A stretch of 64,000 nt of DNA from an uncultured cyanobacterium (GCA_963744145.1 CAVUSO010000001.1:3776001-3840000); one strand, 5' to 3'. Positions 1 to 64,000 are shown, counted from the first letter of the stretch. Notes: generated by a model not told the origin, from the sequence alone. Numbers and translations are program-made.

Positions 1-586
1 CTTCAATATCCGCTATTTTTGTAAAACCTTGCCAATCCATTAATAAACGAATTTTTCCTTCAGTTTGAATGATTGACGCTAGGGGTTCTTCATATAATTT
101 GAGAACACCACTATCAAAATAAGCTGTGGAACGGCGATAAATTTTAGTACGTTCTAATATTTTGCGGAAAAATGTATTATATTTATCTATTTCTTTAGGT
201 AAATTAAATCGACGTTGGAAACTTTTTATTTCTAAAAAACTACCTGCTAATAAGGTTTTGTCTTTGGTAGAACTTTCTTTATGTAGAAATTTTTCTATAG
301 TGGGTAATTTGCTGTTGCGGAGCAAAGTAGCACTAGGGATATCTCCTTCTTTAATGGGGATATATTGAAATAATTTGCCAGTTCTTGGATCAATCCGCAG
401 CAGTTTATATGTTGCTTGTTGGTTACCAATTCCTAAGAATTTAACAACATTATGGAGTAAATTGTCAGCATCACGATGTTTGAAAACTAGCCAATATTGA
501 TTATCAACACCTTTAATGGCGCTACCTTCTAGTAGGTAATAAGGGCGTTGTTTACGAACTAAATCTTGGATAAAGTTTTCTAGCAT
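1..586 (-). CDS. 5' part of a large protein running off the window; N-terminus resembles PLD-like domain/SF2 helicase restriction proteins (not in ORF track)
   Basis: Manual translation from ATG at 586 is open to position 1 (195 codons): MLENFIQDLVRKQRPYY...KIYRRSTAYFDSGVLKLYEEPL...GKIRLLMDW. The YRRSTAYFDSG...IRLL segment resembles the Y-x-R-x-x-(G/A)-Y-F-x-S start of PLD-like domains in helicase-nuclease proteins. Confidence 0.6.
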   Translation of the reverse strand, partial: MLENFIQDLVRKQRPYYLLEGSAIKGVDNQYWLVFKHRDADNLLHNVVKFLGIGNQQATYKLLRIDPRTGKLFQYIPIKEGDIPSATLLRNSKLPTIEKFLHKESSTKDKTLLAGSFLEIKSFQRRFNLPKEIDKYNTFFRKILERTKIYRRSTAYFDSGVLKLYEEPLASIIQTEGKIRLLMDWQGFTKIADIE

Positions 587-678
587 GATTAGCTTATTTA
601 TTTGAGATTAATCATCTTGAGGATTTATCAATTCAATTTCAAAAAATAACTCGACCTTATTGCCAAACTTACCTATAA

Positions 679-1002
679 TCATATTCGTCCGCAGGTTCCT
701 GTTTGATTAAGCCTAAATATGGTTAGCTTAACATCTTGATTAGGATATTGATAGCGAATTTTTTTTAGTAACTCTTCTAGCTTAGGGTCAATCAAATAGT
801 TTTCACTATCTGGTTCAATCGCAATAAACCAATCTTTATACTGTGCCATTAATTCGGAGCGAACTCGTTCAAAAATTTTTCGACAACGTTTACCAAGTTC
901 GGTTCTTTTAGCTTTGCGTCTTGCTAGTTCTTCTGCTGGAATAGTGGATTCGGGAAATATTCTTCCTCGATGGACTTGGGGCTTACTGTATAGTTGGGTC
1001 AT
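679..1002 (-). CDS. small hypothetical protein
   Basis: 107-aa ORF with ATG start, co-oriented with neighbours; no catalytic motif recognised. Confidence 0.6.
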   Translation of the reverse strand: MTQLYSKPQVHRGRIFPESTIPAEELARRKAKRTELGKRCRKIFERVRSELMAQYKDWFIAIEPDSENYLIDPKLEELLKKIRYQYPNQDVKLTIFRLNQTGTCGRI

Positions 1003-1016
1003 ATCAATACTAGCGG

Positions 1017-1145
1017 TTAAGGAATAGTTTGGCGGGTAGCATCAAAAAAACGCAAGGCAGCATCAGGATTATTTTGGGTAAGGTAGTTAAAGATGTCGTC
1101 TAAATCCTGGTTGGCTTTGGGGGTAATAAAAATGCGTCTGGTCAT
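1017..1145 (-). pseudogene. parE: truncated ParE/RelE-family toxin (42 aa)
   Basis: ATG 2 nt after the parD stop; MTRRIFITPKANQDLDDIFNYLTQNNPDAALRFFDATRQTIP* matches the ParE N-terminus but stops at about half the usual length. Confidence 0.75.
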
Positions 1146-1147
1146 GT

Positions 1148-1399
1148 TTAAGATTGGGGCAGTTTTTGGCTTAATTCGGTGCGTTTATTTTGCCACCAAT
1201 CGTCAGTTATTTCAATGGGATTGCCACTGTCTAAACCTGCAATTAACATTTCTTCTAGACGCTGTTGAGCATGGTGTTTTTGGTCTTCTAAAATTAGGTG
1301 GTAGATGTATTCTTCGGTGTTGCTGTAACCACCTCGCGTAACTTGTTGGTGAATGAATTGGTGTAAGGATTCGGGTAAGGAAATTTGGAATTGAGTCAT
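1148..1399 (-). CDS. parD: ParD-family (RHH) antitoxin
   Basis: ISLPESLHQFIHQQVTRGGYSNTEEYI...LEEMLIAGLDSG pattern; directly upstream of the parE fragment. Confidence 0.85.
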   Translation of the reverse strand: MTQFQISLPESLHQFIHQQVTRGGYSNTEEYIYHLILEDQKHHAQQRLEEMLIAGLDSGNPIEITDDWWQNKRTELSQKLPQS

Positions 1400-1608
1400 A
1401 CTAGCTAGGGTTTTATACAGATGGGGTTAATTCAATTGTACATCTCGTTTTTGTTGGATTGAAAAATCAACACACCAACAGGTTGATCATCAATGGTTTT
1501 AGGCCAAGAAACGTTAGCCATAAGGTCGTTGGTTAAGTTGGTTATAGCACAATACAGTTCAGTTATACCAATTTCATAAATTAGCACTACAGAAGATTGT
1601 CCGGATTT

Positions 1609-1870
1609 GTAGGGGCAAAGCATTTCGGCAGATCCGCGATCGGCTTAACGAAAAAAATTCTGACCGAAATGCTTTGCCCAAGTATTTCGGCAGTAAAGCG
1701 CGATCGGCTTAACGAAGAAAATTCTGACCGAAATGCTTTGCCCAAGTATTTCGGCAGTAAAGCGCGATCGGCTTAACGAAAAAAATTCTGACCGAAATGC
1801 TTTGCCCAAGTATTTCGGCAGTAAAGCGCGATCGGCTTAACGAAGAAAATTCTGACCGAAATGCTTTGCC
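1609..1870. repeat. tandem array of four ~64-bp REP-derived units
   Basis: Unit AAGTATTTCGGCAGTAAAGCGCGATCGGCTTAACGAA(G/A)AAAATTCTGACCGAAATGCTTTGCCC starts at 1680, 1744 and 1808; the first unit opens with GTAGGGGCAAAGCATTTCGG. Confidence 0.95.
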
Positions 1871-1880
1871 GATCGCGTCC

Positions 1881-2013
1881 TAATACGGTTCGTTTAAGGA
1901 TATTTTGGGAGATATCGACGAAAAAGGGTGAAGCATTCGGGTATAATATTACCCGTTTGAACGTTCAATTATCGCCCGAATGCTTCACCCCTACAATTAA
2001 CCGAACCGTATTG
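1881..2013. mobile_element. MITE, 133 bp, with internal REP-like hairpin
   Basis: TIRs TAATACGGTTCGTTTAA / TTAACCGAACCGTATTG; 10-bp flanks GATCGCGTCC / GATCGCATCC (9/10 identical). Confidence 0.85.
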
Positions 2014-2062
2014 GATCGCATCCTTTTCACTGGCTGATATTGAAAGTTTTTTATTGAATGGA

Positions 2063-5000
2063 TCACTCTGGAATAGCTTCATCAATTAACTGCATTAATT
2101 TTATCGTCTCTTTGAGTGCAACAACTATACGCTGATAATGTTGGATATCTTCAGGGGTAAGAGTGCGTCCTTTACGATCCTTCAGCCATTTTTGACAAAC
2201 TTGATAACCCCCGACATAAAAGTTCCATACTTCTTCAGGTACTCCAGTAAATTTGTCTCCTTTTTTGTTAATTTTGACGCTGTTTTGCTCATATTTTGGA
2301 TGTCCTGGGTCAACTACGCGATCGCCCCCAGTTTCGATAAAATTGGTAATCAGTGTGTCAAGTTTAGGAGATTTCATTAAGTGTAGAGCAACTAGTTCTT
2401 CACCATAGGTGGAAAGCTGACAAAATAGTTTATTGTTGCTGGTAAGAGGAACACGAGGAAAGTCTATTTTTAGAAATTCGGCATAGCGAGTACGATAGGT
2501 TGGAGAATGAAAAACAGCATAGATATAGTAAAAAATTGCTTCTGCTGTGGGTAAATAGCCTAGCTTGTTAGTTATTGCTATGAGAAATTCTTCAGAGAAG
2601 TTAGAGCGGCGTTGTTCTTGTAATTCTTGAGGTTTATCTATATCGGGATAAATATAAAGAGGAATTGTAAAACCACGTTCACGAGTTTTATTTGAAACAT
2701 AACAATCATCTGCAACGTAATTTGTCACTAACGTATGTTGCCATGAATCGCTAATAACTTGTCTACAAATATGAAAACCAATATTAGTTTCTATTTCCAT
2801 ATGACGCATCACTTCTTTTCTTGGATATTCTGCAATATCTTCATGATGATAATATGATCTAGAATCAAATGGACGATAAGAAGATTTAATAAGATAATCT
2901 ATCCATTCAGTACGAGAACTTAGTTCTTTTCTCTTTTGACTTAATTTCCAATCGCGGGTATCTTCCAATCCATATTTTTCTCGTATAACTTCATCCGAGA
3001 TATTTGTATCTCTAAATTCCTCAATTCTTTTAAAAAGAGAAGTATAGTCAAAATCGTAGGCAAAATGATCACGATGAGTTTTAATTCCTGTTGCATTGAC
3101 TGGCATTAAATTAGTTATTTTCCATCCTTTTGAATACTCTGGTAAAAGCTCATTGTTTTGAGGAATAAAAAGAGAAAAAGGTTTTTGTGGTAAAAGGTTT
3201 GTCCAGTCTGTAGATGTAGGTAAAACATTATGGTTTAGTAGCCACTCATATTTAGAGCCTCTTGTACCGTATAAATGCGCGTGGTTGATTTCAGATGCTA
3301 TTGGATTTTCATCCTTTACCATAATACAAACCGCTACACCCTGCTGAATATCAAATACATTCTCATCCTTTGCTCTATCTAATGCTGTTTCTTTTTTCTT
3401 AGAATTTCCATGTAAATCAAGTACATGAATGCAGTTAAAACTTTTGGCTAAACTCTGTCGCATTCCCCGAAATGTAGGATTATCTAGATAACCGTGATTG
3501 GTTACAAAAGAAAGGATTCCTTTACCTGTTTTATCAATACGCCACTGTGAAAAGCGAATAAACTTAACATAGTCATCTAATAAAAGCTTAGGATTCTGCT
3601 CTTTTATCTCATCTTTAGGATAATAGCTATTTCGCACTAAATTTGTAGCCCATTCACTATTGTTTGCTGAATTTACCGAATAAGGAGGATTACCAATTAC
3701 TACCATTACAGGTATATCTAACTTTACACTTACTGCTGCGTCAGATTCCTCAGCAATAAATTCCTTAAATAATGTTTCCGATCGCCGTTTGGCATCATCT
3801 AGTGTATTAGTTAAATAAACGCCCAACCTTTGACCACTATCAAACAGATATCCTGTCTCTTCCAAAAATAATCCTAATTTAAGATGAGCGATCGCATAGG
3901 GAGCCATCAACAACTCAAACCCAAAAATCCTCGGTAATAACCTCTCCTTCACATATCCAGACCAAGACTTATCCTCTAAACCTTCAGTCAGAGCATCTGA
4001 TGACTCTTGAAAACGTTGATAAATTAATTGACAAATCCATAATAAAAACGTCCCTGTCCCACAAGCAGGATCAAGAATCATCACCTCTGGATCTGCTAAA
4101 CCCAAAGGTTTATTAAACTTCTCCTTGACTAAAATATCTACAGAACGAACCATATAAGAAACAACTGGTTCCGGTGTATAATAAACCCCCCGACGTTCTC
4201 GCATCTGTGGTTTATATGCTGCTAGAAAATCTTCATAGAACCGAATCACAATATCTTCCCGGTTCATTTTCATCTCAAAATCTGACAAAATTGCATCCAT
4301 CTTAGCAACACGGAGAATTCTAAAAATCTCCGCGATCGCACCAATCAAATCATCCCCCAATTCCTCAGCTTTACGTTCCGAGACATCCTTAAACAACTTC
4401 CGCAAAAAAGGGTTAGTTTCTGGTAACTGTTCCCAAGCTTTTTCTCGATTAAAATGAGTAGGTTTACTAATCCGTCCTTCTCGTTTATCCTTGACATAAC
4501 TAAATACCCTAGCTGTAAATAAAGCATAGGCAATAGTTTGGGCATAAATATCAGCAAAACTGTAATCTTTCTCATTATCTGCACTTAACTTTAAAGCAGG
4601 TAATAATTCCCTTTGAAAACTCTTAAGTAAATGGTGCAAATATCCATCTTCTTGCTCTTGTTTATAGACAACAGGAATAACTTGCTCAATATTACGAGCT
4701 GCTTTTGCTAACAATTGTGCTAATTCCTGAGCAGTTTTAATTGGTTCGTAAAATACCCACTCGACCAAAGGAACAGAAGTTAACCCCATCGTCGCGATCG
4801 GTAACTCATCTTGTCTAAGACGGTTTAAACGTGCTACCAATTGGGCATCATTTCTAGCAAAAGTTTGAATTTGCTTTGCTCGTAATCCTCCCTCACTAGG
4901 AAGAATTAAAGGTACTGTTCCAGTCACTGCTTGATTTGGTAACAGCAAATATATTACTGGTTGATCTTCTAAGATCCGATTTGTCCAATGTCCATATATT

Positions 5001-5263
5001 TCCTGTTGCTGTTCTTTTGCGCTCAAAAAACTTTTAGCTTCTGTGGGTGTTAAATCAGCAAGTTCATCATAAAAACCCACTGCAATTGGACAAGTTTCTC
5101 TAGCTTCATCTGCATTAGATCCTGGACGCAAATACCAAAACCTTGACCCGACCGGATCACGTTCTTTCACTGCATATCCCAACAGTTGTCGTAATGCTTC
5201 AATATAGCTATTTTCATCCTGATTTTGCATTACAGTTTGCAACTGTTCCTGAGTGAAAGCCAT
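2063..5263 (-). CDS. N6-adenine DNA methyltransferase fused to a Type ISP/IIG-like C-terminal specificity domain
   Basis: GVYYTP, ILDPACGTGTF (SAM binding), GNPPY (catalytic), DDYVKFIR, DFPRVP and GGYQVCQKWLKDRK motifs. Confidence 0.9.
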   Translation of the reverse strand: MAFTQEQLQTVMQNQDENSYIEALRQLLGYAVKERDPVGSRFWYLRPGSNADEARETCPIAVGFYDELADLTPTEAKSFLSAKEQQQEIYGHWTNRILEDQPVIYLLLPNQAVTGTVPLILPSEGGLRAKQIQTFARNDAQLVARLNRLRQDELPIATMGLTSVPLVEWVFYEPIKTAQELAQLLAKAARNIEQVIPVVYKQEQEDGYLHHLLKSFQRELLPALKLSADNEKDYSFADIYAQTIAYALFTARVFSYVKDKREGRISKPTHFNREKAWEQLPETNPFLRKLFKDVSERKAEELGDDLIGAIAEIFRILRVAKMDAILSDFEMKMNREDIVIRFYEDFLAAYKPQMRERRGVYYTPEPVVSYMVRSVDILVKEKFNKPLGLADPEVMILDPACGTGTFLLWICQLIYQRFQESSDALTEGLEDKSWSGYVKERLLPRIFGFELLMAPYAIAHLKLGLFLEETGYLFDSGQRLGVYLTNTLDDAKRRSETLFKEFIAEESDAAVSVKLDIPVMVVIGNPPYSVNSANNSEWATNLVRNSYYPKDEIKEQNPKLLLDDYVKFIRFSQWRIDKTGKGILSFVTNHGYLDNPTFRGMRQSLAKSFNCIHVLDLHGNSKKKETALDRAKDENVFDIQQGVAVCIMVKDENPIASEINHAHLYGTRGSKYEWLLNHNVLPTSTDWTNLLPQKPFSLFIPQNNELLPEYSKGWKITNLMPVNATGIKTHRDHFAYDFDYTSLFKRIEEFRDTNISDEVIREKYGLEDTRDWKLSQKRKELSSRTEWIDYLIKSSYRPFDSRSYYHHEDIAEYPRKEVMRHMEIETNIGFHICRQVISDSWQHTLVTNYVADDCYVSNKTRERGFTIPLYIYPDIDKPQELQEQRRSNFSEEFLIAITNKLGYLPTAEAIFYYIYAVFHSPTYRTRYAEFLKIDFPRVPLTSNNKLFCQLSTYGEELVALHLMKSPKLDTLITNFIETGGDRVVDPGHPKYEQNSVKINKKGDKFTGVPEEVWNFYVGGYQVCQKWLKDRKGRTLTPEDIQHYQRIVVALKETIKLMQLIDEAIPE

Positions 5264-5365
5264 TTCTACCTCTGATCAATAAACTATATTCGGTGATTTT
5301 AACTAGCTTTAATGCCAAGCGCGATCGGTATATTTGGGGCTCAGTTTCCTAACTGAGTCATAAAG

Positions 5366-5503
5366 CAATACGGTTCAGTTAAGAATTTTTTTTTGGAGAT
5401 CTCGGCGAAGAACCGGGCGAAGCATTCGGATCTAAAATTAACTGGTTTAAGTGATAAATTATCGCCCGAATGCTTCGCCCCTACAATTAACTGAACTATA
5501 TTG
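5366..5503. mobile_element. MITE, 138 bp, same family as 1881-2013
   Basis: TIRs CAATACGGTTCAGTTAA / TTAACTGAACTATATTG; internal GGGCGAAGCATTCGG...CCGAATGCTTCGCCCCTAC; degenerate 10-bp flanks AGTCATAAAG / TGTCATAGAT. Confidence 0.85.
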
Positions 5504-5639
5504 TGTCATAGATGGTTAGTCCTGGCTAACAGTCTGTCCCACAACCAAAAAAAGATATCCCTAGTCTGAAGATGCAGTTTTCCACTCCGATCCTGATAAG
5601 CTGATACCTAAAATCCAATTGCTTAAAGCTCTACATTTT

Positions 5640-6269
5640 ATGGAATGGCACATAACCGATGCCCAAAGTCTGGCAATTATCGATAGTGAAATTGGCGAAC
5701 ACGCATTTTCACCAGCAGAATATGAACTGGTGCGTCGAGTTATATATACTACTGCTGATTATGAATTCAAATCTCTCATTCGCTTTTCTGAGCAAGCACT
5801 ACAAGCTGGAGCCGCAGCTTTAGCCGCAAGGACTACTATTGTAGTTGATGTACCAATGGTTCAAGTTGGGATTGCCCCTAATATCCAAATCTCCTTTGCT
5901 AATCCTGTATATTGCAGCATGGAAGCACTGACTAGACCTCAAAAAGAAAAAAGTCGGGCTGCTTGGGGGATTGAAACTCTAGCGAAACGCTATCCAGAAG
6001 GGATTTTTGTGGTAGGTCAAAACCATACTGCATTAACAGCTTTAGTCGATTTAATCGAAGCTGACGAAATTAGACCAGCACTCGTCATTGGTACACCATC
6101 AGGTTTTGTCGATGTAGATGTGGCTAAAACTCGGTTGGCGGACTCCTTGGTTCCCCATATTCGGATCGAAGGTCGCAAAGGTAGTCCGGTGGTAGCAGTA
6201 GCGATCGTCAATGGTTTGGTAGACTTAGCATGGCAAGCATACGGACAAGAACGCACTGGTATCGGTTAG
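5640..6269 (+). CDS. cobH: precorrin-8X methylmutase
   Basis: RRVIYTTAD, ALVIGTPSGFV and GRKGSPVVAVAIVNGL motifs; ATG at 5640 preferred. Confidence 0.88.
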   Translation: MEWHITDAQSLAIIDSEIGEHAFSPAEYELVRRVIYTTADYEFKSLIRFSEQALQAGAAALAARTTIVVDVPMVQVGIAPNIQISFANPVYCSMEALTRPQKEKSRAAWGIETLAKRYPEGIFVVGQNHTALTALVDLIEADEIRPALVIGTPSGFVDVDVAKTRLADSLVPHIRIEGRKGSPVVAVAIVNGLVDLAWQAYGQERTGIG

Positions 6270-6270
6270 T

Positions 6271-6966
6271 TTAGCGCACTTTTTTTTTCCGCATCGGTTT
6301 TCTTTTTTGTTCACCTTGAGCAGATTGCAACTCACGACTGACTTGGATAAACACATTTCTCGCTAAATAAGGATAGTCACTGATCCAGAGATTACGACTG
6401 GGAATATAAATATCTGATATTTTGGCAAAACGACCTAAATCAGGCTGATTTGACATCACGATCATTTGGGCAATTTGTCCGGGAGCAACTAACTGGTGTT
6501 CACGACGTAAAGGTACTTGAAACTCACTGGAAAATCCGGTTTTATCTCCGATTTCTAAATTGAGTTTTCGTTCTCGATTTTCGACAATTACTAATTCTCC
6601 TTCAGTGTTCACGGTTTCTTCTGTACTAATGAGTTCTTCGGTAATAAAAGCATCTAAAATCTTTCCTTGCCAAAAACCGCTATAAGGATATTGGCGATAT
6701 TTAGCATTGCGACGACTCGCTAAGTAAACTGGACCCCACAGCCAATAGAGAGCCACAATCAGTTCTAATAAAAATCTGATTGGTCCAGTTTCGTCACTTT
6801 GGAATATAAATAAACCTCCAAAATAAAGCACGATGACGCTAACGATCGAAATTAGTAACCGATATAAGAAATCAGCAAATTTACCCCAGCAATATATGTA
6901 TTGTGGACCGGTCGCAAATCTGGGGATAAGTTCTTCAAATTTTTTCCGATTTAAGGGAATTAGCAT
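6271..6966 (-). CDS. conserved cyanobacterial membrane protein (2 TM)
   Basis: Two hydrophobic segments; ATGPQY...WG and YWLWGPV motifs. Confidence 0.7.
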   Translation of the reverse strand: MLIPLNRKKFEELIPRFATGPQYIYCWGKFADFLYRLLISIVSVIVLYFGGLFIFQSDETGPIRFLLELIVALYWLWGPVYLASRRNAKYRQYPYSGFWQGKILDAFITEELISTEETVNTEGELVIVENRERKLNLEIGDKTGFSSEFQVPLRREHQLVAPGQIAQMIVMSNQPDLGRFAKISDIYIPSRNLWISDYPYLARNVFIQVSRELQSAQGEQKRKPMRKKKVR

Positions 6967-7029
6967 AAGATGTTTTATTTGTCAAGTTCCTAGATGAGGA
7001 TTGGTCATCACCATCTAGTAATTAATCAA

Positions 7030-7857
7030 CTACAGGATTTTTTCTAATCCATAAATGAAAGTTTTGAGTTCAAGCACTTTACGAATCGCTAATAGCACTC
7101 CTGGCATATAGCAAGAACGATCGGAGGTATCATGTCGCAAAGTATAAATTTCTCCAGGTGCCCCAAAAATCACTTCTTGGTGGGCAATCAACCCAGGTAA
7201 GCGCACACTATGAATCCGAATGCCATCATCTGCTAAACTACCTCTAGCACCAGGGAGTTTTTCTGTTTCTGCTACCAACGGTAGATTATAGGTTTTACCG
7301 ATTTCTGCCAACAGTTGGGCAGTTTTGATTGCTGTCCCGCTAGGAGCATCTGCTTTTTGATTGTGGTGGAGTTCAATAATTTCCACATGGTCAAAGTAGC
7401 GCGAGGCTTGGATGGCTGCTTGTTGCAACAAAACCATACCAATGGAAAAATTAGGAATTAGCAAGCAACCAGTGCTAGCTTTATCCGCAAATTCAGCCAG
7501 TTCTTCAATTTGTGCTTGGCTCAGTCCAGTAGTACCAATTACTGGTCTAATCCCGTAAGCGATCGCTGCACGTACATTATTGTATACCGATTCAGGATGA
7601 GTAAAATCAACCATGACACTTAGCTGCTTTGCTTGAGCTGCAAAGGCTAAGGTTGATTCTAATTCATTAGTAACGGGAATTTCTAATTGGCCACATCCTA
7701 CTAATTCGCCAATATCTTGACCAAGATGTTCTGGATTACGATCTATTGCTCCTACCAGAGTCAGATCCGTAGCTCCAGCTACAGCCTTAACTACCTCGCG
7801 GCCCATTTTGCCGACAGCACCATTAACAATTACGGGAATGGGAAGATTTTGGATCAT
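7030..7857 (-). CDS. dapB: 4-hydroxy-tetrahydrodipicolinate reductase
   Basis: GAVGKMG, VDFT, IGTTG and [15 protein letters not shown] motifs. Confidence 0.97.
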
Positions 7858-8065
7858 CGCTCACTACGTGCTTGCTCCTCTGGCCGATTTTTGGCAAGCG
7901 AGAAAACACGCCCTCCTAACTAATTTTAATTTTTGGGATAAATTGGACGAGAAGCTAGGGTTTTACCTAGAACTCATGATTAATTAACCCTACTTTACCA
8001 TCAGTGTTACCTCACCAATATTGTTGTGATTAAGATCAGAAGTTTTAGAATAGTGATCAACTCCA

Positions 8066-10594
8066 GTGATGTTTAAGTTAACTGACAAAATACCTTTGCT
8101 AGTTGCTACTCGGCATCGTTTACGCCGAGCTAAATGGCACCTATGGCAATCAGTAATTCTGATTAGTACGATCGCGACTACGATAGTTTTAGGATTACGC
8201 GCTACAGGTGCGATCGAATTACTGGAATTGAAGACGTTTGACCTGATGATGTGTTGGCGTAGCGATCTTCCGACCGATGATCGATTACTAATTGTGGCGA
8301 TCGATGAAGATGACCTCAAATTTCAACAGGAATGGCCCTTATCCGATCTACGGTTGGCCACTCTCCTGGAAAAATTACAACGATATCAACCAACAGTTAT
8401 CGGTGTGGATCTATATCGCAATTTGCCCAAACCTCCTGGTTATGAAAAACTAGTTGTTCAATTACAAAAACCTAATGTAATTACGATTCGTAATGTTTAC
8501 GATACTAAAGGAGTTCCTCAACCTCCTAGTGCCCCTCCTCATCAGGTGGGATTTAATGATTTACTGCTTGATGCTGATGGGCCAGTACGGCGGAATTTAT
8601 TGTTTGCTTCCTCCAAGTTGTATTCTTTTTCGCTCCGATTATCCCTCACCTATTTGCAAACTTTAGGCATTGAACCTCAGCCTAGTCCAATTGATCCTCA
8701 GTATATGCAAATTGGCCAAGCTGTTTTTATCCCATTAACAAGTCATTCTGGAGGCTATATTAATGTCGATCAGCGTGGCTACCAAATTTTACTCAATTAC
8801 CGCAACCGGAACCAGGTGGCTCGACAAGTTTCTCTGACTGATGTGTTTCGCGATCGCATTGATCCCAATTTCATCAAAAACAAAATTGTTTTAATTGGGA
8901 CTAGCGCCCCAAGTCTGAAAGACCTATTTTTTACCCCCTATTCTGGGAGTGAAAAAGATAATGATAAAATGCCTGGGATCTTGCTCCATGCCCAGATGAC
9001 CAGTCAAATTGTGAGTGCGGCTTTGGGTGAAACTCGCTTATTTTGGTTCTGGCCCGAATGGGGACAATTATTATGGATTGGGTTCTGGACTTTTGCTGGT
9101 GGTTTCCTAGTTTGGAAAACTAAACTTCCCCTCAATTTAGCTTTAGGTGGAGGAGTGCTTTTCCTGACCTTAGCAGGAATTACCGTGACCTGTTTTCTGG
9201 AAAACGGATGGCTCCCTGTGATTGCACCCACAATTGGCTTGGCGATCGCAATTACTAGCGTTTTAGTCTATAAATTGCGCTACGATACCTATCATGATCC
9301 CCTGACTGGTTTGCCTAATCGAGCTTTATTTATTGACTACTTGGAAAAAATTATTCAAGTAGCTAAAGGTCAAGAAGATTATTTATGTGCAGTGCTATTA
9401 ATCGATTTAGATAATTTCAAAGTCATTAATAATAGTTGTGGTCATGAGATTAGTGATCAATTATTGCTCCTCCTATCTCAACGATTAAATAAATGTCTAA
9501 AAATTCCCCATATCTTAGCCCGATTTGGTGGAGATGAGTTTGTAGTTCTGGTGGAAAATGTCCCTGATATTGAGGAAGTGAAAAAAGTAGCTGAACTGAT
9601 TCAGCAAGAATTATGTCTGCCGTTTAAAATTAGTGGACAAGAGTTATTTACTAGCGCCACGATTGGGATTGCGATCGGTGAGAGTGAAAAAATTTCTGCC
9701 AATGAGCAGCTAGATTTGTTGCAAAATGCTCATACTGCTCTAGATCGGGCGAAAATACTGAGTAAATCAAGTTATCAGATTTTTGAACAATCAATGCAGC
9801 TCAATATTGTCGCACGATTGCAGTTGGAAAGTGATTTGCGTAGAGGGTTAGAAGCAGAGGAGTTTCTGGTATATTATCAGCCGTTAGTTTGTTTAAAAAC
9901 CGGGAAAATTAAGGGTTTTGAAGCTCTAGTTCGTTGGCAACATCCCCACCGAGGTCTGGTGTTTCCGGGGGAGTTTATTCCCGTTACTGAAGAAACTGGA
10001 TTGATTATTCCTTTGGGTGCATGGGTGTTAGCCGCAGCTTGTCGGCAAATGAAGATCTGGCACGATTTATTCCCTTCACCTAAACCCTTAATCATTAGTG
10101 TAAATTTGTCGGGAAAACAGTTTACTCAAGAGAATTTAATTTCAGAAATTAAACAAATTTTAATCAAAACAGGTTTTAATCCACGCTGTTTGAAATTAGA
10201 AATTACGGAAAGTGTGGTCATGGATGATGTGGAAAAAGCGATCGCAATGTTAGCAGAATTGCGTGCATTGGATGTACAGTTAGGCATGGATGATTTTGGG
10301 ACAGGTTATTCTTCTTTAAGTTATTTGCATCGCTTTCCCACTGATATGTTAAAGATTGACCGCTCATTTGTGAATCGGATGGGTGATGAAGGAGAAAATC
10401 TGGCAATTGTGCGGACAATCGTTGCTTTAGCACATAATTTGGGGATGCAAGTAATTGCTGAGGGAGTGGAAACCGCGTCCCAATTGGCCCAGTTGCGATC
10501 GCTTGGCTGTGAGTATGGACAAGGATATTTTTTCTCTAAACCTGTAGATAGCAAAACTGCTGAAGCCTTGCTAATTAAAGATCCCCAATGGTAA
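8066..10594 (+). CDS. CHASE2-GGDEF-EAL c-di-GMP signalling protein
   Basis: CHASE2 (VGFND...DGPVRR, IVLIG, PGILLHA), 3 TM, ARFGGDEF, EALVRW, DDFGTGYSSL. Confidence 0.93.
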   Translation: MMFKLTDKIPLLVATRHRLRRAKWHLWQSVILISTIATTIVLGLRATGAIELLELKTFDLMMCWRSDLPTDDRLLIVAIDEDDLKFQQEWPLSDLRLATLLEKLQRYQPTVIGVDLYRNLPKPPGYEKLVVQLQKPNVITIRNVYDTKGVPQPPSAPPHQVGFNDLLLDADGPVRRNLLFASSKLYSFSLRLSLTYLQTLGIEPQPSPIDPQYMQIGQAVFIPLTSHSGGYINVDQRGYQILLNYRNRNQVARQVSLTDVFRDRIDPNFIKNKIVLIGTSAPSLKDLFFTPYSGSEKDNDKMPGILLHAQMTSQIVSAALGETRLFWFWPEWGQLLWIGFWTFAGGFLVWKTKLPLNLALGGGVLFLTLAGITVTCFLENGWLPVIAPTIGLAIAITSVLVYKLRYDTYHDPLTGLPNRALFIDYLEKIIQVAKGQEDYLCAVLLIDLDNFKVINNSCGHEISDQLLLLLSQRLNKCLKIPHILARFGGDEFVVLVENVPDIEEVKKVAELIQQELCLPFKISGQELFTSATIGIAIGESEKISANEQLDLLQNAHTALDRAKILSKSSYQIFEQSMQLNIVARLQLESDLRRGLEAEEFLVYYQPLVCLKTGKIKGFEALVRWQHPHRGLVFPGEFIPVTEETGLIIPLGAWVLAAACRQMKIWHDLFPSPKPLIISVNLSGKQFTQENLISEIKQILIKTGFNPRCLKLEITESVVMDDVEKAIAMLAELRALDVQLGMDDFGTGYSSLSYLHRFPTDMLKIDRSFVNRMGDEGENLAIVRTIVALAHNLGMQVIAEGVETASQLAQLRSLGCEYGQGYFFSKPVDSKTAEALLIKDPQW

Positions 10595-10727
10595 ATTATC
10601 CCCTATCCTGATGACAGGCAAGATGCCTGTCCCACCAGAAATGATCATTTTTTAAATTAATGGTCAACTACTGGTTTTACAATTATAAATGGTAATTAAA
10701 AATAATGTTAGATTTTTAGGTAATCCT

Positions 10728-11855
10728 GTGACTGTGACCGCCCAAGTTAGTTCCCCTCTGACAGCGCGATCGCGCCGTGCTGTGTTTCCCTTTACTGCTA
10801 TCGTTGGGCAGGAAGAAATGAAACTTGCCTTACTTTTAAATGTCATTGACCCCAAAATTGGTGGGGTGATGATTATGGGCGATCGCGGTACTGGTAAATC
10901 TACTACAATCCGAGCCCTGGCTGATTTGCTTCCAGAAATTGAAGTAGTAGCTGATGACCCTTTTCAGAGCGATCCCTATGATCCAGAATTAATGAGTGAT
11001 AGTGTACGCGATCGGGTGCTTACACAAGAAAATCTGCCAATTGTCAAGAAAAAAGTGCAGATGGTCGATTTACCCTTGGGTGCTACAGAAGACCGCGTAT
11101 GTGGCACGATCGATATTGAAAAAGCTTTATCAGAAGGTGTCAAAGCATTTGAACCGGGTTTACTCGCTAAAGCTAATCGGGGAATTTTATATGTAGATGA
11201 AGTCAATCTCCTAGACGATCATCTAGTTGATGTGTTATTAGATTCAGCCGCAAGTGGTTGGAATACAGTAGAAAGAGAAGGTATTTCCATCCGACATCCA
11301 GCTAGATTTGTGTTAGTCGGTTCCGGAAACCCTGAAGAAGGAGAATTACGTCCTCAATTACTCGATCGATTTGGGATGCACGCAGAAATTCGTACCGTTA
11401 AAGATCCGATTCTGCGAGTGCAAATTGTCGAAGAAAGATCAGCTTTTGATCAAAATCCCCAGGTCTTTTTAGAAAAACTCCAAACACAACAGGAAGAATT
11501 ACAAAAACGCATTGTCGCAGCGCAAAAACTTCTCCCCTCAGTGGAAATTGATTATGATTTACGAGTAAAAATTTCCCAAGTTTGTGCTGAATTAGATGTG
11601 GATGGTTTACGAGGAGATTTAGTTACTAATCGAGCAGCTAAAGCTTTAGCCGCATTTGAAGGTAGCCAAATAGTTACTGTCGATCTCATTCGTCGTGTTG
11701 TGACTCTTTGTTTACGTCATCGTCTTCGCAAAGATCCTTTAGAATCAATTGATTCTGGCTATAAAGTTCAAAAGGTTTTTTGTCGAGTATTCGAGTTAGA
11801 AGCTCCTGAAACTGAATCAACATCAGCAAATGGAATAAGTACCAGAACCCGTTAA
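10728..11855 (+). CDS. chlI: magnesium chelatase subunit I
   Basis: FPFTAIVGQEEMK, GDRGTGKST, LYVDEVN; GTG at 10728 is the likely start (ORF open from 10689). Confidence 0.97.
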   Translation: MTVTAQVSSPLTARSRRAVFPFTAIVGQEEMKLALLLNVIDPKIGGVMIMGDRGTGKSTTIRALADLLPEIEVVADDPFQSDPYDPELMSDSVRDRVLTQENLPIVKKKVQMVDLPLGATEDRVCGTIDIEKALSEGVKAFEPGLLAKANRGILYVDEVNLLDDHLVDVLLDSAASGWNTVEREGISIRHPARFVLVGSGNPEEGELRPQLLDRFGMHAEIRTVKDPILRVQIVEERSAFDQNPQVFLEKLQTQQEELQKRIVAAQKLLPSVEIDYDLRVKISQVCAELDVDGLRGDLVTNRAAKALAAFEGSQIVTVDLIRRVVTLCLRHRLRKDPLESIDSGYKVQKVFCRVFELEAPETESTSANGISTRTR

Positions 11856-11870
11856 GTCCATATTAGGTAA

Positions 11871-11906
11871 GTAGTAGCGCTTCAGCGCCGCTTTCAGCGC
11901 AACTAC
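11871..11906. repeat. GTAG-type REP-like palindrome downstream of chlI
   Basis: GTAGTAGCGCTTCAGCGC...TTTCAGCGCAACTAC. Confidence 0.55.
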
Positions 11907-12135
11907 ATACCCGGACTCCGATTCAGTAATAGATTATAAGTAGAAATATTGAGGACATTAATCCGGTAATTGTATTTCCGCAAAAATGTGATAAACTATA
12001 TTCTACAGCTACTCCTTTTCTGGCGTTGAGTCCACCCGATCGAGGTCAATTGACATTGTCGTAATTCGGCGAATAACCGCTCATCAGGGTCAGGAACTCA
12101 GGGCTATAAAATTGAATCAAATCAACAAAAGCAAG

Positions 12136-12468
12136 ATGGAAAATAATTCACTACAAGAACAAATAACAGCGTTAAGAGAACGAGTTAGCCAGGATGAGAC
12201 AGAATTTGGGAAAAGAACGAATATCTTGCTTGATGAAATCCTCGCACTTCAGGAAGAATTTTCGGCTATTACTAATAAGTTAGATTCTCTCTTCGAGAGC
12301 CAACGGCAATTGACGGCTACTGTTACCAACTTATCCGGATTTATGCTGGAATTAGCACAACGCGATCGGGAATTAGCAGAACGTAGTGCCGAAGATCGAG
12401 CCGAGATTAGACGCATCTGGGAATATTTACAACTACAACAAAGAAACCAAGGCAACGGACAAGGTTAA
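12136..12468 (+). CDS. hypothetical coiled-coil protein
   Basis: Heptad-rich ORF ending EIRRIWEYL...NGQG. Confidence 0.7.
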   Translation: MENNSLQEQITALRERVSQDETEFGKRTNILLDEILALQEEFSAITNKLDSLFESQRQLTATVTNLSGFMLELAQRDRELAERSAEDRAEIRRIWEYLQLQQRNQGNGQG

Positions 12469-12565
12469 CAAAACTAATCAACCGGATTAAATCGCGCTTA
12501 TCGTTTGCGAATGCAATTAGAATAAGAATTATCTGAGCTAGTCAGTAAATGGGATGGTGAGAAAG

Positions 12566-12675
12566 ATGACCGCAGTAGCAACAAAACCAACAAGAAAGAA
12601 ATTTACTGTAGAGGAATATTACAAGCTAAGTGAGTTGGGGATGGTAAGACAGAATTAATTGATGGGGATATTATT
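12566..12675 (+). pseudogene. degenerate 5' fragment of a Uma2-family gene
   Basis: MTAVATKPTRKKFTVEEYYKL followed by an internal deletion; near-duplicate of 13756 onward including about 55 bp of upstream DNA. Confidence 0.8.
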
Positions 12676-12730
12676 TATAGAGCCCATTTGACATCTTATG
12701 AGGTTTTGAATTAAGGTGCAATCATATATA

Positions 12731-12766
12731 AAAAAGTCCCGATCTAGTATTAGATCGGGACTTTTT
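12731..12766. terminator. intrinsic terminator, probably bidirectional
   Basis: AAAAAGTCCCGATCTA-GTAT-TAGATCGGGACTTTTT. Confidence 0.85.
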
Positions 12767-12779
12767 CGTTTGTAATAAA

Positions 12780-13211
12780 CTAAACGTTTGTTGGTTGTTT
12801 AGCTTCTTTTTGCCAGCGGCTATAAGCCTCTTTATCTCCACCAAAAGAATCTAGTGAAATTTGACGTGGGGGCAATGGGTGAAGAGGTGAGTCGATAGGT
12901 GAATATTGACAATAGCAAATTACGATCATGTCGTAGCCCATTCCGACTGGGATATCTGGGGTATAAGTTTCGACACGGGTGACTTCCCAATCGCTCTTTC
13001 GATAGTGAGTCTTGGCACCTGGTGCTGTCGGATCAACCGCGTCAGGGACTTGGATAAATGCTGGGGGACGATATCCAGGTTCGGGTAACTCGCTATCTGA
13101 GCAATCGTAATGTTCAGCCAATGTACTCGTCAATGAACCAGTGTGAGCATATTTTCTATCTAATCCACCTGGCTGCCGTTTATCGGCACGAAAAACAATC
13201 CACTTACGCAT
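12780..13211 (-). CDS. hypothetical protein
   Basis: ATG at 13211 (MRKWIVFRADK), 4 nt after the upstream ORF's stop; followed by a terminator. Confidence 0.7.
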   Translation of the reverse strand: MRKWIVFRADKRQPGGLDRKYAHTGSLTSTLAEHYDCSDSELPEPGYRPPAFIQVPDAVDPTAPGAKTHYRKSDWEVTRVETYTPDIPVGMGYDMIVICYCQYSPIDSPLHPLPPRQISLDSFGGDKEAYSRWQKEAKQPTNV

Positions 13212-13215
13212 AATT

Positions 13216-13416
13216 TTACTCCTCATTATCATAATAGGACTTGGGAAATTCAGTTTTACCCTCAAAAACACAATCTACAGATAGGATCGGGGTTTCTGTT
13301 TCTTCTATCTCAACCAATCTCCAACCGTATTTATCAGACATTTCTTCGCAGCATTCTTTATCTGCTGCTGCATGACGAGATTTATTTGTTTCCTCGTCGT
13401 ATCTGGGGTTTGGCAT
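13216..13416 (-). CDS. small acidic hypothetical protein
   Basis: 66-aa ORF tightly linked to the next gene. Confidence 0.6.
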   Translation of the reverse strand: MPNPRYDEETNKSRHAAADKECCEEMSDKYGWRLVEIEETETPILSVDCVFEGKTEFPKSYYDNEE

Positions 13417-13434
13417 TTTTTCTAGTAGTTTTGG

Positions 13435-13640
13435 CTAACGAATCAAACAGATCAACACTTTCCTTTTTTGCTGGTCCACAGCTTGACGAGTAATACCGAT
13501 CATCTTGGCAATAGCTGTAGATGTCGGGGCTTCATTAAAGCCCTTTAAAAAGTCCCCCATTCTACTGCGTTGCATTAAGGAATCTAAACAGTAGTATATC
13601 CCCAGAATGATTTTTTGCTGTTGTGACAAATCGTCCCATA
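13435..13640 (-). pseudogene. sigma70 region-4-like HTH fragment
   Basis: WDDLSQQQKIILGIYY...TSTAIAKMIGITRQAVDQQKRK; in-frame stop shortly upstream. Confidence 0.4.
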
Positions 13641-13755
13641 TTCTATATAGGTATCACCAGAGCAAGCCAGTAAAGCGATTACCTACGGTATACTGCGTGA
13701 ACGCAATTAGAATGAGAATTATCTGAGCTAGTCAGTAAATGGGATAGTGAGAAAG

Positions 13756-14310
13756 ATGACCACAGTAGCAACGAAACCAACAAGAAAGAAGTTTACTGTA
13801 GAGGAATATTACAAGCTGGGTGAAGTCGGGATAATTGGACCGGATGAGCGAACCGAGCTAATTGATGGGGATATTATGCTTATGGCACCAATGGGTCGTC
13901 GTCATAGAGGGTACATAATTCGGCTGCATAGAATATTTTCTAAACTTTTAAACGACCGTGCTTTAGTCATAGACCAAATCCCGGTCAGATTAAAGGTCGG
14001 ATTACAACCGGAACCCGATCTATCAATTTTGAAACCTTGTGGTGATGATTACATAAAATCAGATATTCAAATCCAAGACATTTATTTACTAATTGAAATA
14101 TCGGATACCACTATTGACTATGACCGCAATGTGAAGTCAGTCCTCTATGCGAGAGCTGGGATTATTGAACTTTGGATCGTAGATATCGAAGGGGCGTATT
14201 GCAATACGCCCGTACTAGAGGTTTATCGCAATCCTGGTCCGAACGGTTATGAAAGTATCCAGCAATTTAGACGCGGTGAAAGTATCTCACCTCTTTCATT
14301 TCCAGACTAG
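13756..14310 (+). CDS. Uma2 (DUF820) family protein, C-terminal tail frameshifted
   Basis: ELIDG, PEPDL, LIEISD and YARAGI motifs; stop after FPD, while the expected tail VISVDAIF follows in another frame. Confidence 0.85.
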   Translation: MTTVATKPTRKKFTVEEYYKLGEVGIIGPDERTELIDGDIMLMAPMGRRHRGYIIRLHRIFSKLLNDRALVIDQIPVRLKVGLQPEPDLSILKPCGDDYIKSDIQIQDIYLLIEISDTTIDYDRNVKSVLYARAGIIELWIVDIEGAYCNTPVLEVYRNPGPNGYESIQQFRRGESISPLSFPD

Positions 14311-14390
14311 CGTGATTAGTGTCGATGCGATTTTTGAGGACTACTACATATCTAAGAAATAATATATTTTTCCTCTCTAACTGAACTGTA

Positions 14391-15398
14391 TTAGACTATA
14401 GCTTTGGCATCGAGTAGTTGCCATACTTGTTGTAACAAATCATCTAAACCAATTCGAGTAACTGCGGAAATTTGGAATATTGGTAAATGACTAATATTGC
14501 TTAAATGACCTAAAAAGGTTTTAAACTCTTCTAAATCACGATCGATCGCGTCAATCTTATTAATAGCAATAATTTGAGGACGTTCTGCTAAACCACGTCC
14601 GTAAGCAATTAACTCTTGTTGGATAATCTGATAGTTAGCTAAAGGATCAGGATCAGTAGCGTCTATTAGATGTAATAACAAACGAGTCCGTTCAATATGA
14701 CGTAAAAAATCATGTCCTAATCCAGTTCCCAAATGGGCCCCGGCAATTAATCCGGGAATATCTGCAAAAACTGTACCATCTCCAGTGGGTTTACGGACTA
14801 CTCCTAAATTAGGAATTAAAGTGGTAAAAGGATAGTCGGCAATTTTCGGTCGCGCTGCGGATAATGCTGAAATTAGGGTAGACTTACCCGCATTAGGTAA
14901 ACCAATAATTCCCACTTCTGCTAACAGTTTTAGTTCTAGACGGAGTAAACGTTTTTCTCCTGCTAATCCTGGTAAAGCATATTCAGGAGCGCGGTTAGAA
15001 TTACTCAGAAAATGTTTATTACCAAGTCCCCCTTTACCACCTTGAGCCACACAAAGAATCTGATTAGGCTCCACTAAATCTCCCAGCACTTCTTCGGTTT
15101 CGGCATCGTAAACCACTGTACCACAAGGAACCTGAATCAGGCGATCGCTACCATTAGCACCGGTACGATTATTAGGACCACCGCGATCGCCATTTTCAGC
15201 TTGAAACCTGTGAGCATATTGAAAATCTAACAAAGTTTGAAGATTTTCTACTGTCTGTAAAATTACCGATCCCCCTTTACCACCATTACCACCAGATGGA
15301 CCTCCCGCAGGGACATATTTTTCTCTCCGAAAGGCAATAATTCCATCACCACCTTTACCAGCTTCAACTTCTATTTCGACTTGATCAATAAATTGCAT
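14391..15398 (-). CDS. obgE: GTPase ObgE/CgtA
   Basis: [36 protein letters not shown]. Confidence 0.97.
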
Positions 15399-15462
15399 AG
15401 ATCCTTAGAGGGTTAGGGATGAGGGATCAGTAGTTAGGGGTCATTAATGAACCAGCTAATTA

Positions 15463-16206
15463 CTAACAATAGGCTGATATATCTTCATGACAATCATCCG
15501 CTAAATAGGATAAAGCCCGAAAGCGAAGATAAACCAATTGTTCGTAGAGTGGGTTGAGTTTACAAAGAGGAGGAATCCGGACAATTTTGTGACCAAAGAG
15601 CTTAATATCACGCTCAAATGGGCACTGGGGTGGAATCATTTTACAGAGAAATCTTGCTAGTCTGGGATCATGAATATCTAAGTGGTCAAGCCAATCCCGG
15701 ACTGGATGTAAAACATCAAAATGAGCAGGATGTTCTGAAGAGGAATGAAAAAGATTCATAGAGTTTGTGGTAATTGAATTTACTCCCGAATCTGATTGAG
15801 ATGATTGGGGATCAATTTCGGGAGTTTTTTCTTGGTAAAGAGTTTGTCGTAAGATCTCCAATGCTTCTACTTTCTGTCCCAAAGCTGCATAGAATTGATG
15901 CAGGATGTCATCTTCCGGAGCAGAGTAGACCCCATCAGCTAAAGCTACCATTACAGCGGTGCGTAAGAAGTTTTCTGCGATCGCCGCATCTTTTCCTAAA
16001 ACCGCTGCTAATTCTGACGGTGAAATTGGTTGTACTGCTAAGGAGAAATCAACTGCTTGAGCTGTTAGTTGACTTTCCGTAATACAAGCAATTAGTTGTT
16101 GTTCCTGTGGATCGAAATTACCATCTGCCCAAGCGATCGTTAACAATCCACGGAGCCAGACTGACATCTCTTCGTCCTTGTAGGGAAATTTCACCACGCT
16201 AGTCAT
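15463..16206 (-). CDS. TerB-like plus 'Mo-dependent nitrogenase C-terminal' domain protein
   Basis: AWADG and ALADG TerB-like motifs; IPPQCPFERDI and PPLCKLNPLY; ATG at 16206 preferred. Confidence 0.85.
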   Translation of the reverse strand: MTSVVKFPYKDEEMSVWLRGLLTIAWADGNFDPQEQQLIACITESQLTAQAVDFSLAVQPISPSELAAVLGKDAAIAENFLRTAVMVALADGVYSAPEDDILHQFYAALGQKVEALEILRQTLYQEKTPEIDPQSSQSDSGVNSITTNSMNLFHSSSEHPAHFDVLHPVRDWLDHLDIHDPRLARFLCKMIPPQCPFERDIKLFGHKIVRIPPLCKLNPLYEQLVYLRFRALSYLADDCHEDISAYC

Positions 16207-16354
16207 GGAAATTAAACCTATTGAGTGGATGTACTCGCCTCTTGATCGTAACTGGAACTCTGTCAAAAAAAAACTGTGATATAGATTACAAAGAACCACC
16301 GATATAGGAAAATACATTAGCAAGCAACAAAATTTCCGATTTCTTTAGTTTCTT

Positions 16355-17428
16355 TTACAATCGCTGACATACAATCCAGCGTAATTCTATCGGTGTTTTA
16401 CCGTTTTCGAGGGGAAATAAACGTTTACCAGTTGCCCACTCACCAATCGGTGCTGATGGTGGCCATGACCCGATTGGTAAATGTTTTTCTTCGTATTCCC
16501 ACATTGATTCATCTGAAATTAGTTGGAGTGGTAATTTTGCCATTGCCATTGCTAATTCGTTTCTAGTTAAGAAAAAAGAATCAATTGTATATGCCAGTTC
16601 CCTCGCTGTTTGGTCTGGTTGATATTCTGCTTGAGTCAGAAAAGCATTAAATAACAAAATTCCCCCAGGACAAAGCAGATCAGAAATTTTCGCCATCAAT
16701 AGACGCACTTGACTAACTTCTCGAAAATGAGGCACAACCGAGGCTAAAATTGCTAGTTGATAATAGGTTGGTCTCAGCATTACTTCCGGTGCAAAAAAGT
16801 CTCCTATTTTAACAGTTATCGGTAAATTTTCTGTTTTTGCAACGGTTTGTAATTGTTCAACAAAAGCTGGAGATAAATCTAAAGCATCTACTGGATAACC
16901 GAGCCGAGCTAAGGGGATCGCATTCCGACCAGTACCAGCCCCTATTTCTAAAATTCGTGCATTCTCAGGGTGAGAAATAGTTTGAGCCACTGCCATGACC
17001 TTAGCATCAGGATTAGTGCCGAACATCGATGCTGGATAAATTTCGGCTAAATAATCACATCTTTCGGCGATCGTAATGATCTGGGTCGTAATTTGGCAAG
17101 TCATCCCTTTACCTGGGGGTTGAGCTGACTCATACCGAAATATTACTTTGGCATAAGGTGATGTGGCAAAACCTTCTGCTAATTTTTGGGCTAATACCTG
17201 ACGCAATTGTTCTAGTTCTGTAGGTAAAAAGGGTTTTCCTAATGTAACAAACAGTAACTTTAGCCGCTCAGTGTAATGGTCTAATAATGTGGGAACACAA
17301 GGAAACGCAATTTCACCACGAGTATAAACCCAGGAATTCAGACCGGTGAGAACGGCTTGCTTTAATTGGTCAGGATCAGTTATGGTGGTTAGGCAGTCAC
17401 GCTGGAACTGGATATTTGGGGAGGACAT
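16355..17428 (-). CDS. class I SAM-dependent methyltransferase
   Basis: ILEIGAGTGRNA motif. Confidence 0.85.
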   Translation of the reverse strand: MSSPNIQFQRDCLTTITDPDQLKQAVLTGLNSWVYTRGEIAFPCVPTLLDHYTERLKLLFVTLGKPFLPTELEQLRQVLAQKLAEGFATSPYAKVIFRYESAQPPGKGMTCQITTQIITIAERCDYLAEIYPASMFGTNPDAKVMAVAQTISHPENARILEIGAGTGRNAIPLARLGYPVDALDLSPAFVEQLQTVAKTENLPITVKIGDFFAPEVMLRPTYYQLAILASVVPHFREVSQVRLLMAKISDLLCPGGILLFNAFLTQAEYQPDQTARELAYTIDSFFLTRNELAMAMAKLPLQLISDESMWEYEEKHLPIGSWPPSAPIGEWATGKRLFPLENGKTPIELRWIVCQRL

Positions 17429-17533
17429 AAAATTTTGGTTTGCCCATCAACAATCTACACAGCAAGAAGCGGATGCCCGCGTTTCTGGACTGAAATGGGT
17501 ATCCGCGTAGGCAAATTTCTCTGAATATATCCT

Positions 17534-17833
17534 TCAGCTACTACCAGTAAAAGTGACTTCCGGAAATTTTGATTGAGCCTCTGCTAAAGGACGACGACGA
17601 CCTTCTTCTTGCCAATAGTTAATGACTTCTGTAGCCTTGTTGAGCAATGCTACCCGATCTGCGTCGGCAATCCAATGTTTAGCTTCTAGCTCATTTTTTA
17701 GCTGTTCCCAGGCATCATTCCTAGGCCAGAAAAAGTAAGATGTCAAAGGGCTAGTTCCTTTGCCTACTACTTGATCAACCGCAAGCGCTACGTTCTCTTC
17801 TAGCCAGAGAACCTTTAAAATAAACTTTGACAA
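17534..17833 (-). CDS. ycf65: 30S ribosomal protein PSRP-3
   Basis: [30 protein letters not shown] start. Confidence 0.93.
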
Positions 17834-17955
17834 TCAAACCTCCAGGAAAAACCCAGGCTGTCTTATAAAAACTCTACAACCTTTCTATATTACAGCACTT
17901 TTGGCAAAAATAGTTAAAATATTTACAAAAATATTTTTGCCAAAGGTGGGACAGA

Positions 17956-18783
17956 TTGAATCAGGAACTTAACTCGGACTTAAAGTCGCCCCTGGCGATG
18001 GTAGTTTTTGATATTGATGGAGTATTGCGAGATGTGTGTGGGTCCTATCGTCGTGCGATCGCTGATACCGTAGAGCATTTTACCGAAGGTGCTTATCGTC
18101 CGAGCCTGTTAGATATAGATAAACTCAAGGGAGAAGGGATTTGGAATAATGACTGGGAAGCTTCTCAAGAGTTAATTAATCGTTATTTTGAACAACAGGG
18201 ACAGGGGCGATCGCAACTAAATCTGAATTACGATATCATGGTCAGTTTTTTCCAATCTCGCTACCGGGGTACAGACCCAGATAATTGGAATGGTTACATT
18301 TGCAATGAACCCTTACTGGTCCATCCTACCTATTTAGAACAACTAAATGCAGCAGGAATTTTCTGGGGCTTTTTTAGTGGAGCGACCCGTGGTTCAGCTA
18401 CTTATGTTTTAGAAAAACGTCTGGGTTTAAAATCCCCTGTACTAATCGCAATGGAAGATGCTCCCGGTAAACCTGATCCGACAGGATTGCTAAAAGTAGT
18501 TCATCAATTGGAACAGCAGCATTCTTTCCCACCCTTAGCACCAGTTATTTATGTCGGGGATACGGTTGGTGATATCTATACCTTAGAAAAAGCCAAGCAA
18601 ATTCAGCCAGAAAGAACCTGGATCGCGATCGGGATTCAACCACCCCATGTGCAAGAAACGCTTCCACGTAGTGCGGCTTACACTGCTATGCTCCAGGAAG
18701 CTGGTGCAGTGGTAGTTTTTAGTAATGTTCAACAGTTAACCCCAGCACAGATCAGTAATTTTCTATCAGAGCAGAAGCGATAA
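17956..18783 (+). CDS. HAD-superfamily hydrolase
   Basis: FDIDGV, KPDP and YVGDTVGD motifs. Confidence 0.88.
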
Positions 18784-19866
18784 TTGGTTTGGTGGTGGAT
18801 TATATCCTAGATGTTGCCAAGCCGCAGCAGCTGCAACTCGACCTCTAGGAGTGCGCTGCATAAAGCCAATTTGCATCAAATATGGTTCATAGACTTCTTC
18901 AATAGTTTGGGGATCTTCTCCTGTTGCAGCAGCGATCGTCTCTAGTCCTACTGGTCCACCTTGGAAATTTTCGATCATCACGCTTAATAACCGGCGATCT
19001 GTCCAATCCAAACCACAGGGGTCTACTTGATAAAGTTCTAACGCAGTCACCGCGACTTCCGCAGTAATGGGCCAGGTATGCGCGACTTCAGCATAGTCCC
19101 GGACTCGTTTCAGGAGACGATTGGCAATCCTTGGAGTACCACGGGACCGACGTGCGATTTCTTCAGCACCAGCTTGGTCGATCGCTGTATTGAGAATAGT
19201 AGCACTGCGCTGAATAATTTGGGCCAGTTCGGCGACTTCGTAAAAGCGGAGACGATGAATTAGCCCAAAGCGATCGCGCAGAGGAGAAGTCAGAGCGCCG
19301 ACGCGAGTTGTCGCCCCAATCAAAGTAAAACGGGGTAGGGTGAGACTGCGAGTCCGAGCGCTGTTACCCTTACCGATCGTAATATCCAGCCGAAAATCCT
19401 CCATCGCTGGATAGAGAATTTCCTCGGTCATTTTGGAAAGACGATGGATTTCATCAATAAATAAAATATCTCCTGGTTGCAAATTCACCAGTAACCCGAC
19501 AATATCCCTTGGTCGCTCCAGAGCGGGAGCTGTGGTAATCTTACAGCCCACCTGCATTTCCGTGGCCAAAATTAAGGCCATGGTCGTCTTACCCAATCCT
19601 GGTGGACCATAAAGTAAGAGGTGATCGCAAGTTTCGCCCCGGGATTTGGCCGCTTTCATGGCAATGTCCAATAGATGTTTGAGGTCTTGTTGGCCAATAT
19701 AGTCAGATAAGCGTTGAGGTCTAATGGTTTCTTCTGGAACTAAGATCGTCGATTCTGACTCAAGGGCTTGAGGTGTTAATAAAGATGGAGATTCAGGAGG
19801 TGGAGGAGATTGGGGCGATCGCCCATCAGCTCCTGATAAGTTTTTGTTCGAGGAGATAATGGCCAT
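18766..19866 (-). CDS. ruvB: Holliday junction helicase RuvB
   Basis: [30 protein letters not shown]. Confidence 0.97.
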
Positions 19867-20089
19867 AATTTCCGAGCTAAAAACCAGGAAGCTGTTTAAA
19901 TTTAATTGACAATTAGGGATTTTTTATAGAATCTTTATCTTAACAACCCCTAGGGTTGAGGTTCGCGATTAGGTTCTATCTAGTTGAGATCCGTGCAAGT
20001 AGTTCAATCATCAGTTAGCATGACAGATCAGACGGGGTAAATTTTCCCCTTGGTGTGCAGGTTGTGAACGAGGAAGTGAGACCAGGTAA

Positions 20090-20938
20090 ATGAAAGGAGT
20101 GGTAAATAAAGTTGGCCGAGTTACACAAACTTTGCCATTCAATCCCCAACTTTGGGTAAAGTTAAATTTGCTCAAAAGCTTAGTCCAGCGAGATCTAGAA
20201 GCTCGCTACAAAGGTTCAGTTTTAGGTAATTGGTGGCCATTGTTAACCCAATTGTCCCAATTATTGATTTACACCTATGTTTTTTCGATCGTCATGAAGG
20301 TGAAATTAAACTTGCCTGGACTACCAACCAATGATAATATCACCTTTGGCTTGTGGTTATTTGCTGGGTTACTACCATGGACGGCTTTTCTGGGTGGATT
20401 TATCCCAGCTTCATCGGCAGTGTTAGGTCAACCCAATTTAGTCAAAAAGGTAGTTTTTCCCTTAGCATTGTTACCTTTGGTGCCAGTTATTTCGGCGTTT
20501 ATTGAAAGCACATTAGGATTAATTGTGCTGATCGTTTTAATCGGATTTTCTGCCCATACGATTCATACCACCTTGTGGTTGTTACCTTTAGTGTGGATTC
20601 CCCAGTTTTTATTAACTGCTGGATTAGGTTACTTAAGTGCTGGTTTGACGGTATTTTTGCGAGATATTCCCCAAAGTTTGGGAGTGCTGACGAGTTTCTG
20701 GTTTTATTTGACACCAATAGTTTATCCAGCAAATATTATTCCTGAAGAATGGCGTGATTGGATCTTTTGGTTAAATCCACTAGCTCCGATCGTTGAAGCT
20801 TATCGGGATTTAATTTTAAAAGGACATATGGAACACTGGGCAGAACTGGGAACTGCTACTTTAATCTCTATTTCCATCTTTAGTTTCGGCTTCTGGGCTT
20901 ATAAGCGGTTACGTCCAGCATTTGCTGATGTTCTTTAG
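20090..20938 (+). CDS. wzm: polysaccharide ABC exporter permease (Wzm/RfbA)
   Basis: RYKGSVLG..W, NLVKKVVFP, FYLTPIVYP, LNP. Confidence 0.92.
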   Translation: MKGVVNKVGRVTQTLPFNPQLWVKLNLLKSLVQRDLEARYKGSVLGNWWPLLTQLSQLLIYTYVFSIVMKVKLNLPGLPTNDNITFGLWLFAGLLPWTAFLGGFIPASSAVLGQPNLVKKVVFPLALLPLVPVISAFIESTLGLIVLIVLIGFSAHTIHTTLWLLPLVWIPQFLLTAGLGYLSAGLTVFLRDIPQSLGVLTSFWFYLTPIVYPANIIPEEWRDWIFWLNPLAPIVEAYRDLILKGHMEHWAELGTATLISISIFSFGFWAYKRLRPAFADVL

Positions 20939-20993
20939 TAACTGGTTAAAAGCTCCAATCGCGGTAGGTTAATTTTTTCATAGTAGCAGATCG

Positions 20994-22394
20994 ATGATAG
21001 AAATAGCAATTTCCCTGAACAATGTCTCTAAGTGTTTTAAGCGTTATTTACATCCAGTAGAACGGTTAAAAGAACTTTTACTACCAGGTCGAGCGAAAGT
21101 AGAAGAATTTTGGTCTCTTCGTGATATTAGTTTAGAAGTTCCTCGCGGTCATAGTCTGGGAATTGTAGGACGTAATGGCTCTGGGAAAAGCACTCTTTTG
21201 CAAATTATTGTTGGCACCCTGACACCGACTACGGGTACAGTAACGGTCAAGGGTAGAATTTCGGCTTTACTAGAACTTGGTTGTGGTTTTAATCCGGAAT
21301 TTACTGGTCGTCAAAATGTGTTTTTAAATGGTCAATTAATTGGATTAACTCAACGTGATATAGAAGATAGATTTGATGACATTGCAGCTTTTGCTGATAT
21401 TGGTGATTTTCTTGATCAACCAGTAAAAACCTATTCGAGTGGGATGTTTGTTCGGTTAGCTTTTGCTGTTGCTGTGAGTGTTGATCCGGATATTTTGGTA
21501 GTAGATGAAGCTTTAGCTGTTGGTGATGCTGCTTTTCAAAGGAAATGTTTTGCGCGGATTCAACAAATTCAAGAAAATGGAGGAACAATTTTGTTTGTTT
21601 CCCATGCAGCATCGACGATAGTAGAACTTTGTAATGCAGCAGTTTTATTGGATAAGGGAGAATTGTTACTTTCCCATAATCCTAAGTTTGTGGTTGATAA
21701 ATATCACAAATTACTTTATTCTCCTGCGGATCAAACTCAGTCCGTCAGGGAAACAATTCGCAGTTTAAATAATGCGGTAGTTCATGATGTTAGTCATCAT
21801 CAAAGTCTGAGTTGGTTAGAAAGTTACTCTAATGGTTCATCGAATGGGGATACTTTAACTTTGGAGGAGTTTTATGACCCTAATTTTTTACCAGTACATA
21901 CAACTACTTATGTATCGCGAGGAGCGAAAATTAACAATCCCTACATTACTACAGTAAGTGGGAAAAAAGTTAATCATCTGATTGGACGCAGACATTATAT
22001 TTATACTTACTCAGTGACTTTTTCTAAGACTGCTTATCAAATTCGCTTTGGGATGTTGATTAAAACGATTAGTGGTTTAGAATTGGGAGGTGCTTCTTAT
22101 TCTTTTCCCGATCATACCCTTAAATATGCAGAACCTGGTACAACTGTAATTATCAAATTTCAGTTTAAGTGTATTCTCCATCCAGGAGTATACTTTTTGA
22201 ATGCGGGAGTGTCAGGGATTGTTGATGATCACTTTACCTATCTCGATCGCTGTATTGATGTAGCAATGTTTAGAGTCCAACCGGATAGTAGTTCTTTGAA
22301 GAGTGGAACGGTGGATTTATTGATTGAACCGAGTATGATTGTGAAAGAGGATTACTTCTCTGTTGAACAAAAACAAGAAATTGAATTAATTTGA
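20994..22394 (+). CDS. wzt: polysaccharide ABC exporter ATPase with C-terminal carbohydrate-binding domain
   Basis: GRNGSGKST, YSSGM, VDEALAVGD; about 150-aa beta-rich C-terminal extension with PGVYFL. Confidence 0.92.
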   Translation: MIEIAISLNNVSKCFKRYLHPVERLKELLLPGRAKVEEFWSLRDISLEVPRGHSLGIVGRNGSGKSTLLQIIVGTLTPTTGTVTVKGRISALLELGCGFNPEFTGRQNVFLNGQLIGLTQRDIEDRFDDIAAFADIGDFLDQPVKTYSSGMFVRLAFAVAVSVDPDILVVDEALAVGDAAFQRKCFARIQQIQENGGTILFVSHAASTIVELCNAAVLLDKGELLLSHNPKFVVDKYHKLLYSPADQTQSVRETIRSLNNAVVHDVSHHQSLSWLESYSNGSSNGDTLTLEEFYDPNFLPVHTTTYVSRGAKINNPYITTVSGKKVNHLIGRRHYIYTYSVTFSKTAYQIRFGMLIKTISGLELGGASYSFPDHTLKYAEPGTTVIIKFQFKCILHPGVYFLNAGVSGIVDDHFTYLDRCIDVAMFRVQPDSSSLKSGTVDLLIEPSMIVKEDYFSVEQKQEIELI

Positions 22395-22414
22395 ATTGTG
22401 GTCGAGCTGGAAAC

Positions 22415-23263
22415 ATGGATATTGAACAACAACGTCGTGAGATTATTGAAAAATTTGGTGAATGGACTAACCATAATATTCGTCTTCCTGGAGATGTTTA
22501 TACGATCGATCCAGCAAAAATGACGGGAGCTGAAGTTAAGGTAAAGCGATATTTGCAAATTATTGCTGATATTACGAGTAAACCTTTTTCGAGTTTACGG
22601 GTGTTAGATTTAGCTTGTTTAGAGGGATTGTATGGAATTGAGTTAGCACTCCAAGGTGCTAGGGTGGTAGGAATTGAAGGAAGAGAAGCTAATTTGGAAA
22701 AAGCTCGCTTTGCAAAAAAAGTTATGGGTTTAAACAGGTTGGAGCTGTGTCAGGATGATGTCCGAAATTTGAGTGTTCAGAAATATGGTAAATTTGATGT
22801 GGTGTTATGTTTGGGAATATTTTATCATTTAGATGTGCCAGATGTGTTACAGTTTATGGAGAATATTGCTGATGTTTGTGAATATTTGGCGATCGTTGAT
22901 ACTCACGTTAGTCGATCAGCGGAAGTTTCTTATGTTTATCAAGGTAAAAAATATACGGGTCGATCGCATCGAGAACATAGTGATTCCGCTACCCCACAGG
23001 AAAAAATTGATTCTTTATGGTCTTCTTTGGATAATCCCCAGAGTTTTTGGTTAACTCGTGCTTCTTTATATAATTTAATGTCAAATGTTGGGTTTACTTC
23101 AGTTTATGAATGTTATAATCCCCCAGTGATGAAATATGAAATGATGCGATCGCGAAAGGAAGCAGATCGGGCAACTTTTGTGGGAATCAAAGGACAAAAA
23201 ACCACCATCCTGTCATCTGCTGCAATTAATCAAATTCCGACCGATGAATGGACGGAGTTATAA
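22415..23263 (+). CDS. SAM-dependent methyltransferase
   Basis: VLDLACLEG, GIEGR, FDVVLCLGIFYH. Confidence 0.85.
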   Translation: MDIEQQRREIIEKFGEWTNHNIRLPGDVYTIDPAKMTGAEVKVKRYLQIIADITSKPFSSLRVLDLACLEGLYGIELALQGARVVGIEGREANLEKARFAKKVMGLNRLELCQDDVRNLSVQKYGKFDVVLCLGIFYHLDVPDVLQFMENIADVCEYLAIVDTHVSRSAEVSYVYQGKKYTGRSHREHSDSATPQEKIDSLWSSLDNPQSFWLTRASLYNLMSNVGFTSVYECYNPPVMKYEMMRSRKEADRATFVGIKGQKTTILSSAAINQIPTDEWTEL

Positions 23264-23290
23264 TCTTGTTCGATCTATATAGTTAAACCC

Positions 23291-24310
23291 ATGTCATTGA
23301 CTCTCATTATCACCGGAATGCACCGTTCAGGGACTTCTTTGTTAGCTTCATTTTTACAAAATGCAGGGATAAATTTAGGTCAGAATTTATTAGCTGGAGG
23401 TATTTTTAATCGGAGGGGGTACTTTGAAGATGTAGATTTTCTTGAGTTTCAACGTAGAGCTTTGCAAAATTGCTGTCATCCTGACGAACCCGGATGGAGT
23501 GATTGGGGATGGACAGAAAGTGAATTTTTAGATCGGAGTAAATTATTAACACTACAGTCAGATGCACAAAATTTAATCACTAACCGCGATCGCAATGCTC
23601 CGGTTTGGGGATGGAAAGATCCAAGAACTTCCCTCCTGCTTGATTTTTGGCACAATTTACTTCCTACAGCACAATATTTATTGGTCTACCGTTTTCCCTG
23701 GGACGTATTAGACTCAGTTTTACGAACTAATGATCCAATTTTTGTCACCCATCCTGATTATCCTCTGAAAATCTGGGCTTTTTATAATCGGCACTTATTA
23801 AAATTTTATCACAAACATCCACAGCAATGTATTCTGTTTAACATTAATAGTTTTATTGCCAATCCCCTGACCTTGGTTGAACTGTTAAAAAATAAATTGG
23901 GTCTTCAGGTTAACCCTAATCTGGAACAAAATAATTGGGAGAAAATTTATGATCAGGGGCTGTTTAATCAGTTAGAATGGAATCATCCCCTGATTTTACT
24001 CTTACAACGTCTGGCTCCCCAATATCTCTCCCTATTGACAGAGTTAGATCAAGCTGCGGATTTACCAAGTAAATTCTTATGTCCTGCTGGGACTGGAGAA
24101 GAGCTGGGAGAAAATTTACTATTGACGCTTTATCGTGAAAGTTGCATCTCGAAACTACGCAGTCATCATCTTGAGGAGGAAAAGGAAAAAATTCAGACTG
24201 AACAAAATTTAAAAATTGCCGAATTGCAAACCAAGATTGAAACCATGCAAAAGTCTAAATTTTGGCAACTTCAAGCAAATATATCTAAGTTGTTAGGTGT
24301 GAGAAATTAA
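23291..24310 (+). CDS. sulfotransferase-family protein with C-terminal coiled coil
   Basis: GMHRSGTS (PAPS loop), GYFED, WGWKDPR; ends SKFWQL. Confidence 0.85.
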   Translation: MSLTLIITGMHRSGTSLLASFLQNAGINLGQNLLAGGIFNRRGYFEDVDFLEFQRRALQNCCHPDEPGWSDWGWTESEFLDRSKLLTLQSDAQNLITNRDRNAPVWGWKDPRTSLLLDFWHNLLPTAQYLLVYRFPWDVLDSVLRTNDPIFVTHPDYPLKIWAFYNRHLLKFYHKHPQQCILFNINSFIANPLTLVELLKNKLGLQVNPNLEQNNWEKIYDQGLFNQLEWNHPLILLLQRLAPQYLSLLTELDQAADLPSKFLCPAGTGEELGENLLLTLYRESCISKLRSHHLEEEKEKIQTEQNLKIAELQTKIETMQKSKFWQLQANISKLLGVRN

Positions 24311-24366
24311 GCTGTTGACACCTAACACCAATACCCAATCAATAGGAACAGTAAAACCATCAGAAA

Positions 24367-25890
24367 ATGTCTAGGATCATTGAAACCAAAAAATCAGATA
24401 TAGTTTTATCGGTCGTAATTCCTTGTTTTAATCATGGAGAATTTATTTTAGAAGCGATCGCAAGTGTCGAAAACTGTCTCGATCCAGTTTATGAAATCAT
24501 TATCATTAATGATGGCTCAACCGAACCATTAACTGAGAAAGTTTTGGATTATTTGAAAGCCAAAAATTATGGCATTTTAGACCAAAAAAACCAAGGGTTA
24601 GCACAAGCGAGAAACGCAGGAATTGAAATTGCTAAAGGGAGATATATATTAACCCTAGATTCTGACAATAAAATTCGAGCTGACTATATTACTAAAAGCA
24701 TCGCAATTCTGGATGAAAATCCAGCTATAGGTGTAGTTTATGGGAATGCTGAATTTTTTGGTGATAAAACCGGTATTTCCCAAGTTCCCGATTTTGATCT
24801 CAATCGCATCGCGATCGGTAACTATATTGATGCTTGTGCAGTTTTTCGGAAAGTAGTCTGGAAAGATTGTGGTGGGTACGATTCCAAGATTCCGGAAAAA
24901 TTTGGCTATGAAGATTGGGACTTTTGGCTCTCTACGGTTGAACAAGGGTGGCAATTTTATCATATCGATGAAGTTTTATTTGACTATCGAGTCCGGGCTC
25001 ATTCCATGGTGAGTCGTTGTAATATTCCGGAAAATCGTCGTCGATTAATGCAATATATATGTACCAAACATTTGGGGATATATCATACCAATTTTGCCAA
25101 TGTGATTGCTGAAAAAGATGCCAAGTTTTTAGAAGAAGAACAAAAAGTTCAAGATTTGCAAAACGAATTGGATCAATTACAAGAGCAAGTACAAGAACAT
25201 CCAAAAATCCTAGATAAAGCTCACAATTTATTGCAAGAAAAACAAGAACAATTAGAACAATATCAAGCCCATGCTCGAAATTTGGAAGCACTACTCCATC
25301 CGACCAAGGTGCAGTTAGAAAATACTCAGGCTGAATTAACTAATTGCCATACCCAATTAGCTCATACCCAGCATGAATTAACTCATACCCAAACTCAATT
25401 AACTCATACTCAGAATGAATTAACTAATACTCAGAATGAATTAACTCATACCCAAACTCAATTAACTCATACCCAGCATGAATTAAATCATACCCGGACT
25501 CAATTAACTAATACTCAGAATGAATTAACTTATACCCAGACTCAATTAACTAATACTCAGAATGAATTAACTAATTACCAAACTCATGCTCACAATTTAG
25601 AAATAGCAAGACAGGTACTGCAAACTCAGTTAGAAGAAATCCAAGGTAATTTAGGGCAATGTGAAGATTATAATCAACATCTCCAAACAGAATTAAACTC
25701 TAGTCAACAGCAAAAACAGGAGACAGAAATCCATTTAAAAAACTGCCAACTTCAGGTAGAAATGTACCACAATCAATTAGAGAGCATAGCAGCGACCTTA
25801 AGCGCAATTGAAAGTAGTAAATTTTCTAAATTACGTCGGGGTTGGTTCAAAATAAAAAAGTGTTTAGGTTTAATTAGGAAAGACACGTAG
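24367..25890 (+). CDS. GT2 glycosyltransferase with long coiled-coil tail
   Basis: SVVIPCFN, INDGS, LDSD and EDWD motifs, followed by heptad repeats. Confidence 0.9.
   Translation: MSRIIETKKSDIVLSVVIPCFNHGEFILEAIASVENCLDPVYEIIIINDGSTEPLTEKVLDYLKAKNYGILDQKNQGLAQARNAGIEIAKGRYILTLDSDNKIRADYITKSIAILDENPAIGVVYGNAEFFGDKTGISQVPDFDLNRIAIGNYIDACAVFRKVVWKDCGGYDSKIPEKFGYEDWDFWLSTVEQGWQFYHIDEVLFDYRVRAHSMVSRCNIPENRRRLMQYICTKHLGIYHTNFANVIAEKDAKFLEEEQKVQDLQNELDQLQEQVQEHPKILDKAHNLLQEKQEQLEQYQAHARNLEALLHPTKVQLENTQAELTNCHTQLAHTQHELTHTQTQLTHTQNELTNTQNELTHTQTQLTHTQHELNHTRTQLTNTQNELTYTQTQLTNTQNELTNYQTHAHNLEIARQVLQTQLEEIQGNLGQCEDYNQHLQTELNSSQQQKQETEIHLKNCQLQVEMYHNQLESIAATLSAIESSKFSKLRRGWFKIKKCLGLIRKDT
25312..25584 (+). 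repeat. 13 x 21-bp coding tandem repeat (heptads)
   Basis: (E/Q)LT(H/N)TQ(T/N/H) units, e.g. GAATTAACTCATACCCAAACT. Confidence 0.9.
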
Positions 25891-25930
25891 TTATTGTATA
25901 ATAGAGCAAATTTATGAAGGTAGAAATCTC

Positions 25931-27805
25931 ATGCTAAGATATTTTCGGGCAAGTTACCTATTAACCCGGGCCCAGCAAGTCTATGCTGCTTTCAAAGCAA
26001 GGGGACTTCGCTATGTATTAGCTAAAATTTTTAAAAAGATTTATCTCAAATTAGAAGTTGAACCCGTACCCTTCGTACCCTTAGTAGAAACAACAGCAAT
26101 CACAGCTCATTATTCTATTGATGAAGCTTATCAGATCTGGTTACATCATAATTCTCCGCGATCGGCTGAATTTCGCCAAATGTCAAAAACACTAGCTGTT
26201 TTTACTTATCAGCCATTAATTAGTATAATTATGCCCGTTTATAATCCACCAGAACGTTTTTTACGAGAAGCGATTACATCGGTGCGTAATCAAGTCTATC
26301 CTCACTGGGAACTCTGTATAGCAGATGATTGTTCTACCTTACCTCATGTAGAAACCGTCTTAAAGGAATTTGCCGAACTTGATCCCCGAATTAAGCTAAT
26401 TTTTAGAACTGAAAATGGGCACATTTCTCAAGCATCAAATTCAGCATTAGCGATCGCAACAGGTGAATTTATTGCTTTATTAGACCATGATGATTTATTA
26501 ACTTTAGATGCTTTATATGAAATCGTGCTATTGCTAAATCAACACCGTGAAGCGGATTTTATTTATTCAGACGAAGATAAGATTAATGAGGAAAATACCC
26601 TCAGCTCTCCCTTTTTTAAGCCCGATTGGTGTCCCGATTCTTTTCTGTCGCGGATGTATACTTGTCATTTGGGAGTTTATCGTCGATCGCTAGTGGATGA
26701 AATTGGTGGTTTCCGGGTTGGTTGGGAAGGGAGTCAAGATTATGATTTAGTTTTAAGATTAACAGAAAAGACTGACAAAATTTTCCATATTCCCAAAATA
26801 TTATACCATTGGCGCATACATCCCCAGTCAACTTCAGAAAATTTAGGTAATAAAAATTATACTACTAATGCTGCGGTAAGAGCTCTACAAGAAGCACTGA
26901 TTAGAAGAGGTGAACCGGGAAAAATTGAGATGGTTGATTGTGGATATACAGTCATTCGCTACGAACTGAAAGAATTTAGTCTGGTCACAATTATCATTCC
27001 TACTAGAAACTTAGGTAAAATATTAAATGGTTGTTTAACCTCAATTTTTGAAAAAACTACCTATCCCAATTATGAAATTCTCTTAATTGATAATGGTAGC
27101 GATGAACCAGAAACTTTAGAAATAATTAATAAATGGAGTATTAAAGAACCTGACCGATTTCGATGTGAAAAATTAGATATTCCTTTTAATTTTTCCATCA
27201 TTAATAATTATGCAGTTAGCCAAGCAAAAGGTAAATATGTACTCTTATTAAATAATGACACAGAAGTAATTACACCAGACTGGATGACTGCGATGGTTGA
27301 ACAAGCACAACGACCATCGATTGGTGCTGTAGGTGCTTTGCTTTTATATCCAGATAATACGATTCAACACGCTGGTGTCATCGTCGGATTGGGAGGAGTT
27401 GCAGGACATAGTCACAAATATTTTCCCGCTGAATCCCTTGGTTATTATAATCAACTCCAAACCATCAATAATTATTCAGCAGTGACCGCAGCTTGTTTAA
27501 TGTGTAGAACGGAGGTATTTAGGGAAGTAGGTGGATTTGAAGAAGAATTGCAGGTAGCATTTAATGATGTGGATTTTTGTTTAAAGCTGACTCAAAAAGG
27601 ATATCGAAATGTTTGTCTTCCCCATGTGAAATTATATCATTTTGAATCAAAGAGTCGCGGTTATGAAGACACTCCAGAAAAAGTAGCTCGCTTTGCTAAA
27701 GAAATTGAATATATGAAAGATAAATGGAATACGGTATTCTTTAATGATCCTTGTTATAGTATTAACCTAACTCAAGACTATGAAGATTATCGGATTAAGA
27801 TTTAA
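25931..27805 (+). CDS. two-domain GT2 glycosyltransferase
   Basis: SIIMPVYN, LDHDD and SQDYD; second domain IIIPT, LLNND, FNDVD. Confidence 0.92.
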   Translation: MLRYFRASYLLTRAQQVYAAFKARGLRYVLAKIFKKIYLKLEVEPVPFVPLVETTAITAHYSIDEAYQIWLHHNSPRSAEFRQMSKTLAVFTYQPLISIIMPVYNPPERFLREAITSVRNQVYPHWELCIADDCSTLPHVETVLKEFAELDPRIKLIFRTENGHISQASNSALAIATGEFIALLDHDDLLTLDALYEIVLLLNQHREADFIYSDEDKINEENTLSSPFFKPDWCPDSFLSRMYTCHLGVYRRSLVDEIGGFRVGWEGSQDYDLVLRLTEKTDKIFHIPKILYHWRIHPQSTSENLGNKNYTTNAAVRALQEALIRRGEPGKIEMVDCGYTVIRYELKEFSLVTIIIPTRNLGKILNGCLTSIFEKTTYPNYEILLIDNGSDEPETLEIINKWSIKEPDRFRCEKLDIPFNFSIINNYAVSQAKGKYVLLLNNDTEVITPDWMTAMVEQAQRPSIGAVGALLLYPDNTIQHAGVIVGLGGVAGHSHKYFPAESLGYYNQLQTINNYSAVTAACLMCRTEVFREVGGFEEELQVAFNDVDFCLKLTQKGYRNVCLPHVKLYHFESKSRGYEDTPEKVARFAKEIEYMKDKWNTVFFNDPCYSINLTQDYEDYRIKI

Positions 27806-27847
27806 TCCAGTTAAAGTTAGTTGATCGCAGGGAACATAAGTCAAAAA

Positions 27848-28594
27848 ATGAAATTAGATTTTTTAATCATTGGTGTACAAAAGGGAGGAACTACTTCTCT
27901 TTATCACTACCTCAGTCAACATCCCCAAATTATCCCAGCAAGTCAAAAAGAAGTTCATTTTTTTGACTTAAATTTTAGTAAAGGACTAGAATGGTATCAG
28001 AGTCAATTAAATCAAACCGGAGAGCAGTCAAATTTTCTCTTTGGAGAAGCAAGTCCTTACTATATCTTTCACCCCCTTGTTCCTCAACGAGTATATCAGT
28101 TGTTTCCCCAGGTGAAATTAATTTTGCTATTGCGAAATCCAGTCGCAAGAACCTTGTCTCATTACTATCATGAAGTTAGACTAGGATGGGAAAAATTATC
28201 CCTGACCGACGCGATCGCGCAAGAACCAGAAAGATTAGCTCAAGAAAGAGAGAAAATTCTGACTAATCCAGATTATTATAGTTTTAACCATCAACATTAT
28301 AGCTACTTATCTCGGAGCCGGTACATAGAACAAATTCAACATTGGCGATCGGATTTTCCCCCAGAACAATTTTTGCTGATCAAAAGTGAAGAATTAGATC
28401 AGCAACGGGACTCAATTCTCAGTCAAGTTTGGCAATTTTTAGAAATACCGGAACTAAAAATCACCCAGAGCGATCGCTATAACGTGGGAGAGTACCCACT
28501 CATTCCAGCATCAATCAAACAACAGTTAACAGAATATTTTCAGCCTTATAACCGTCAACTTGCGGAATATTTAGAGCGAGATTTTGGATGGTAA
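27848..28594 (+). CDS. sulfotransferase (heparan 3-O/N-sulfotransferase-like fold)
   Basis: IGVQKGGTTSL, KEVHFFD, GEASPYY, LRNPVARTLS. Confidence 0.9.
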   Translation: MKLDFLIIGVQKGGTTSLYHYLSQHPQIIPASQKEVHFFDLNFSKGLEWYQSQLNQTGEQSNFLFGEASPYYIFHPLVPQRVYQLFPQVKLILLLRNPVARTLSHYYHEVRLGWEKLSLTDAIAQEPERLAQEREKILTNPDYYSFNHQHYSYLSRSRYIEQIQHWRSDFPPEQFLLIKSEELDQQRDSILSQVWQFLEIPELKITQSDRYNVGEYPLIPASIKQQLTEYFQPYNRQLAEYLERDFGW

Positions 28595-28653
28595 TTTTTA
28601 CCATCCAGTTATATACTGCAAACAACAGTTTGAATTTTTCCCATACCCATTCC

Positions 28654-29928
28654 ATGAAAGTCTTATTCCTCCACCCTAACTTTCCAGCACAATTTCGTCA
28701 TGTAGCAGCAATTTTGGGCAGAGATCCAAACAACCAGGTGGTCTTTGGTGTCAAACACGAAAATCCGGAGTGGCAAATACCAGGAGTTCGGAGAGTATTA
28801 TTTAATCCTAACCGTGATCCTCATCAGAACACCCATCACTATGTCCGTAATTTTGAAAGTGCTGTAATCTATGGACAAGCAGTAGTGAGAATGGCAGAAC
28901 AGCTAAAAGCTGAAGGATTTGTCCCGGATTTAATTTACGGACATTCCGGTTGGGGACCGACAATGTTTATGAAAGATAGTTATCCCAACACACCATTACT
29001 ATGTTATTTTGAATGGTTTTATCAAGCGTTCGGGTCTGACGCGGACTTTGATCCCACAGAACCCTTGACCATGGATGACGTGGCCCGGATTCGCATGAAA
29101 AACGCACCTATTTTAATTGACCTATATACCTGCGATTGGGGTTTATCTCCCACCTATTGGCAACAAGCTCAGTTTCCCAAAGAATTTCAAAGCAAAATTT
29201 CTGTTCTCCATGATGGAGTAGATACAGATTTTTTTAAGCCCAAACCAGGAGCAAAATTAGTCTTACCAAATTTGGATTTATCAGGTGTTGATGAAATCGT
29301 TACTTATGTAGCCCGCGGAATGGAACCTTATCGAGGGTTTCCCGAATTTATCGAATCGATCGCTTATTTGCTCGAACGAAGAGCTAATTGTCATGTCGTA
29401 ATTGTGGCTACAGATCGGGTCTGCTATGGCAAATCTTTACCTAATGGTAAAACTTATAAGCAATTAATGTTAGAAAAAGTCCCCTTAGATCCGTCGCGGG
29501 TACATTTTGTGGGTTCTTTACCATACATTCTTTATCTGCAAGTGATCCAAGCGTCATCAGTTCATGTATATTTAACTCGACCTTTTGTTTTGTCTTGGTC
29601 GATGATTGAGTCAATGTCCACTGGATGCTTGGTGATTGGATCAAACACTGAACCTGTCAGCGAAGTTATTAAAGATGGTGAGAATGGATTGCTAGTGGAT
29701 TTCTTTGCTCCTAAACAAATTGCCGATCGGATTGAAGAAGTGCTTGATCATCCCAACCGGATGGCCCAAATCCGCGATCGCGCTCGTCAAACCGTTTTAG
29801 AGCGTTATTCTCACCAGGTAGTTTTACCTAAACATATTCAGTTAATGAATGAAGTTGCCAATCGTTCTTTACCACCCAAGGTAGATCTTAACTTACCACT
29901 AAAACCAGCCCTCAATTTTATTTTCTAA
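28654..29928 (+). CDS. GT4 glycosyltransferase (ExpC-like)
   Basis: HPNFPAQF, GHSGWG, RGMEPYRG, YLTRPFVLSWS. Confidence 0.88.
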   Translation: MKVLFLHPNFPAQFRHVAAILGRDPNNQVVFGVKHENPEWQIPGVRRVLFNPNRDPHQNTHHYVRNFESAVIYGQAVVRMAEQLKAEGFVPDLIYGHSGWGPTMFMKDSYPNTPLLCYFEWFYQAFGSDADFDPTEPLTMDDVARIRMKNAPILIDLYTCDWGLSPTYWQQAQFPKEFQSKISVLHDGVDTDFFKPKPGAKLVLPNLDLSGVDEIVTYVARGMEPYRGFPEFIESIAYLLERRANCHVVIVATDRVCYGKSLPNGKTYKQLMLEKVPLDPSRVHFVGSLPYILYLQVIQASSVHVYLTRPFVLSWSMIESMSTGCLVIGSNTEPVSEVIKDGENGLLVDFFAPKQIADRIEEVLDHPNRMAQIRDRARQTVLERYSHQVVLPKHIQLMNEVANRSLPPKVDLNLPLKPALNFIF

Positions 29929-29935
29929 TCGGCTT

Positions 29936-30643
29936 ATGGATACTAAAGACGGGATTGATTACGAAGGTGCTTGGGATAATTATGCCCAAATCTGGCAACA
30001 GCAACATCCTGAATTACGCTATATCGGGGATGAATGGATTGGAAAAATGGCTGGAGCTGCTAATTCTCTGGCAGAATATGAAGCATTGATTGACCGTTTG
30101 TTTATCCAACCTTATATTAGTGCTGAAGATACAGTCCTGGAAATTGGGATAGGTGGTGGAAGGACAGCCGCTTTATTGCTGCAACGATGTCACAATTTAA
30201 TTTGTGCTGATATTGCGACCCAAATGCTGGAAGCTACTCGTCAACGTTTGGGAGAAGAAAGGGTAAGCTATGTAAAATTAAATGGGCTAACACTGGAACA
30301 GATTCCATCTCAATCAGTAGATGTCTGTTTTTGTTATGATACCATGGTGCATCTTGAACCAAGGGATATTTTTAACTATTTAACCTTGATTCCTCGGTTG
30401 ATGCGCGGTCGGGGGATTTGCATTTTTCATCATACCAATATTTTGAGTACCTGGGGTTGGCGCAAGTTCCTGAGCGAATGGGATCAAAATTTATTGGGAA
30501 AGCGTTCGGGAACAGCGTTTAGCGTGATGACTGATGGAATTATGGAAAAATTTCTCTCTTATCTTGATTATGAGGTGATCCTTAAAGACACCCAAAATGT
30601 TCCCCGTGATTGTGTTTGGATCTGTAAAGCTCCAGGATTATAG
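29936..30643 (+). CDS. SAM-dependent methyltransferase
   Basis: VLEIGIGGGR motif. Confidence 0.85.
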   Translation: MDTKDGIDYEGAWDNYAQIWQQQHPELRYIGDEWIGKMAGAANSLAEYEALIDRLFIQPYISAEDTVLEIGIGGGRTAALLLQRCHNLICADIATQMLEATRQRLGEERVSYVKLNGLTLEQIPSQSVDVCFCYDTMVHLEPRDIFNYLTLIPRLMRGRGICIFHHTNILSTWGWRKFLSEWDQNLLGKRSGTAFSVMTDGIMEKFLSYLDYEVILKDTQNVPRDCVWICKAPGL

Positions 30644-30695
30644 GTTGGAGTTTTTTGCCCGCTGTTAATTATCCATTTTATCAAATTTGACGCCC

Positions 30696-33473
30696 ATGGT
30701 AACGGTTTCTGACAATATCGCGATCGCACTTTCAAATTTGCGCTCTGGAAAGCGCATAGAAGCTAAAGAAATTTATCAGCAAATCCTCCAACAAATTCCC
30801 AATCATCCAGATGCACTGCGTGGGTTAGGGATGATTGCTGGAGAAGAGGAAAATCAGTTAGCTGAAGCTTATCTGAAATCTGGGAAAATTGACCTAGCGA
30901 TCGCGACTGTACATCGCACTCTGCAATTATATCCAGATTATGCTGTTGCTTATAAAACTTTAGGCAATATTTACCTCAAGCAAGGTCAAGAAAATTTGGC
31001 TTTAGATGCTTATCAAAAGTCAGTAGAACTTGATCCTAATTTTGCTGAAGGATTGGCAAATATTGGTAGTGTTTATTATAAAAAGGGGCAATTAGATCAA
31101 GCGATTAATTATTATCAAAAAGCCATAAATATTAATCCGAATATCGCTGGTTTTTACTCGAATATGGCTAAGGTATTAGAAGAACAAGGTCGTCATTATG
31201 AATCTTTAACTTTTCAAGAGATGGCTCGTCAAATTCCGATTAATGCTAGTTTGGCGATCGCAGAACAAACTCAAAAGCCCAACTTTAATCAGCCGGGGGA
31301 ATTTAGGTTAAAATCTGATCCGGTCTCAATTGAAGTAGCTGAGAAATATCTAGCACAAGGTAATTTAATTGCTGCACTTAGTACAATTGAACAAGTCATT
31401 GCGATCGCTCCTTATGATGGGATTGCTTATAAAGTTTTGGGCAATATTTATCTCCATCAGGGTCAAAACTCAGACGCAATAAATGCTTATACAAAAGCCA
31501 TCCAACTCAAGCCAGATTTTGCTGAAGCTTATGGAAATATCGGGAATATTCATTATCGGAATCAAAATTGGGAAGAAGCAAAAAAATACTATCAAAAAGC
31601 GATCGAAATCAAACCAGATATAGCTGGATTTTATTGGAATTTAGGCAAAGTATTACAACGACAAGAAAAATTTGAAGAAGCCATCTTTAATCAACACAAA
31701 GCACTCCAATTACAGCCAGATTTAGTGTCGGCGGAAAATCATTATAATATAGGGAGTGTTTTTTTACATCAAGGTAAACTTGAGGAAGCATTGCAATGTT
31801 ATCAACGAGCAGCCGAATTAAACCCTACTATTCCAGAACCACCTTATCGAATCGGTGTTGTCTTACACCGACAAGGAAAATTTGATGAAGGAATTAGATA
31901 TTTTCACAAAGCGCTGGAAATAGATCCTGATTATATTCCTGCTTATCAAAGCTTATGTGATTTTAATTTGGGCAGAGATAAGTTTGTTGAAGCTAGAGCA
32001 GCTGCCGATCGGTATCTCAAACAAGCTAAAGGTGATAAATATTGCATGGCTTTAACCAGTTTCATTAAAGTTTATCAAGAATCAGGATTAGGTTTAAGTG
32101 CCTATGATAAGTTTTTAGAACTGGAAACAAAGATTTATCATGATCAACAAGAGTGGAATAGTTTTGAAAGAGAAAGATTTTATGGGAATTTAATTTTTAG
32201 TTTAGCACACTTACGCGATGATTTAGAAGCAAATACTAAGTTAATTAAATTGCTAGCCCAACTCTATGCAAGTCAGTTAGATGAGCAAATTCAAGCCTAT
32301 GAAAAACCGCCCAAAAAACCTTTAGCTCAACGCGATCGCCTAGGGAAACCCTTAAGAATTGGCTTTTTATCTAAATTTTTCCGTCGTCATTCAGTGGGTT
32401 GGTGTAGTGCCGATATTTTGCGAGAATTGAAAAAAATTACTCCTCACATATATTTATATGTAACTGGGAGTATGCCCACAGATGATCGGACTCAAATATT
32501 TGAAAATCTAGCTGAAAAATTTTATCGTGCTACAGCAGAGGATGGAACAGCCGCAGCTAAAGAAGTAATTGGACAAATCCAGCAAGATCAGTTAGATATC
32601 TTGGTTGATCTCGATTCAGTCACCCTACTGACTCAAGTAGAGATTATGCGGGCTCAACCAGCACCTGTTTGTGTATCATGGTTAGGTTTTGATGCACCCT
32701 TTATGAGGGAAGATAATTATTATTTGTGCGATCGACATACACATCCGGAAGGGGTTGATCAATATTATCAGGAAAAGCTCATCCGGATGCCAGATTGTCA
32801 TGTCGCAGTTGGGGGGTTTAAAAGTAACCCAGCAGATTTAGACATCCTCCGGAAAACTTTTCGGATTAGTAAAGATCAGATTATTTATCTCTGTGTTGCT
32901 CCTGGACAGAAATTTAACTACAATCTGGCAAAAGCTCAGGTAGCGATTCTCAAATATGTCCCGAATAGCGTGTTATTTTATAAAGGTCGGCAAGGAGATC
33001 CAGAAGTAGTTTCTTCTCTGTACCGAAGTGCTTGTCAAGCTCAGGGAGTGAGTCACCATCGGATTAAGTTTTTACTACGCACTAAGTTTGAAGAAGAACA
33101 TCGCATTTCCTATCAAATGGCAGATGTATTATTAGATGCTTATCCTTATAATGGGATGACTCATACCTTAGAAGCACTTTGGTTTAATTTGCCGATCGTT
33201 ACTCTGACTGGACAACAGTCTGCTTCTCGGTTAGCTTATTGTTTATTGAAAACTCTTGGTGTGGAAGCAGGTATTACTAGAAGTTGGGAAGAATATATTA
33301 AGCGTGGAATTCGCTTTGGGTTAGATGCAGATTTCCGGAATTCGGTTAAAGAACAGTTAATCCAATCTAAACAACCAGAAAATTTATCACCTTTGTGGAA
33401 TCCTCAAAAGTTTGCTCATGATCTGTATGGGATATTTGAAGAACTTTTCCGTCAACGAGTGTTAAGAGGATAG
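30696..33473 (+). CDS. TPR-repeat O-GlcNAc transferase/SPINDLY-like (GT41) protein
   Basis: Multiple TPRs, then LRIGFLS..FRRHSVG, DILVDLD, WLGF and LDAYPYNG.T.TLEALW. Confidence 0.88.
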   Translation: MVTVSDNIAIALSNLRSGKRIEAKEIYQQILQQIPNHPDALRGLGMIAGEEENQLAEAYLKSGKIDLAIATVHRTLQLYPDYAVAYKTLGNIYLKQGQENLALDAYQKSVELDPNFAEGLANIGSVYYKKGQLDQAINYYQKAININPNIAGFYSNMAKVLEEQGRHYESLTFQEMARQIPINASLAIAEQTQKPNFNQPGEFRLKSDPVSIEVAEKYLAQGNLIAALSTIEQVIAIAPYDGIAYKVLGNIYLHQGQNSDAINAYTKAIQLKPDFAEAYGNIGNIHYRNQNWEEAKKYYQKAIEIKPDIAGFYWNLGKVLQRQEKFEEAIFNQHKALQLQPDLVSAENHYNIGSVFLHQGKLEEALQCYQRAAELNPTIPEPPYRIGVVLHRQGKFDEGIRYFHKALEIDPDYIPAYQSLCDFNLGRDKFVEARAAADRYLKQAKGDKYCMALTSFIKVYQESGLGLSAYDKFLELETKIYHDQQEWNSFERERFYGNLIFSLAHLRDDLEANTKLIKLLAQLYASQLDEQIQAYEKPPKKPLAQRDRLGKPLRIGFLSKFFRRHSVGWCSADILRELKKITPHIYLYVTGSMPTDDRTQIFENLAEKFYRATAEDGTAAAKEVIGQIQQDQLDILVDLDSVTLLTQVEIMRAQPAPVCVSWLGFDAPFMREDNYYLCDRHTHPEGVDQYYQEKLIRMPDCHVAVGGFKSNPADLDILRKTFRISKDQIIYLCVAPGQKFNYNLAKAQVAILKYVPNSVLFYKGRQGDPEVVSSLYRSACQAQGVSHHRIKFLLRTKFEEEHRISYQMADVLLDAYPYNGMTHTLEALWFNLPIVTLTGQQSASRLAYCLLKTLGVEAGITRSWEEYIKRGIRFGLDADFRNSVKEQLIQSKQPENLSPLWNPQKFAHDLYGIFEELFRQRVLRG

Positions 33474-33480
33474 TTCAACT

Positions 33481-34074
33481 ATGGTACAAACTATTTCGAT
33501 CGAATTACCGATCGCGATCGGTCTTTCTGTTACTCCGGAACAATTTCAGACCCTCGCGATCGCAAATCGAGATTTAAGATTAGAACTGACAGCAACAGGA
33601 GAATTAATTGTGAATCCACCAACTGGAGGAGAAACGGGTGCAAAAAATTGCAGTATTACTGGACAACTAGATCGCTGGTACGAAAAAAACGAAAACTTAG
33701 GAGAAGCGTTTGACTCATCTACTGGGTTTAGACTGCCGAATGAAGCGATTCGTTCCCCAGATGCTGCTTGGGTTAGTCGGGAACGTTACCAAACACTTAC
33801 TCCTCAACAGCGAAAAAGCTTTTTACCCTTATGTCCAGATTTTGTAATTGAGCTACGTTCTGATTCAGATAGTCTGGTGACATTACAAACCAAGATGAAA
33901 GAATATATTGATAATGGCACAAAATTAGGTTGGTTAATTGACCCCCAGAATCGACGAGTAGAGATTTATCGATCGAACTCAGATGTGGAAGTCTTGGAAA
34001 ATCCGACTGAACTATCTGGTGAGGATATATTACCTGGTTTTGTGTTGAATTTAAAGCGAATATTTTATAAGTAA
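33481..34074 (+). CDS. Uma2 (DUF820) family protein
   Basis: FDSSTGF, RSPDAAW, PDFVIELRS, LGWLIDP. Confidence 0.92.
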   Translation: MVQTISIELPIAIGLSVTPEQFQTLAIANRDLRLELTATGELIVNPPTGGETGAKNCSITGQLDRWYEKNENLGEAFDSSTGFRLPNEAIRSPDAAWVSRERYQTLTPQQRKSFLPLCPDFVIELRSDSDSLVTLQTKMKEYIDNGTKLGWLIDPQNRRVEIYRSNSDVEVLENPTELSGEDILPGFVLNLKRIFYK

Positions 34075-34152
34075 GTTGGTCTCAATTATCCGTGATGGTT
34101 GCACAGCTTCGAGATGGGAACTAAATAATCAGACGCAGCTAGTACATCAGAC

Positions 34153-36964
34153 ATGGTTAAAGTAAAAAATTCAGACTCAATACTTAATTCTATTAAGCGA
34201 TCGCCTAAATTTAGTTTAATTCCACTCAGACTAATCCTCATAGCCCCATTTATTATTCAAATCTTTGCTGCTGTTGGATTAACAGGATGGTTAGCTTTAC
34301 GCAATGGGCAAAAAGCTGTTAATGATGTAGCTCAACAGTTGCGCTCAGAATTATCCCAGCGGATTGAGGAAAAACTAAAAACCTATACAGAAATTACCCA
34401 CGCTATCAACCATTTTAATACTGCCAATTTTGCCAGAGGTGTAATTGATGTTAGTGGTGTCAAAGGTGAAGCGCAAATGTGGGACCAAATGCAGATTTAT
34501 CCTGACCTCAGCGATGTTCACTGTGGGGATGAAAATGGTGGATATATTGGTATTGTTAGGGTTTCAGCCCAAGATCGTTCTAAGGTGAATTTAGTATTTA
34601 GCAATCCATCGACCAATTTTATCCTTCAATACTTTGCCTTAGATTCTCAAGGTAATCGTACTCAAAAGGTGGAATACACTATTAATAAGCCCTACGATCC
34701 CCGAGTTCGACCTTGGTACAAAGCAGCCAAGACAGCAGGGAAAAGCGTTTGGAGTGAAATTTATCTTGATTTTTCTACCTTATATCCGACACTAAATGGT
34801 AATGTGCCTGTCTATAGCCCAACGGATAAATCTTTTATGGGCGTTTGTGCGACAGCCTTCTATTTACCCCAGGAAATGTCAAAGTTTCTGCAAGGTTTAA
34901 AGATTGGGAAAACAGGTACAGTGTTTATGATGGAACGCTCTGGACGACTGGTGGCAACTTCTACTAAAGAACCTATGCTCGATGGTCAGGGAGAGAATGT
35001 TACCCGTTTAGCAGCAGTCGATAGTACCAATCTCACCATTAAAGCTACAGCGCAGCTTTTGAGCGATCGCTTCCAAGACCTCAACCAGATTCAATCCGTA
35101 CAACAAATTGACTTTAAAGGCGTCAGGTAAGAAGGATTATATCCAAGTAGTGCCATTTAAGGACTTGAACCTAGACTGGCTGATTGTGATTACTATTCCC
35201 GAATCAGATTTTATGGAGCAAATCGATGCCAACACCAATACAACAATTATATTATGTTTAGGAGCCTTAGCAGTAGCAATTGTGTTAGGAATTTACACCT
35301 CTCGTTGGATTTCTCAACCCATTGCCCGGTTGAACAAAGCATCTCAAGAAATTACTAGAGGAAACCTAGACCAAGAAATCCAACCAGAAAATATTAAAGA
35401 ACTGGATCAGCTTGGTCAGACATTTAATACAATGAGCCATCAACTTCAGTCTTTTTTCCACGCTCTAGCCCAAACTAATCGAGAACTCGAACAACGAGTA
35501 GAAGAACGCACCGCCGACCTAAAACAATCCAAAGAAGAAGCAGAACTAGCCAAACAAGCAGCATATAGTGCTAATCAAGCTAAAAGTGAATTTCTGGCTA
35601 ATATGAGTCATGAACTTCGCACTCCCTTAAATGGTATTTTAGGTTATGCCCAAATTCTCGGGCGGATGAAAGAACTTCCTGAAAAAGCTCGTCATGGAGC
35701 TAATGTTATCCATCAATGTGGTTCTCATTTATTAACCCTAATCAATGATGTTCTAGATATCTCTAAAATTGAGGCTCGTAAACTCGAACTAGTGCCTAGT
35801 GCTGTTCATTTACCATCACTGATACAAGGTGTTGTCGAAATCTCTCAAATCCGCGCTCAACAAAAAGGTATTGAGTTACATTACGAACCTGATCCTAACT
35901 TACCTAATGGTATTGTTATTGATAAAAAACGGTTGAGACAAGTATTGATTAATCTTTTAAGTAATGCGATTAAATTTACTGATCAAGGTCGGGTTACTTT
36001 GAAAGTTGAGCCGCGAAATATTAATCAAGATGTGATTAATCAAAACCAGATCCTTCTGTATTTTTCTGTCACTGATACTGGGATTGGTATCGCCCAGGAA
36101 AATCTCCAAAAATTATTTCAAGTTTTTCAACAAGTAGGCGATCGCAGTCGTCACGCAGAAGGAACAGGTTTAGGATTAGCAATTAGTCAACAAATTCTCC
36201 AATTAATGGGGAGTAAAATTCAAGTTGAAAGTCAACTGGGAGTGGGCAGTAAATTCTTTTTTGAACTAGATTTATCCTTGCATCAGGAATGGGTAGAGCA
36301 ACAAACCATTGAAGCGGGTAATATTAGCAGCTATAATGGCAGGAAACAACAAATTTTAGTTATAGATGATCGTTGGGAAAATCGGGCTGTAATTGTAAAT
36401 TTATTAGAACCTATTGGTTTTGTAGTTAGGGAAGCAGAAAATGGACAGATTGGTTTAGACAAAATGCGGGAAAATCTACCAGATTTAATCATTACAGACC
36501 TAGTAATGCCCGTAATGGATGGTTTTGAAATGCTCAAACAATTGCGAAATGATCAGAAATTAAAAGATTTAAAAGTTCTGGTTTCATCGGCATCTGTAGC
36601 ACAACTAGACCAACAAATGAGCTTAGACGCGGGTGGGGATGACTTTCTCGCTAAACCAGTGAACGCTCCAGACTTATTTAATCTCTTAGCCCATCATTTA
36701 CAACTGACTTGGAATTATGAAGAAGTAGAAGTAGTAGTAAGCGAGCAAGAAATAATATTTCCCCCAGCCTCTGAACTAGAGCAAATCTATCAAGCTGGTA
36801 GAATTGGTGATATGGATACGGTGATAAATGAAGCTAATCGGTTAGAACAGTTAAACCCTGAGTATAAACCTTTTGTTGATCGTTTAAGGGAATTTACTGA
36901 CAATTTTGATGACACTGGTATTAGGAAATTTATTGAACCGATTATGCGATCGGATCACCTCTAA
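34153..36964 (+). pseudogene. Cache-HAMP-HisKA-HATPase-REC hybrid histidine kinase split by one frameshift near 35120
   Basis: 34153-35130 encodes TM+Cache (YDPRVRPWY); overlapping 35108-36964 continues ([38 protein letters not shown], receiver domain). Confidence 0.85.
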
Positions 36965-37237
36965 TCGCCGAATATGTGGACAAAAGTGGACTATACGGCA
37001 TAATTGTATCCATCGACCCGGTGAACTATTTGGCAGTATTTAGCTCTCACAGGGCTAATCTTGCCCTTGGCAGTCACCATTTCAAACACACCTGTGGCAC
37101 GAACAGTTAAGCGCCCAATATGAGTTCCTGCGAATTTTCCTTTTGGCAGAGTAGCGCGGACTATATCCCCAGTTTGAAACCCGAAAAAAGCTTTCTGTCT
37201 AGTTCGATGTCTGATCGGAAAACCATATTGGTTGGTA

Positions 37238-38817
37238 AGTAGTCGGACATAAATAAAGTTAACTATGTTAACTTTATTTAAGAGTAAATTTGACCCACAA
37301 ATTTACCAGAGAAAAGCATATAAAAGTATTCCCTCCGTCCAACTGAATAGGTTTCACTAGAGAGTAAGAAAACTGCATTTCCAGATTTTCTATTAACTAT
37401 AAATATGGTCAGTTTTGCCTCAGCCTCTCATTAAACAATTAATGGAATTTTTCCGGTTGACTAGAACTAGAATAAACCCGATTAGGATTTTTGTTCATCC
37501 TGGCTAGGCTGACCACCAAATCTAAATCTTTTTACTTCTAAGCCCTTACTAGTTTGACGAGCTTCGATTGCTGCTCTTACCGCGATGGTTAATTCATATT
37601 CATTCTCAAACATTTGACCAGCTAATTCATCTTCTTTGATTCTTTCCCACTCCGTTTCAATCAGATTTAATTCGGGAGAGTAACTGGATAATAGGAATAT
37701 ATATAATCCTTGTTTTTCCCATTGATCATAGTTGCTCTTCGTCAATTTACTTACGTGAACGGAATATTGGTCTTGGACAATTACAGTTATTTTGCCCGTT
37801 TCTTTCAATCTAGTTTCCGCTTGCGCGGCTTGCCAATCCATTAATTTGATATAATTCTTACTGTCAAAACTCTTAAAACTTAATCCATATTCAAAGCTTT
37901 CTCCCACGGCCAAAAATCCACATATATTTAATCTTTTCCCTTTCTTTTTAGGCTGTTTGATCTGTTTCTGTTGGCCGATTTTCCCCCAGGTATATACAGG
38001 TTCAGCCCACAGGCTAAATCCTGATTCATCCAAATATTTTAAACATATTTCACCCGCGGCTGCCGCGAATTCCAACATCTCTAAATCATTTCTTTTAGTT
38101 GCTCTTTTTTCCTGGTCTTGCTTTCCTTTTAGAGATGTTCTCGTTCTTTTCCACCGATAGTTTTTTTTGAGGATTCGACGCAACTGTCTTTGGCTCAGTT
38201 TTACTTGCCTTTCCTGGGCTAGATATTTCACTAACTGACGACTATTATAAGCTCGTTCCTCTGTCTCTAGTTTTTTTTCAATTTCTGCCAAATCTGCCTG
38301 ACTCCATTTTCTTTTCCTGCCCGGACGAGGCGCATCCCATAATCCTGCTAATCCCTGTTTTTCCCAACGATGTATTGTGGCTCTCACTGTCTTAATTGAC
38401 CAGTTCAGATACTTGCCGATCTGTTCCACTTTCCATCCCATTGATGATAATCTCAAGTTCGCAGCCCGATCTCTTGTTCTTAGTGGAACTCCCTCGGCTC
38501 TATTTAATTCCCATAAGGTTTGATTTTCCGCAGATGTTAAAAATATTCTCAAAGGAGGAGATGACATTTTCTTCAAACTTTTAAGTTAGCTCTATAATTA
38601 TTTCACAATCAGGGTGTTTTTTTTGAAGCTAAAATCGACCTCACTTATCCCCTTAATTACCAAAATAAGTCTAATTTTTTGCTCCCATTGTCCAGCCACT
38701 TCTTTGGCCAATCTTCTCCAGATTGGACTAATTTTTCGATGACTTTGTCCAGCTTATTGCTTGACCCATACGTTTTACAAAAGTTAATACAGTACCTATT
38801 ACTTTTGTCCGACTACT
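37238..38817 (-). mobile_element. IS630-family insertion sequence, 1580 bp
   Basis: TIR AGTAGTCGGACA at both ends; TA duplicated at 37236-37237 and 38818-38819. Confidence 0.93.
37482..38576 (-). CDS. IS630-family transposase
   Basis: HTH, PRPGR, YLDESGF, VQDQYSVH, SYSPELNLIE. Confidence 0.93.
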   Translation of the reverse strand: MKKMSSPPLRIFLTSAENQTLWELNRAEGVPLRTRDRAANLRLSSMGWKVEQIGKYLNWSIKTVRATIHRWEKQGLAGLWDAPRPGRKRKWSQADLAEIEKKLETEERAYNSRQLVKYLAQERQVKLSQRQLRRILKKNYRWKRTRTSLKGKQDQEKRATKRNDLEMLEFAAAAGEICLKYLDESGFSLWAEPVYTWGKIGQQKQIKQPKKKGKRLNICGFLAVGESFEYGLSFKSFDSKNYIKLMDWQAAQAETRLKETGKITVIVQDQYSVHVSKLTKSNYDQWEKQGLYIFLLSSYSPELNLIETEWERIKEDELAGQMFENEYELTIAVRAAIEARQTSKGLEVKRFRFGGQPSQDEQKS

Positions 38818-39859
38818 TAGTAGACATTTGGCGAGTACCCCATCCCTTAGCCGTAATCAGTAATGGCTTAGTAGTTTTTAAGGCTAATTTCTCAACTACT
38901 CCTACACAAGCTGCATCAAGATAGTGACGTTTTTCAATGCCTAATTTGACGCGATTGAATTTAGTTCTACCACCAGTCCACACCTCAACAGCTAGACCTG
39001 TTTCTCGTAACCGATGATATAATTCCCATCGGGTTGAATTGACAGCCGCAGCGTCTTTTAATGGTGCCTTAGCTTGCGTTAAAACTCGCTTTAAAATTTC
39101 TGGTTGATTTTTCAAAAATTTCTCAATCTGCTCATTACCTTTTTTCTGATTACAAGCATGACAAGCTAGGGTAAGATTGCTGACTCTGTCTGTTCCACCT
39201 TTACTTTTAGCTAAAATGTGTTCAATCTCTAGGGGCGTTTTTTTAGCACCACAATAAACACATTTTCTGCCCCATTTTGCCAGTAAGTATTCGCGAACTT
39301 CGTACCCTTGTAGTTCCCCTTGTTGATACTCAGTACCGCTAATTTCAGGATTAACTAGGGCTTGAGGATCAAACCTTACTAACTCTTGAGAAATGCCTGT
39401 AATTGGGGCAAATTTCCTGAGTCTGTTTACCCAAGTTAGAGTGGTTTGGACTCGGTGTTCAAGACTGGGTGCTAACCAACCTTTAGGACGGGTTCTATTT
39501 AGAAATCTTGCTTGGCGATAACGAGTTTTACGGTTCCGTCGAGTCCGACGCAACGCTCGACCGAGACTCAAGATTAGCTTTAATTGCTTGACCACGATGG
39601 GTTAATTCTGCACCCCAAATAACCGCATCATTAGATACTAATGCCAGACCAGTTGTTTGAGAACCTGGATCTATTTTTAACTGAACTGGTTTAGTTATTT
39701 CAGTTGACACAGTTTTTAAGATGATTGTAAATGGAAATCTCCGCCAAACTGCGGCTTTCCCCCGATTCAACAACAATCGAGCTTGTGCTGGATGAACAGG
39801 ATTAATTGGGCGCTTGTTGGTATCGATCACAAAAACCAAGTTAGACATAGTTGAAACTC

Positions 39860-40093
39860 TGATTGCTCAGGTAATTTTTTCCTCGTCAATGTTACTTAGG
39901 CTTGTCATGTTCAGTTCACTTTCTTGAGCTAAATAGGAATGTTTAAAACTGAACGGCAGAGCTAAAAGCTGGAAAGCACTCGCAGGTGCCATGACCCAAG
40001 TAACGTAGTCCCTCGCTTTGCTTAGAACTGAGACTGGCCATCTCTACACTTTATGTACTGGTTGTCCAGATATGTCCAGTGTTTAGCGGATAG
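39860..40093 (-). ncRNA. omegaRNA scaffold (HEARO-like); boundaries approximate
   Basis: Minus strand carries HEARO-like blocks in order (GGCCAGTCTCAG, CTACGTT, CACC..TGC..CCAGC..GCTCTG, TTAAACA, AACATTGACGAGG) directly upstream of iscB. Confidence 0.85.
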
Positions 40094-40176
40094 CTATAAT
40101 TTAATCTTCAACATGGTAGTGAAATGATGTATATTAAAGGTAAGAGAGAAATGAAAATTTGTCTACTATCTGGGAG

Positions 40177-41752
40177 CAATACTCCGGACAAAATTAAACT
40201 GCAATCGCACCGTAGGAAAGTAGTTCTGAGTAATTGGGATGGCTTTTGATCAAAGTCGGCTCCAAATCTAACTTCAAAATAAATTGTTCCAAAAGATGCG
40301 CGTTGAAGGCTTGGCGTTTATAAGTAGCCATAGAAAAGATAAAGGGCTCATCTTCTTGATGGTTTAATCTGGCTGATAATTTGGCAATATTCAAAGCTGT
40401 CAGACTAGCATTAAAATGAAAATCTAATTTGGCCGCATCACGGGCTTGACAATCCACTAATCCTGTAAACTGTTTAGCATCACGAAAAATAAATTCAATC
40501 TGAAAACGAGCCTGATAATACTCGTAAATTTCCAGGGCGGTCAGCGACAAATCTGTTGAAAACAAAATTAGATAACCAGTTTTGTCAGGCTGACGCTGAT
40601 CAACAACCACGACAATTTTAATGTTTCTCTCTAAGGAGACATGATTAACTATCGCACTATAAATATTAACTGATTTCTCAACTTCCTGGCCCCAAGTCAA
40701 ACGACTTAAATTAGTGAAATTGACTTTTCCTGCATAGAGACGTGGGCGACCACGCTCTTTTTGTTCACCCTGATATAAATAACGCATATTGGCATCAATC
40801 CGCAATTTACCTAGGTAATGAAAATTGACAGATATCACCCCATCAACAAACTTTTTTTTACTATAGTACCCATCAGCTACTAGGTGGCGTATATCCGATG
40901 GAATATAGCTTTGAGCTCTTTTTAGTTGCTCTAAATACTGATCTACTCTTGTAGCTTCATCCTCTTGATTGTCCGATGTTTTCGGACTAGATTTTCGGGA
41001 TTTTTTCTGATTTTTTCCTGGCGATTTTTTGGTGGTTTTTCTTGGTGATTCTGTGGGCAAAGATGGTGATGTTTGCTGAACAGATAAAGCATAAGCCGTG
41101 TTGATATCTAAATCAATAAGTGCGAGCAGAGAAATTTCTAACCCCCGTTCTGCTTGGCTCTTACTACTATTATAGAAATAATCTTTTCCATAGGTTTTTT
41201 TACCACTTTTTTGAATAAATGAACAGTCCATTGCTAAAATTTTTCGACTCGTGACCGCTAGGGCTAATTGCAGGAGTTGTTTATTTAACTCCAAAAAATT
41301 GAAGGAGCGCTGAAAATGGCGTCGATAAGTTTTTTCGTTTAACTGCGAGTAACGACTTAAATTAGTAAAATTGACTTTACCATAGACTAACAAGATAGTT
41401 GTCATTAAGGTTAAGAAAAATTTTTTTTGAGCTTTACTAATCCCAGCAAGTTGAGTTAAGATGTTTTCTAGAAAATTCATAATTATCGGTCGGGTGGAAT
41501 TTACTATGTAAATTCTCTCACGATCGATATTTTTTTGGTGATCTCAGTAAGGAAAAAATTGCGCCCAATCCGTTCGGTTGCCTGATTTGGCCAGAAAATT
41601 GTTCAAGTAGAAAACGATTCAGAATCGAAAATATCTGCCAAATCAGGTTTTCGGCTAGTCCCAGTCTGTCTTTTGGCTATTGGACCGAAAACTATTGGTT
41701 AGTCAATTATACCTATAAATAATTTTCTCTCACCAAAGTGTCCGGAGTATTG
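40177..41752 (-). mobile_element. IS4/IS701-like insertion sequence, 1576 bp
   Basis: Perfect 14-bp TIR CAATACTCCGGACA; 6-bp target duplication TGGGAG (40171-40176, 41753-41758). Confidence 0.93.
40194..41480 (-). CDS. DDE transposase
   Basis: AMDCS, VADGYY and YQARFQIEFIFRDAKQ (Y-2-R-3-E-6-K signature). Confidence 0.92.
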   Translation of the reverse strand: MNFLENILTQLAGISKAQKKFFLTLMTTILLVYGKVNFTNLSRYSQLNEKTYRRHFQRSFNFLELNKQLLQLALAVTSRKILAMDCSFIQKSGKKTYGKDYFYNSSKSQAERGLEISLLALIDLDINTAYALSVQQTSPSLPTESPRKTTKKSPGKNQKKSRKSSPKTSDNQEDEATRVDQYLEQLKRAQSYIPSDIRHLVADGYYSKKKFVDGVISVNFHYLGKLRIDANMRYLYQGEQKERGRPRLYAGKVNFTNLSRLTWGQEVEKSVNIYSAIVNHVSLERNIKIVVVVDQRQPDKTGYLILFSTDLSLTALEIYEYYQARFQIEFIFRDAKQFTGLVDCQARDAAKLDFHFNASLTALNIAKLSARLNHQEDEPFIFSMATYKRQAFNAHLLEQFILKLDLEPTLIKSHPNYSELLSYGAIAV

Positions 41753-41798
41753 TGGGAGAATGATAGCTAAGAATAGCTAATCAGTAATATTAACTATT

Positions 41799-42476
41799 AT
41801 GGCCACTATTGAAGAATTAATCGCAGATATCCAAAAAGAAGCACAAAGAGCCGAGTTTCCGATCGATGAACCAGTTTATCACCAAGCTGGACTCGAACCG
41901 ACCTTACCAATCCTTTATGCTGGTAATCTGGCCAGTGAGTTATGTTTTTTTGCGCGGGATTTGGGTAAAGATGAAGTATATAATCGTCAACCACTTTATG
42001 GAGCTGCTGGGAGAATGGTACGTGGTGGACTTTATCAGGCTTTTTATGGTCAGGAAGCCAAAAATAATGGGGAACTAGAACAAGTATTAGACCGAGTTTT
42101 ATTAACTAATACTGTTCCTTATAAACCACCCGGAAATAAAGCTTATATCGAAGCAGTTAAAAAAAGATTTCGTCCATTTATTGAACAATTTTTAGTATTA
42201 CATTGGCAAGGAAATAAAATTATCACTTTAGGAAATGAAGCTTTTAATTGGTTTACTCCCTACGGTGCTAAAGGTGCCTTAAAAGAGTTTTTCACCAACA
42301 GCGATCGCTACACTAAAAGTATCAAAGTCACCCTAGATGCTAAAGATGACCAATGGAACCTCATTTCGAGAGAAGTAACTTTACTCCCACTCCCCCACCC
42401 ATCACCACTTAATCAACAATACTACGCACAATTTCCGCAATTATTACAGCAACGATTAGCAGAAATCTTTACCTAA
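41799..42476 (+). CDS. uracil-DNA glycosylase-family protein
   Basis: GAAG, TNTVPYKPPGN, ITLG, LPHPSP. Confidence 0.85.
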   Translation: MATIEELIADIQKEAQRAEFPIDEPVYHQAGLEPTLPILYAGNLASELCFFARDLGKDEVYNRQPLYGAAGRMVRGGLYQAFYGQEAKNNGELEQVLDRVLLTNTVPYKPPGNKAYIEAVKKRFRPFIEQFLVLHWQGNKIITLGNEAFNWFTPYGAKGALKEFFTNSDRYTKSIKVTLDAKDDQWNLISREVTLLPLPHPSPLNQQYYAQFPQLLQQRLAEIFT

Positions 42477-42818
42477 TGGTTGATTAGGTTAGATATTAGT
42501 TAATTGTTCGATAAAATAAAGCTTTCAGCTACTGACTACGTGAAATTTATTTTGCCTATTTAGAACCGCTCATTTAAGATTTAGTATGGCAAATCAATCT
42601 AAAAGCTAATAGAACTCTAACGATCAGCAACTATACCTACATAAAATTAATATTTTTTTATTGCTTAAAATTTGAGCAAGAGTTAGCATTTTAACAACTA
42701 GACAATTTTTGTTCGTGACTTTGCATAGACAAAAATTAAGTGCAAGCCAATCGAATAATTAGACAGGTTAAAAAGTCGTTTTCCTAGCAGATAAAATTCT
42801 TACTTAAGGAATGGAAAA

Positions 42819-45800
42819 ATGCTGATTAATCAAGAGCAAGTTTTTTCGATGCAGAATCAATCTCAGCTACAATCATCCGGAGCATTTAACTCCCTTAATT
42901 ATGGCGGTATCTTACCAACAGAAATGGGAAATTTCAGTCAATTGAATAACCCAGGTAATATTGGGAGCGGAAATATTTCTCCTCCTAATAATCTCTTTAA
43001 TAATTCTCTTCAGACATCAAGCGATCGCCAAGTTCAATCGGTCAATAATCCCGCTCAAATTGATCCGATTACTGGACAAACACTCGGACAAAATTCTCCA
43101 GTGAATTCCGAAATAGACCCATTAACAAATAATAGTAATCAAGCACAAGTGAGTAACAATTATGGCAACTTACCCTTAAGTTTTATTGCCAATGAAGGAC
43201 AATTTGATGAACCAGTAAAATTTGAAGTGAAGGGAGCAAATGAGACAATTTCCTTTAGACCAGATGGGGTGATATTTAATAGTCAAAGCCAGAGTGGAGG
43301 GCAAAAACTCAATTCTGAAGTGAACTTAACTTTTGTAGGTGCTAATCAGCAGCCTAACATTGTGGGAGATGCTAAACTAGCAGGAGTAGCTAACTTCCTT
43401 ACCAGTAATGATTCCAGTCAATGGAAAACAAACGTTCCGACCTATGGGGATGTTATCTATCAACAAATCTATCAAGGAATTGATTTAGTTTATCTGGGGA
43501 ATACGGGACAACTCAAGAGTGAGTTTATCGTAGCACCGGGAGCAAATCCGAATCAAATCTTATTAAATTATCAAGGAGAAAAAGGAATAAGTATCGCCAG
43601 TAATGGAGACTTAGTATTACAAACTGAGTTAGGAGAGATGCGAGAAAAAGCACCGTTTATTTACCAAGATATTAACGGGAAACAGGTGCAAGTAACCGGA
43701 AACTATTATCTGTCAAATGATGGCAAAGTAGGGTTTAATATCGGTGATTACGATCGAAGTAAACCATTAGTAATCGATCCAGTATTGGGTTATTCAACTT
43801 ATTTAGGTCAACCCAGTAACTCTAGTGGATTGGGAATTGCTGTGGATAATAGTGGTGCTGCTTATGTAACTGGTGTTATTAGTGATATTGATTTGTCTTA
43901 TTTTAATCTCAGACAGGTCTCAAGTCCAAACTCTTATTATTCTCTTAGTAATGGTGCTTTTATCACCAAATTAAATCCTCAAGGGACAGGAGTGGTATAT
44001 TCTACTTTCTTTGGTGGACCTGGAGTTGTTGGTACTTGTATTACGGTTGATGCTAATGGTAATGCTTATATAGGAGGAACTGCTTTCGCAACATCAGATA
44101 TCTATTCAGGTGATATTCCCATTGTGGGTGGATTTCAAAAAACCTTGTTAACTAAGCCCAGTAATAATGGCTCGAATGGATTTGTAGCAGAGTTGAATTC
44201 TAGCGGTGCTGGTGTAATTTTTTCAAGTTATTTAGGAGGAACAGGTGGTTTCGATGAAATTAATGGGATTGCCATTGATAATGTCGTGCAGAATCCGTCT
44301 AACCCCCAATTGCATAATATCTATGTGACAGGAGCAACAAATTCAGCTGATTTTCCCACAGTAAATGCCCTATTTCCTAGATTCTCTGGATCTGGTGGTG
44401 GTACTGTTGCTTTTGTCACTAAAATTAGTGGAGGAAAGATCAACTACTCAACTTATTTAGGTGGCAATGACAATAGCCCTGAAAATCAAGGAAATGCGAT
44501 CGCTGTCGATAATGCTGGTGAAGCTTATGTGACAGGAATAACGGGTTCAACTGATTTTCCTCTTTTTAATGCTTTGCAAATCCAGCCATCAGGTGGTTTT
44601 ATTACTAAACTGAATGCAACTGGAAACGGATTAATCTTTTCTACCTATACAAATGCAGCTAGTGCGATCGCGGTCGATAATGTTGGTAACGCTTATATAA
44701 CAGGACAAATAAATTCTACCAGCTTTCCGATTATCAATGCGGTTCAAACCAACCCTAGTAATATGTTTGTAACTAAATACAATTCCAATGGTTCAGGGAT
44801 CTACTATTCTACCTATCTCGGTGGTAGCGGAGGGGGTACACCTACGGGAATCGCGGTTGATAACCTAGGTAATGCTTATATCACTGGGGTGACACGAGAT
44901 CCTACTGATTTTCCCATCCTAAATTCGATTCAAGGTCCATCAACATATGGTGGAGATGCTCTTTTTGTCACGAAAATCAATCCTGCTGATCATATAGTTT
45001 ACTCTACCTTATTGGATGACGCTGTTAGTGCAGCGATCGCGGTAGATAGTCAAGGTAATGCTTATTTAACCGGTTCTACCCCTGGTTCTAACCTCTCATC
45101 AAATTTTCCTATCATTAATGGCGGAGTTCAAAGTACCTCGAACTCTGCTTTTGTAACAAAAATAATCCCCAGAAATATTCCAGCTAATTCTAGTGATTTT
45201 AATCGAGATGGTAATAACGACATTATTCTCAGATATAAGCCCACTAACCAACTATTTGTCTGGATTATGAATGGGACAACTCCTACTAACTTAGTCCCTG
45301 TACCTATATCAGCTGGCGATCCGATAGTTACCGATCCGAACTCCAGTGTAGTAGGAGTGGGTGATTTTCTCAGAAATGGAAATCCTGATATTTTGTTTTA
45401 TAATACATCAAATCCTCAACCATTCATTGCGATGTGGCAGATGACTAGAGGAACCATTAGCTCACCTGGACCACAATCAAATACAAATTACTTCGCCGCT
45501 ACACTTCCGGACGCAAATTGGAGTATTCAAGGAGTAGGTGATTTTAATGGTGATGGTAATGCAGATATTGTATTGAAGTATGCACCGACGAATCAACCTT
45601 TTATCTGGATTATGGGCAGTAATTCTATCTCTTCCGTTCCATACCCTACCGGATTAGTCCCATTACCGCCACTAGCCAACAGTAACTGGAGTATTAAAGG
45701 AGTAGGAGATTTCACGGGAAATGGAAACCAAGATATTCTCTTATATTATGCACCGACCGGGCAACCTTTTATCTGGACGATGAACGGTACTACAGTGACT

Positions 45801-46004
45801 GGTTTAATTCCATTACCTTCTATGCCCGATCCGAATTGGAGTATTAAAAAAGTAGCTGATTTTAACGGTGCAGGAACCGCAGATATTCTCTGGTACAACT
45901 CCCAGACTAGACAAACTCTCGTCTGGTTTATGAATCAAGGTAAGGTTTCTGGTCAAGCTAATATCCCATCTTTTCCAACCGCTGATTGGGAAATAGTTGG
46001 TTAA
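42819..46004 (+). CDS. large surface protein with SBBP beta-propeller repeats and FG-GAP/VCBS-like repeats
   Basis: LSFIANEGQ, YDRSKPLVIDP, repeated YSTYLGG / IAVD..GNAYITG; C-terminal GDFNGDG..DI repeats. Confidence 0.85.
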   Translation: MLINQEQVFSMQNQSQLQSSGAFNSLNYGGILPTEMGNFSQLNNPGNIGSGNISPPNNLFNNSLQTSSDRQVQSVNNPAQIDPITGQTLGQNSPVNSEIDPLTNNSNQAQVSNNYGNLPLSFIANEGQFDEPVKFEVKGANETISFRPDGVIFNSQSQSGGQKLNSEVNLTFVGANQQPNIVGDAKLAGVANFLTSNDSSQWKTNVPTYGDVIYQQIYQGIDLVYLGNTGQLKSEFIVAPGANPNQILLNYQGEKGISIASNGDLVLQTELGEMREKAPFIYQDINGKQVQVTGNYYLSNDGKVGFNIGDYDRSKPLVIDPVLGYSTYLGQPSNSSGLGIAVDNSGAAYVTGVISDIDLSYFNLRQVSSPNSYYSLSNGAFITKLNPQGTGVVYSTFFGGPGVVGTCITVDANGNAYIGGTAFATSDIYSGDIPIVGGFQKTLLTKPSNNGSNGFVAELNSSGAGVIFSSYLGGTGGFDEINGIAIDNVVQNPSNPQLHNIYVTGATNSADFPTVNALFPRFSGSGGGTVAFVTKISGGKINYSTYLGGNDNSPENQGNAIAVDNAGEAYVTGITGSTDFPLFNALQIQPSGGFITKLNATGNGLIFSTYTNAASAIAVDNVGNAYITGQINSTSFPIINAVQTNPSNMFVTKYNSNGSGIYYSTYLGGSGGGTPTGIAVDNLGNAYITGVTRDPTDFPILNSIQGPSTYGGDALFVTKINPADHIVYSTLLDDAVSAAIAVDSQGNAYLTGSTPGSNLSSNFPIINGGVQSTSNSAFVTKIIPRNIPANSSDFNRDGNNDIILRYKPTNQLFVWIMNGTTPTNLVPVPISAGDPIVTDPNSSVVGVGDFLRNGNPDILFYNTSNPQPFIAMWQMTRGTISSPGPQSNTNYFAATLPDANWSIQGVGDFNGDGNADIVLKYAPTNQPFIWIMGSNSISSVPYPTGLVPLPPLANSNWSIKGVGDFTGNGNQDILLYYAPTGQPFIWTMNGTTVTGLIPLPSMPDPNWSIKKVADFNGAGTADILWYNSQTRQTLVWFMNQGKVSGQANIPSFPTADWEIVG

Positions 46005-46082
46005 GGTGAGGATTCTATCTTGAGGTAAAATTAATCGACCCTGGGTGGTAGTTAGTTTAATCGACTAGCGATCGCCCTTCAA

Positions 46083-46577
46083 TTACCATCCCATTGTTCC
46101 CGGTTCACCTTTAAATGGTCCAACAACATCAGTGGTAATCCATCCTCCATAGAAATTACCAGATTGGGGTGTCACCAACTCATCATTGACATAACAAGCA
46201 TCCATTAAACTAGCATTAAAACCATAGTATTCTTGCAGGGACAAAAAATTAGGAGTAGTCGCAATATATTGCCAAACCGCATAGTTAATATACTGATCAC
46301 CAATCTTAACATCATAATATTGATAGCGACCTTTCCATTCACACAAGTTTTTTTTCTCTGTAGCAATCAGATATTCTAGTTTAATGTCTTCAGGTGGAAA
46401 ATAATAGCTAGGGGGATGACTGGTTTCTAACACCCTTTTACCTCGGGTAGTTTCAGCCAAAACAATCCCCTTACAAATCACTTTTAGATGTTTATTGGTA
46501 TCTTGTAAAATTGCCGGACGTGGATAATCCCAAACAGATTCTTGACCGGGTTTTGGTGGAATAGGAAGAGGTCTCAT
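46083..46577 (-). CDS. DUF427-family protein
   Basis: ESVWDYPRP, VLETSHPP.YY, CEWKG, FYGGW. Confidence 0.85.
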   Translation of the reverse strand: MRPLPIPPKPGQESVWDYPRPAILQDTNKHLKVICKGIVLAETTRGKRVLETSHPPSYYFPPEDIKLEYLIATEKKNLCEWKGRYQYYDVKIGDQYINYAVWQYIATTPNFLSLQEYYGFNASLMDACYVNDELVTPQSGNFYGGWITTDVVGPFKGEPGTMGW

Positions 46578-46636
46578 AAATCTCCGATTGCAGATTTTTC
46601 AGTGATAGAGCGATCGCCTGATCAAGTTATTATGAT

Positions 46637-47338
46637 TTAGTCAGGTAAATTGCCAAAATGCTGCTGATAACGAGCTAATAACATTTCCAACTGTTCAAGT
46701 CGAAGATGTTCTTGTTCAGCTCTTTGCTCTGCTTGAATTCTGGCTAAATTTTCCTGTTCTAGAGCATCTAACAACTCATCGGGAGTTAACAATTTTTTGC
46801 CATTATCTTCGCGATAAAAACTAATCAAATCACCTTCCACAGCTAAACTCAATTGTAAAGGATCACTCCGACCATCAAAAATTTCCTCAAACACCTCTCC
46901 TCGTAAACGATAACCCCGCAACCTTTCGGGAATCCACTCTCCTTTGGGATCAAACAACCAATATTCTCTTACCCCCAACTGTTCATACAGAATTCTCTTA
47001 AAGCTTTTATCATAGTCTTCAGTTTCTTTACCAGTGATTTCAAAAATCACTACCGGAATCTGACCTTCTTCCCAAATTTTATAACCATCCCTTAACCTGG
47101 GTTGCACATCAAAAATCACCATCACATCAGGAGCAGTTCGCAATTTCGGAAAACCTTGAGCATAATAAAGAAACTGATTAGCCAAAACACTTGCTTGATG
47201 ACCTTTAAGATATTGTCGCAGGACTTGTAAAGTATTGAGCAGCACATAAAAATTATCAACTGCTTCCATCCCAGGTTCATAATTTCGACCCTGAGCCAAA
47301 GGTTGAGCGGGTTCTTCTATGTATGAGTCAAAAGTCAT
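46637..47338 (-). CDS. Uma2 (DUF820) family protein with coiled-coil tail
   Basis: APDVMV, FEIT, LGVREYWLFDP; ATG at 47338 preferred. Confidence 0.88.
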   Translation of the reverse strand: MTFDSYIEEPAQPLAQGRNYEPGMEAVDNFYVLLNTLQVLRQYLKGHQASVLANQFLYYAQGFPKLRTAPDVMVIFDVQPRLRDGYKIWEEGQIPVVIFEITGKETEDYDKSFKRILYEQLGVREYWLFDPKGEWIPERLRGYRLRGEVFEEIFDGRSDPLQLSLAVEGDLISFYREDNGKKLLTPDELLDALEQENLARIQAEQRAEQEHLRLEQLEMLLARYQQHFGNLPD

Positions 47339-47479
47339 AAGGATATTTTGAGGTTGATTGTCTATTTTAGGATACTTGCAAGCTGATCTCAATTTATCTC
47401 GGCAATTTTCCCTGGTTCAACTTGGATATCTGAATCCGGAAACTGAGATAATGATTGTCCGAACTAGAGAAAAACTACT

Positions 47480-49282
47480 ATGCGACTGTCCCAAATGCTA
47501 TTCGTCACTCTGCGGGAAGACCCAGCTGAAGCAGAGATACCTAGTCATAAACTCTTACTCCGAGCAGGTTACATCCGTCGAATTGGTAGTGGTATTTATG
47601 CTTATTTACCTCTGATGTGGCGCGTTTTAAAAAAAGTATCCCAAATTGTCCGGGAAGAAATGGACGCAACTGGGGCCGAAGAATGTTTGTTACCCCAAAT
47701 TCAACCAGCAGAATTATGGCAAGAATCGGGTCGTTGGGATACCTATACTAAAGCTGAGGGGATTATGTTTTCCCTAACCGATCGACAAGAACGAAAACTG
47801 GGACTTGGACCAACTCACGAAGAAGTAATTACCACGATCGCGAAAGAACTGATCCGCTCCTATCGACAATTACCTTTACATCTTTACCAAATCCAAACTA
47901 AATTTCGGGATGAAATTCGTCCTCGTTTTGGGTTAATGCGAGGAAGAGAATTTATTATGAAAGATGGCTACTCTTTTCACACCGATGAAGAAAGCCTAAA
48001 AAAAACTTACCAAGATATGAACCGTGCTTATAGTAATATGCTCCGTCGGTCTGGGTTAGCTTTTCGTGCAGTTGAAGCTGATTCTGGAGCAATTGGTGGA
48101 TCGGGTTCTCAAGAATTTATGGTATTAGCAGAAGCTGGCGAAGATGAAGTGATCTACACTGAAGATGGCAAATATGCAGCTAATGTAGAAAAAGCTGTTG
48201 CTTTACCTCCTGATCCCGAACCATCTCCTTTTACCAGTTATGAAAAACGCTCAACTCCAGAAACCGATACCATTCCCAAACTCTGCAAATTTCTCAAGTG
48301 TTCTGCTACTCAAATAGTCAAAAATATCCTTTATCAGGCTCTTTACGATCAAGGAACAACCGTTTTAGTATTGGTCAGTATCCGTGGCGATCGCGATGTG
48401 AATGAAGTAAAATTGCAAAATGAATTAACTAAACTAGCATCTCAATATAAGTCTCAAACTTTACTAACTCTTAAAGTTCCGGATGCTGAGGAACAGCAAA
48501 AATGGGCTGCTCGGTCTCTTCCTTTAGGTTACATTGCTCCTAATCTAGGTGATGATTATATTAGTAAGGTTAAAGATATCGCACCGCAGTTTTTGCGTTT
48601 AGTAGATCGAACAGCGGTAGATTTAACCAATTTCGTCACTGGTAGTAATGAATCTGGTTATCATGTTGTTGGTGCTAATTGGAATCAGCAATTTCCCTTA
48701 CCCCAAGTAGTTGATATTCAGAAAGCCAAACCAGGCGATCGAGCGATTCACGATCCAGAACAAATTCTCCAAAGTGCTAGAGGAATTGAAGTTGGTCATA
48801 TTTTTCAATTAGGAAGCAAATATTCCCAAGCAATGAACGCAACCTATACTAATGAACAAGGTGAAGAAATTCCTTTAATTATGGGTTGTTATGGAGTAGG
48901 AGTTTCCCGGTTAGCACAATCAGCAGTAGAACAATCTTATGATCAAAATGGGATAATTTGGCCCGTCGCGATCGCTCCCTATCATGCAATTGTCACGATT
49001 CCTAATATCACTGATCCTCAACAAGTTGAAATTGCAGAAAAACTCTATAATGAGTTAAACCAAGCTGGAATTGAAACTCTGTTAGACGATCGAGATGAAC
49101 GAGCTGGGGTAAAATTTAAAGATGCGGATTTAATCGGAATTCCCTATCGAATTGTTCCGGGTCGATCTCTGAAATCAGGTAAGGTAGAAGTAGTTGAACG
49201 CGCTACTCAAAAATCTCAAGAAATTCCCATTGCTGACGTTAAATCCACGCTGAAACAATGGATTGAATCTGCTTGCTCTTAG
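47480..49282 (+). CDS. proS: proline--tRNA ligase
   Basis: [37 protein letters not shown]. Confidence 0.98.
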
Positions 49283-49366
49283 CTGATTTCTATCACTAAA
49301 TTTAACCCTCACAAACACTCTAATTTTGTTAATGATCAGATGCTTAAGAGTTAGGAATAATACTTG

Positions 49367-49392
49367 GTTTGTAGTAAGCGCTTACTACAAAC
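49367..49392. repeat. perfect 26-bp GTAG-type palindrome
   Basis: GTTTGTAGTAAGCGCTTACTACAAAC. Confidence 0.8.
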
Positions 49393-49521
49393 GAATTATT
49401 TAATTTCTATAGCGTATTCCAGGTTTGTGAAGTATAGCACTTGTGTCGATGTTTCGACTACACTCAACACAAGGCATAGTCGAGATAGTGTTGTCTGTGA
49501 ATGGAAGATGGGGTAGTTCAT

Positions 49522-50074
49522 CAAGGTGATCTGTGGGGCAGGGCGGGTTCATGAAGGTTATTTGTGTGTGGCAAATTCAGCGGTGAACCCGCCCCTACGA
49601 GATCATAAAAATGTATTGTCAATGAATTTATAAAGCAGGATTTGTAGGGGCGGGTTCACCAGTTAATTCTGACATAAATAGATCAACATCATCAACCCGC
49701 CCAACCAACACAGATCAATCACAATTGACTTTAACTGATCGGACAGACAAGATGCCTATCTCACAATCTTACTGTACTTCATCAACAGGTTATCCGCAAG
49801 GTGATCTGTGGGGCAGGGCGGGTTCATGAAGGTTATTTGTGTGTAGCAAATTCAGCGGTGAACCCGCCCCTACGAGATCATAAAAATGTATTGTCAATGA
49901 ATTTATAAAGCAGGATTTGTAGGGGCGGGTTCACCAGTTAATTCTGACATAAATAGATCAACATCATCAACCCGCCCAACCAACACAGATCAATCACAAT
50001 TGACTTTAACTGTTCGGACAGGCAAGATGCCTTTCCCATCACAATCTTACTGTACTTTATCAACAGGTCATCCG
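49522..50074. repeat. 275-bp tandem duplication, each copy carrying two REP pairs
   Basis: Copies start CAAGGTGATCTGTGGGGC at 49522 and 49797; internal GGGCGGGTTCA...TGAACCCGCCCCTAC and GTAGGGGCGGGTTCA...CAACCCGCCC. Confidence 0.95.
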
Positions 50075-50107
50075 CTGTATTCCTTAAATATTTCCTAAAT
50101 TAATATC

Positions 50108-50908
50108 ATGGAATTTTTGACCATATTACTATCAACACTACTAACTTTAGTCTCACCAACCGGGTTAATAGTAGATCGAGCTGGTGAAAATATAATTCGG
50201 GCTAGATTTAAAAAAGTTGAACACCTAAAAGTTCGAGTAGATAATCCTCCTGCTTATCAAATATTACAAGGTAAAATTGAGCGATTATTAATTGCTGGAA
50301 GCGGATTGTTTCCTAGTCAAGATTTCCGAATTGATCTACTAGAAATCGAAACAGATCCAATTAAAATTGATCCGAATAGCTTCAAAAAAAGAAAACCCAA
50401 ATTAAAACAACCCTTCCAAGCAGGAATTCATTTAGTCTTAAAACAAGAAGACATTAATCAAGCTCTGCGATCGCCACAAATCAAGGAAAAATTAGCTAAA
50501 ATTAGTGGTAATTTTCTCAAATATCCACAATTGCAACCAGGACAACAGTTAGAATTTATCAATCCACATCTAGAATTTTTACAGAACAATCGAATCCTGA
50601 TCCAAATAGAGATCAAAGAAAGAGAATTCCCTGATTTATTAACCATATCGGCTGAAACTGGACTAGCAGTAATTCGCGGACATCAATTACAATTAATCCA
50701 ACCCATCATTTTGATTAATGGTCAAGCAGCACCGACCAAACTGGTAAACGCGATCGCGACGGGATTTAATACCAAATTAGACCTGAGTCGTTTAGAATCC
50801 CGTGGAATTACTGCCAGATTACTACAATTAAAAATAACACCTACCAGACTAGACATGGCCACATTTATCAAAATCGAGCCCCGATTTCTGGAAAATCACC
50901 AATTTTGA
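50108..50908 (+). CDS. DUF2993/LmeA-like protein
   Basis: N-terminal hydrophobic segment; LQGKI, ETDPI, DINQAL.SP. Confidence 0.75.
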   Translation: MEFLTILLSTLLTLVSPTGLIVDRAGENIIRARFKKVEHLKVRVDNPPAYQILQGKIERLLIAGSGLFPSQDFRIDLLEIETDPIKIDPNSFKKRKPKLKQPFQAGIHLVLKQEDINQALRSPQIKEKLAKISGNFLKYPQLQPGQQLEFINPHLEFLQNNRILIQIEIKEREFPDLLTISAETGLAVIRGHQLQLIQPIILINGQAAPTKLVNAIATGFNTKLDLSRLESRGITARLLQLKITPTRLDMATFIKIEPRFLENHQF

Positions 50909-50992
50909 TGTAGTTAGCGAAGGGAGTGCCATATTTATACCCTTAATCTAACTAATTTAAACCCTACCCAATCTTTCCGGAGAATTAAATAT

Positions 50993-51637
50993 ATGCAAAA
51001 GCAACAACCTCATCATCACCTTTGGCTCCGTATAATTACGGGTTTCTCAGTTCTGATCGTCAGTGTGGGTCTCGCTTGGTGGACTTGGTACGAGAAAACC
51101 AATCTGTCAATTTCCACCCATACTAATACCATTAAATCATTACCAGTAGCACAACTAGATCAACCAGTAGCACAAAAACTTCCAGAACTAAAAGCTAAAG
51201 ATTTAGCGAAAGAAAATGTTCCAGAAGTTTACTGGCTCCAGGATACAGGTAATCATGTCGAACTTGTTCCCAGTCGAATCCAGCAAAAAGCTGTAGACCG
51301 AGCTAGCACCCTAGAGATTGCTTTCCATCGATTATTAGATCAACCAAAAGATACTAATCTCTTCAGCGCTATCCCTCAAGGGACAAAAATCCTCAAGGTC
51401 AACATAGAGGTAGACGGGGTTCATATTAATTTATCCCAAGAATTTACCAAGGGCGGAGGTAGTGCGTCCATGATCGGTAGATTGGGACAAATTCTTTATA
51501 CTGCTACGAGTTTAGAACCAAGAGCCATGGTATGGATTTCCGTAGAAGGAAAACCATTAACTACCTTGGGTGGGGAAGGTTTAGAGATTTCTCAACCCAT
51601 CGATCGTCACAGTTTTGACACCAGTTTTCAGCTTTAA
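50993..51637 (+). CDS. GerMN-domain protein
   Basis: SAIPQGT, NLSQEF..GGGSASM, LGGEG. Confidence 0.85.
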   Translation: MQKQQPHHHLWLRIITGFSVLIVSVGLAWWTWYEKTNLSISTHTNTIKSLPVAQLDQPVAQKLPELKAKDLAKENVPEVYWLQDTGNHVELVPSRIQQKAVDRASTLEIAFHRLLDQPKDTNLFSAIPQGTKILKVNIEVDGVHINLSQEFTKGGGSASMIGRLGQILYTATSLEPRAMVWISVEGKPLTTLGGEGLEISQPIDRHSFDTSFQL

Positions 51638-51644
51638 ACAGCCA

Positions 51645-51998
51645 TTAGCGTTTTGCCGTTAAACTAAAATCACGAAACTGACGGGCTTGTTCTTCAATCC
51701 GAGTAGCCAGACGATCGCAAACTAAGTTACATAACTCAAAAATTAAATCATCTTCTACTCGATAATAGGCGGAAGTTCCTTCAGTTCGGCGGCTGAGAAT
51801 ACCAGCTTGAAGCATAACTTTTAGGTGTTTTGAGACATTTGCTTGACTAGTTTGGGTAGCTTCAACCAAATCTTGGACACATTTCTCACCGTCGCGGAGC
51901 AAATTTAAAATTCGCAGCCGCATCGGCTCACCTAAAATACTGAAATACTCAGCAACTTGTTGTACAACTTCCTGTGGTACATTAGGCGCTGCTTTCAT
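51645..51998 (-). CDS. ArsR/SmtB-family regulator
   Basis: EPMRLRIL and SQANVSKHL; ATG at 51998 preferred. Confidence 0.9.
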   Translation of the reverse strand: MKAAPNVPQEVVQQVAEYFSILGEPMRLRILNLLRDGEKCVQDLVEATQTSQANVSKHLKVMLQAGILSRRTEGTSAYYRVEDDLIFELCNLVCDRLATRIEEQARQFRDFSLTAKR

Positions 51999-52074
51999 CG
52001 GCTTTAACCAGAAATAACTGATCCCCAAATTGTAGCAATCTACATATCTATAACGATAGAAGAATCTTTAACCT

Positions 52075-52596
52075 TTAGCTAGGATTAATTCGCATTAGTA
52101 GTTGGTCATATTCCACCGGTTCCCCATTTTTGACCAAAATTTCCATCACCTGTCCTGAGATTTCCGCTTCAATTTCATTCATAAGTTTCATCGCTTCAAT
52201 CGTACAAATCGTTTGACCCACAGAAATGCGATCGCCAATTTCCACAAAAGGGGCTTCACCTGGCGCGGGGGCCCGATAAAAAGTCCCTACCATTGGTGAT
52301 TTCACTTCTACCCACCGTTTATCAACTGGTGGTGTTAAGGTTGGTGCTAGTCCGGTGGTTACACCACTAGGATGAGAACTCTCAACTTCAGGTGTTTTTA
52401 TTACTAGGGTTGATGAAGGTGTAACCACAGGTGCTAATTCAGGTACAGTGCTGCTATCTAAAGACCTAGATGCAGTCCCGGACAGATTCTTACGCACCAT
52501 CAATTCAAAATCAGCACTTTTTAAACTTAGTTCAGCGATTTCGGTGCGATCAAAAGCCGCTAGCAGTTCGCAAAGTTGCTTAAAATCCAATTGCAC
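52075..52596 (-). CDS. accB: biotin carboxyl carrier protein
   Basis: SPMVGTFY and EAMKLMN; GTG start. Confidence 0.96.
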   Translation of the reverse strand: MQLDFKQLCELLAAFDRTEIAELSLKSADFELMVRKNLSGTASRSLDSSTVPELAPVVTPSSTLVIKTPEVESSHPSGVTTGLAPTLTPPVDKRWVEVKSPMVGTFYRAPAPGEAPFVEIGDRISVGQTICTIEAMKLMNEIEAEISGQVMEILVKNGEPVEYDQLLMRINPS

Positions 52597-52717
52597 AGCT
52601 TTGTATCCTTAATATCTGTTCAGATGGGCAAAACGCCCATCAGTAATTATTGGTCAATGCTCCATCAGCTCAGACTCAGGATCAATTGACCAATAACCAA
52701 TCATTCCTGACAACAAT

Positions 52718-53275
52718 TTATTCCCGTCCCAAATAAGTATCTGAGCGAGTATCAATGCGAATGCGCTCTCCCACAGAAATAAAGAGAGGAACCATGACTT
52801 GGGCACCAGTTGTAACAATGGCAGGTTTAGTCCCGCCAGTCGCAGTATCTCCTTTGACTCCTGGATCAGTTTCAATTACCTCTAAAACTACGGAATTAGG
52901 CAGTTCCACATCGAGAACTTGTTCTCCCCAGCGGATCACATTCACCTCCATCCCTTCAATCAAATACTTGACGCGATCGCCAATTTGGGAGGCATTTAAT
53001 CTACCTTCTTCGTAATTTTCCATATCCATAAAGACATAGTCATCACCTTCTTTATAGGTATGTTGCATGGTGTTCTTTTCCAGATTAGCTTGGGGCACGG
53101 TTTCCCCTGCCCGGAAGGTTCGCTCTACTACATTACCGTTCTGTGCATTTTTGAGTTTGGTTCTGACAAAAGCAGAACCTTTTCCTGGCTTGACGTGGAG
53201 AAATTCCACAACTCGCCATACTCCTCCGTCTAGTACGATGGTGACACCTGGTCGAAAGTCGTTACTGGAGATCAT
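52718..53275 (-). CDS. efp: elongation factor P
   Basis: HVKPGKG, PGVKGDT. Confidence 0.97.
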
Positions 53276-53473
53276 GAAATTTGATGTTTGGGCAGATCAA
53301 TCGGCAATCTATTTTAACTCTCTGGTGGCACTTACCTATCATTTCTGACGGAGAGTCACAAAAAAGTTAATGAGGATTTTAATCTTTGACCCATTTAGCC
53401 GATCAGTAACACCCCTATGGCAAGATGAGAAAAGCACAAGCCTAAAATCTGATTTTGCCGCAATTGTGAATTT

Positions 53474-54616
53474 ATGCTGAATTTTAACAATCTGATTCGC
53501 AGATCTAACCGTTGGGTAAAGACCTTTATCCTCTCATTCCTGTTGGTTTTTCTGTTTTTGGGAATTAACCCAGCTGATGCGGCTTTATTTGGGCGAAATG
53601 GTGGTTTACCATCGGGAAATGCAATTACTGATGGTAAAGCCCTCTTACGGTATTCTTTACCAATTGATAATCAGTCAATCCGTGAAATTCAAATTAATTT
53701 GGAAGATATATACAATGAATTACGGGGGAAACGCTGGAATAATATATCTCAGAAAATCAGTCAAACTGAAAAAATTTTGAGTTTTCACGCATCTGATCTA
53801 ATTGCCAGCGTACCGGACTCGAAAAAACCGGAAGCTGAATTACTGTTCCAGAAGTTGCAAACTGGGATAGCAAATATCCGTGATGCTGTTAAATCTAAGG
53901 ATAAGCAAGCAACTACTCTTCAACGTTCTCAACTGCTGGAAATAGTTGGTCAGCTAGAAGAAGCGATGGTAGCACAATTTCCCTTTCAAAGTCCTCCAGA
54001 ATACCGTCATCTACCCTACTTAAAAGGTCGTGCTACGGTAGAAATGACTACGGATAAAGGAAATATTACTCTGATCGTTGATGGTTATAGTGCGCCAATT
54101 ACTGCTGGCAATTTTGTGGATTTAGTTCAGCGCGGTTTTTATAATGGTCTTGAGTTTACCCGTGCTGAAGATTCTTATGTTTTACAAGCTGGTGACCCTC
54201 CTGGTCCAGATAATGGGTTTATTGATCCTACTACTGGTAAATACCGTGCTATTCCTTTAGAAGTTCTGGTGAAAGGTGATTCTGCTCCTTTCTATGGAAT
54301 TACTCTCGAAGATGCTGGTCGTTATCGGGATGAACCTGTTTTACCTTTTTCTGCTTATGGTACTGTGGCAATGGCTCGTCCCGAAACTGATGCTAATGGT
54401 GCTTCTTCTCAATTTTTCTTTTTCCTGTTTGAAGCTGAGTTGACTCCAGCTGGACGCAATTTGTTAGATGGTCGTTATGCGGTTTTTGGTTATGTGGTTG
54501 AAGGTCAGGAAGTTCTCGGTCAGCTTAAAGCTGGGGACAAAATTAAATCTGCTCAAGTTGTTCAAGGAGCTGAATATTTATCCCCACCCTTAAGCACAAC
54601 TGAACCTGTTTCCTAA
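53474..54616 (+). CDS. thylakoid-lumen cyclophilin-type PPIase (TLP40/CYP38-like)
   Basis: Signal peptide; ALLRYSLP, DGYSAPITAGNF, SQFF, LDGRYAVFG. Confidence 0.88.
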   Translation: MLNFNNLIRRSNRWVKTFILSFLLVFLFLGINPADAALFGRNGGLPSGNAITDGKALLRYSLPIDNQSIREIQINLEDIYNELRGKRWNNISQKISQTEKILSFHASDLIASVPDSKKPEAELLFQKLQTGIANIRDAVKSKDKQATTLQRSQLLEIVGQLEEAMVAQFPFQSPPEYRHLPYLKGRATVEMTTDKGNITLIVDGYSAPITAGNFVDLVQRGFYNGLEFTRAEDSYVLQAGDPPGPDNGFIDPTTGKYRAIPLEVLVKGDSAPFYGITLEDAGRYRDEPVLPFSAYGTVAMARPETDANGASSQFFFFLFEAELTPAGRNLLDGRYAVFGYVVEGQEVLGQLKAGDKIKSAQVVQGAEYLSPPLSTTEPVS

Positions 54617-54621
54617 AATTA

Positions 54622-54649
54622 ACCGGAGCAGATAGTTATCTGCTCCGGT
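54622..54649 (+). terminator. stem-loop after the PPIase gene
   Basis: ACCGGAGCAGATA-GT-TATCTGCTCCGGT; no strong U-tract. Confidence 0.6.
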
Positions 54650-54679
54650 AGCTGGAAACTATATTGATGAGGTTTTCAT

Positions 54680-54982
54680 ATGGCAATTCTAGAAGTTATT
54701 TTTGTTGTTGCTTTGGGGATTTTACTAGGATTATTGCTGTTAAATGCTCTGAATAATCAACAACAGCAACGACAGTTAGAAGATGCTTTTTATCGATTAC
54801 TTGAAATTCAAAATGGTCAGATTTCTCTGATTCAGTTAACGGTTGCTGCTCGCGTTAATGCGGAATTAGCACAACAATATTTAGAGCGTCAAATCCAATT
54901 TTTTAGTGCTAGCCTAGAAGTTGATGCTGATGGGGATACTTTTTATCGCTTTCCGAAGTTACGCTTACCAGAGAAAGGCTGA
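54680..54982 (+). CDS. hypothetical membrane-anchored protein
   Basis: N-terminal TM followed by a small domain. Confidence 0.7.
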   Translation: MAILEVIFVVALGILLGLLLLNALNNQQQQRQLEDAFYRLLEIQNGQISLIQLTVAARVNAELAQQYLERQIQFFSASLEVDADGDTFYRFPKLRLPEKG

Positions 54983-55084
54983 TTGATCTAACTGAAAAAA
55001 TGATAATTTTGTCGATTTAATGATTAAACTTAGATTAAATTATATTTAAGTAAAATTGCCCGCAATTAATAAGGAAGGTTTTTT

Positions 55085-56080
55085 CTGCTAGTTAGAGAAA
55101 TTGGAGAAAAAGGACTTTTAAAGTTATTACAGAGTTTCTGTCCCCCAGAAATTGTCGGTGATGATGCGGCAATCCTAGCAACTGAATCTGGGCGATCGCT
55201 GGTAATAACAACAGATATGTTAGTTGATGGAGTACATTTTAGCGATCGCACGACTGCTCCAGAAGATGCAGGCTGGCGTGCGGCTACTGCTAATTTATCA
55301 GATTTAGCGGCGATGGGAGCTAGTCCGATCGCAATTACCGTGGGATTGGGTTTGAGAGGAGATACCCCAGTTGATTGGGTCGAGCGACTATATCAAGGAA
55401 TGACTAACTGTCTTGAGCAATATCAGACCCAAATTGTGGGTGGAGATGTAGTGCGATCGCCAATCAATACCATATCAATTACAGCAATTGGACAAGTTCA
55501 ACCCGATCGGGTAATTCATCGTGGGGTAGCTCAACCGGGAGATGAGATTGTAGTTACCGGAGCGCATGGTGCAGCGCGAGCTGGGTTAGAATTACTACTT
55601 GACCCAAATATCGGTCAGCATCTCTCAGCTAGCGATCGACAATTTTTAATTCAAGCACACCAAAGACCCGTCCCCAGATTAGACATATTACCGATCTTGA
55701 CCGAAATTTTGGCGACCGATGCACCATATCAGATTGCCGGGATGGATAGTAGTGACGGTTTAGCTGATGCGATCAGTCAAATTGCCATCAGTAGTGGAGT
55801 TGGGGCCAAAATCGATCGGCAGTTAATCCCGATTCCCACAGCACTTAATTTATTTACTAGCGCCGAAGTATCCCTGAATTATGTCCTATATGGTGGAGAA
55901 GATTTTGAACTTGTTCTGTGTTTACCATCGGAAAAAGCCCAGCTTTTAGTACAAAAGCTGGGAAAAGGGGCCGCTATTATTGGCCACATCACTAAATGCC
56001 CAGATATTTTCTTAGTAGACTCGCAATCAACCGACCAGAAGCAGATGATTAATCTCAAGTTAGGGTTTCAGCATTTTTGA
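55085..56080 (+). CDS. thiL: thiamine-monophosphate kinase (probable CTG start)
   Basis: EIGEKGLL and GDDAA upstream of the first ATG; DMLVDGVHF, NLSDLAAMG, GGD, DSSDGL, GGEDFEL. Confidence 0.93.
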   Translation: MLVREIGEKGLLKLLQSFCPPEIVGDDAAILATESGRSLVITTDMLVDGVHFSDRTTAPEDAGWRAATANLSDLAAMGASPIAITVGLGLRGDTPVDWVERLYQGMTNCLEQYQTQIVGGDVVRSPINTISITAIGQVQPDRVIHRGVAQPGDEIVVTGAHGAARAGLELLLDPNIGQHLSASDRQFLIQAHQRPVPRLDILPILTEILATDAPYQIAGMDSSDGLADAISQIAISSGVGAKIDRQLIPIPTALNLFTSAEVSLNYVLYGGEDFELVLCLPSEKAQLLVQKLGKGAAIIGHITKCPDIFLVDSQSTDQKQMINLKLGFQHF

Positions 56081-56083
56081 GAG

Positions 56084-57097
56084 CTAAGACTGCCATTTTT
56101 GAGCCACCAATTCTGCTAAATCAACTACTCGTTGACTGTAGCCCCACTCATTATCATACCAAGACACAACTTTCACCATGTCGCCACCCATGACCATCGT
56201 CAGACTAGCATCAACAATCGAAGAAGCATCATGTCCTCGATAGTCAGATGAAACCAAAGGTAAGTCATTGTATTCGAGGATTCCTTTCATGGAACCTTCT
56301 GCGGTTTCTTTCAGAACTTCATTCACCTGTTCAGCAAAGGTATGTTTTTCCACCTGAACTACCAAATCCACCACCGAAACGTTAGGAGTTGGCACCCGCA
56401 TAGCGATTCCATTTAATTTGCCTTTCAGGTCTGGAATGACCAGAGCCACAGCTTTGGCAGCTCCAGTAGAGGTCGGCACAATATTCATTGCCGCCGCTCT
56501 AGCTCGTCGAGGATCGCGGTGACTTGAGTCAAGTAACCGCTGGTCACCAGTATAACTATGGGTGGTAGTCATAGTGCCTTTAATGATCCCGAAATGCTCA
56601 TGCAATACCTTAGCGACTGGGGCTAAACAATTGGTAGTGCAACTAGCATTGCTAATAATGACGTGCTTTTGATGTTCATAGGTTTCATGATTGACCCCCA
56701 CCACAAAAGTTCCGTCCTCATCTTTACCAGGAGCCGTAATCAGCACCTTTTTAGCACCAGCTTTTAAATGCTTAGAAGCTCCTGCTTTGTCGATAAACAC
56801 CCCAGTCGATTCGATAATCAGATCAATTCCCCACTCTGCCCAGGGCAAGTTTTCTGGATTACGATCTGATACGCATTTAGCGGTTTTGCCATTAACTGTG
56901 ATGGAGTTCTCATCTGCACTAATGTCAGCTTTAAACGTCCCCAGCATGGAATCGTATTTCAGCAGGTGGGCGTTGGTTTTTGGGTCAGAAGTGTCGTTAA
57001 TACCGACTACTTCTAATTGGCTATTTTCTCGACCCAGCCAGCATCGCATGAAGTTACGTCCGATGCGTCCAAACCCGTTGATCGCGACTCTAATCAC
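56084..57097 (-). CDS. gap2: NAD(P)-dependent glyceraldehyde-3-phosphate dehydrogenase
   Basis: [27 protein letters not shown] start. Confidence 0.95.
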
Positions 57098-57564
57098 TGC
57101 GTCTTGCCCTCTGTATACTTAAATTAGGTGCTTAGTAATCCCCACATCATATCGCAAAGGGTGTCAGATTCTTTTTTTTTCGTTTCTCGACCTGATTTAC
57201 TGATTTTGCCCATCAATTCCCGACCGTCTCCAGCACGATCAGCATTTTTTTTTCTTTAGTCCCGGATTTACTGGTAAAGTAAATCGGCAGCTTAACAGGT
57301 AGATAAAATTAAAAATTTTCACCAGTTAATCTGGGTTTTGGTTGATGATTTTTCGGAAAATAGCCGGATAATAGATGAAGTGACCAGAAGCCAGCAGTTA
57401 AGGATGTGATGATCAAAACATCACTCTACCACCTCTCCAAATCGGTGGAAAAGATATGGAAAACGAGTAATCGGAAATCTCGTGATAATGCTGTATCGTG
57501 AAAAAACAATTACTGCTATGATATCGCGTATTATTGGTGCCGTGTGGTGTGTAAGGAGCGTTGG

Positions 57565-59100
57565 ATGCTGAATTCTGTTGATTTCAGTGGCAGACCGTTT
57601 CATTTCATCGGCATTGGTGGAATTGGGATGTCGGCCCTTGCCTACATTTTAGCCAAACGTCAGTTGCCTGTATCTGGTTCAGATATTCGCTCAAGCCACA
57701 TTACTCAGCGTTTGCAGGAGAGTGGTGCTCATATTTTTGGTAGTCAAGATCCAACCAATTTTGATTTTTTTCAATCTCAGTCAAATTTCCCAAATGAGAC
57801 AGTTTTAGAGAAATCATCTTGTCTGTTATCGACTGGGGGACAAGGAGCAACAAGCTCGACTCGGAAGGAAACTAATCGAGTTAATCGTCAACAGACATGG
57901 TTTGGATTACCCCAAGTGATTTGTTCGACAGCGATTCAAACAGCTAATGCTGAGTATCAAGCAGCTCAAGATTTAGGATGTCCGATTTTTCATCGGGCAG
58001 AGCTATTAGCAGCTTTGAGTCAGGACTACCATCACAGTATTTTGGTCGCTGGTACTCATGGAAAAACTACCACTAGTAGTTTGATGGGCTACCTGCTGTT
58101 ACAGGCAAATTTAGACCCAACGATTGTAGTCGGTGGAGAGGTAAATGCTTGGGAAGGGAATGCTCGATTGGGACATAGTTCCTATTTGGTCGCAGAAGCC
58201 GATGAATCTGATGGTTCTCTGGTTAAACTAGCCGCAGAAATAGGCGTAATCACCAATATTGAACTGGATCATCCTGACCACTATGATAACCTCGAAGAAG
58301 TAATTGCTACTTTTCAGGTGTTTGCCAAAAGGTGTAAAAAAGTGGTGGCTTGCATTGATTGTGCGACAGTTCGCGATCGCTTGCCAGCTACAGTTACTTA
58401 TAGTCTTGATTGGTCGCTGGGTGCTGACTATACGGTTGATCATGTTGTCTATCAGTCCGATGGTACAACCGCAGATATTTGGGAAAGGGGAAAAAAATTA
58501 GGTCAGCTCAAATTAAAATTGTTGGGAAAACATAATCTCAATAATGCCTTGGCTGTGGTCGCGGTAGGACGATTGTTAGAGTTAGAGTTTGCAACCATCA
58601 CGAAGGCGATCGCCACTTTTCCAGGTGCTCGTCGTCGGTTTGAATATCGTGGTGAAGCTAACGGTATTTTGTTTATTGATGATTATGCTCACCATCCGAG
58701 TGAAATTCGTGCTACTCTAGCTGCGGCTCGCTTACAAGCTGGTAAGCGTCGGGTTGTTGCCATTTTCCAACCCCATCGTTATAGTCGCACTCTGGCATTT
58801 TTAGCAGAATTTGCTGAGTCCTTTAACGATGCTGATGTCGTCATTCTTACGGATATTTACGGTGCAGGTGAACAGAATTTGCAACAAATTAGTGGTCAAA
58901 CAATTGCTAATTTAATTGCCGATCGGTTTCATCCCAGGGTGTCCTATCAACCGTCCCTCCAATCGGTTGCGACATTGCTCAAGACCACCCTACTTCCTGG
59001 GGATCTAGCCTTATTTTTAGGAGCTGGGAATATCAATCAAATTATTCCCGAAGTGATCGCTTTTTATGAAAAGGCTGTCCCTATTCAGGTGGGAGGGTAA
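57565..59100 (+). CDS. murC: UDP-N-acetylmuramate--L-alanine ligase
   Basis: GIGGIGMS, GTHGKTTT, EADESD, DDYAHHP, FQPHRY. Confidence 0.96.
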   Translation: MLNSVDFSGRPFHFIGIGGIGMSALAYILAKRQLPVSGSDIRSSHITQRLQESGAHIFGSQDPTNFDFFQSQSNFPNETVLEKSSCLLSTGGQGATSSTRKETNRVNRQQTWFGLPQVICSTAIQTANAEYQAAQDLGCPIFHRAELLAALSQDYHHSILVAGTHGKTTTSSLMGYLLLQANLDPTIVVGGEVNAWEGNARLGHSSYLVAEADESDGSLVKLAAEIGVITNIELDHPDHYDNLEEVIATFQVFAKRCKKVVACIDCATVRDRLPATVTYSLDWSLGADYTVDHVVYQSDGTTADIWERGKKLGQLKLKLLGKHNLNNALAVVAVGRLLELEFATITKAIATFPGARRRFEYRGEANGILFIDDYAHHPSEIRATLAAARLQAGKRRVVAIFQPHRYSRTLAFLAEFAESFNDADVVILTDIYGAGEQNLQQISGQTIANLIADRFHPRVSYQPSLQSVATLLKTTLLPGDLALFLGAGNINQIIPEVIAFYEKAVPIQVGG

Positions 59101-59205
59101 GCGCGAGATCGTTGGTATTAGTAATGCGATCAACTAGCTGTAATTCCTACTCAGTTGGTAGGTTTAGCGCGAGATCGTTGGTATTAGTAGCGTAATCGCC
59201 TAGCT
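59100..59205 (+). repeat. direct repeat with 66-bp spacing
   Basis: AGCGCGAGATCGTTGGTATTAGTA at 59100 and 59166. Confidence 0.85.
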
Positions 59206-59264
59206 TTTGACAATGAAACTTGAAAACAGTTTATCACCCAGGGAAGTGAAATAATTCTATAGTC

Positions 59265-60284
59265 ATGACTCTTTCCTATGAATCTCCAAACTTACTACAT
59301 CCTGCTAGTTTGTTTGTTTCAACCGACCCCAGTCATTCCCCTCATAATTACCGTAAACAACAGCCGATTCAATTGCCAGATAGCAGTTGTCTAATTAAAC
59401 CCCAAGTTCCCTTACATAAACTGACATCCTTTCGAGTCGGTGGACCAGCAGAATGGTATATTGATCCCCGTCGTTTAGAAGACTTACAAGCAAGTTTTGC
59501 TTGGGCTAAAGCTGAAGGTGTACCGATTACCTTGTTAGGTGCTGGCTCGAATTTGTTGATCAGCGATCAGGGGATTCCCGGTTTAGTGATCTGTACCCGT
59601 CATCTACGTCAAACTCATTTTGATCCTGAAACCGGTCAAGTAACAGCAGCTGCGGGTGAACCAATTCCCCAGTTAGCTCGGCAAGCAGCAGAGCGAGGAT
59701 GGCAAGGAATGGAATGGGCTGTAGGGATTCCCGGTACAGTTGGGGGCGCTGTCGTCATGAATGCGGGCGCTCATGGTGACTGTATTGCTGATATCCTGGT
59801 TAACGCTCATATACTTTCTCCCCATAACCGAACAGAAATTCTGACTCCCCAAGAGCTGGGCTATCGCTATCGCACCTCGATGCTCCAAGATGGCAATGGT
59901 GAATTAGGCATAAAAATCCCGCGGTTGGTCACTCAGGCCACATTTCAGCTTAAACCTGGAGCTGATCCCGCCTTGGTTATGGCCACAACCACCCAGCATT
60001 GGGAACAACGACGCACGACCCAACCTTACCACTTACCCAGTTGTGGTAGTGTCTTTCGCAATCCTCACGCTTACAAAGCTGGCTGGTTAATTGAACAAAC
60101 GGGTTTAAAAGGTTATCGGATTGGTGCAGCTGAAGTCGCTCAACGTCATGCCAATTTTATTCTCAACTGCGGAGGAGCAAAAGCTAGCGATATTTTTCAA
60201 CTGATTCATCATGTACAGCAGCAAGTTCAAGCACGTTGGGATCTGATATTAGAACCGGAAGTTAAAATAATTGGAGAGTTCTAG
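59265..60284 (+). CDS. murB: UDP-N-acetylmuramate dehydrogenase
   Basis: [31 protein letters not shown]. Confidence 0.96.
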
Positions 60285-60551
60285 GATTAAATTATTTTGG
60301 CCAATAGCAGCCGATCGCAACTTGGGGTGTCTTTTTTTAGCGATAGGATGATCTAAAAACCAGGAACTGAAAAAACTCACTCAATTAAAGATGGTGGCAA
60401 GTTACCAGAGAATTACCATAGTTTAGACCAGCCTGTGTCAAACTAAGAGATAGAGATCAAAACGTAGATAATCACTCTAGGCCGCTTGTCTTAAGGAAAT
60501 ATATTATTGCTCTTGAGATTTGCGCCTAGTTCATCCCACGCTAATTAGATT

Positions 60552-60902
60552 ATGACCAAAGGACAAGGACAAGGATTTGGCTTCGGCCTGGGCAAGATGA
60601 AAGAACTGACTGAAGCTTTCAAAAAAGCCCAGCAAGTGCAAGAAGGTGCCAAAAAACTCCAAGAAGAATTGGAACAGATGGAAATTGAAGGGCAAGCTGG
60701 TGGTGGTTTAGTTAAGGTTGTTCTTAGTGGCAACCAAGAACCCCGCAGCGTGACAATTTCTCCAGATGTCTTAGGAGAAGGAGCAGAGGTGGTTTCTGAT
60801 CTAGTTACTGCTGCTATGAAAGATGCCTATCATAAGTCCACAGAAACTATGCGGAACAAAATGGAAGAATTAACTGGTGGACTTAATCTGCCTGGTTTGT
60901 AA
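60552..60902 (+). CDS. ybaB: YbaB/EbfC nucleoid-associated protein
   Basis: [21 protein letters not shown]. Confidence 0.92.
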
Positions 60903-60946
60903 CTAACATCGATTAAATTACCACTGGATGTTAATATCCTGAAATT

Positions 60947-60981
60947 AGACCGATCATAATTTATGTATCGGTCAATTTTTT
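60947..60981 (+). terminator. intrinsic terminator after ybaB
   Basis: GACCGATCATA...TATGTATCGGTC followed by AATTTTTT. Confidence 0.6.
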
Positions 60982-61008
60982 CTTGACTAACTATTGATCT
61001 AAGATGCG

Positions 61009-61491
61009 ATGAAAATACTGTTTGTTTGTCTTGGTAATATCTGTCGCAGTCCAGCGGCTGAGAATATTATGAATGATCTAATTAAAAAGGCTAACTTAGG
61101 CGATCGCTTAAGTTGCGATTCTGCTGGTACGGCTGGTTATCATATTGGTAGTCCACCTGATGCCAGGATGAGTGCGGCTGGGTTGCGACGTGGAATAACT
61201 TTTCAGGGTAAAGCACGTCAGTTTACCAGAGCTGATTTTTCAGATTTTGATTTAATTTTGGCGATGGATCGAGAGAATTATCGGGATATTCTGAGGCTTG
61301 ATCCAGATGGTAAATACAAAGATAAAGTAAAAATGATGTGTGAATTTTGTACTCATCACACTCTTAAAGAAGTACCCGATCCCTATTATGGCGGTCCAGA
61401 AGGCTTTAATCAAGTGCTTGATTTACTCGAAGATGCCTGTGCAGGATTATTACAGTATATTCAGGCAGAATCTGAAAAAATCTCGCACTAA
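61009..61491 (+). CDS. low-molecular-weight protein tyrosine phosphatase
   Basis: VCLGNICRS, DPYYG. Confidence 0.95.
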   Translation: MKILFVCLGNICRSPAAENIMNDLIKKANLGDRLSCDSAGTAGYHIGSPPDARMSAAGLRRGITFQGKARQFTRADFSDFDLILAMDRENYRDILRLDPDGKYKDKVKMMCEFCTHHTLKEVPDPYYGGPEGFNQVLDLLEDACAGLLQYIQAESEKISH

Positions 61492-61558
61492 AATAGTGGT
61501 AGATTAGACCCTCAATAGGTTTTATTTTTTGATGCTTTTTTCTTCAGGAGATTTTTCG

Positions 61559-62173
61559 ATGATCCAAGCATTAACCAAACCGATCACATTTGACAATTTT
61601 CTCGACTGGTATCCAGATCACTCAGAATACCGATACGAATTACACCGAGGAGTTATTGTTCAAATGCCTAATGCAACTGGTTTTCATTCACAGGTAGGGG
61701 GTTTTTTAATAGCTGAATCAATTTTAGAAATCAGACGAACAAAACTACCTTATTTTGTTCCTAGAGACTGTATTGTTAAAACTGCGGATGATACAGGCTA
61801 TGAACCTGATGTGATTGTACTTGATACCAGAGCGATCAATAATGAACCTCGCTGGTCAAAAGGTTCTACGATCGAAATGGGTTCATCTGTAATTATAATT
61901 GTGGAAATAGTTAGCACTAATTGGCGAGATGACTATTTAACGAAAGCTGCTAGTTATGAAGCAATGGGTATTCCTGAATACTGGATTGTTGACTATCTTG
62001 GTTTAGGTGGTAGAAGGTTCATTGGTAATCCCAAACAACCAACTATTTCAGTTTATCAATTGGTTGATGGTGAGTATCAAATTAATCAATTTCGTGGTAA
62101 TGAGCGGATTGAGTCGATCGCCTTCCCAGAACTAAATTTAACAGCAGAACAGATTTTTCAAGCCGGATTGTGA
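61559..62173 (+). CDS. Uma2 (DUF820) family protein
   Basis: YEPDV, VEIVSTNW, GIPEYWIVD. Confidence 0.9.
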   Translation: MIQALTKPITFDNFLDWYPDHSEYRYELHRGVIVQMPNATGFHSQVGGFLIAESILEIRRTKLPYFVPRDCIVKTADDTGYEPDVIVLDTRAINNEPRWSKGSTIEMGSSVIIIVEIVSTNWRDDYLTKAASYEAMGIPEYWIVDYLGLGGRRFIGNPKQPTISVYQLVDGEYQINQFRGNERIESIAFPELNLTAEQIFQAGL

Positions 62174-62178
62174 TCGGA

Positions 62179-63765
62179 TTAATGAGCAACAGTACCTCCG
62201 GCTGGTTTTACCTTTTTGAAAAATAAAATAGCTAACCCACTGAGTAATAAAGCCCAAGCGACAAAATAAAAACAATCGTTAAATGCCATCAAATAAGATT
62301 GAAGACGGACTTGATTACTAATCGCAGCGATCGCTTGATTTTGCGCTGTCGCTAGATCCGTACCTTTACTGATAAAAAACTGAGTCATTTGCTGAATTTG
62401 CTGCTGGGCGATCGGATTATACAGAGAAATCGCTTCACCCAAACGATTAGAATGAAATTGTTGTCTTTGGGTTAGTAAAGTAGCTAGAGCCGCGATCCCC
62501 ATTGATCCTCCCATATTACGCATCATATTAAACAAACCAGAAGCAGAACCAGCTACGGCTGGACTTAAATCCGCAGTCGCGATCGAAGTTAAGGGAACCA
62601 TAATTAAAGGTTGTCCCATCGCTCGCACAATTTGGGAAAATCGGAGTTGATCTAACCCACTATCGGGACTCATCCCCGAATTCATAAAAGCACTTAAAGC
62701 AAACAAGCTGACACCAACAGCAATCATGATGCGGATATCAAAACGCTGCATCATTTTTGGCACTAAGGGAATAATAAATAATTGTGGCATTCCAGCCCAA
62801 ACTAACACTTCCCCAATTTGCATGGCATTATATCCCTGAATCTGAGATAAATAGAGGGGCAAAATATATACGGAACCATATAACCCCACTCCCACAGAGA
62901 TATTAACAATACTAGCTAATCCAAAATTCCGATGCCCTAAGATCCGTAAATTAATAAACGGATGTTTGCGAGTAAATTCAATTACTAAAAAGATCGAGAG
63001 AAAAATTACAGCAGTTACAGTTAACCAACAAATTAAATCCGAACTAAACCAATCCTTGCGACTACCTTCTTCTAAAACTACCTGTAAAGAACTCAAGCCG
63101 ATCGCCATGGTAATAATCCCACCCCAGTCACCTTGTTTAAGGAGATGCAATTGTGGTTGTTCAACTTTAATACCGTAGAACACAAAAGCGAGCATGAGTA
63201 ATCCTGGTAAGAAATTTAGATAGAAAATATATTGCCAACCATAGTTGTCCGTCAACCATCCTCCTAAAGTCGGTCCGATCGAAGGAGCAAAAGTAGCAGT
63301 AATCCCAAACATCGCTAAACCGATCGGTTGTTTGGCTGGAGGTAAGGAGGTGATCACTACGGTAAAAGACATGGGGATTAATATTCCACCAGTAAATCCT
63401 TGTAAAGCACGAAATAGAATCATGGAATTCAAATCCCATGACCAAGCGCAACAGATGGAAAATAGGATAAAAAAGGTTGCATTCACTAGCAGATACAGAC
63501 GCTTAGAGAAAACTTGTGATAACCATCCACTGAGGGGAATTACCACAATTTCAGCGACTAAATAAGCAGTTGAGATCCAAGACCCTTCTTCTAAGGTAGC
63601 TCCCAAAGCAGCTTGGATATCTTTGAGAGACGAGTTAGTAATCTGGATATCAAGTACAGCCATAAACGCACCAATCATGGTGCCCATGATCCCGATCCAG
63701 GTTCTCAGAGAAACATGATCTGCTGAAGGTTTCTGTTCTAGGTTGTTAATTGTTGGAGTATTCAT
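62179..63765 (-). CDS. DHA2 (EmrB/QacA) MFS transporter
   Basis: LDIQI, WISTAYL, FRALQG, GPTLGGWL, WQYIFYLN. Confidence 0.92.
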   Translation of the reverse strand: MNTPTINNLEQKPSADHVSLRTWIGIMGTMIGAFMAVLDIQITNSSLKDIQAALGATLEEGSWISTAYLVAEIVVIPLSGWLSQVFSKRLYLLVNATFFILFSICCAWSWDLNSMILFRALQGFTGGILIPMSFTVVITSLPPAKQPIGLAMFGITATFAPSIGPTLGGWLTDNYGWQYIFYLNFLPGLLMLAFVFYGIKVEQPQLHLLKQGDWGGIITMAIGLSSLQVVLEEGSRKDWFSSDLICWLTVTAVIFLSIFLVIEFTRKHPFINLRILGHRNFGLASIVNISVGVGLYGSVYILPLYLSQIQGYNAMQIGEVLVWAGMPQLFIIPLVPKMMQRFDIRIMIAVGVSLFALSAFMNSGMSPDSGLDQLRFSQIVRAMGQPLIMVPLTSIATADLSPAVAGSASGLFNMMRNMGGSMGIAALATLLTQRQQFHSNRLGEAISLYNPIAQQQIQQMTQFFISKGTDLATAQNQAIAAISNQVRLQSYLMAFNDCFYFVAWALLLSGLAILFFKKVKPAGGTVAH

Positions 63766-63793
63766 CGGTAACGCTTCACTTCTCTATTCCAAT

Positions 63794-64000
63794 TTAGCGC
63801 GATTGCAAAATTGGTTCAAGCAAGAGAGTAATAGCATGATCATCAAATTGGTTAGCCAGCTCCATAATATGAGCAATAAACGGTTGATATTCTTGATTCA
63901 ACTGTTCTAAGCGACTAGCTTCACTTTTAACCTTAGCTATATCACCAATCCGACTGGATTGGTAGATTTGAGTGAGTTCTGCGGCTGGGGGAAAGATCAT
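63794..64000 (-). CDS. 3' end of a hybrid histidine kinase (partial)
   Basis: IFPPAAEL.QIYQ..RIGD...LEQLN.EY.PF is similar to the C-terminal tail of the 35108-36964 product. Confidence 0.8.
   Translation of the reverse strand: MIFPPAAELTQIYQSSRIGDIAKVKSEASRLEQLNQEYQPFIAHIMELANQFDDHAITLLLEPILQSR

Follow-up and report, generated by a model that had tools for sequence, protein, structure and literature searches.

A cyanobacterial IscB element with IS607-type ends in HIP1 sites, probably mobilized in trans by a serine recombinase

We identified a dead copy of a putative non-autonomous IS607-type IscB element in a 64,000-nucleotide stretch of an uncultured cyanobacterial genome (GCA_963744145.1 CAVUSO010000001.1:3776001-3840000; hereafter, the window). 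The element consists of a left end (LE), a bottom-strand iscB gene, a HEARO omegaRNA and a right end (RE) and, judged from sequence comparisons and at a probability of roughly three in four, it belongs to a family moved in trans by a serine recombinase, TnpA. IscB is the ancestor of Cas9, and hairpin ends are expected for IscB elements. Comparison of 11 genome copies and two empty sites places the element at approximately 36952-40094 of the window.

The iscB gene lies on the minus strand, with Pfam RRXRR and HNH matches in the window fragments; in an intact sister copy these domains match at E values of 4.8e-74 and 3.8e-12, respectively, and RuvC (the RRXRR/PLMP region) is split by HNH. The N-terminal and middle parts (RRXRR/RuvC and HNH by Pfam) occupy 38820-39848 (-) and the C-terminal fragment 36991-37237 (-); the translation of the latter is 92.5% identical (tblastn) to residues 344-423 of the intact sister, and its stop codon (36991-36993) overlaps the inner TGGAC of the LE. 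Between them lies a nested IS630-family insertion (37238-38819, minus strand), recognized by its inverted arms (37236-37286 and 38769-38819), Pfam matches, genome copies (10 copies, 99.7-100% alike) and TA duplication. It has 14-bp perfect inverted ends, and its transposase ORF (37482-38576, minus strand) contains Pfam DDE_3 and HTH domains. Upstream in iscB, a 1-nt insertion at 39560, mapped against copy c7021, produces a +1 frameshift, with ORFs 39528-39848 and 38813-39595 in different frames. Owing to this frameshift and the nested insertion, the window copy is dead and can no longer make IscB. Both had been missed in a preliminary description of the locus. More broadly, IS630-family and IS4-like copies flank or split the locus, and the genome is rich in DDE elements.

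The omegaRNA scaffold (39871-40094, minus strand) matches the Rfam HEARO model RF02033 over positions 1-211 of 211 (110.2 bits against a gathering score of 83; E = 4e-23), and 11 of the 15 HEARO matches in the genome belong to this element family. Its 5' end coincides exactly with the right boundary (40094), and the terminal bases take part in its first helix, bearing out the earlier proposal that one end of the element doubles as the 5' stem of the omegaRNA. The flank directly 5' of the scaffold (40095-40110, minus strand; putative length) would be read as the omegaRNA guide, a position taken from published IscB work (PMC10055086, in part). As the preliminary description had stated, the element encodes no transposase of its own, IscB being its gene: none of the five full-length copies has a gene for a serine recombinase TnpA carrying a MerR-like HTH at its N terminus. 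The element is at most a non-autonomous member of IS607, with the cognate gene only in partner elements that share its ends.

The 11 family copies in the genome comprise five full-length copies, five minis and one partial copy, all with unrelated flanks; the family has transposed to at least 11 places. An intact 424-aa IscB is encoded by three of the five full-length copies. Intact sister copies measure 1559-1571 bp, and the window element ~1.56 kb once the nested insertion is subtracted; the minis (420-480 bp) keep both ends and the omegaRNA, with just ~45 bp of LE. At 10/10 left ends in the genome, similarity reaches 36946-36952 (GCGATCG or part of it) and flanks diverge upstream, and at 10/10 available right ends it stops after GC (..GGATAGC), the following base being T, T, C, A, A, C, G, A, C and T. 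These boundaries are not those given in the preliminary description. Its left boundary at 36959 falls inside a conserved stretch (..CACC|TCTAAT.., containing C36959 and T36960), its right boundary included the variable T40095, and its outermost shared block starting at CTAATCGCC is not supported; the real junctions are in a HIP1 site. Comparing the 11 copies, together with the empty sites, rules out both the 36959 boundary and the 2-bp CT/AG core that it saw flanking both ends.

The target is the HIP1 palindrome GCGATCGC, of which the genome has 7,852 occurrences against 41 expected. The first empty site (..CACTG GCGATCGC AGTAAA..) lies in a duplicated segment located 3 kb away from mini m3192, the filled site having the element at that place, and five paralogues of the kinase gene flanking the window copy provide the second, reading ..GATTMTGCGATCGC(C)ATAATTTAATCT.. 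across its site. No target duplication is present at either, and the insertion point is at or next to HIP1 positions 7-8. From the empty sites and the divergent flanks of the ten left ends, the left part of the target (GCGATCG) was placed at 36946-36952 (+). The candidate crossover is a G-S dinucleotide at HIP1 positions 7-8, corresponding on the left to 36952 (the last G of GCGATCG) plus 36953 and on the right to the GC at 40093-40094 (+), after which 10/10 right ends diverge. Counting against mobilization by a serine recombinase, a strict crossover of this type requires the same dinucleotide at both junctions. In this genome the left junctions read GG (8/10) or AG (2/10), the right junctions GC (10/10) and the target GC, with only the G common to all; equal left and right dinucleotides occur in only four elements, all from other genomes (GG/GG in the G061 IS607 element; GC/GC in the G097 IS607 element, the G061 IscB element and a G061 mini). 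Other 2-bp cores (GA, TC, CG and a GG further inside) were rejected, as each requires right-flank bases missing from the empty sites.

The LE (36953-36995, plus strand; the tnpA-proximal end in IS607 terms and the 3' end of iscB) was delimited by alignment with IS607-type left ends and comprises seven variable bases, a TCTAAT box (36960-36965), 11 bases and TGGAC at 36977-36981 and 36987-36991. The RE (40060-40094, plus strand), aligned with IS607-type right ends, has the motif as GTCCA at 40064-40068 and 40074-40078 and terminates in ..GGATAGC. The preliminary description was therefore correct in reporting two TGGAC motifs 10 bp apart at each end (36977/36987 and 40064/40074) and ends that are imperfect inverted copies (~30 bp); this terminal inverted repeat is not among the 25 longest of 61 repeat pairs because it needs a gap. 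The genome contains 15 occurrences of TGGAC-N5-TGGAC, where its composition predicts 7.5, and 11 of the 15 are in ends of this family. Measured from the termini, the motifs are at 25-39 bp on the left and 15-30 bp on the right. Also counting against the serine-recombinase reading, four to five copies, one with an intact IscB, have another sequence (..CTGAAAGCG..) in place of the outer right-end motif.

Terminal inverted repeats of ~30 bp, in a genome with the DDE elements described above, would fit a cut-and-paste element moved by a DDE transposase. We regard this as barely credible, given that neither empty site has a target-site duplication, the ~8 outer bases of the left end have no counterpart on the right and no intact copy of 1559-1571 bp contains a DDE gene.

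A second alternative, which we consider quite improbable, is an ordinary ISC element of the IS200/IS605 type, moved as single-stranded DNA by one of the genome's Y1 HUH TnpA proteins with cuts 3' of ..GATCG (left) and ..GATAG (right). The genome has 17 Y1_Tnp matches and also contains hairpin-type IscB/HEARO elements, insertion is site-specific without duplication and the bases before the two cut points are alike, as at IS608 cleavage sites; moreover, Kapitonov et al. predicted Y1 mobilization for all ISC elements (PMC4810608, in part). However, subterminal hairpins at both ends, a feature of the IS200/IS605 superfamily, are absent here, in agreement with the preliminary description: single-stranded folds of the ends resemble those of shuffled sequences (z = +0.13, -0.24, -0.30 and -1.47), with the hairpin-type relative L026 giving z = -2.59 and -1.98 and stems of 6-7 bp in the same test. 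Immediately after the right end, the first base is invariant (C, 10/10 here), which one paper names as a trait of IS607, the base being variable in IS200/605 (PMC10711439, in part). No end-like match was found within 5 kb of any of the 17 Y1 genes, and 80 related iscB loci gave no Y1 hit in their 4-kb flanks; likewise, neither set showed a Y1 HUH TnpA in cis or termini in common with a Y1 element. Finally, the same ends, with GATCG/..AG junctions, bound elements in which a serine recombinase is the sole transposase.

Published IS607 ends have direct motifs phased by ~10 bp at 10-60 bp from the termini, no target-site duplication and crossover at a dinucleotide (PMC6188088, in part). The architecture described here fits them in its phased motifs near termini lacking hairpins and in the missing duplication. 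Both ends also align, unshifted from the boundary, to those of IS607-type elements with serine tnpA and tnpB, here and in other genomes, autonomous ones included. Against three autonomous IS607-type left ends and one relic, the LE is identical at 32-38 of 50 positions (anchored, ungapped), a level reached by 0 of 200,000 random genome windows; the RE, anchored at the boundary, is identical to four IS607-type right ends at 19-22 of 34 positions, a level reached by 1-26 of 200,000. The genome's own IS607-type element has a decayed tnpA with a Pfam Resolvase match, a MerR match too weak to pass the cut-off (E = 9e-4) and a 1-nt shift in the HTH, together with a frameshifted tnpB; 23 bases identical to the LE lie upstream of its tnpA, and an RE is identical at 22/34 positions. 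In a relic at C1:1873797-1873857, an IscB-type outer LE is joined to the inner LE of this element.

Autonomous relatives were found in six further genomes, with TnpA 79-92% identical in five (G061, G097, G135, G222 and G323) and 86-89% identical over assembled tnpA fragments in G298. In these relatives, the LE precedes the start codon of tnpA by ~70-90 bp and the RE falls at the stop codon of tnpB; two further tnpA-headed left ends of this type are present in G155 and G158. By Pfam, the G061 element encodes a TnpA with MerR and Resolvase domains and a TnpB with a Cas12f1-like_TNB match and a weak, sub-threshold OrfB_IS605 match. As aligned, the ends of the IscB element and those of autonomous elements encoding MerR-HTH serine TnpA and TnpB show a base-for-base homology that starts at the boundary.

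To survey the order, we searched 401 genomes with the left-end pattern GATCG-N7-TCTAAT-N11-TGGAC-N5-TGGAC and obtained 33 matches in nine genomes; the reversed pattern, used as a control, had no match in any of the 401. Among the 26 loci returned, eight have a same-strand tnpA from +71-75 and four an antisense iscB ending at +47-50. The 14 loci with neither gene include four of the genome's own minis, four further minis of ~400 bp, one end without a right end and five cut by contig ends, so that at least eight of the 26 are omegaRNA-only minis. The same LE signature thus heads tnpA, iscB and minis, which, with the alignments above, supports the preliminary suggestion of mobilization in trans, here probably by an IS607-type serine recombinase. 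IscB copies with this LE type occur with this TnpA type in the same genome in G000, G061 and G097. This pairing is not universal. The closest IscB relatives are found in four genomes whose best TnpA is ~50% identical, and 12 loci examined there showed neither this LE nor a close TnpA; G248 and G389 have 16 pattern matches, mostly minis, and TnpA only 52-54% identical.

Among 80 related iscB loci, no single element with both a serine tnpA and iscB between its two ends was found. A serine recombinase is present within 4 kb of iscB at two of the 80 loci, adjacent at neither. One candidate autonomous tnpA-iscB element (G389:C59) was rejected as a divergent neighbour pair with other end motifs, probably two elements. 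Phased direct repeats and a TTAGA box are present at the ends of other IscB clades as well; clades with CTACG-type repeats were rejected as a second independent lineage, with no matching left end at 18 serine-recombinase loci in five genomes. In a quick tree (76 rows, SH-aLRT support; loci with stops or short matches left out and end-type groups assigned by eye), end types cluster, and nothing more is shown by it. Fold energy and 5-mer repeats proved too noisy as criteria for classing 3' ends automatically, since they are affected by the flanking DNA. No circle joints were found among the fragments and contigs of one soil-metagenome run containing 0.65 of the words.

The lack of an autonomous tnpA-iscB element at the 80 loci, and the several genomes that have these IscB copies or minis without a close TnpA, would also be compatible with a third alternative, in which the likeness of the ends is a by-product. 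An IscB-omegaRNA module would have entered a decayed IS607-type mini and then spread by duplication or by a HIP1-directed recombination system rather than by IS607 TnpA; HIP1 has been linked to site-specific recombination and to precise insertion of SDR5 (PMC4390886, in part). We consider this unlikely. The 11 copies have precise boundaries within unrelated flanks, the gene-less minis keep exactly the two ends and both ends are conserved together across IscB lineages just 66% identical in protein (the G061 copy). In addition, the reported insertion point of SDR5 is between bases 3 and 4 of HIP1 rather than at 7-8 (PMC4390886, in part).

Under mobilization by an IS607 TnpA in trans, the recombinase of a partner element would recognize and bind the TGGAC(AA) motifs, which are in helical phase 15-40 bp in from each terminus, and excise the element as a double-stranded circle, which would re-insert by crossover at the G-S dinucleotide inside HIP1. 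Excision would leave a restored HIP1 directly 3' of the guide-matching sequence, and IscB-omegaRNA could cut this empty site, with GCGATCGC or part of it as the predicted TAM, restoring the element by homing. With the cognate tnpA of this genome decayed, its tnpB frameshifted and the copies differing by 6-18%, the family is probably inactive here now. On balance, we lean towards a wider interpretation in which a cyanobacterial IscB-omegaRNA lineage, possibly several, has left Y1 'peel-and-paste' and rides IS607 serine recombinases, with HIP1 as landing site and TAM, and in which TnpB and IscB, two unrelated RNA-guided nucleases, share one transposase, one set of ends and one target. Being palindromic, HIP1 could serve as a 5' TAM for the partner TnpB and as a 3' TAM for the opposite-strand IscB.

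The published surveys consulted, which looked for neighbouring genes, reported no association of iscB with serine recombinases, and the shared termini expose a partnership missed by adjacency. In the literature covered, which excludes subscription papers, we found no description of IscB elements with IS607 ends or a HIP1 target. The role of HIP1 has been debated for thirty years. If the proposed mechanism is true, HIP1 gains a concrete user, IscB homing is not bound to single-strand transposition, ends and nuclease modules are swappable between two transposon families and it becomes possible to test a compact IscB whose predicted TAM is a highly specific 8-bp palindrome.

Among known systems, the IS607 family (IS607 of Helicobacter pylori, IS1535 of Mycobacterium) is alike in its motifs phased by ~10 bp at 10-40 bp inside the ends, in the missing target duplication and fixed first base after the right end (PMC6188088, PMC10711439, both in part) and in the homology of both ends to those of elements with MerR-HTH plus Resolvase TnpA and TnpB. 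It differs in that the present cargo is iscB and a HEARO omegaRNA on the opposite strand rather than tnpB, with no tnpA in cis; in that the target is HIP1 (..GATCG|S) rather than bare GG; and in the junction dinucleotide G-S, which in this genome does not match between left and right. ISC elements, as described in part in PMC4810608, are likewise non-autonomous and ~1.5 kb, encode only IscB, insert site-specifically without duplication and have termini in common with a TnpB-bearing element, with tnpB on the other strand. The nearest IscB proteins (55-66% identity) are from hairpin-type relatives ending in ..ATGA, as in that description. However, ISC elements have subterminal hairpins and a predicted Y1 TnpA (Kapitonov et al. 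2016, PMC4810608, in part), while the present clade lacks hairpins and has termini common to serine-recombinase elements. The SDR5 repeats of Nostocaceae, compared by description only (PMC4390886, PMC5861425, both in part), are also mobile sequences, reported to insert precisely in HIP1, but between bases 3 and 4 and without a gene or guide RNA. Lastly, stand-alone omegaRNA or PATE-like OMEGA minis resemble the five minis here and at least four elsewhere, which consist of just the ends and a HEARO scaffold; the present minis are distinguished by ends of the IS607 type.

The IscB element at 36959-40095 encodes IscB on the minus strand, split into three pieces. Residues 1-99 and 112-343 lie in two frames within 38820-39848, the frame being shifted by a 1-nt insertion at 39560, and the C-terminal piece (residues 344-423, minus strand) lies at 36994-37237. 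The gene is split by a 1.58-kb IS630-family element (37238-38819) that encodes a DDE_3 transposase, has perfectly inverted 14-bp tips and is flanked by a TA duplication; it has been active recently, since its ten copies in the genome are 99.7-100% identical. The same IS630-family element has also cut into the right end (RE) of a short copy, mini m6261 (C1:6261037), as well as into tnpB of a further IS607-type element (C1:6217900-6219482). A complete HEARO omegaRNA (Rfam, 110 bits versus a gathering score of 83) occupies 39871-40094 on the minus strand, upstream of iscB. Some 81 bp to the right of the IscB element is an IS4-like element (40176-41480; DDE_5/DDE_Tnp_1 transposase at 40194-41480, minus strand), which over 218 bp matches at least five other copies with 100% identity.

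Paired TGGAC motifs are present at 36977/36987 and, as GTCCA, at 40064/40074. Genome-wide, such pairs were observed 15 times against 7.5 expected, with 11 of the 15 falling within ends of this IscB element family; they are not a product of chance. BLAST against the window's own 7.7-Mb genome (G000, 39% G+C) recovered four further full-length copies, of which three encode an intact IscB of 424 aa (for example, at C1:7021879-7023150), as well as one partial copy and five minis of 420-480 bp, whose preserved parts are the omegaRNA, the terminus next to it and ~45 bp of the opposite one. The flanks of these copies are unrelated to each other. At the right, likeness stops after ..GGATAGC (window position 40094) in 10/10 available right ends, and the next base varies (T,T,C,A,A,C,G,A,C,T). 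At the left end (LE), likeness extends 7-13 bp past 36959, the outermost block being GCGATC(G/A) in six of ten copies, CGATCG in two more and GATCG in one more. The preliminary description, correct about the TGGAC pairs, was therefore wrong in placing the boundaries at 36959 and 40095, and its flanking CT core dissolves in the 11-copy comparison and the empty sites: the left CT is inside the LE and the right CT is half variable flank.

Two empty sites define the target. One is a duplicated segment, 3 kb away from mini m3192, with GCGATCGC in place of the GCGATCG-element-C of the filled site. The other is represented by five paralogues of the kinase gene that borders the window copy on its left, in which GCGATCGC leads into the sequence of the window's right flank. 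These sites place the element in the cyanobacterial palindrome HIP1 (7852 observed in the genome versus 41 expected), at positions 7 and 8 or between them, and without a target duplication. The host gene, a hybrid histidine kinase (35108-36964), holds the element in its second-last codon (36946-36964). Its paralogues end ..M R S P stop and the window copy ends ..M R S D H L stop, the stop codon being the TAA of the TCTAAT box in the LE, so the host gene loses almost nothing.

Gene matches in G000 comprise 17 Y1_Tnp and 6 Resolvase, and a short-word BLAST of both element ends in this genome found no match near any Y1 gene. The outer 23 bases of the LE recur, 100% identical, ~310 bp ahead of one Resolvase gene with tnpB behind it, and in a relic at C1:1873797-1873857 an IscB-type outer LE runs directly into the sequence preceding that tnpA. 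Behind the tnpB stop of the G000 IS607-type element, a stretch is 22/34 identical to the IscB RE and has the same ..AGC ending. This IS607-type element has decayed (a 1-nt shift in the tnpA HTH, a frameshifted tnpB and an insert in the LE). The IscB copies themselves diverge by 6-18% and have an altered outer RE motif in 4-5 cases; given this divergence and the broken local tnpA, the family looks extinct in G000. Just upstream of the decayed IS607-type element terminates one of several very long arrays of a diverged tandem unit (G000:C1:2336500-2347300, 860000-877000 and 4811000-4823600), which give hundreds of BLAST matches at 68-80% identity to a ~275-bp stretch and are probably a giant repeat-protein gene.

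TnpA homologues 79-88% identical head intact tnpA-tnpB elements in three other genomes (G061, G097 and G135). By Pfam, the G061 TnpA consists of MerR and Resolvase domains, and its TnpB of Cas12f1-like_TNB with a weak, sub-threshold OrfB_IS605 match. The left ends of these elements comprise (G)(C)GATCG, 7-8 bases, TCTAAT, ~11 bases and two T(G/T/A)(G/A)ACAA motifs spaced by 10 bp, and lie ~70-90 bp ahead of the tnpA start codon (ATG). At the right, two TGT.CA motifs fall within the final codons of tnpB and the elements terminate at ..CAG(C/G). The IscB ends align in register with these autonomous ends (LE, alignment A1; RE, alignment A2). With identity counted ungapped from the boundary, the window LE matches IS607-type ends at 32-38 of 50 positions, a level reached by 0/200000 random genome windows, and the RE matches at 19-22 of 34, reached by 1-26/200000. 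This end homology supports the central proposal of the preliminary description, mobilization by a serine-type recombinase acting in trans, to which we assign a probability of about 0.75. In two IS607-type partners (L020:3034-3093 and L134:2323-2382), both RE motifs lie in the last tnpB codons (..F V Q. C. A stop), and in IscB elements the homologous bases, read from the opposite strand, make up the 5' HEARO stem-loops; because tnpB codons, RE motifs and stem-loops coincide, one end sequence serves three readings.

An exact search of 401 genomes of the order for GATCG-N7-TCTAAT-N11-TGGAC-N5-TGGAC gave 33 matches in nine genomes, and the reversed control gave 0 in all 401. Among 26 loci examined, a serine tnpA starts on the same strand at +71 to +75 in eight (G135, G222, G298 x3, G323 x3), and in four (G000, G061, G186, G248) iscB runs antisense and ends at +47 to +50. 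The other 14 have neither gene: four are G000 minis, four are further minis of ~400 bp ending ..GGATAGC, one lacks a recognizable RE and five are cut by contig ends after ~50 bp. GC precedes GATCG in 19/26 loci and all flanks differ further upstream. Since the signature heads tnpA, iscB or no gene, one LE serves three kinds of cargo. Sixteen pattern matches come from a single genome, G389 (for example, L199, L203 and L209), where minis of ~400 bp with nothing but the omegaRNA between IS607-type ends have multiplied in a burst. A search of the G389 draft for a close TnpA gave at best 54% identity, and draft assemblies of several genomes holding these IscB copies or minis likewise yielded no close TnpA. 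In G000, a variant of the outer LE block, in which a full HIP1 precedes ATCACTTCTAATCGC, stands at the head of other short repeated units (C1:2437786, 2438606, 6094951, 6095848, 6396284 and 6396468). Some of these units contain a TGGAC/TAGAC pair and others a long hairpin; they may represent additional relatives with this end type that lack genes.

The folding results speak against hairpin ends for the window element. Folded as single-stranded DNA, its ends (z +0.13, -0.24, -0.30 and -1.47) and those of the G061 IS607-type element (z -0.05 and -0.50) are no more stable than shuffled sequences. An IscB relative of 65% identity has clear 6-7-bp hairpins at its 3' end (z -2.59 and -1.98), and hairpins and ..ATGA, the end type described in 2016 (PMC4810608), terminate most of 80 related iscB loci. 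Y1 genes are absent from the 4-kb flanks of all 80 loci. In a quick tree of 76 IscB proteins, with end types assigned by eye, the HIP1/TGGAC group is on one side of a branch (SH-aLRT 90), and two more groups with phased-direct-repeat ends sit at a few other places. Hairpin-type IscB/HEARO elements ending ..TTTTATGA coexist with the IS607-type family in G000, one with a frameshifted iscB (C1:1713107-1714593) and one a gene-less mini (402130-402592).

No single element with both tnpA and iscB was found among the 80 related iscB loci and 26 census loci. One locus, L214 (G389:C59:30068-33569), has a serine tnpA (1501-2052, minus strand) and iscB (2587-3498, plus strand) back to back, 535 bp apart, and would count as associated under a 1-kb adjacency rule; its end motifs are of another type (TAGAC), and judging by the layout these are probably separate elements lying side by side.

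Serine recombinases are generally held to need matching overhangs, and HIP1 positions 7-8 are the only place where a 2-bp crossover could lie. Four related elements have one and the same junction dinucleotide left and right (GG/GG, GC/GC, GC/GC and GC/GC); in G000 the junction dinucleotides are GG (8) or AG (2) at the left and GC (10/10) at the right, the target being GC. Each end may carry its own overhang strand through the circle, in which case a second-base mismatch would persist at the left and be copied from the target at the right. Starting from the observed insertion site, boundaries, end homology, cargo types and omegaRNA position, TnpA would bind the phased motifs of the ends, as footprinted for IS1535 (PMC6188088), form a double-stranded circle and insert it at ..GATC-GS. 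By its Rfam match, the omegaRNA begins at the right boundary and uses the terminal GCUAUC in its first helix, so the guide would be the right flank read on the bottom strand. After excision, the guide target would be followed directly by the restored HIP1, which as a whole or in its inner part is the predicted TAM, and IscB could cut this empty site and restore the element by homing, as demonstrated for IS605-type IscB (PMC10055086).

According to two of the publications compared, iscB, unlike tnpB, is not found associated with serine recombinases, and a 2026 review names only 'IscB in IS605' and 'TnpB in IS607'. We found no description of IscB elements with IS607 ends or a HIP1 target in the sections compared (PMC6188088, PMC10055086, PMC10691335, PMC10711439, PMC4810608, PMC13565253, PMC9956272, PMC4390886 and PMC5861425). 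Precise insertion into HIP1 has been reported for the small repeat SDR5 (PMC4390886, PMC5861425), reportedly at another HIP1 position than that of the IscB element (PMC4390886). Lastly, the antisense orientation of IscB to tnpB is as in the ISC and IS605B elements with common termini described by Kapitonov et al. (PMC4810608).

Follow-up and report, generated by a model that had tools for sequence, protein, structure and literature searches.

A broken IscB element at the 3' end of a kinase gene

The stretch of DNA analysed here, a 64-kb window from an uncultured cyanobacterium, contains a hybrid sensor histidine kinase/response regulator gene at whose end lies a minus-strand element, probably of the IS200/IS605 type, that is non-autonomous and carries iscB together with a HEARO-type omegaRNA (Table 1). 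The kinase has dCache_1, HAMP, HisKA, HATPase_c and Response_reg domains (Pfam) and is read as two open reading frames with a frame change near 35108-35115, the downstream frame encoding 618 amino acids and ending ...IMRSDHL*. The omegaRNA lies directly upstream of iscB on the same strand, and its match to the HEARO family is full-length (model positions 1-211; gathering score 83 bits), which bears out the proposal of an earlier note, made from the sequence alone, that an IscB element with a minus-strand omegaRNA is present. In the centroid fold the first helix of this RNA pairs GCUAUC with GAUGGC. A promoter scan upstream of the omegaRNA found nothing on the minus strand.

Table 1. Coordinates of the features at the kinase/IscB locus, counted from the first nucleotide of the window.
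Feature	Coordinates	Strand	Basis or detail
Hybrid sensor histidine kinase/response regulator	34153..36964	+	Read as ORFs 34153..35130 and 35108..36964
Host GCGATCG, seven bases of the HIP1 octamer	36946..36952	.	In the Met-Arg-Ser codons
Whole IscB/omegaRNA element including nested IS (putative extent)	36953..40093	-	End homology with L001 and L002
Left-end tail beyond the iscB stop (putative extent)	36953..36990	-	Alignment of copies and joins
IscB C-terminal piece	36991..37236	-	L001 IscB residues 344-424, tblastn, 94% identity
Nested IS630-family insertion	37236..38819	-	IS proper 37238-38817, 1.58 kb
IscB middle piece (bridge/RuvC-II, HNH, RuvC-III region)	38820..39559	-	Residues 112-347, tblastn, 84% identity
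IscB N-terminal piece	39552..39848	-	Residues 1-99, tblastn, 85% identity; Pfam RRXRR 1-95
omegaRNA scaffold (HEARO, RF02033)	40094..39871	-	cmscan, 110.2 bits, E 5.9e-23
Flank that would supply the guide	40094..40112	-	3' end 40094, or 40095 if G40094 is scaffold
Separate IS	40171..41758	-	DDE_5/DDE_Tnp_1 transposase, ORF 40194..41480

The reading frame of iscB, which starts at 39848 and has its stop codon at 36991-36993, is interrupted, making it a pseudogene of the IscB family. With the intact 424-aa IscB of a related copy, L001 (from Aerosakkonema sp. BLCC-F183), as tblastn query, three colinear pieces were recovered. RRXRR (PF14239) was found on two of them (4.5e-31 and 1.2e-36), the middle piece carrying the C-terminal half of this domain together with HNH (PF01844, 1.4e-12). 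One surplus base near 39560, where the tblastn frame changes between -3 and -1, shifts the reading frame and appears as a one-column gap in L001 and a second related copy, L002, when these are aligned to the window. The other interruption is an insertion of the IS630 family with 51-nt inverted arms (37236-37286 and 38769-38819), a flanking TA duplication (37236-37 and 38818-19) and a transposase reading frame (37482..38576) with DDE_3 (PF13358, 6.1e-17) and HTH domains. Across a single TA the iscB frame is restored (...MSTTNQYGFP, compared with ...MSTTNKYGFP in L001). Because of the surplus base and the nested insertion, the window copy is broken twice and can no longer act.

At a distance of 82 bp from the start of the omegaRNA, and in the same orientation, there is a separate IS, whose terminal inverted repeats are 14 nt long and perfect (40177-90 and 41739-52) and which shows a 6-bp duplication, TGGGAG.

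Element boundaries from related copies and host genes

The boundary in the window was set by homology to two close copies, L001 and L002, and one distant copy, L059, each from a different genome. In a locus scan of genome contigs that lists 80 cyanobacterial iscB loci among 451 confirmed, and in which the window's own genome is not included (best match 87%), these three are the only listed loci with ends of this kind. Within the 64-kb window there is no second copy, as searches with the end motifs recover only the element's own ends and HEARO matches once. On the omegaRNA side, similarity of the four copies begins at G40094, and the preceding base differs (A, T, C and T in the window, L001, L002 and L059, respectively). 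On the IscB 3' side, the earlier note had drawn the left end at 36960|36961, but the window, L001 and L002 stay alike for about 8 nt past that edge (past minus-strand GATTAG), a stretch corresponding to the outer 8 nt of the left-end tail (36953-36960) that had been given to the host. These 8 nt are followed on the minus strand by CGATCGCA in the window and in L002 and by TGATCGCA in L001, with divergence beyond. L059 likewise stays similar further out, and all four copies carry YGATC at the same offset (CGATC in L059). By homology, then, the left end would lie 6-8 nt further out than had been proposed, with the element spanning 36953-40093.

Reconstruction of the genes interrupted by the two close copies bears directly on this boundary. 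In L002, XisI (PF08869) is the host gene that runs into the omegaRNA, and when the right-end flank is connected to the left-end flank at a point 8 nt beyond GATTAG, the protein ends ...TGYAIA*. Most XisI homologues (114 of 120) stop three residues past G[YF], and 35 have the GYAIA end; a join at the narrower boundary gives ...TGYGYAIA*, and GYGYA is present in none of the 120. In L001, the host reading frame leaving the left end is a member of a family that the source records call 'photosystem II assembly protein'. Here joins of the extended type give ...SSN(V/L)IANWW, restoring the spacing seen in MSNAIANWW (P0241, 94% identical) and MATSNLIANWW (P0243), and the narrower join inserts two extra residues, SSNGDLIANWW. 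Since both host genes regain the ends normal for their families only with 7-8 nt assigned to the element, the left boundary in the earlier note is not supported; the reconstructions need 6 more element bases than it allowed, and they fix the net element length.

The same copies limit the kind of target duplication that can be considered. Direct-repeat matches at the ends amount to 1/7 in the window, 3/7 in L001 (no duplication) and 5/7 in L002, and a general 7-8-bp target duplication is ruled out in the window and L001. In L002 a perfect 22-nt palindrome is made up of the last 8 element nt together with the flank, and 7 of these 8 are 5/7 identical to the final 7 nt of the opposite flank, so that an imperfect 7-bp duplication is possible for this copy. 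No other XisI 3' end, from which to judge whether the palindrome is native, was present in the 80 loci listed or in the window. A CT dinucleotide stands on both sides of the window element (36959-60 and 40094-95). The two bases past the omegaRNA-side end are CT in the window, CA in L001 and CG in L002, only the C recurring, which rules out both a 2-bp CT duplication and a serine-recombinase crossover dinucleotide.

An alternative register, with both cuts 1 nt rightward, may place the element at 36954-40094. For G40094 as an element base speak the HEARO RNAs of other subfamilies, which also start with G after unrelated bases, and the L001 host gene, where the shifted join gives Leu (found in 27 of 102 homologues) and the unshifted join Val (0 of 102). 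For G40094 as host sequence speak the statistics of the HIP1 octamer and the codons of the kinase paralogues.

The end of the kinase gene can be read against these boundaries. As the earlier note held, it runs GAT CAC CTC TAA at 36953-36964, and the element supplies the stop (36962-36964) in every boundary model. The deletion arithmetic offered there is also correct, in that removing 36959-40093 (36961-40093 plus one CT) again gives ...MRSDHL*. This outcome depends on the free choice of one extra CT, without whose removal the frame would read ...DHLYNLIFNMVVK*, and it therefore does not provide the independent boundary support that had been claimed. That a Leu codon and a stop recur is most plausibly a coincidence, the element having CTC TAA (36959-64) and the flank CTA TAA (40094-99). 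More informative are ten kinase paralogues in the same genome, nine on one 7.63-Mb contig and one at 64000..63797. Their tblastn alignments end at 36952 in 7 of 9 cases; the stop falls one residue after [RQ]S in seven of the ten and three residues after in none. The paralogues keep [ML][RQ]S at the position of the window kinase's Met-Arg-Ser, ruling out that these codons are element-borne. Most likely, the host-coded part of the kinase ends at 36952 (codon TCG, Ser), and the element contributes the last three codons and the stop (36953-36964). The native tail would have passed from TCG (36950-52) directly to CTA TAA (40094-99), giving ...MRSL*, or ...MRSV* with both cuts 1 nt rightward. Insertion would then have turned this tail into ...MRSDHL*, adding two residues, rather than leaving the C-terminus unchanged as had been suggested. 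No kinase orthologue was found in other strains, the best non-self matches being the paralogues on the same 7.63-Mb contig, and no empty allele of the kinase locus was found among the 80 of 451 iscB loci listed, a collection without the window's genome. Taken as a whole, the locus is probably best explained by an IscB element inserted in a HIP1 octamer at the kinase end, with boundaries at 36953-40093 or one base further right.

Two other accounts of the insertion are improbable, to a similar degree. The first, that of the earlier note, places the element at 36959/61-40093/95 (net 3135 bp), with GAT CAC before CTA TAA, MRSDHL* kept and GTGA(T) as the TAM. Besides its sound arithmetic, it can draw an imperfect inverted similarity of the ends from CTAATCGCC / CTATCCGC, and GTGA looks typical of the family, as the left ends of many other cyanobacterial IscB subfamilies finish ...CGTGA or ...TTATGA. 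However, the related copies have GCGA (L001) and GCTA (L002) at the place of GTGA, and the account requires that 12 further nt, CGATC among them, be host sequence conserved at four of four independent sites. Its equivalent join makes both XisI and the L001 host protein two residues longer than their homologues, and its kinase end has no counterpart among the paralogues. The second account invokes a double-strand mechanism, other than that of a Y1 transposase, which would recognise the imperfect inverted ends (about 30 bp, with paired GTCCAS-N4-GTCCAS motifs) and perhaps duplicate a few target bases. The inverted similarity itself, the direct repeat and palindrome in L002, the lack of a significant left-end hairpin and the lack of tnpA in the window, L001 and L002 would all fit. 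Against it, the window and L001 have no duplication, absence of tnpA is the norm for iscB loci as reported by Meers et al. (bioRxiv 10.1101/2023.03.14.532601), and a conserved motif abutting one end only is a signature of IS200/IS605 elements.

Frame-shifted boundaries, with C40094 in the element and a left start at 36953 or 36959, or with a strict 36961-40093, are very unlikely: although the HEARO model and other subfamilies begin at G and the end-to-end inverted similarity scores 12 (6.5 +/- 1.4 in shuffles, 15 of 2000 reaching it), they put the flank TAA (40097-99) out of frame and give a native kinase ending ...YNLIFNMVVK*, whose 10-11 added residues are absent from all paralogues, and they conflict with the net inserted length fixed by L002 and L001.

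Predicted TAM, guide and insertion cycle

With the element inserted in HIP1 as favoured above, C40094 would complete the octamer at the empty site, next to the host GCGATCG. The full octamer, GCGATCGC, occurs 53 times in the 64-kb window, and 53 of the 69 CGATCGC sequences have G before them. A perfect HIP1 results from the joins in the window and L002, a 7-of-8 variant in L001. From the four insertion sites we predict a CGATCG-like TAM (the HIP1 core, minus strand). The previously suggested GTGA(T) finds no support, since with six more bases in the element GTGA (minus strand 36958-36955) falls inside it and CGATCG is set next to the target. For the guide, the earlier prediction of the minus-strand flank appears right to within 1 nt (end at 40094 or 40095), and the rule on which it relied, that IscB guides come from the flank 5' of the omegaRNA and the TAM lies 3' of the target, is in print.

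In the favoured reading the element inserted into the HIP1 octamer GCGATCGC overlapping the last kinase codons. By analogy with the published mechanism, in a working copy a Y1 TnpA encoded elsewhere would excise the top strand, leaving a donor joint of TAM plus right-end flank. The omegaRNA, its transcription beginning outside the right end, would carry the flank (minus strand, ending 40094/40095) as guide, and IscB would cut the joint next to its 3' TAM, here CGATCG (consensus YGATC in the four copies), after which recombination would restore the element. No Y1 TnpA (PF01797) was found among the 51 window ORFs of at least 110 aa or among the 13 ORFs of L001 and L002. The conserved YGATC adjoins the left end in all four copies, a feature of the IS200/IS605 type. 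A right-end hairpin, CTGG-TTGT-CCAG, lies within the omegaRNA region (z = -1.44 against shuffles), and at the left end no convincing hairpin was found, the fold being no better than shuffles (z = 0.52).

Relation to known IscB systems and implications

The window element is a broken copy of an already known kind of IscB/omegaRNA transposon. OgeuIscB and other characterised IscB nucleases have RRXRR/RuvC, HNH and a C-terminal TAM-interacting region, and use a 5' guide; domain order and predicted guide position are the same here. Abstracts on such nucleases give the TAMs NWRRNA and NAC, from which the predicted CGATCG-like TAM differs. The omegaRNAs of this group score lower against HEARO (110 bits in the window, 121 in L001 and 124 in L002) than those of the other fetched cyanobacterial subfamilies (134-165 bits), and the 5' helix of the window RNA differs (GCUAUC, compared with GUCA(G/A)CA in those subfamilies). 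In a plasmid collection, the best IscB match is 71% identical (H2, Halotia); it was ruled out as a member of the same subfamily, its ends being of the GTCAGCACCCC / ...TTTTATGTG type.

The closest parallel comes from the IS200/IS605 IscB elements of Geobacillus stearothermophilus as described by Meers et al. (bioRxiv 10.1101/2023.03.14.532601), who report the omegaRNA at the right end and the TAM abutting the left end. There as here, a HEARO-like omegaRNA precedes iscB and the right end delimits its scaffold, the guide (predicted in the present case) comes from sequence outside the element, and a short conserved motif adjoins the left end. That motif is AT-rich TTCAT in G. stearothermophilus and a GC-rich palindromic YGATC within HIP1 here, where, in further contrast, the left end has no clear hairpin and the copy is broken twice. 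According to the same authors, tnpA occurs near only about 1.5% of iscB genes, and no iscB gene has a serine recombinase; the window element, without tnpA in cis, resembles most iscB loci. The co-oriented gene upstream in L001, L002 and L059 fits the orientation bias that they report.

The corrected boundary changes the sequence with which to search for an empty allele, the TAM to be assayed and the effect on the kinase, to which two residues would be added. The conserved block at the left end of IS200/IS605 elements holds both the element end and the TAM, for which three independent host-gene reconstructions provide the basis, so that relying on end similarity alone can misplace a boundary by several bases.

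We suggest tentatively, at somewhat less than even confidence, that this IscB subfamily uses the HIP1 core (CGATCG/GATC) as its transposon-adjacent motif; no paper linking IscB, TnpB or IS605 with HIP1 was found in the open-access literature searched. HIP1-rich cyanobacteria generally carry GATC and CGATCG methyltransferases according to Elhai (2015, PMC4390886), so that, if the HIP1-core TAM is true, site methylation could gate both TnpA insertion and IscB cleavage. A HIP1-rich genome would then hold, for each kilobase, roughly one site for landing and homing. A GC-rich palindromic TAM would join the IscB repertoire, and a selfish RNA-guided nuclease would be linked to a repeat that is the most abundant in cyanobacterial genomes and still lacks an explanation.

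An ordinary element in decay

Because its iscB carries a single surplus base near 39560 (one gap column in L001 and in L002, related cyanobacterial loci) and has been entered by an IS630-family element, the window copy is, judged from its reading frames, a dead one, and the whole is an ordinary IscB/HEARO element that has decayed. Read over one TA of the nested insertion, iscB gives ...MSTTNQYGFP where L001 has ...MSTTNKYGFP. The tblastn query was the intact 424-aa IscB of L001, and the HEARO RNA was the window's only Rfam match. A separate and complete IS, marked by a 6-bp duplication (TGGGAG) and perfect 14-nt inverted ends (40177-90 and 41739-52), is now the sole co-oriented gene that might read through into the guide.

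Features of the element and its surroundings (window positions unless a locus is named)
Feature	Position	Strand	Basis or remark
HEARO RNA (RF02033)	40094..39871	minus	110.2 bits vs gathering score 83; model 1-211, full-length
iscB, three pieces	39848 down to 36991	minus	Pfam (RRXRR on 39848..39528; RRXRR + HNH on 39595..38813) and tblastn
iscB piece 1	39848-39552	minus	L001 IscB residues 1-99
iscB piece 2	39514-38792	minus	residues 112-347; true homology ends at residue 343
iscB piece 3	37236-36997	minus	residues 344-423
Nested IS630-family element	37238-38817		DDE_3 transposase ORF 37482..38576, inverted arms, TA either side
Separate IS	40171-41758		co-oriented with omegaRNA, 82 bp upstream; DDE_5/DDE_Tnp_1 transposase
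Outward ATG frame, window	36953-37015	minus	
Outward ATG frame, L001	4926-4990		
Outward ATG frame, L002	3387-3460		
Host kinase, split	34114-35130		ORFs 34153..35130 and 35108..36964
Uma2-family genes (four)	13747-14310, 33481-34074, 46637-47392, 61529-62173		PF05685, putative restriction endonuclease
Type ISP restriction-modification gene	2063-5263		

The host kinase, too, is split: one paralogue, of 930 aa, follows frame 1 as far as 35115 and frame 2 from 35108, which indicates a frameshift or an error in sequencing where the dCache sensor meets the HAMP/kinase part. Identity to this paralogue is only 33% over the sensor and 76% over the rest.

Element ends and host-gene reconstructions

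Of 451 confirmed relatives, a scan of genome contigs gave 80 iscB loci from cyanobacteria, none from the window's own genome and the closest 87% identical. Among these 80, the window element's ends are common only to L001 (Aerosakkonema sp.) and L002 (a metagenome-assembled genome), both with intact iscB, and to the more distant L059. On the omegaRNA side, similarity begins at a minus-strand G (40094), and the base just before it varies among the four copies (A, T, C, T). At the left end (the IscB 3' side) it runs on past the edge set by the earlier note, for 8 nt after GATTAG on the minus strand (window AGGTGATC, L001 AGGCGATC, L002 AGGCTATG, L059 ATGACACC); the next block reads CGATCGCA in the window and L002, TGATCGCA in L001 and CGATCTTA in L059, and beyond it the four sequences are unrelated. 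Of the CT noted earlier on both sides of the element, only the C recurs: the dinucleotide on the right reads CT in the window, CA in L001 and CG in L002. By homology, the window element would span 36953-40093 or 36954-40094.

Three host genes (the window kinase and one each in L002 and L001) fix the net inserted length at 6 nt above that of the earlier note. The kinase ORF (35108..36964, plus strand) now ends ...IMRSDHL*, with GAT CAC CTC TAA at 36953-36964. Ten paralogues, 9 from the same 7.63-Mb contig and 1 at window 64000..63797, have ...EPI[ML][RQ]S at the insertion place; the stop follows exactly one residue later in 7/10 (RSP three times, RSL, RSQ, RSC, QSR) and three residues later in none of the ten. 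Since these C-termini agree and tblastn alignments of 7/9 paralogues reach their end at 36952, ATG CGA TCG (36944-52) is host sequence. Joining TCG (36950-52) to CTA TAA (40094-99) rebuilds an empty site with the tail ...MRSL*, or ...MRSV* in the shifted register. The C-terminus, held earlier to be unchanged, was on this join altered from Leu-stop to Asp-His-Leu-stop; that Leu-stop recurs is best put down to chance, CTC TAA of the element happening to resemble CTA TAA of the flank. The paralogue on the minus strand at 63797-64000, present as the C-terminal end (...EPILQSR*) of a further family member, carries a one-base variant of HIP1, the highly iterated palindrome of cyanobacteria, in its last codons, where the other kinase gene has the insertion site.

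In L002, the gene running into the omegaRNA encodes XisI (PF08869) and at present ends ...TGYAIR*, its stop within the element. Connecting the flank at the right end with that at the left end, 8 nt past GATTAG, gives ...TGYAIA*; XisI homologues end three residues after G[YF] in 114/120 cases, 35 of the 120 with GYAIA. A join at the earlier edge gives ...TGYGYAIA*, and GYGYA occurs in 0/120. In L001, an ORF leads out of the left end; the sources of its family call it 'photosystem II assembly protein', and after the element the ORF is without its own start codon. The join 8 nt past GATTAG yields ...SSNVIANWW, and a shift of 1 nt at both ends ...SSNLIANWW, each spaced as in two homologues, MSNAIANWW (P0241, 94% identical) and MATSNLIANWW (P0243); the earlier edge yields SSNGDLIANWW, two residues in excess.

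The two registers divide the remaining evidence. G40094 as an element base is favoured by HEARO RNAs of other subfamilies, which likewise start with G after unrelated bases, and by L001 homologues, with Leu (shifted join) in 27/102 and Val (unshifted) in 0/102. HIP1 statistics favour G40094 as a host base: the window holds 53 HIP1 copies, and CGATCGC is preceded by G in 53/69 cases. So does the last codon of the paralogues stopping one residue after Ser, which by residue (P, Q, L or R) would be C-initial in 6/7. The unshifted join regains a perfect HIP1 octamer in the window and L002 and a 7-of-8 variant in L001.

L002 also has, at 3433-3462, a perfect 22-nt palindrome, HIP1-centred, that takes in the final 8 nt of the element and the 3' flank of XisI. 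The two positions at which it departs from L001 both serve to make the palindrome perfect. Of the element's final 8 nt, 7 match the terminal 7 nt of the opposite flank at 5/7. Correction of a near-palindrome and imperfect duplication in the L002 copy are both possible origins; either leaves the empty-site reading unchanged.

Guide and predicted TAM

The rule used earlier for guide and TAM (transposon-adjacent motif) is sound as described by Meers et al. (bioRxiv 10.1101/2023.03.14.532601): the right end bounds the omegaRNA scaffold, the guide is encoded beyond that boundary, the TAM, which TnpA and the nuclease both recognise, adjoins the left end, and the donor joint places the TAM next to the right-end flank. 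Here the plus strand is the top strand, with the left end at ~36953-36961 and the right end at ~40093. The guide-source flank stands as first written, its 3' end at 40094 or 40095. The proposed TAM, GTGA, falls inside the element, and the same spot reads GCGA in L001 and GCTA in L002. Instead, the motif 3' of the target would be CGATCG-like, with YGATC in 4/4 copies, a prediction resting on four insertion sites from four genomes. This GC-rich palindromic left-end motif, coincident with the HIP1 core, is the only point in which the window element is unusual among IscB/HEARO elements. According to Elhai (2015, PMC4390886), most cyanobacteria rich in HIP1 have their methylation sites, GATC and CGATCG, within this core. 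The open-access literature searched contained no paper joining IscB, TnpB or IS605 to HIP1, and the HIP1-core motif as a putative TAM is a lead, not a result.

Mobility and outward-facing left ends

No left-end hairpin stands out (fold z = 0.52), the inverted similarity of the two ends is modest (score 12 vs 6.5 +/- 1.4; reached by 15/2000 shuffles), and Y1 TnpA is absent from the window and from L001 and L002, so that we can only infer the mover of the element. Loci without tnpA are the rule, tnpA accompanying ~1.5% of iscB loci (Meers et al., bioRxiv 10.1101/2023.03.14.532601).

An ATG in the last iscB codons of the window, L001 and L002 opens an outward frame through the left end, MD(T/I)(I/V)MP...; in L001 it is in frame with the host PSII-assembly-family ORF, whose own start is lost. 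Many other subfamilies of the same scan (L003-L063) have GAGG or GGAG 3' of the iscB stop, then, after 3-9 nt, (A/C)CGTGA or TTTATGA closing the left end. Such ends look like an outward ribosome-binding site and start codon at the very edge, and an outward start of this kind might allow a gene to be translated again after an insertion into its start.
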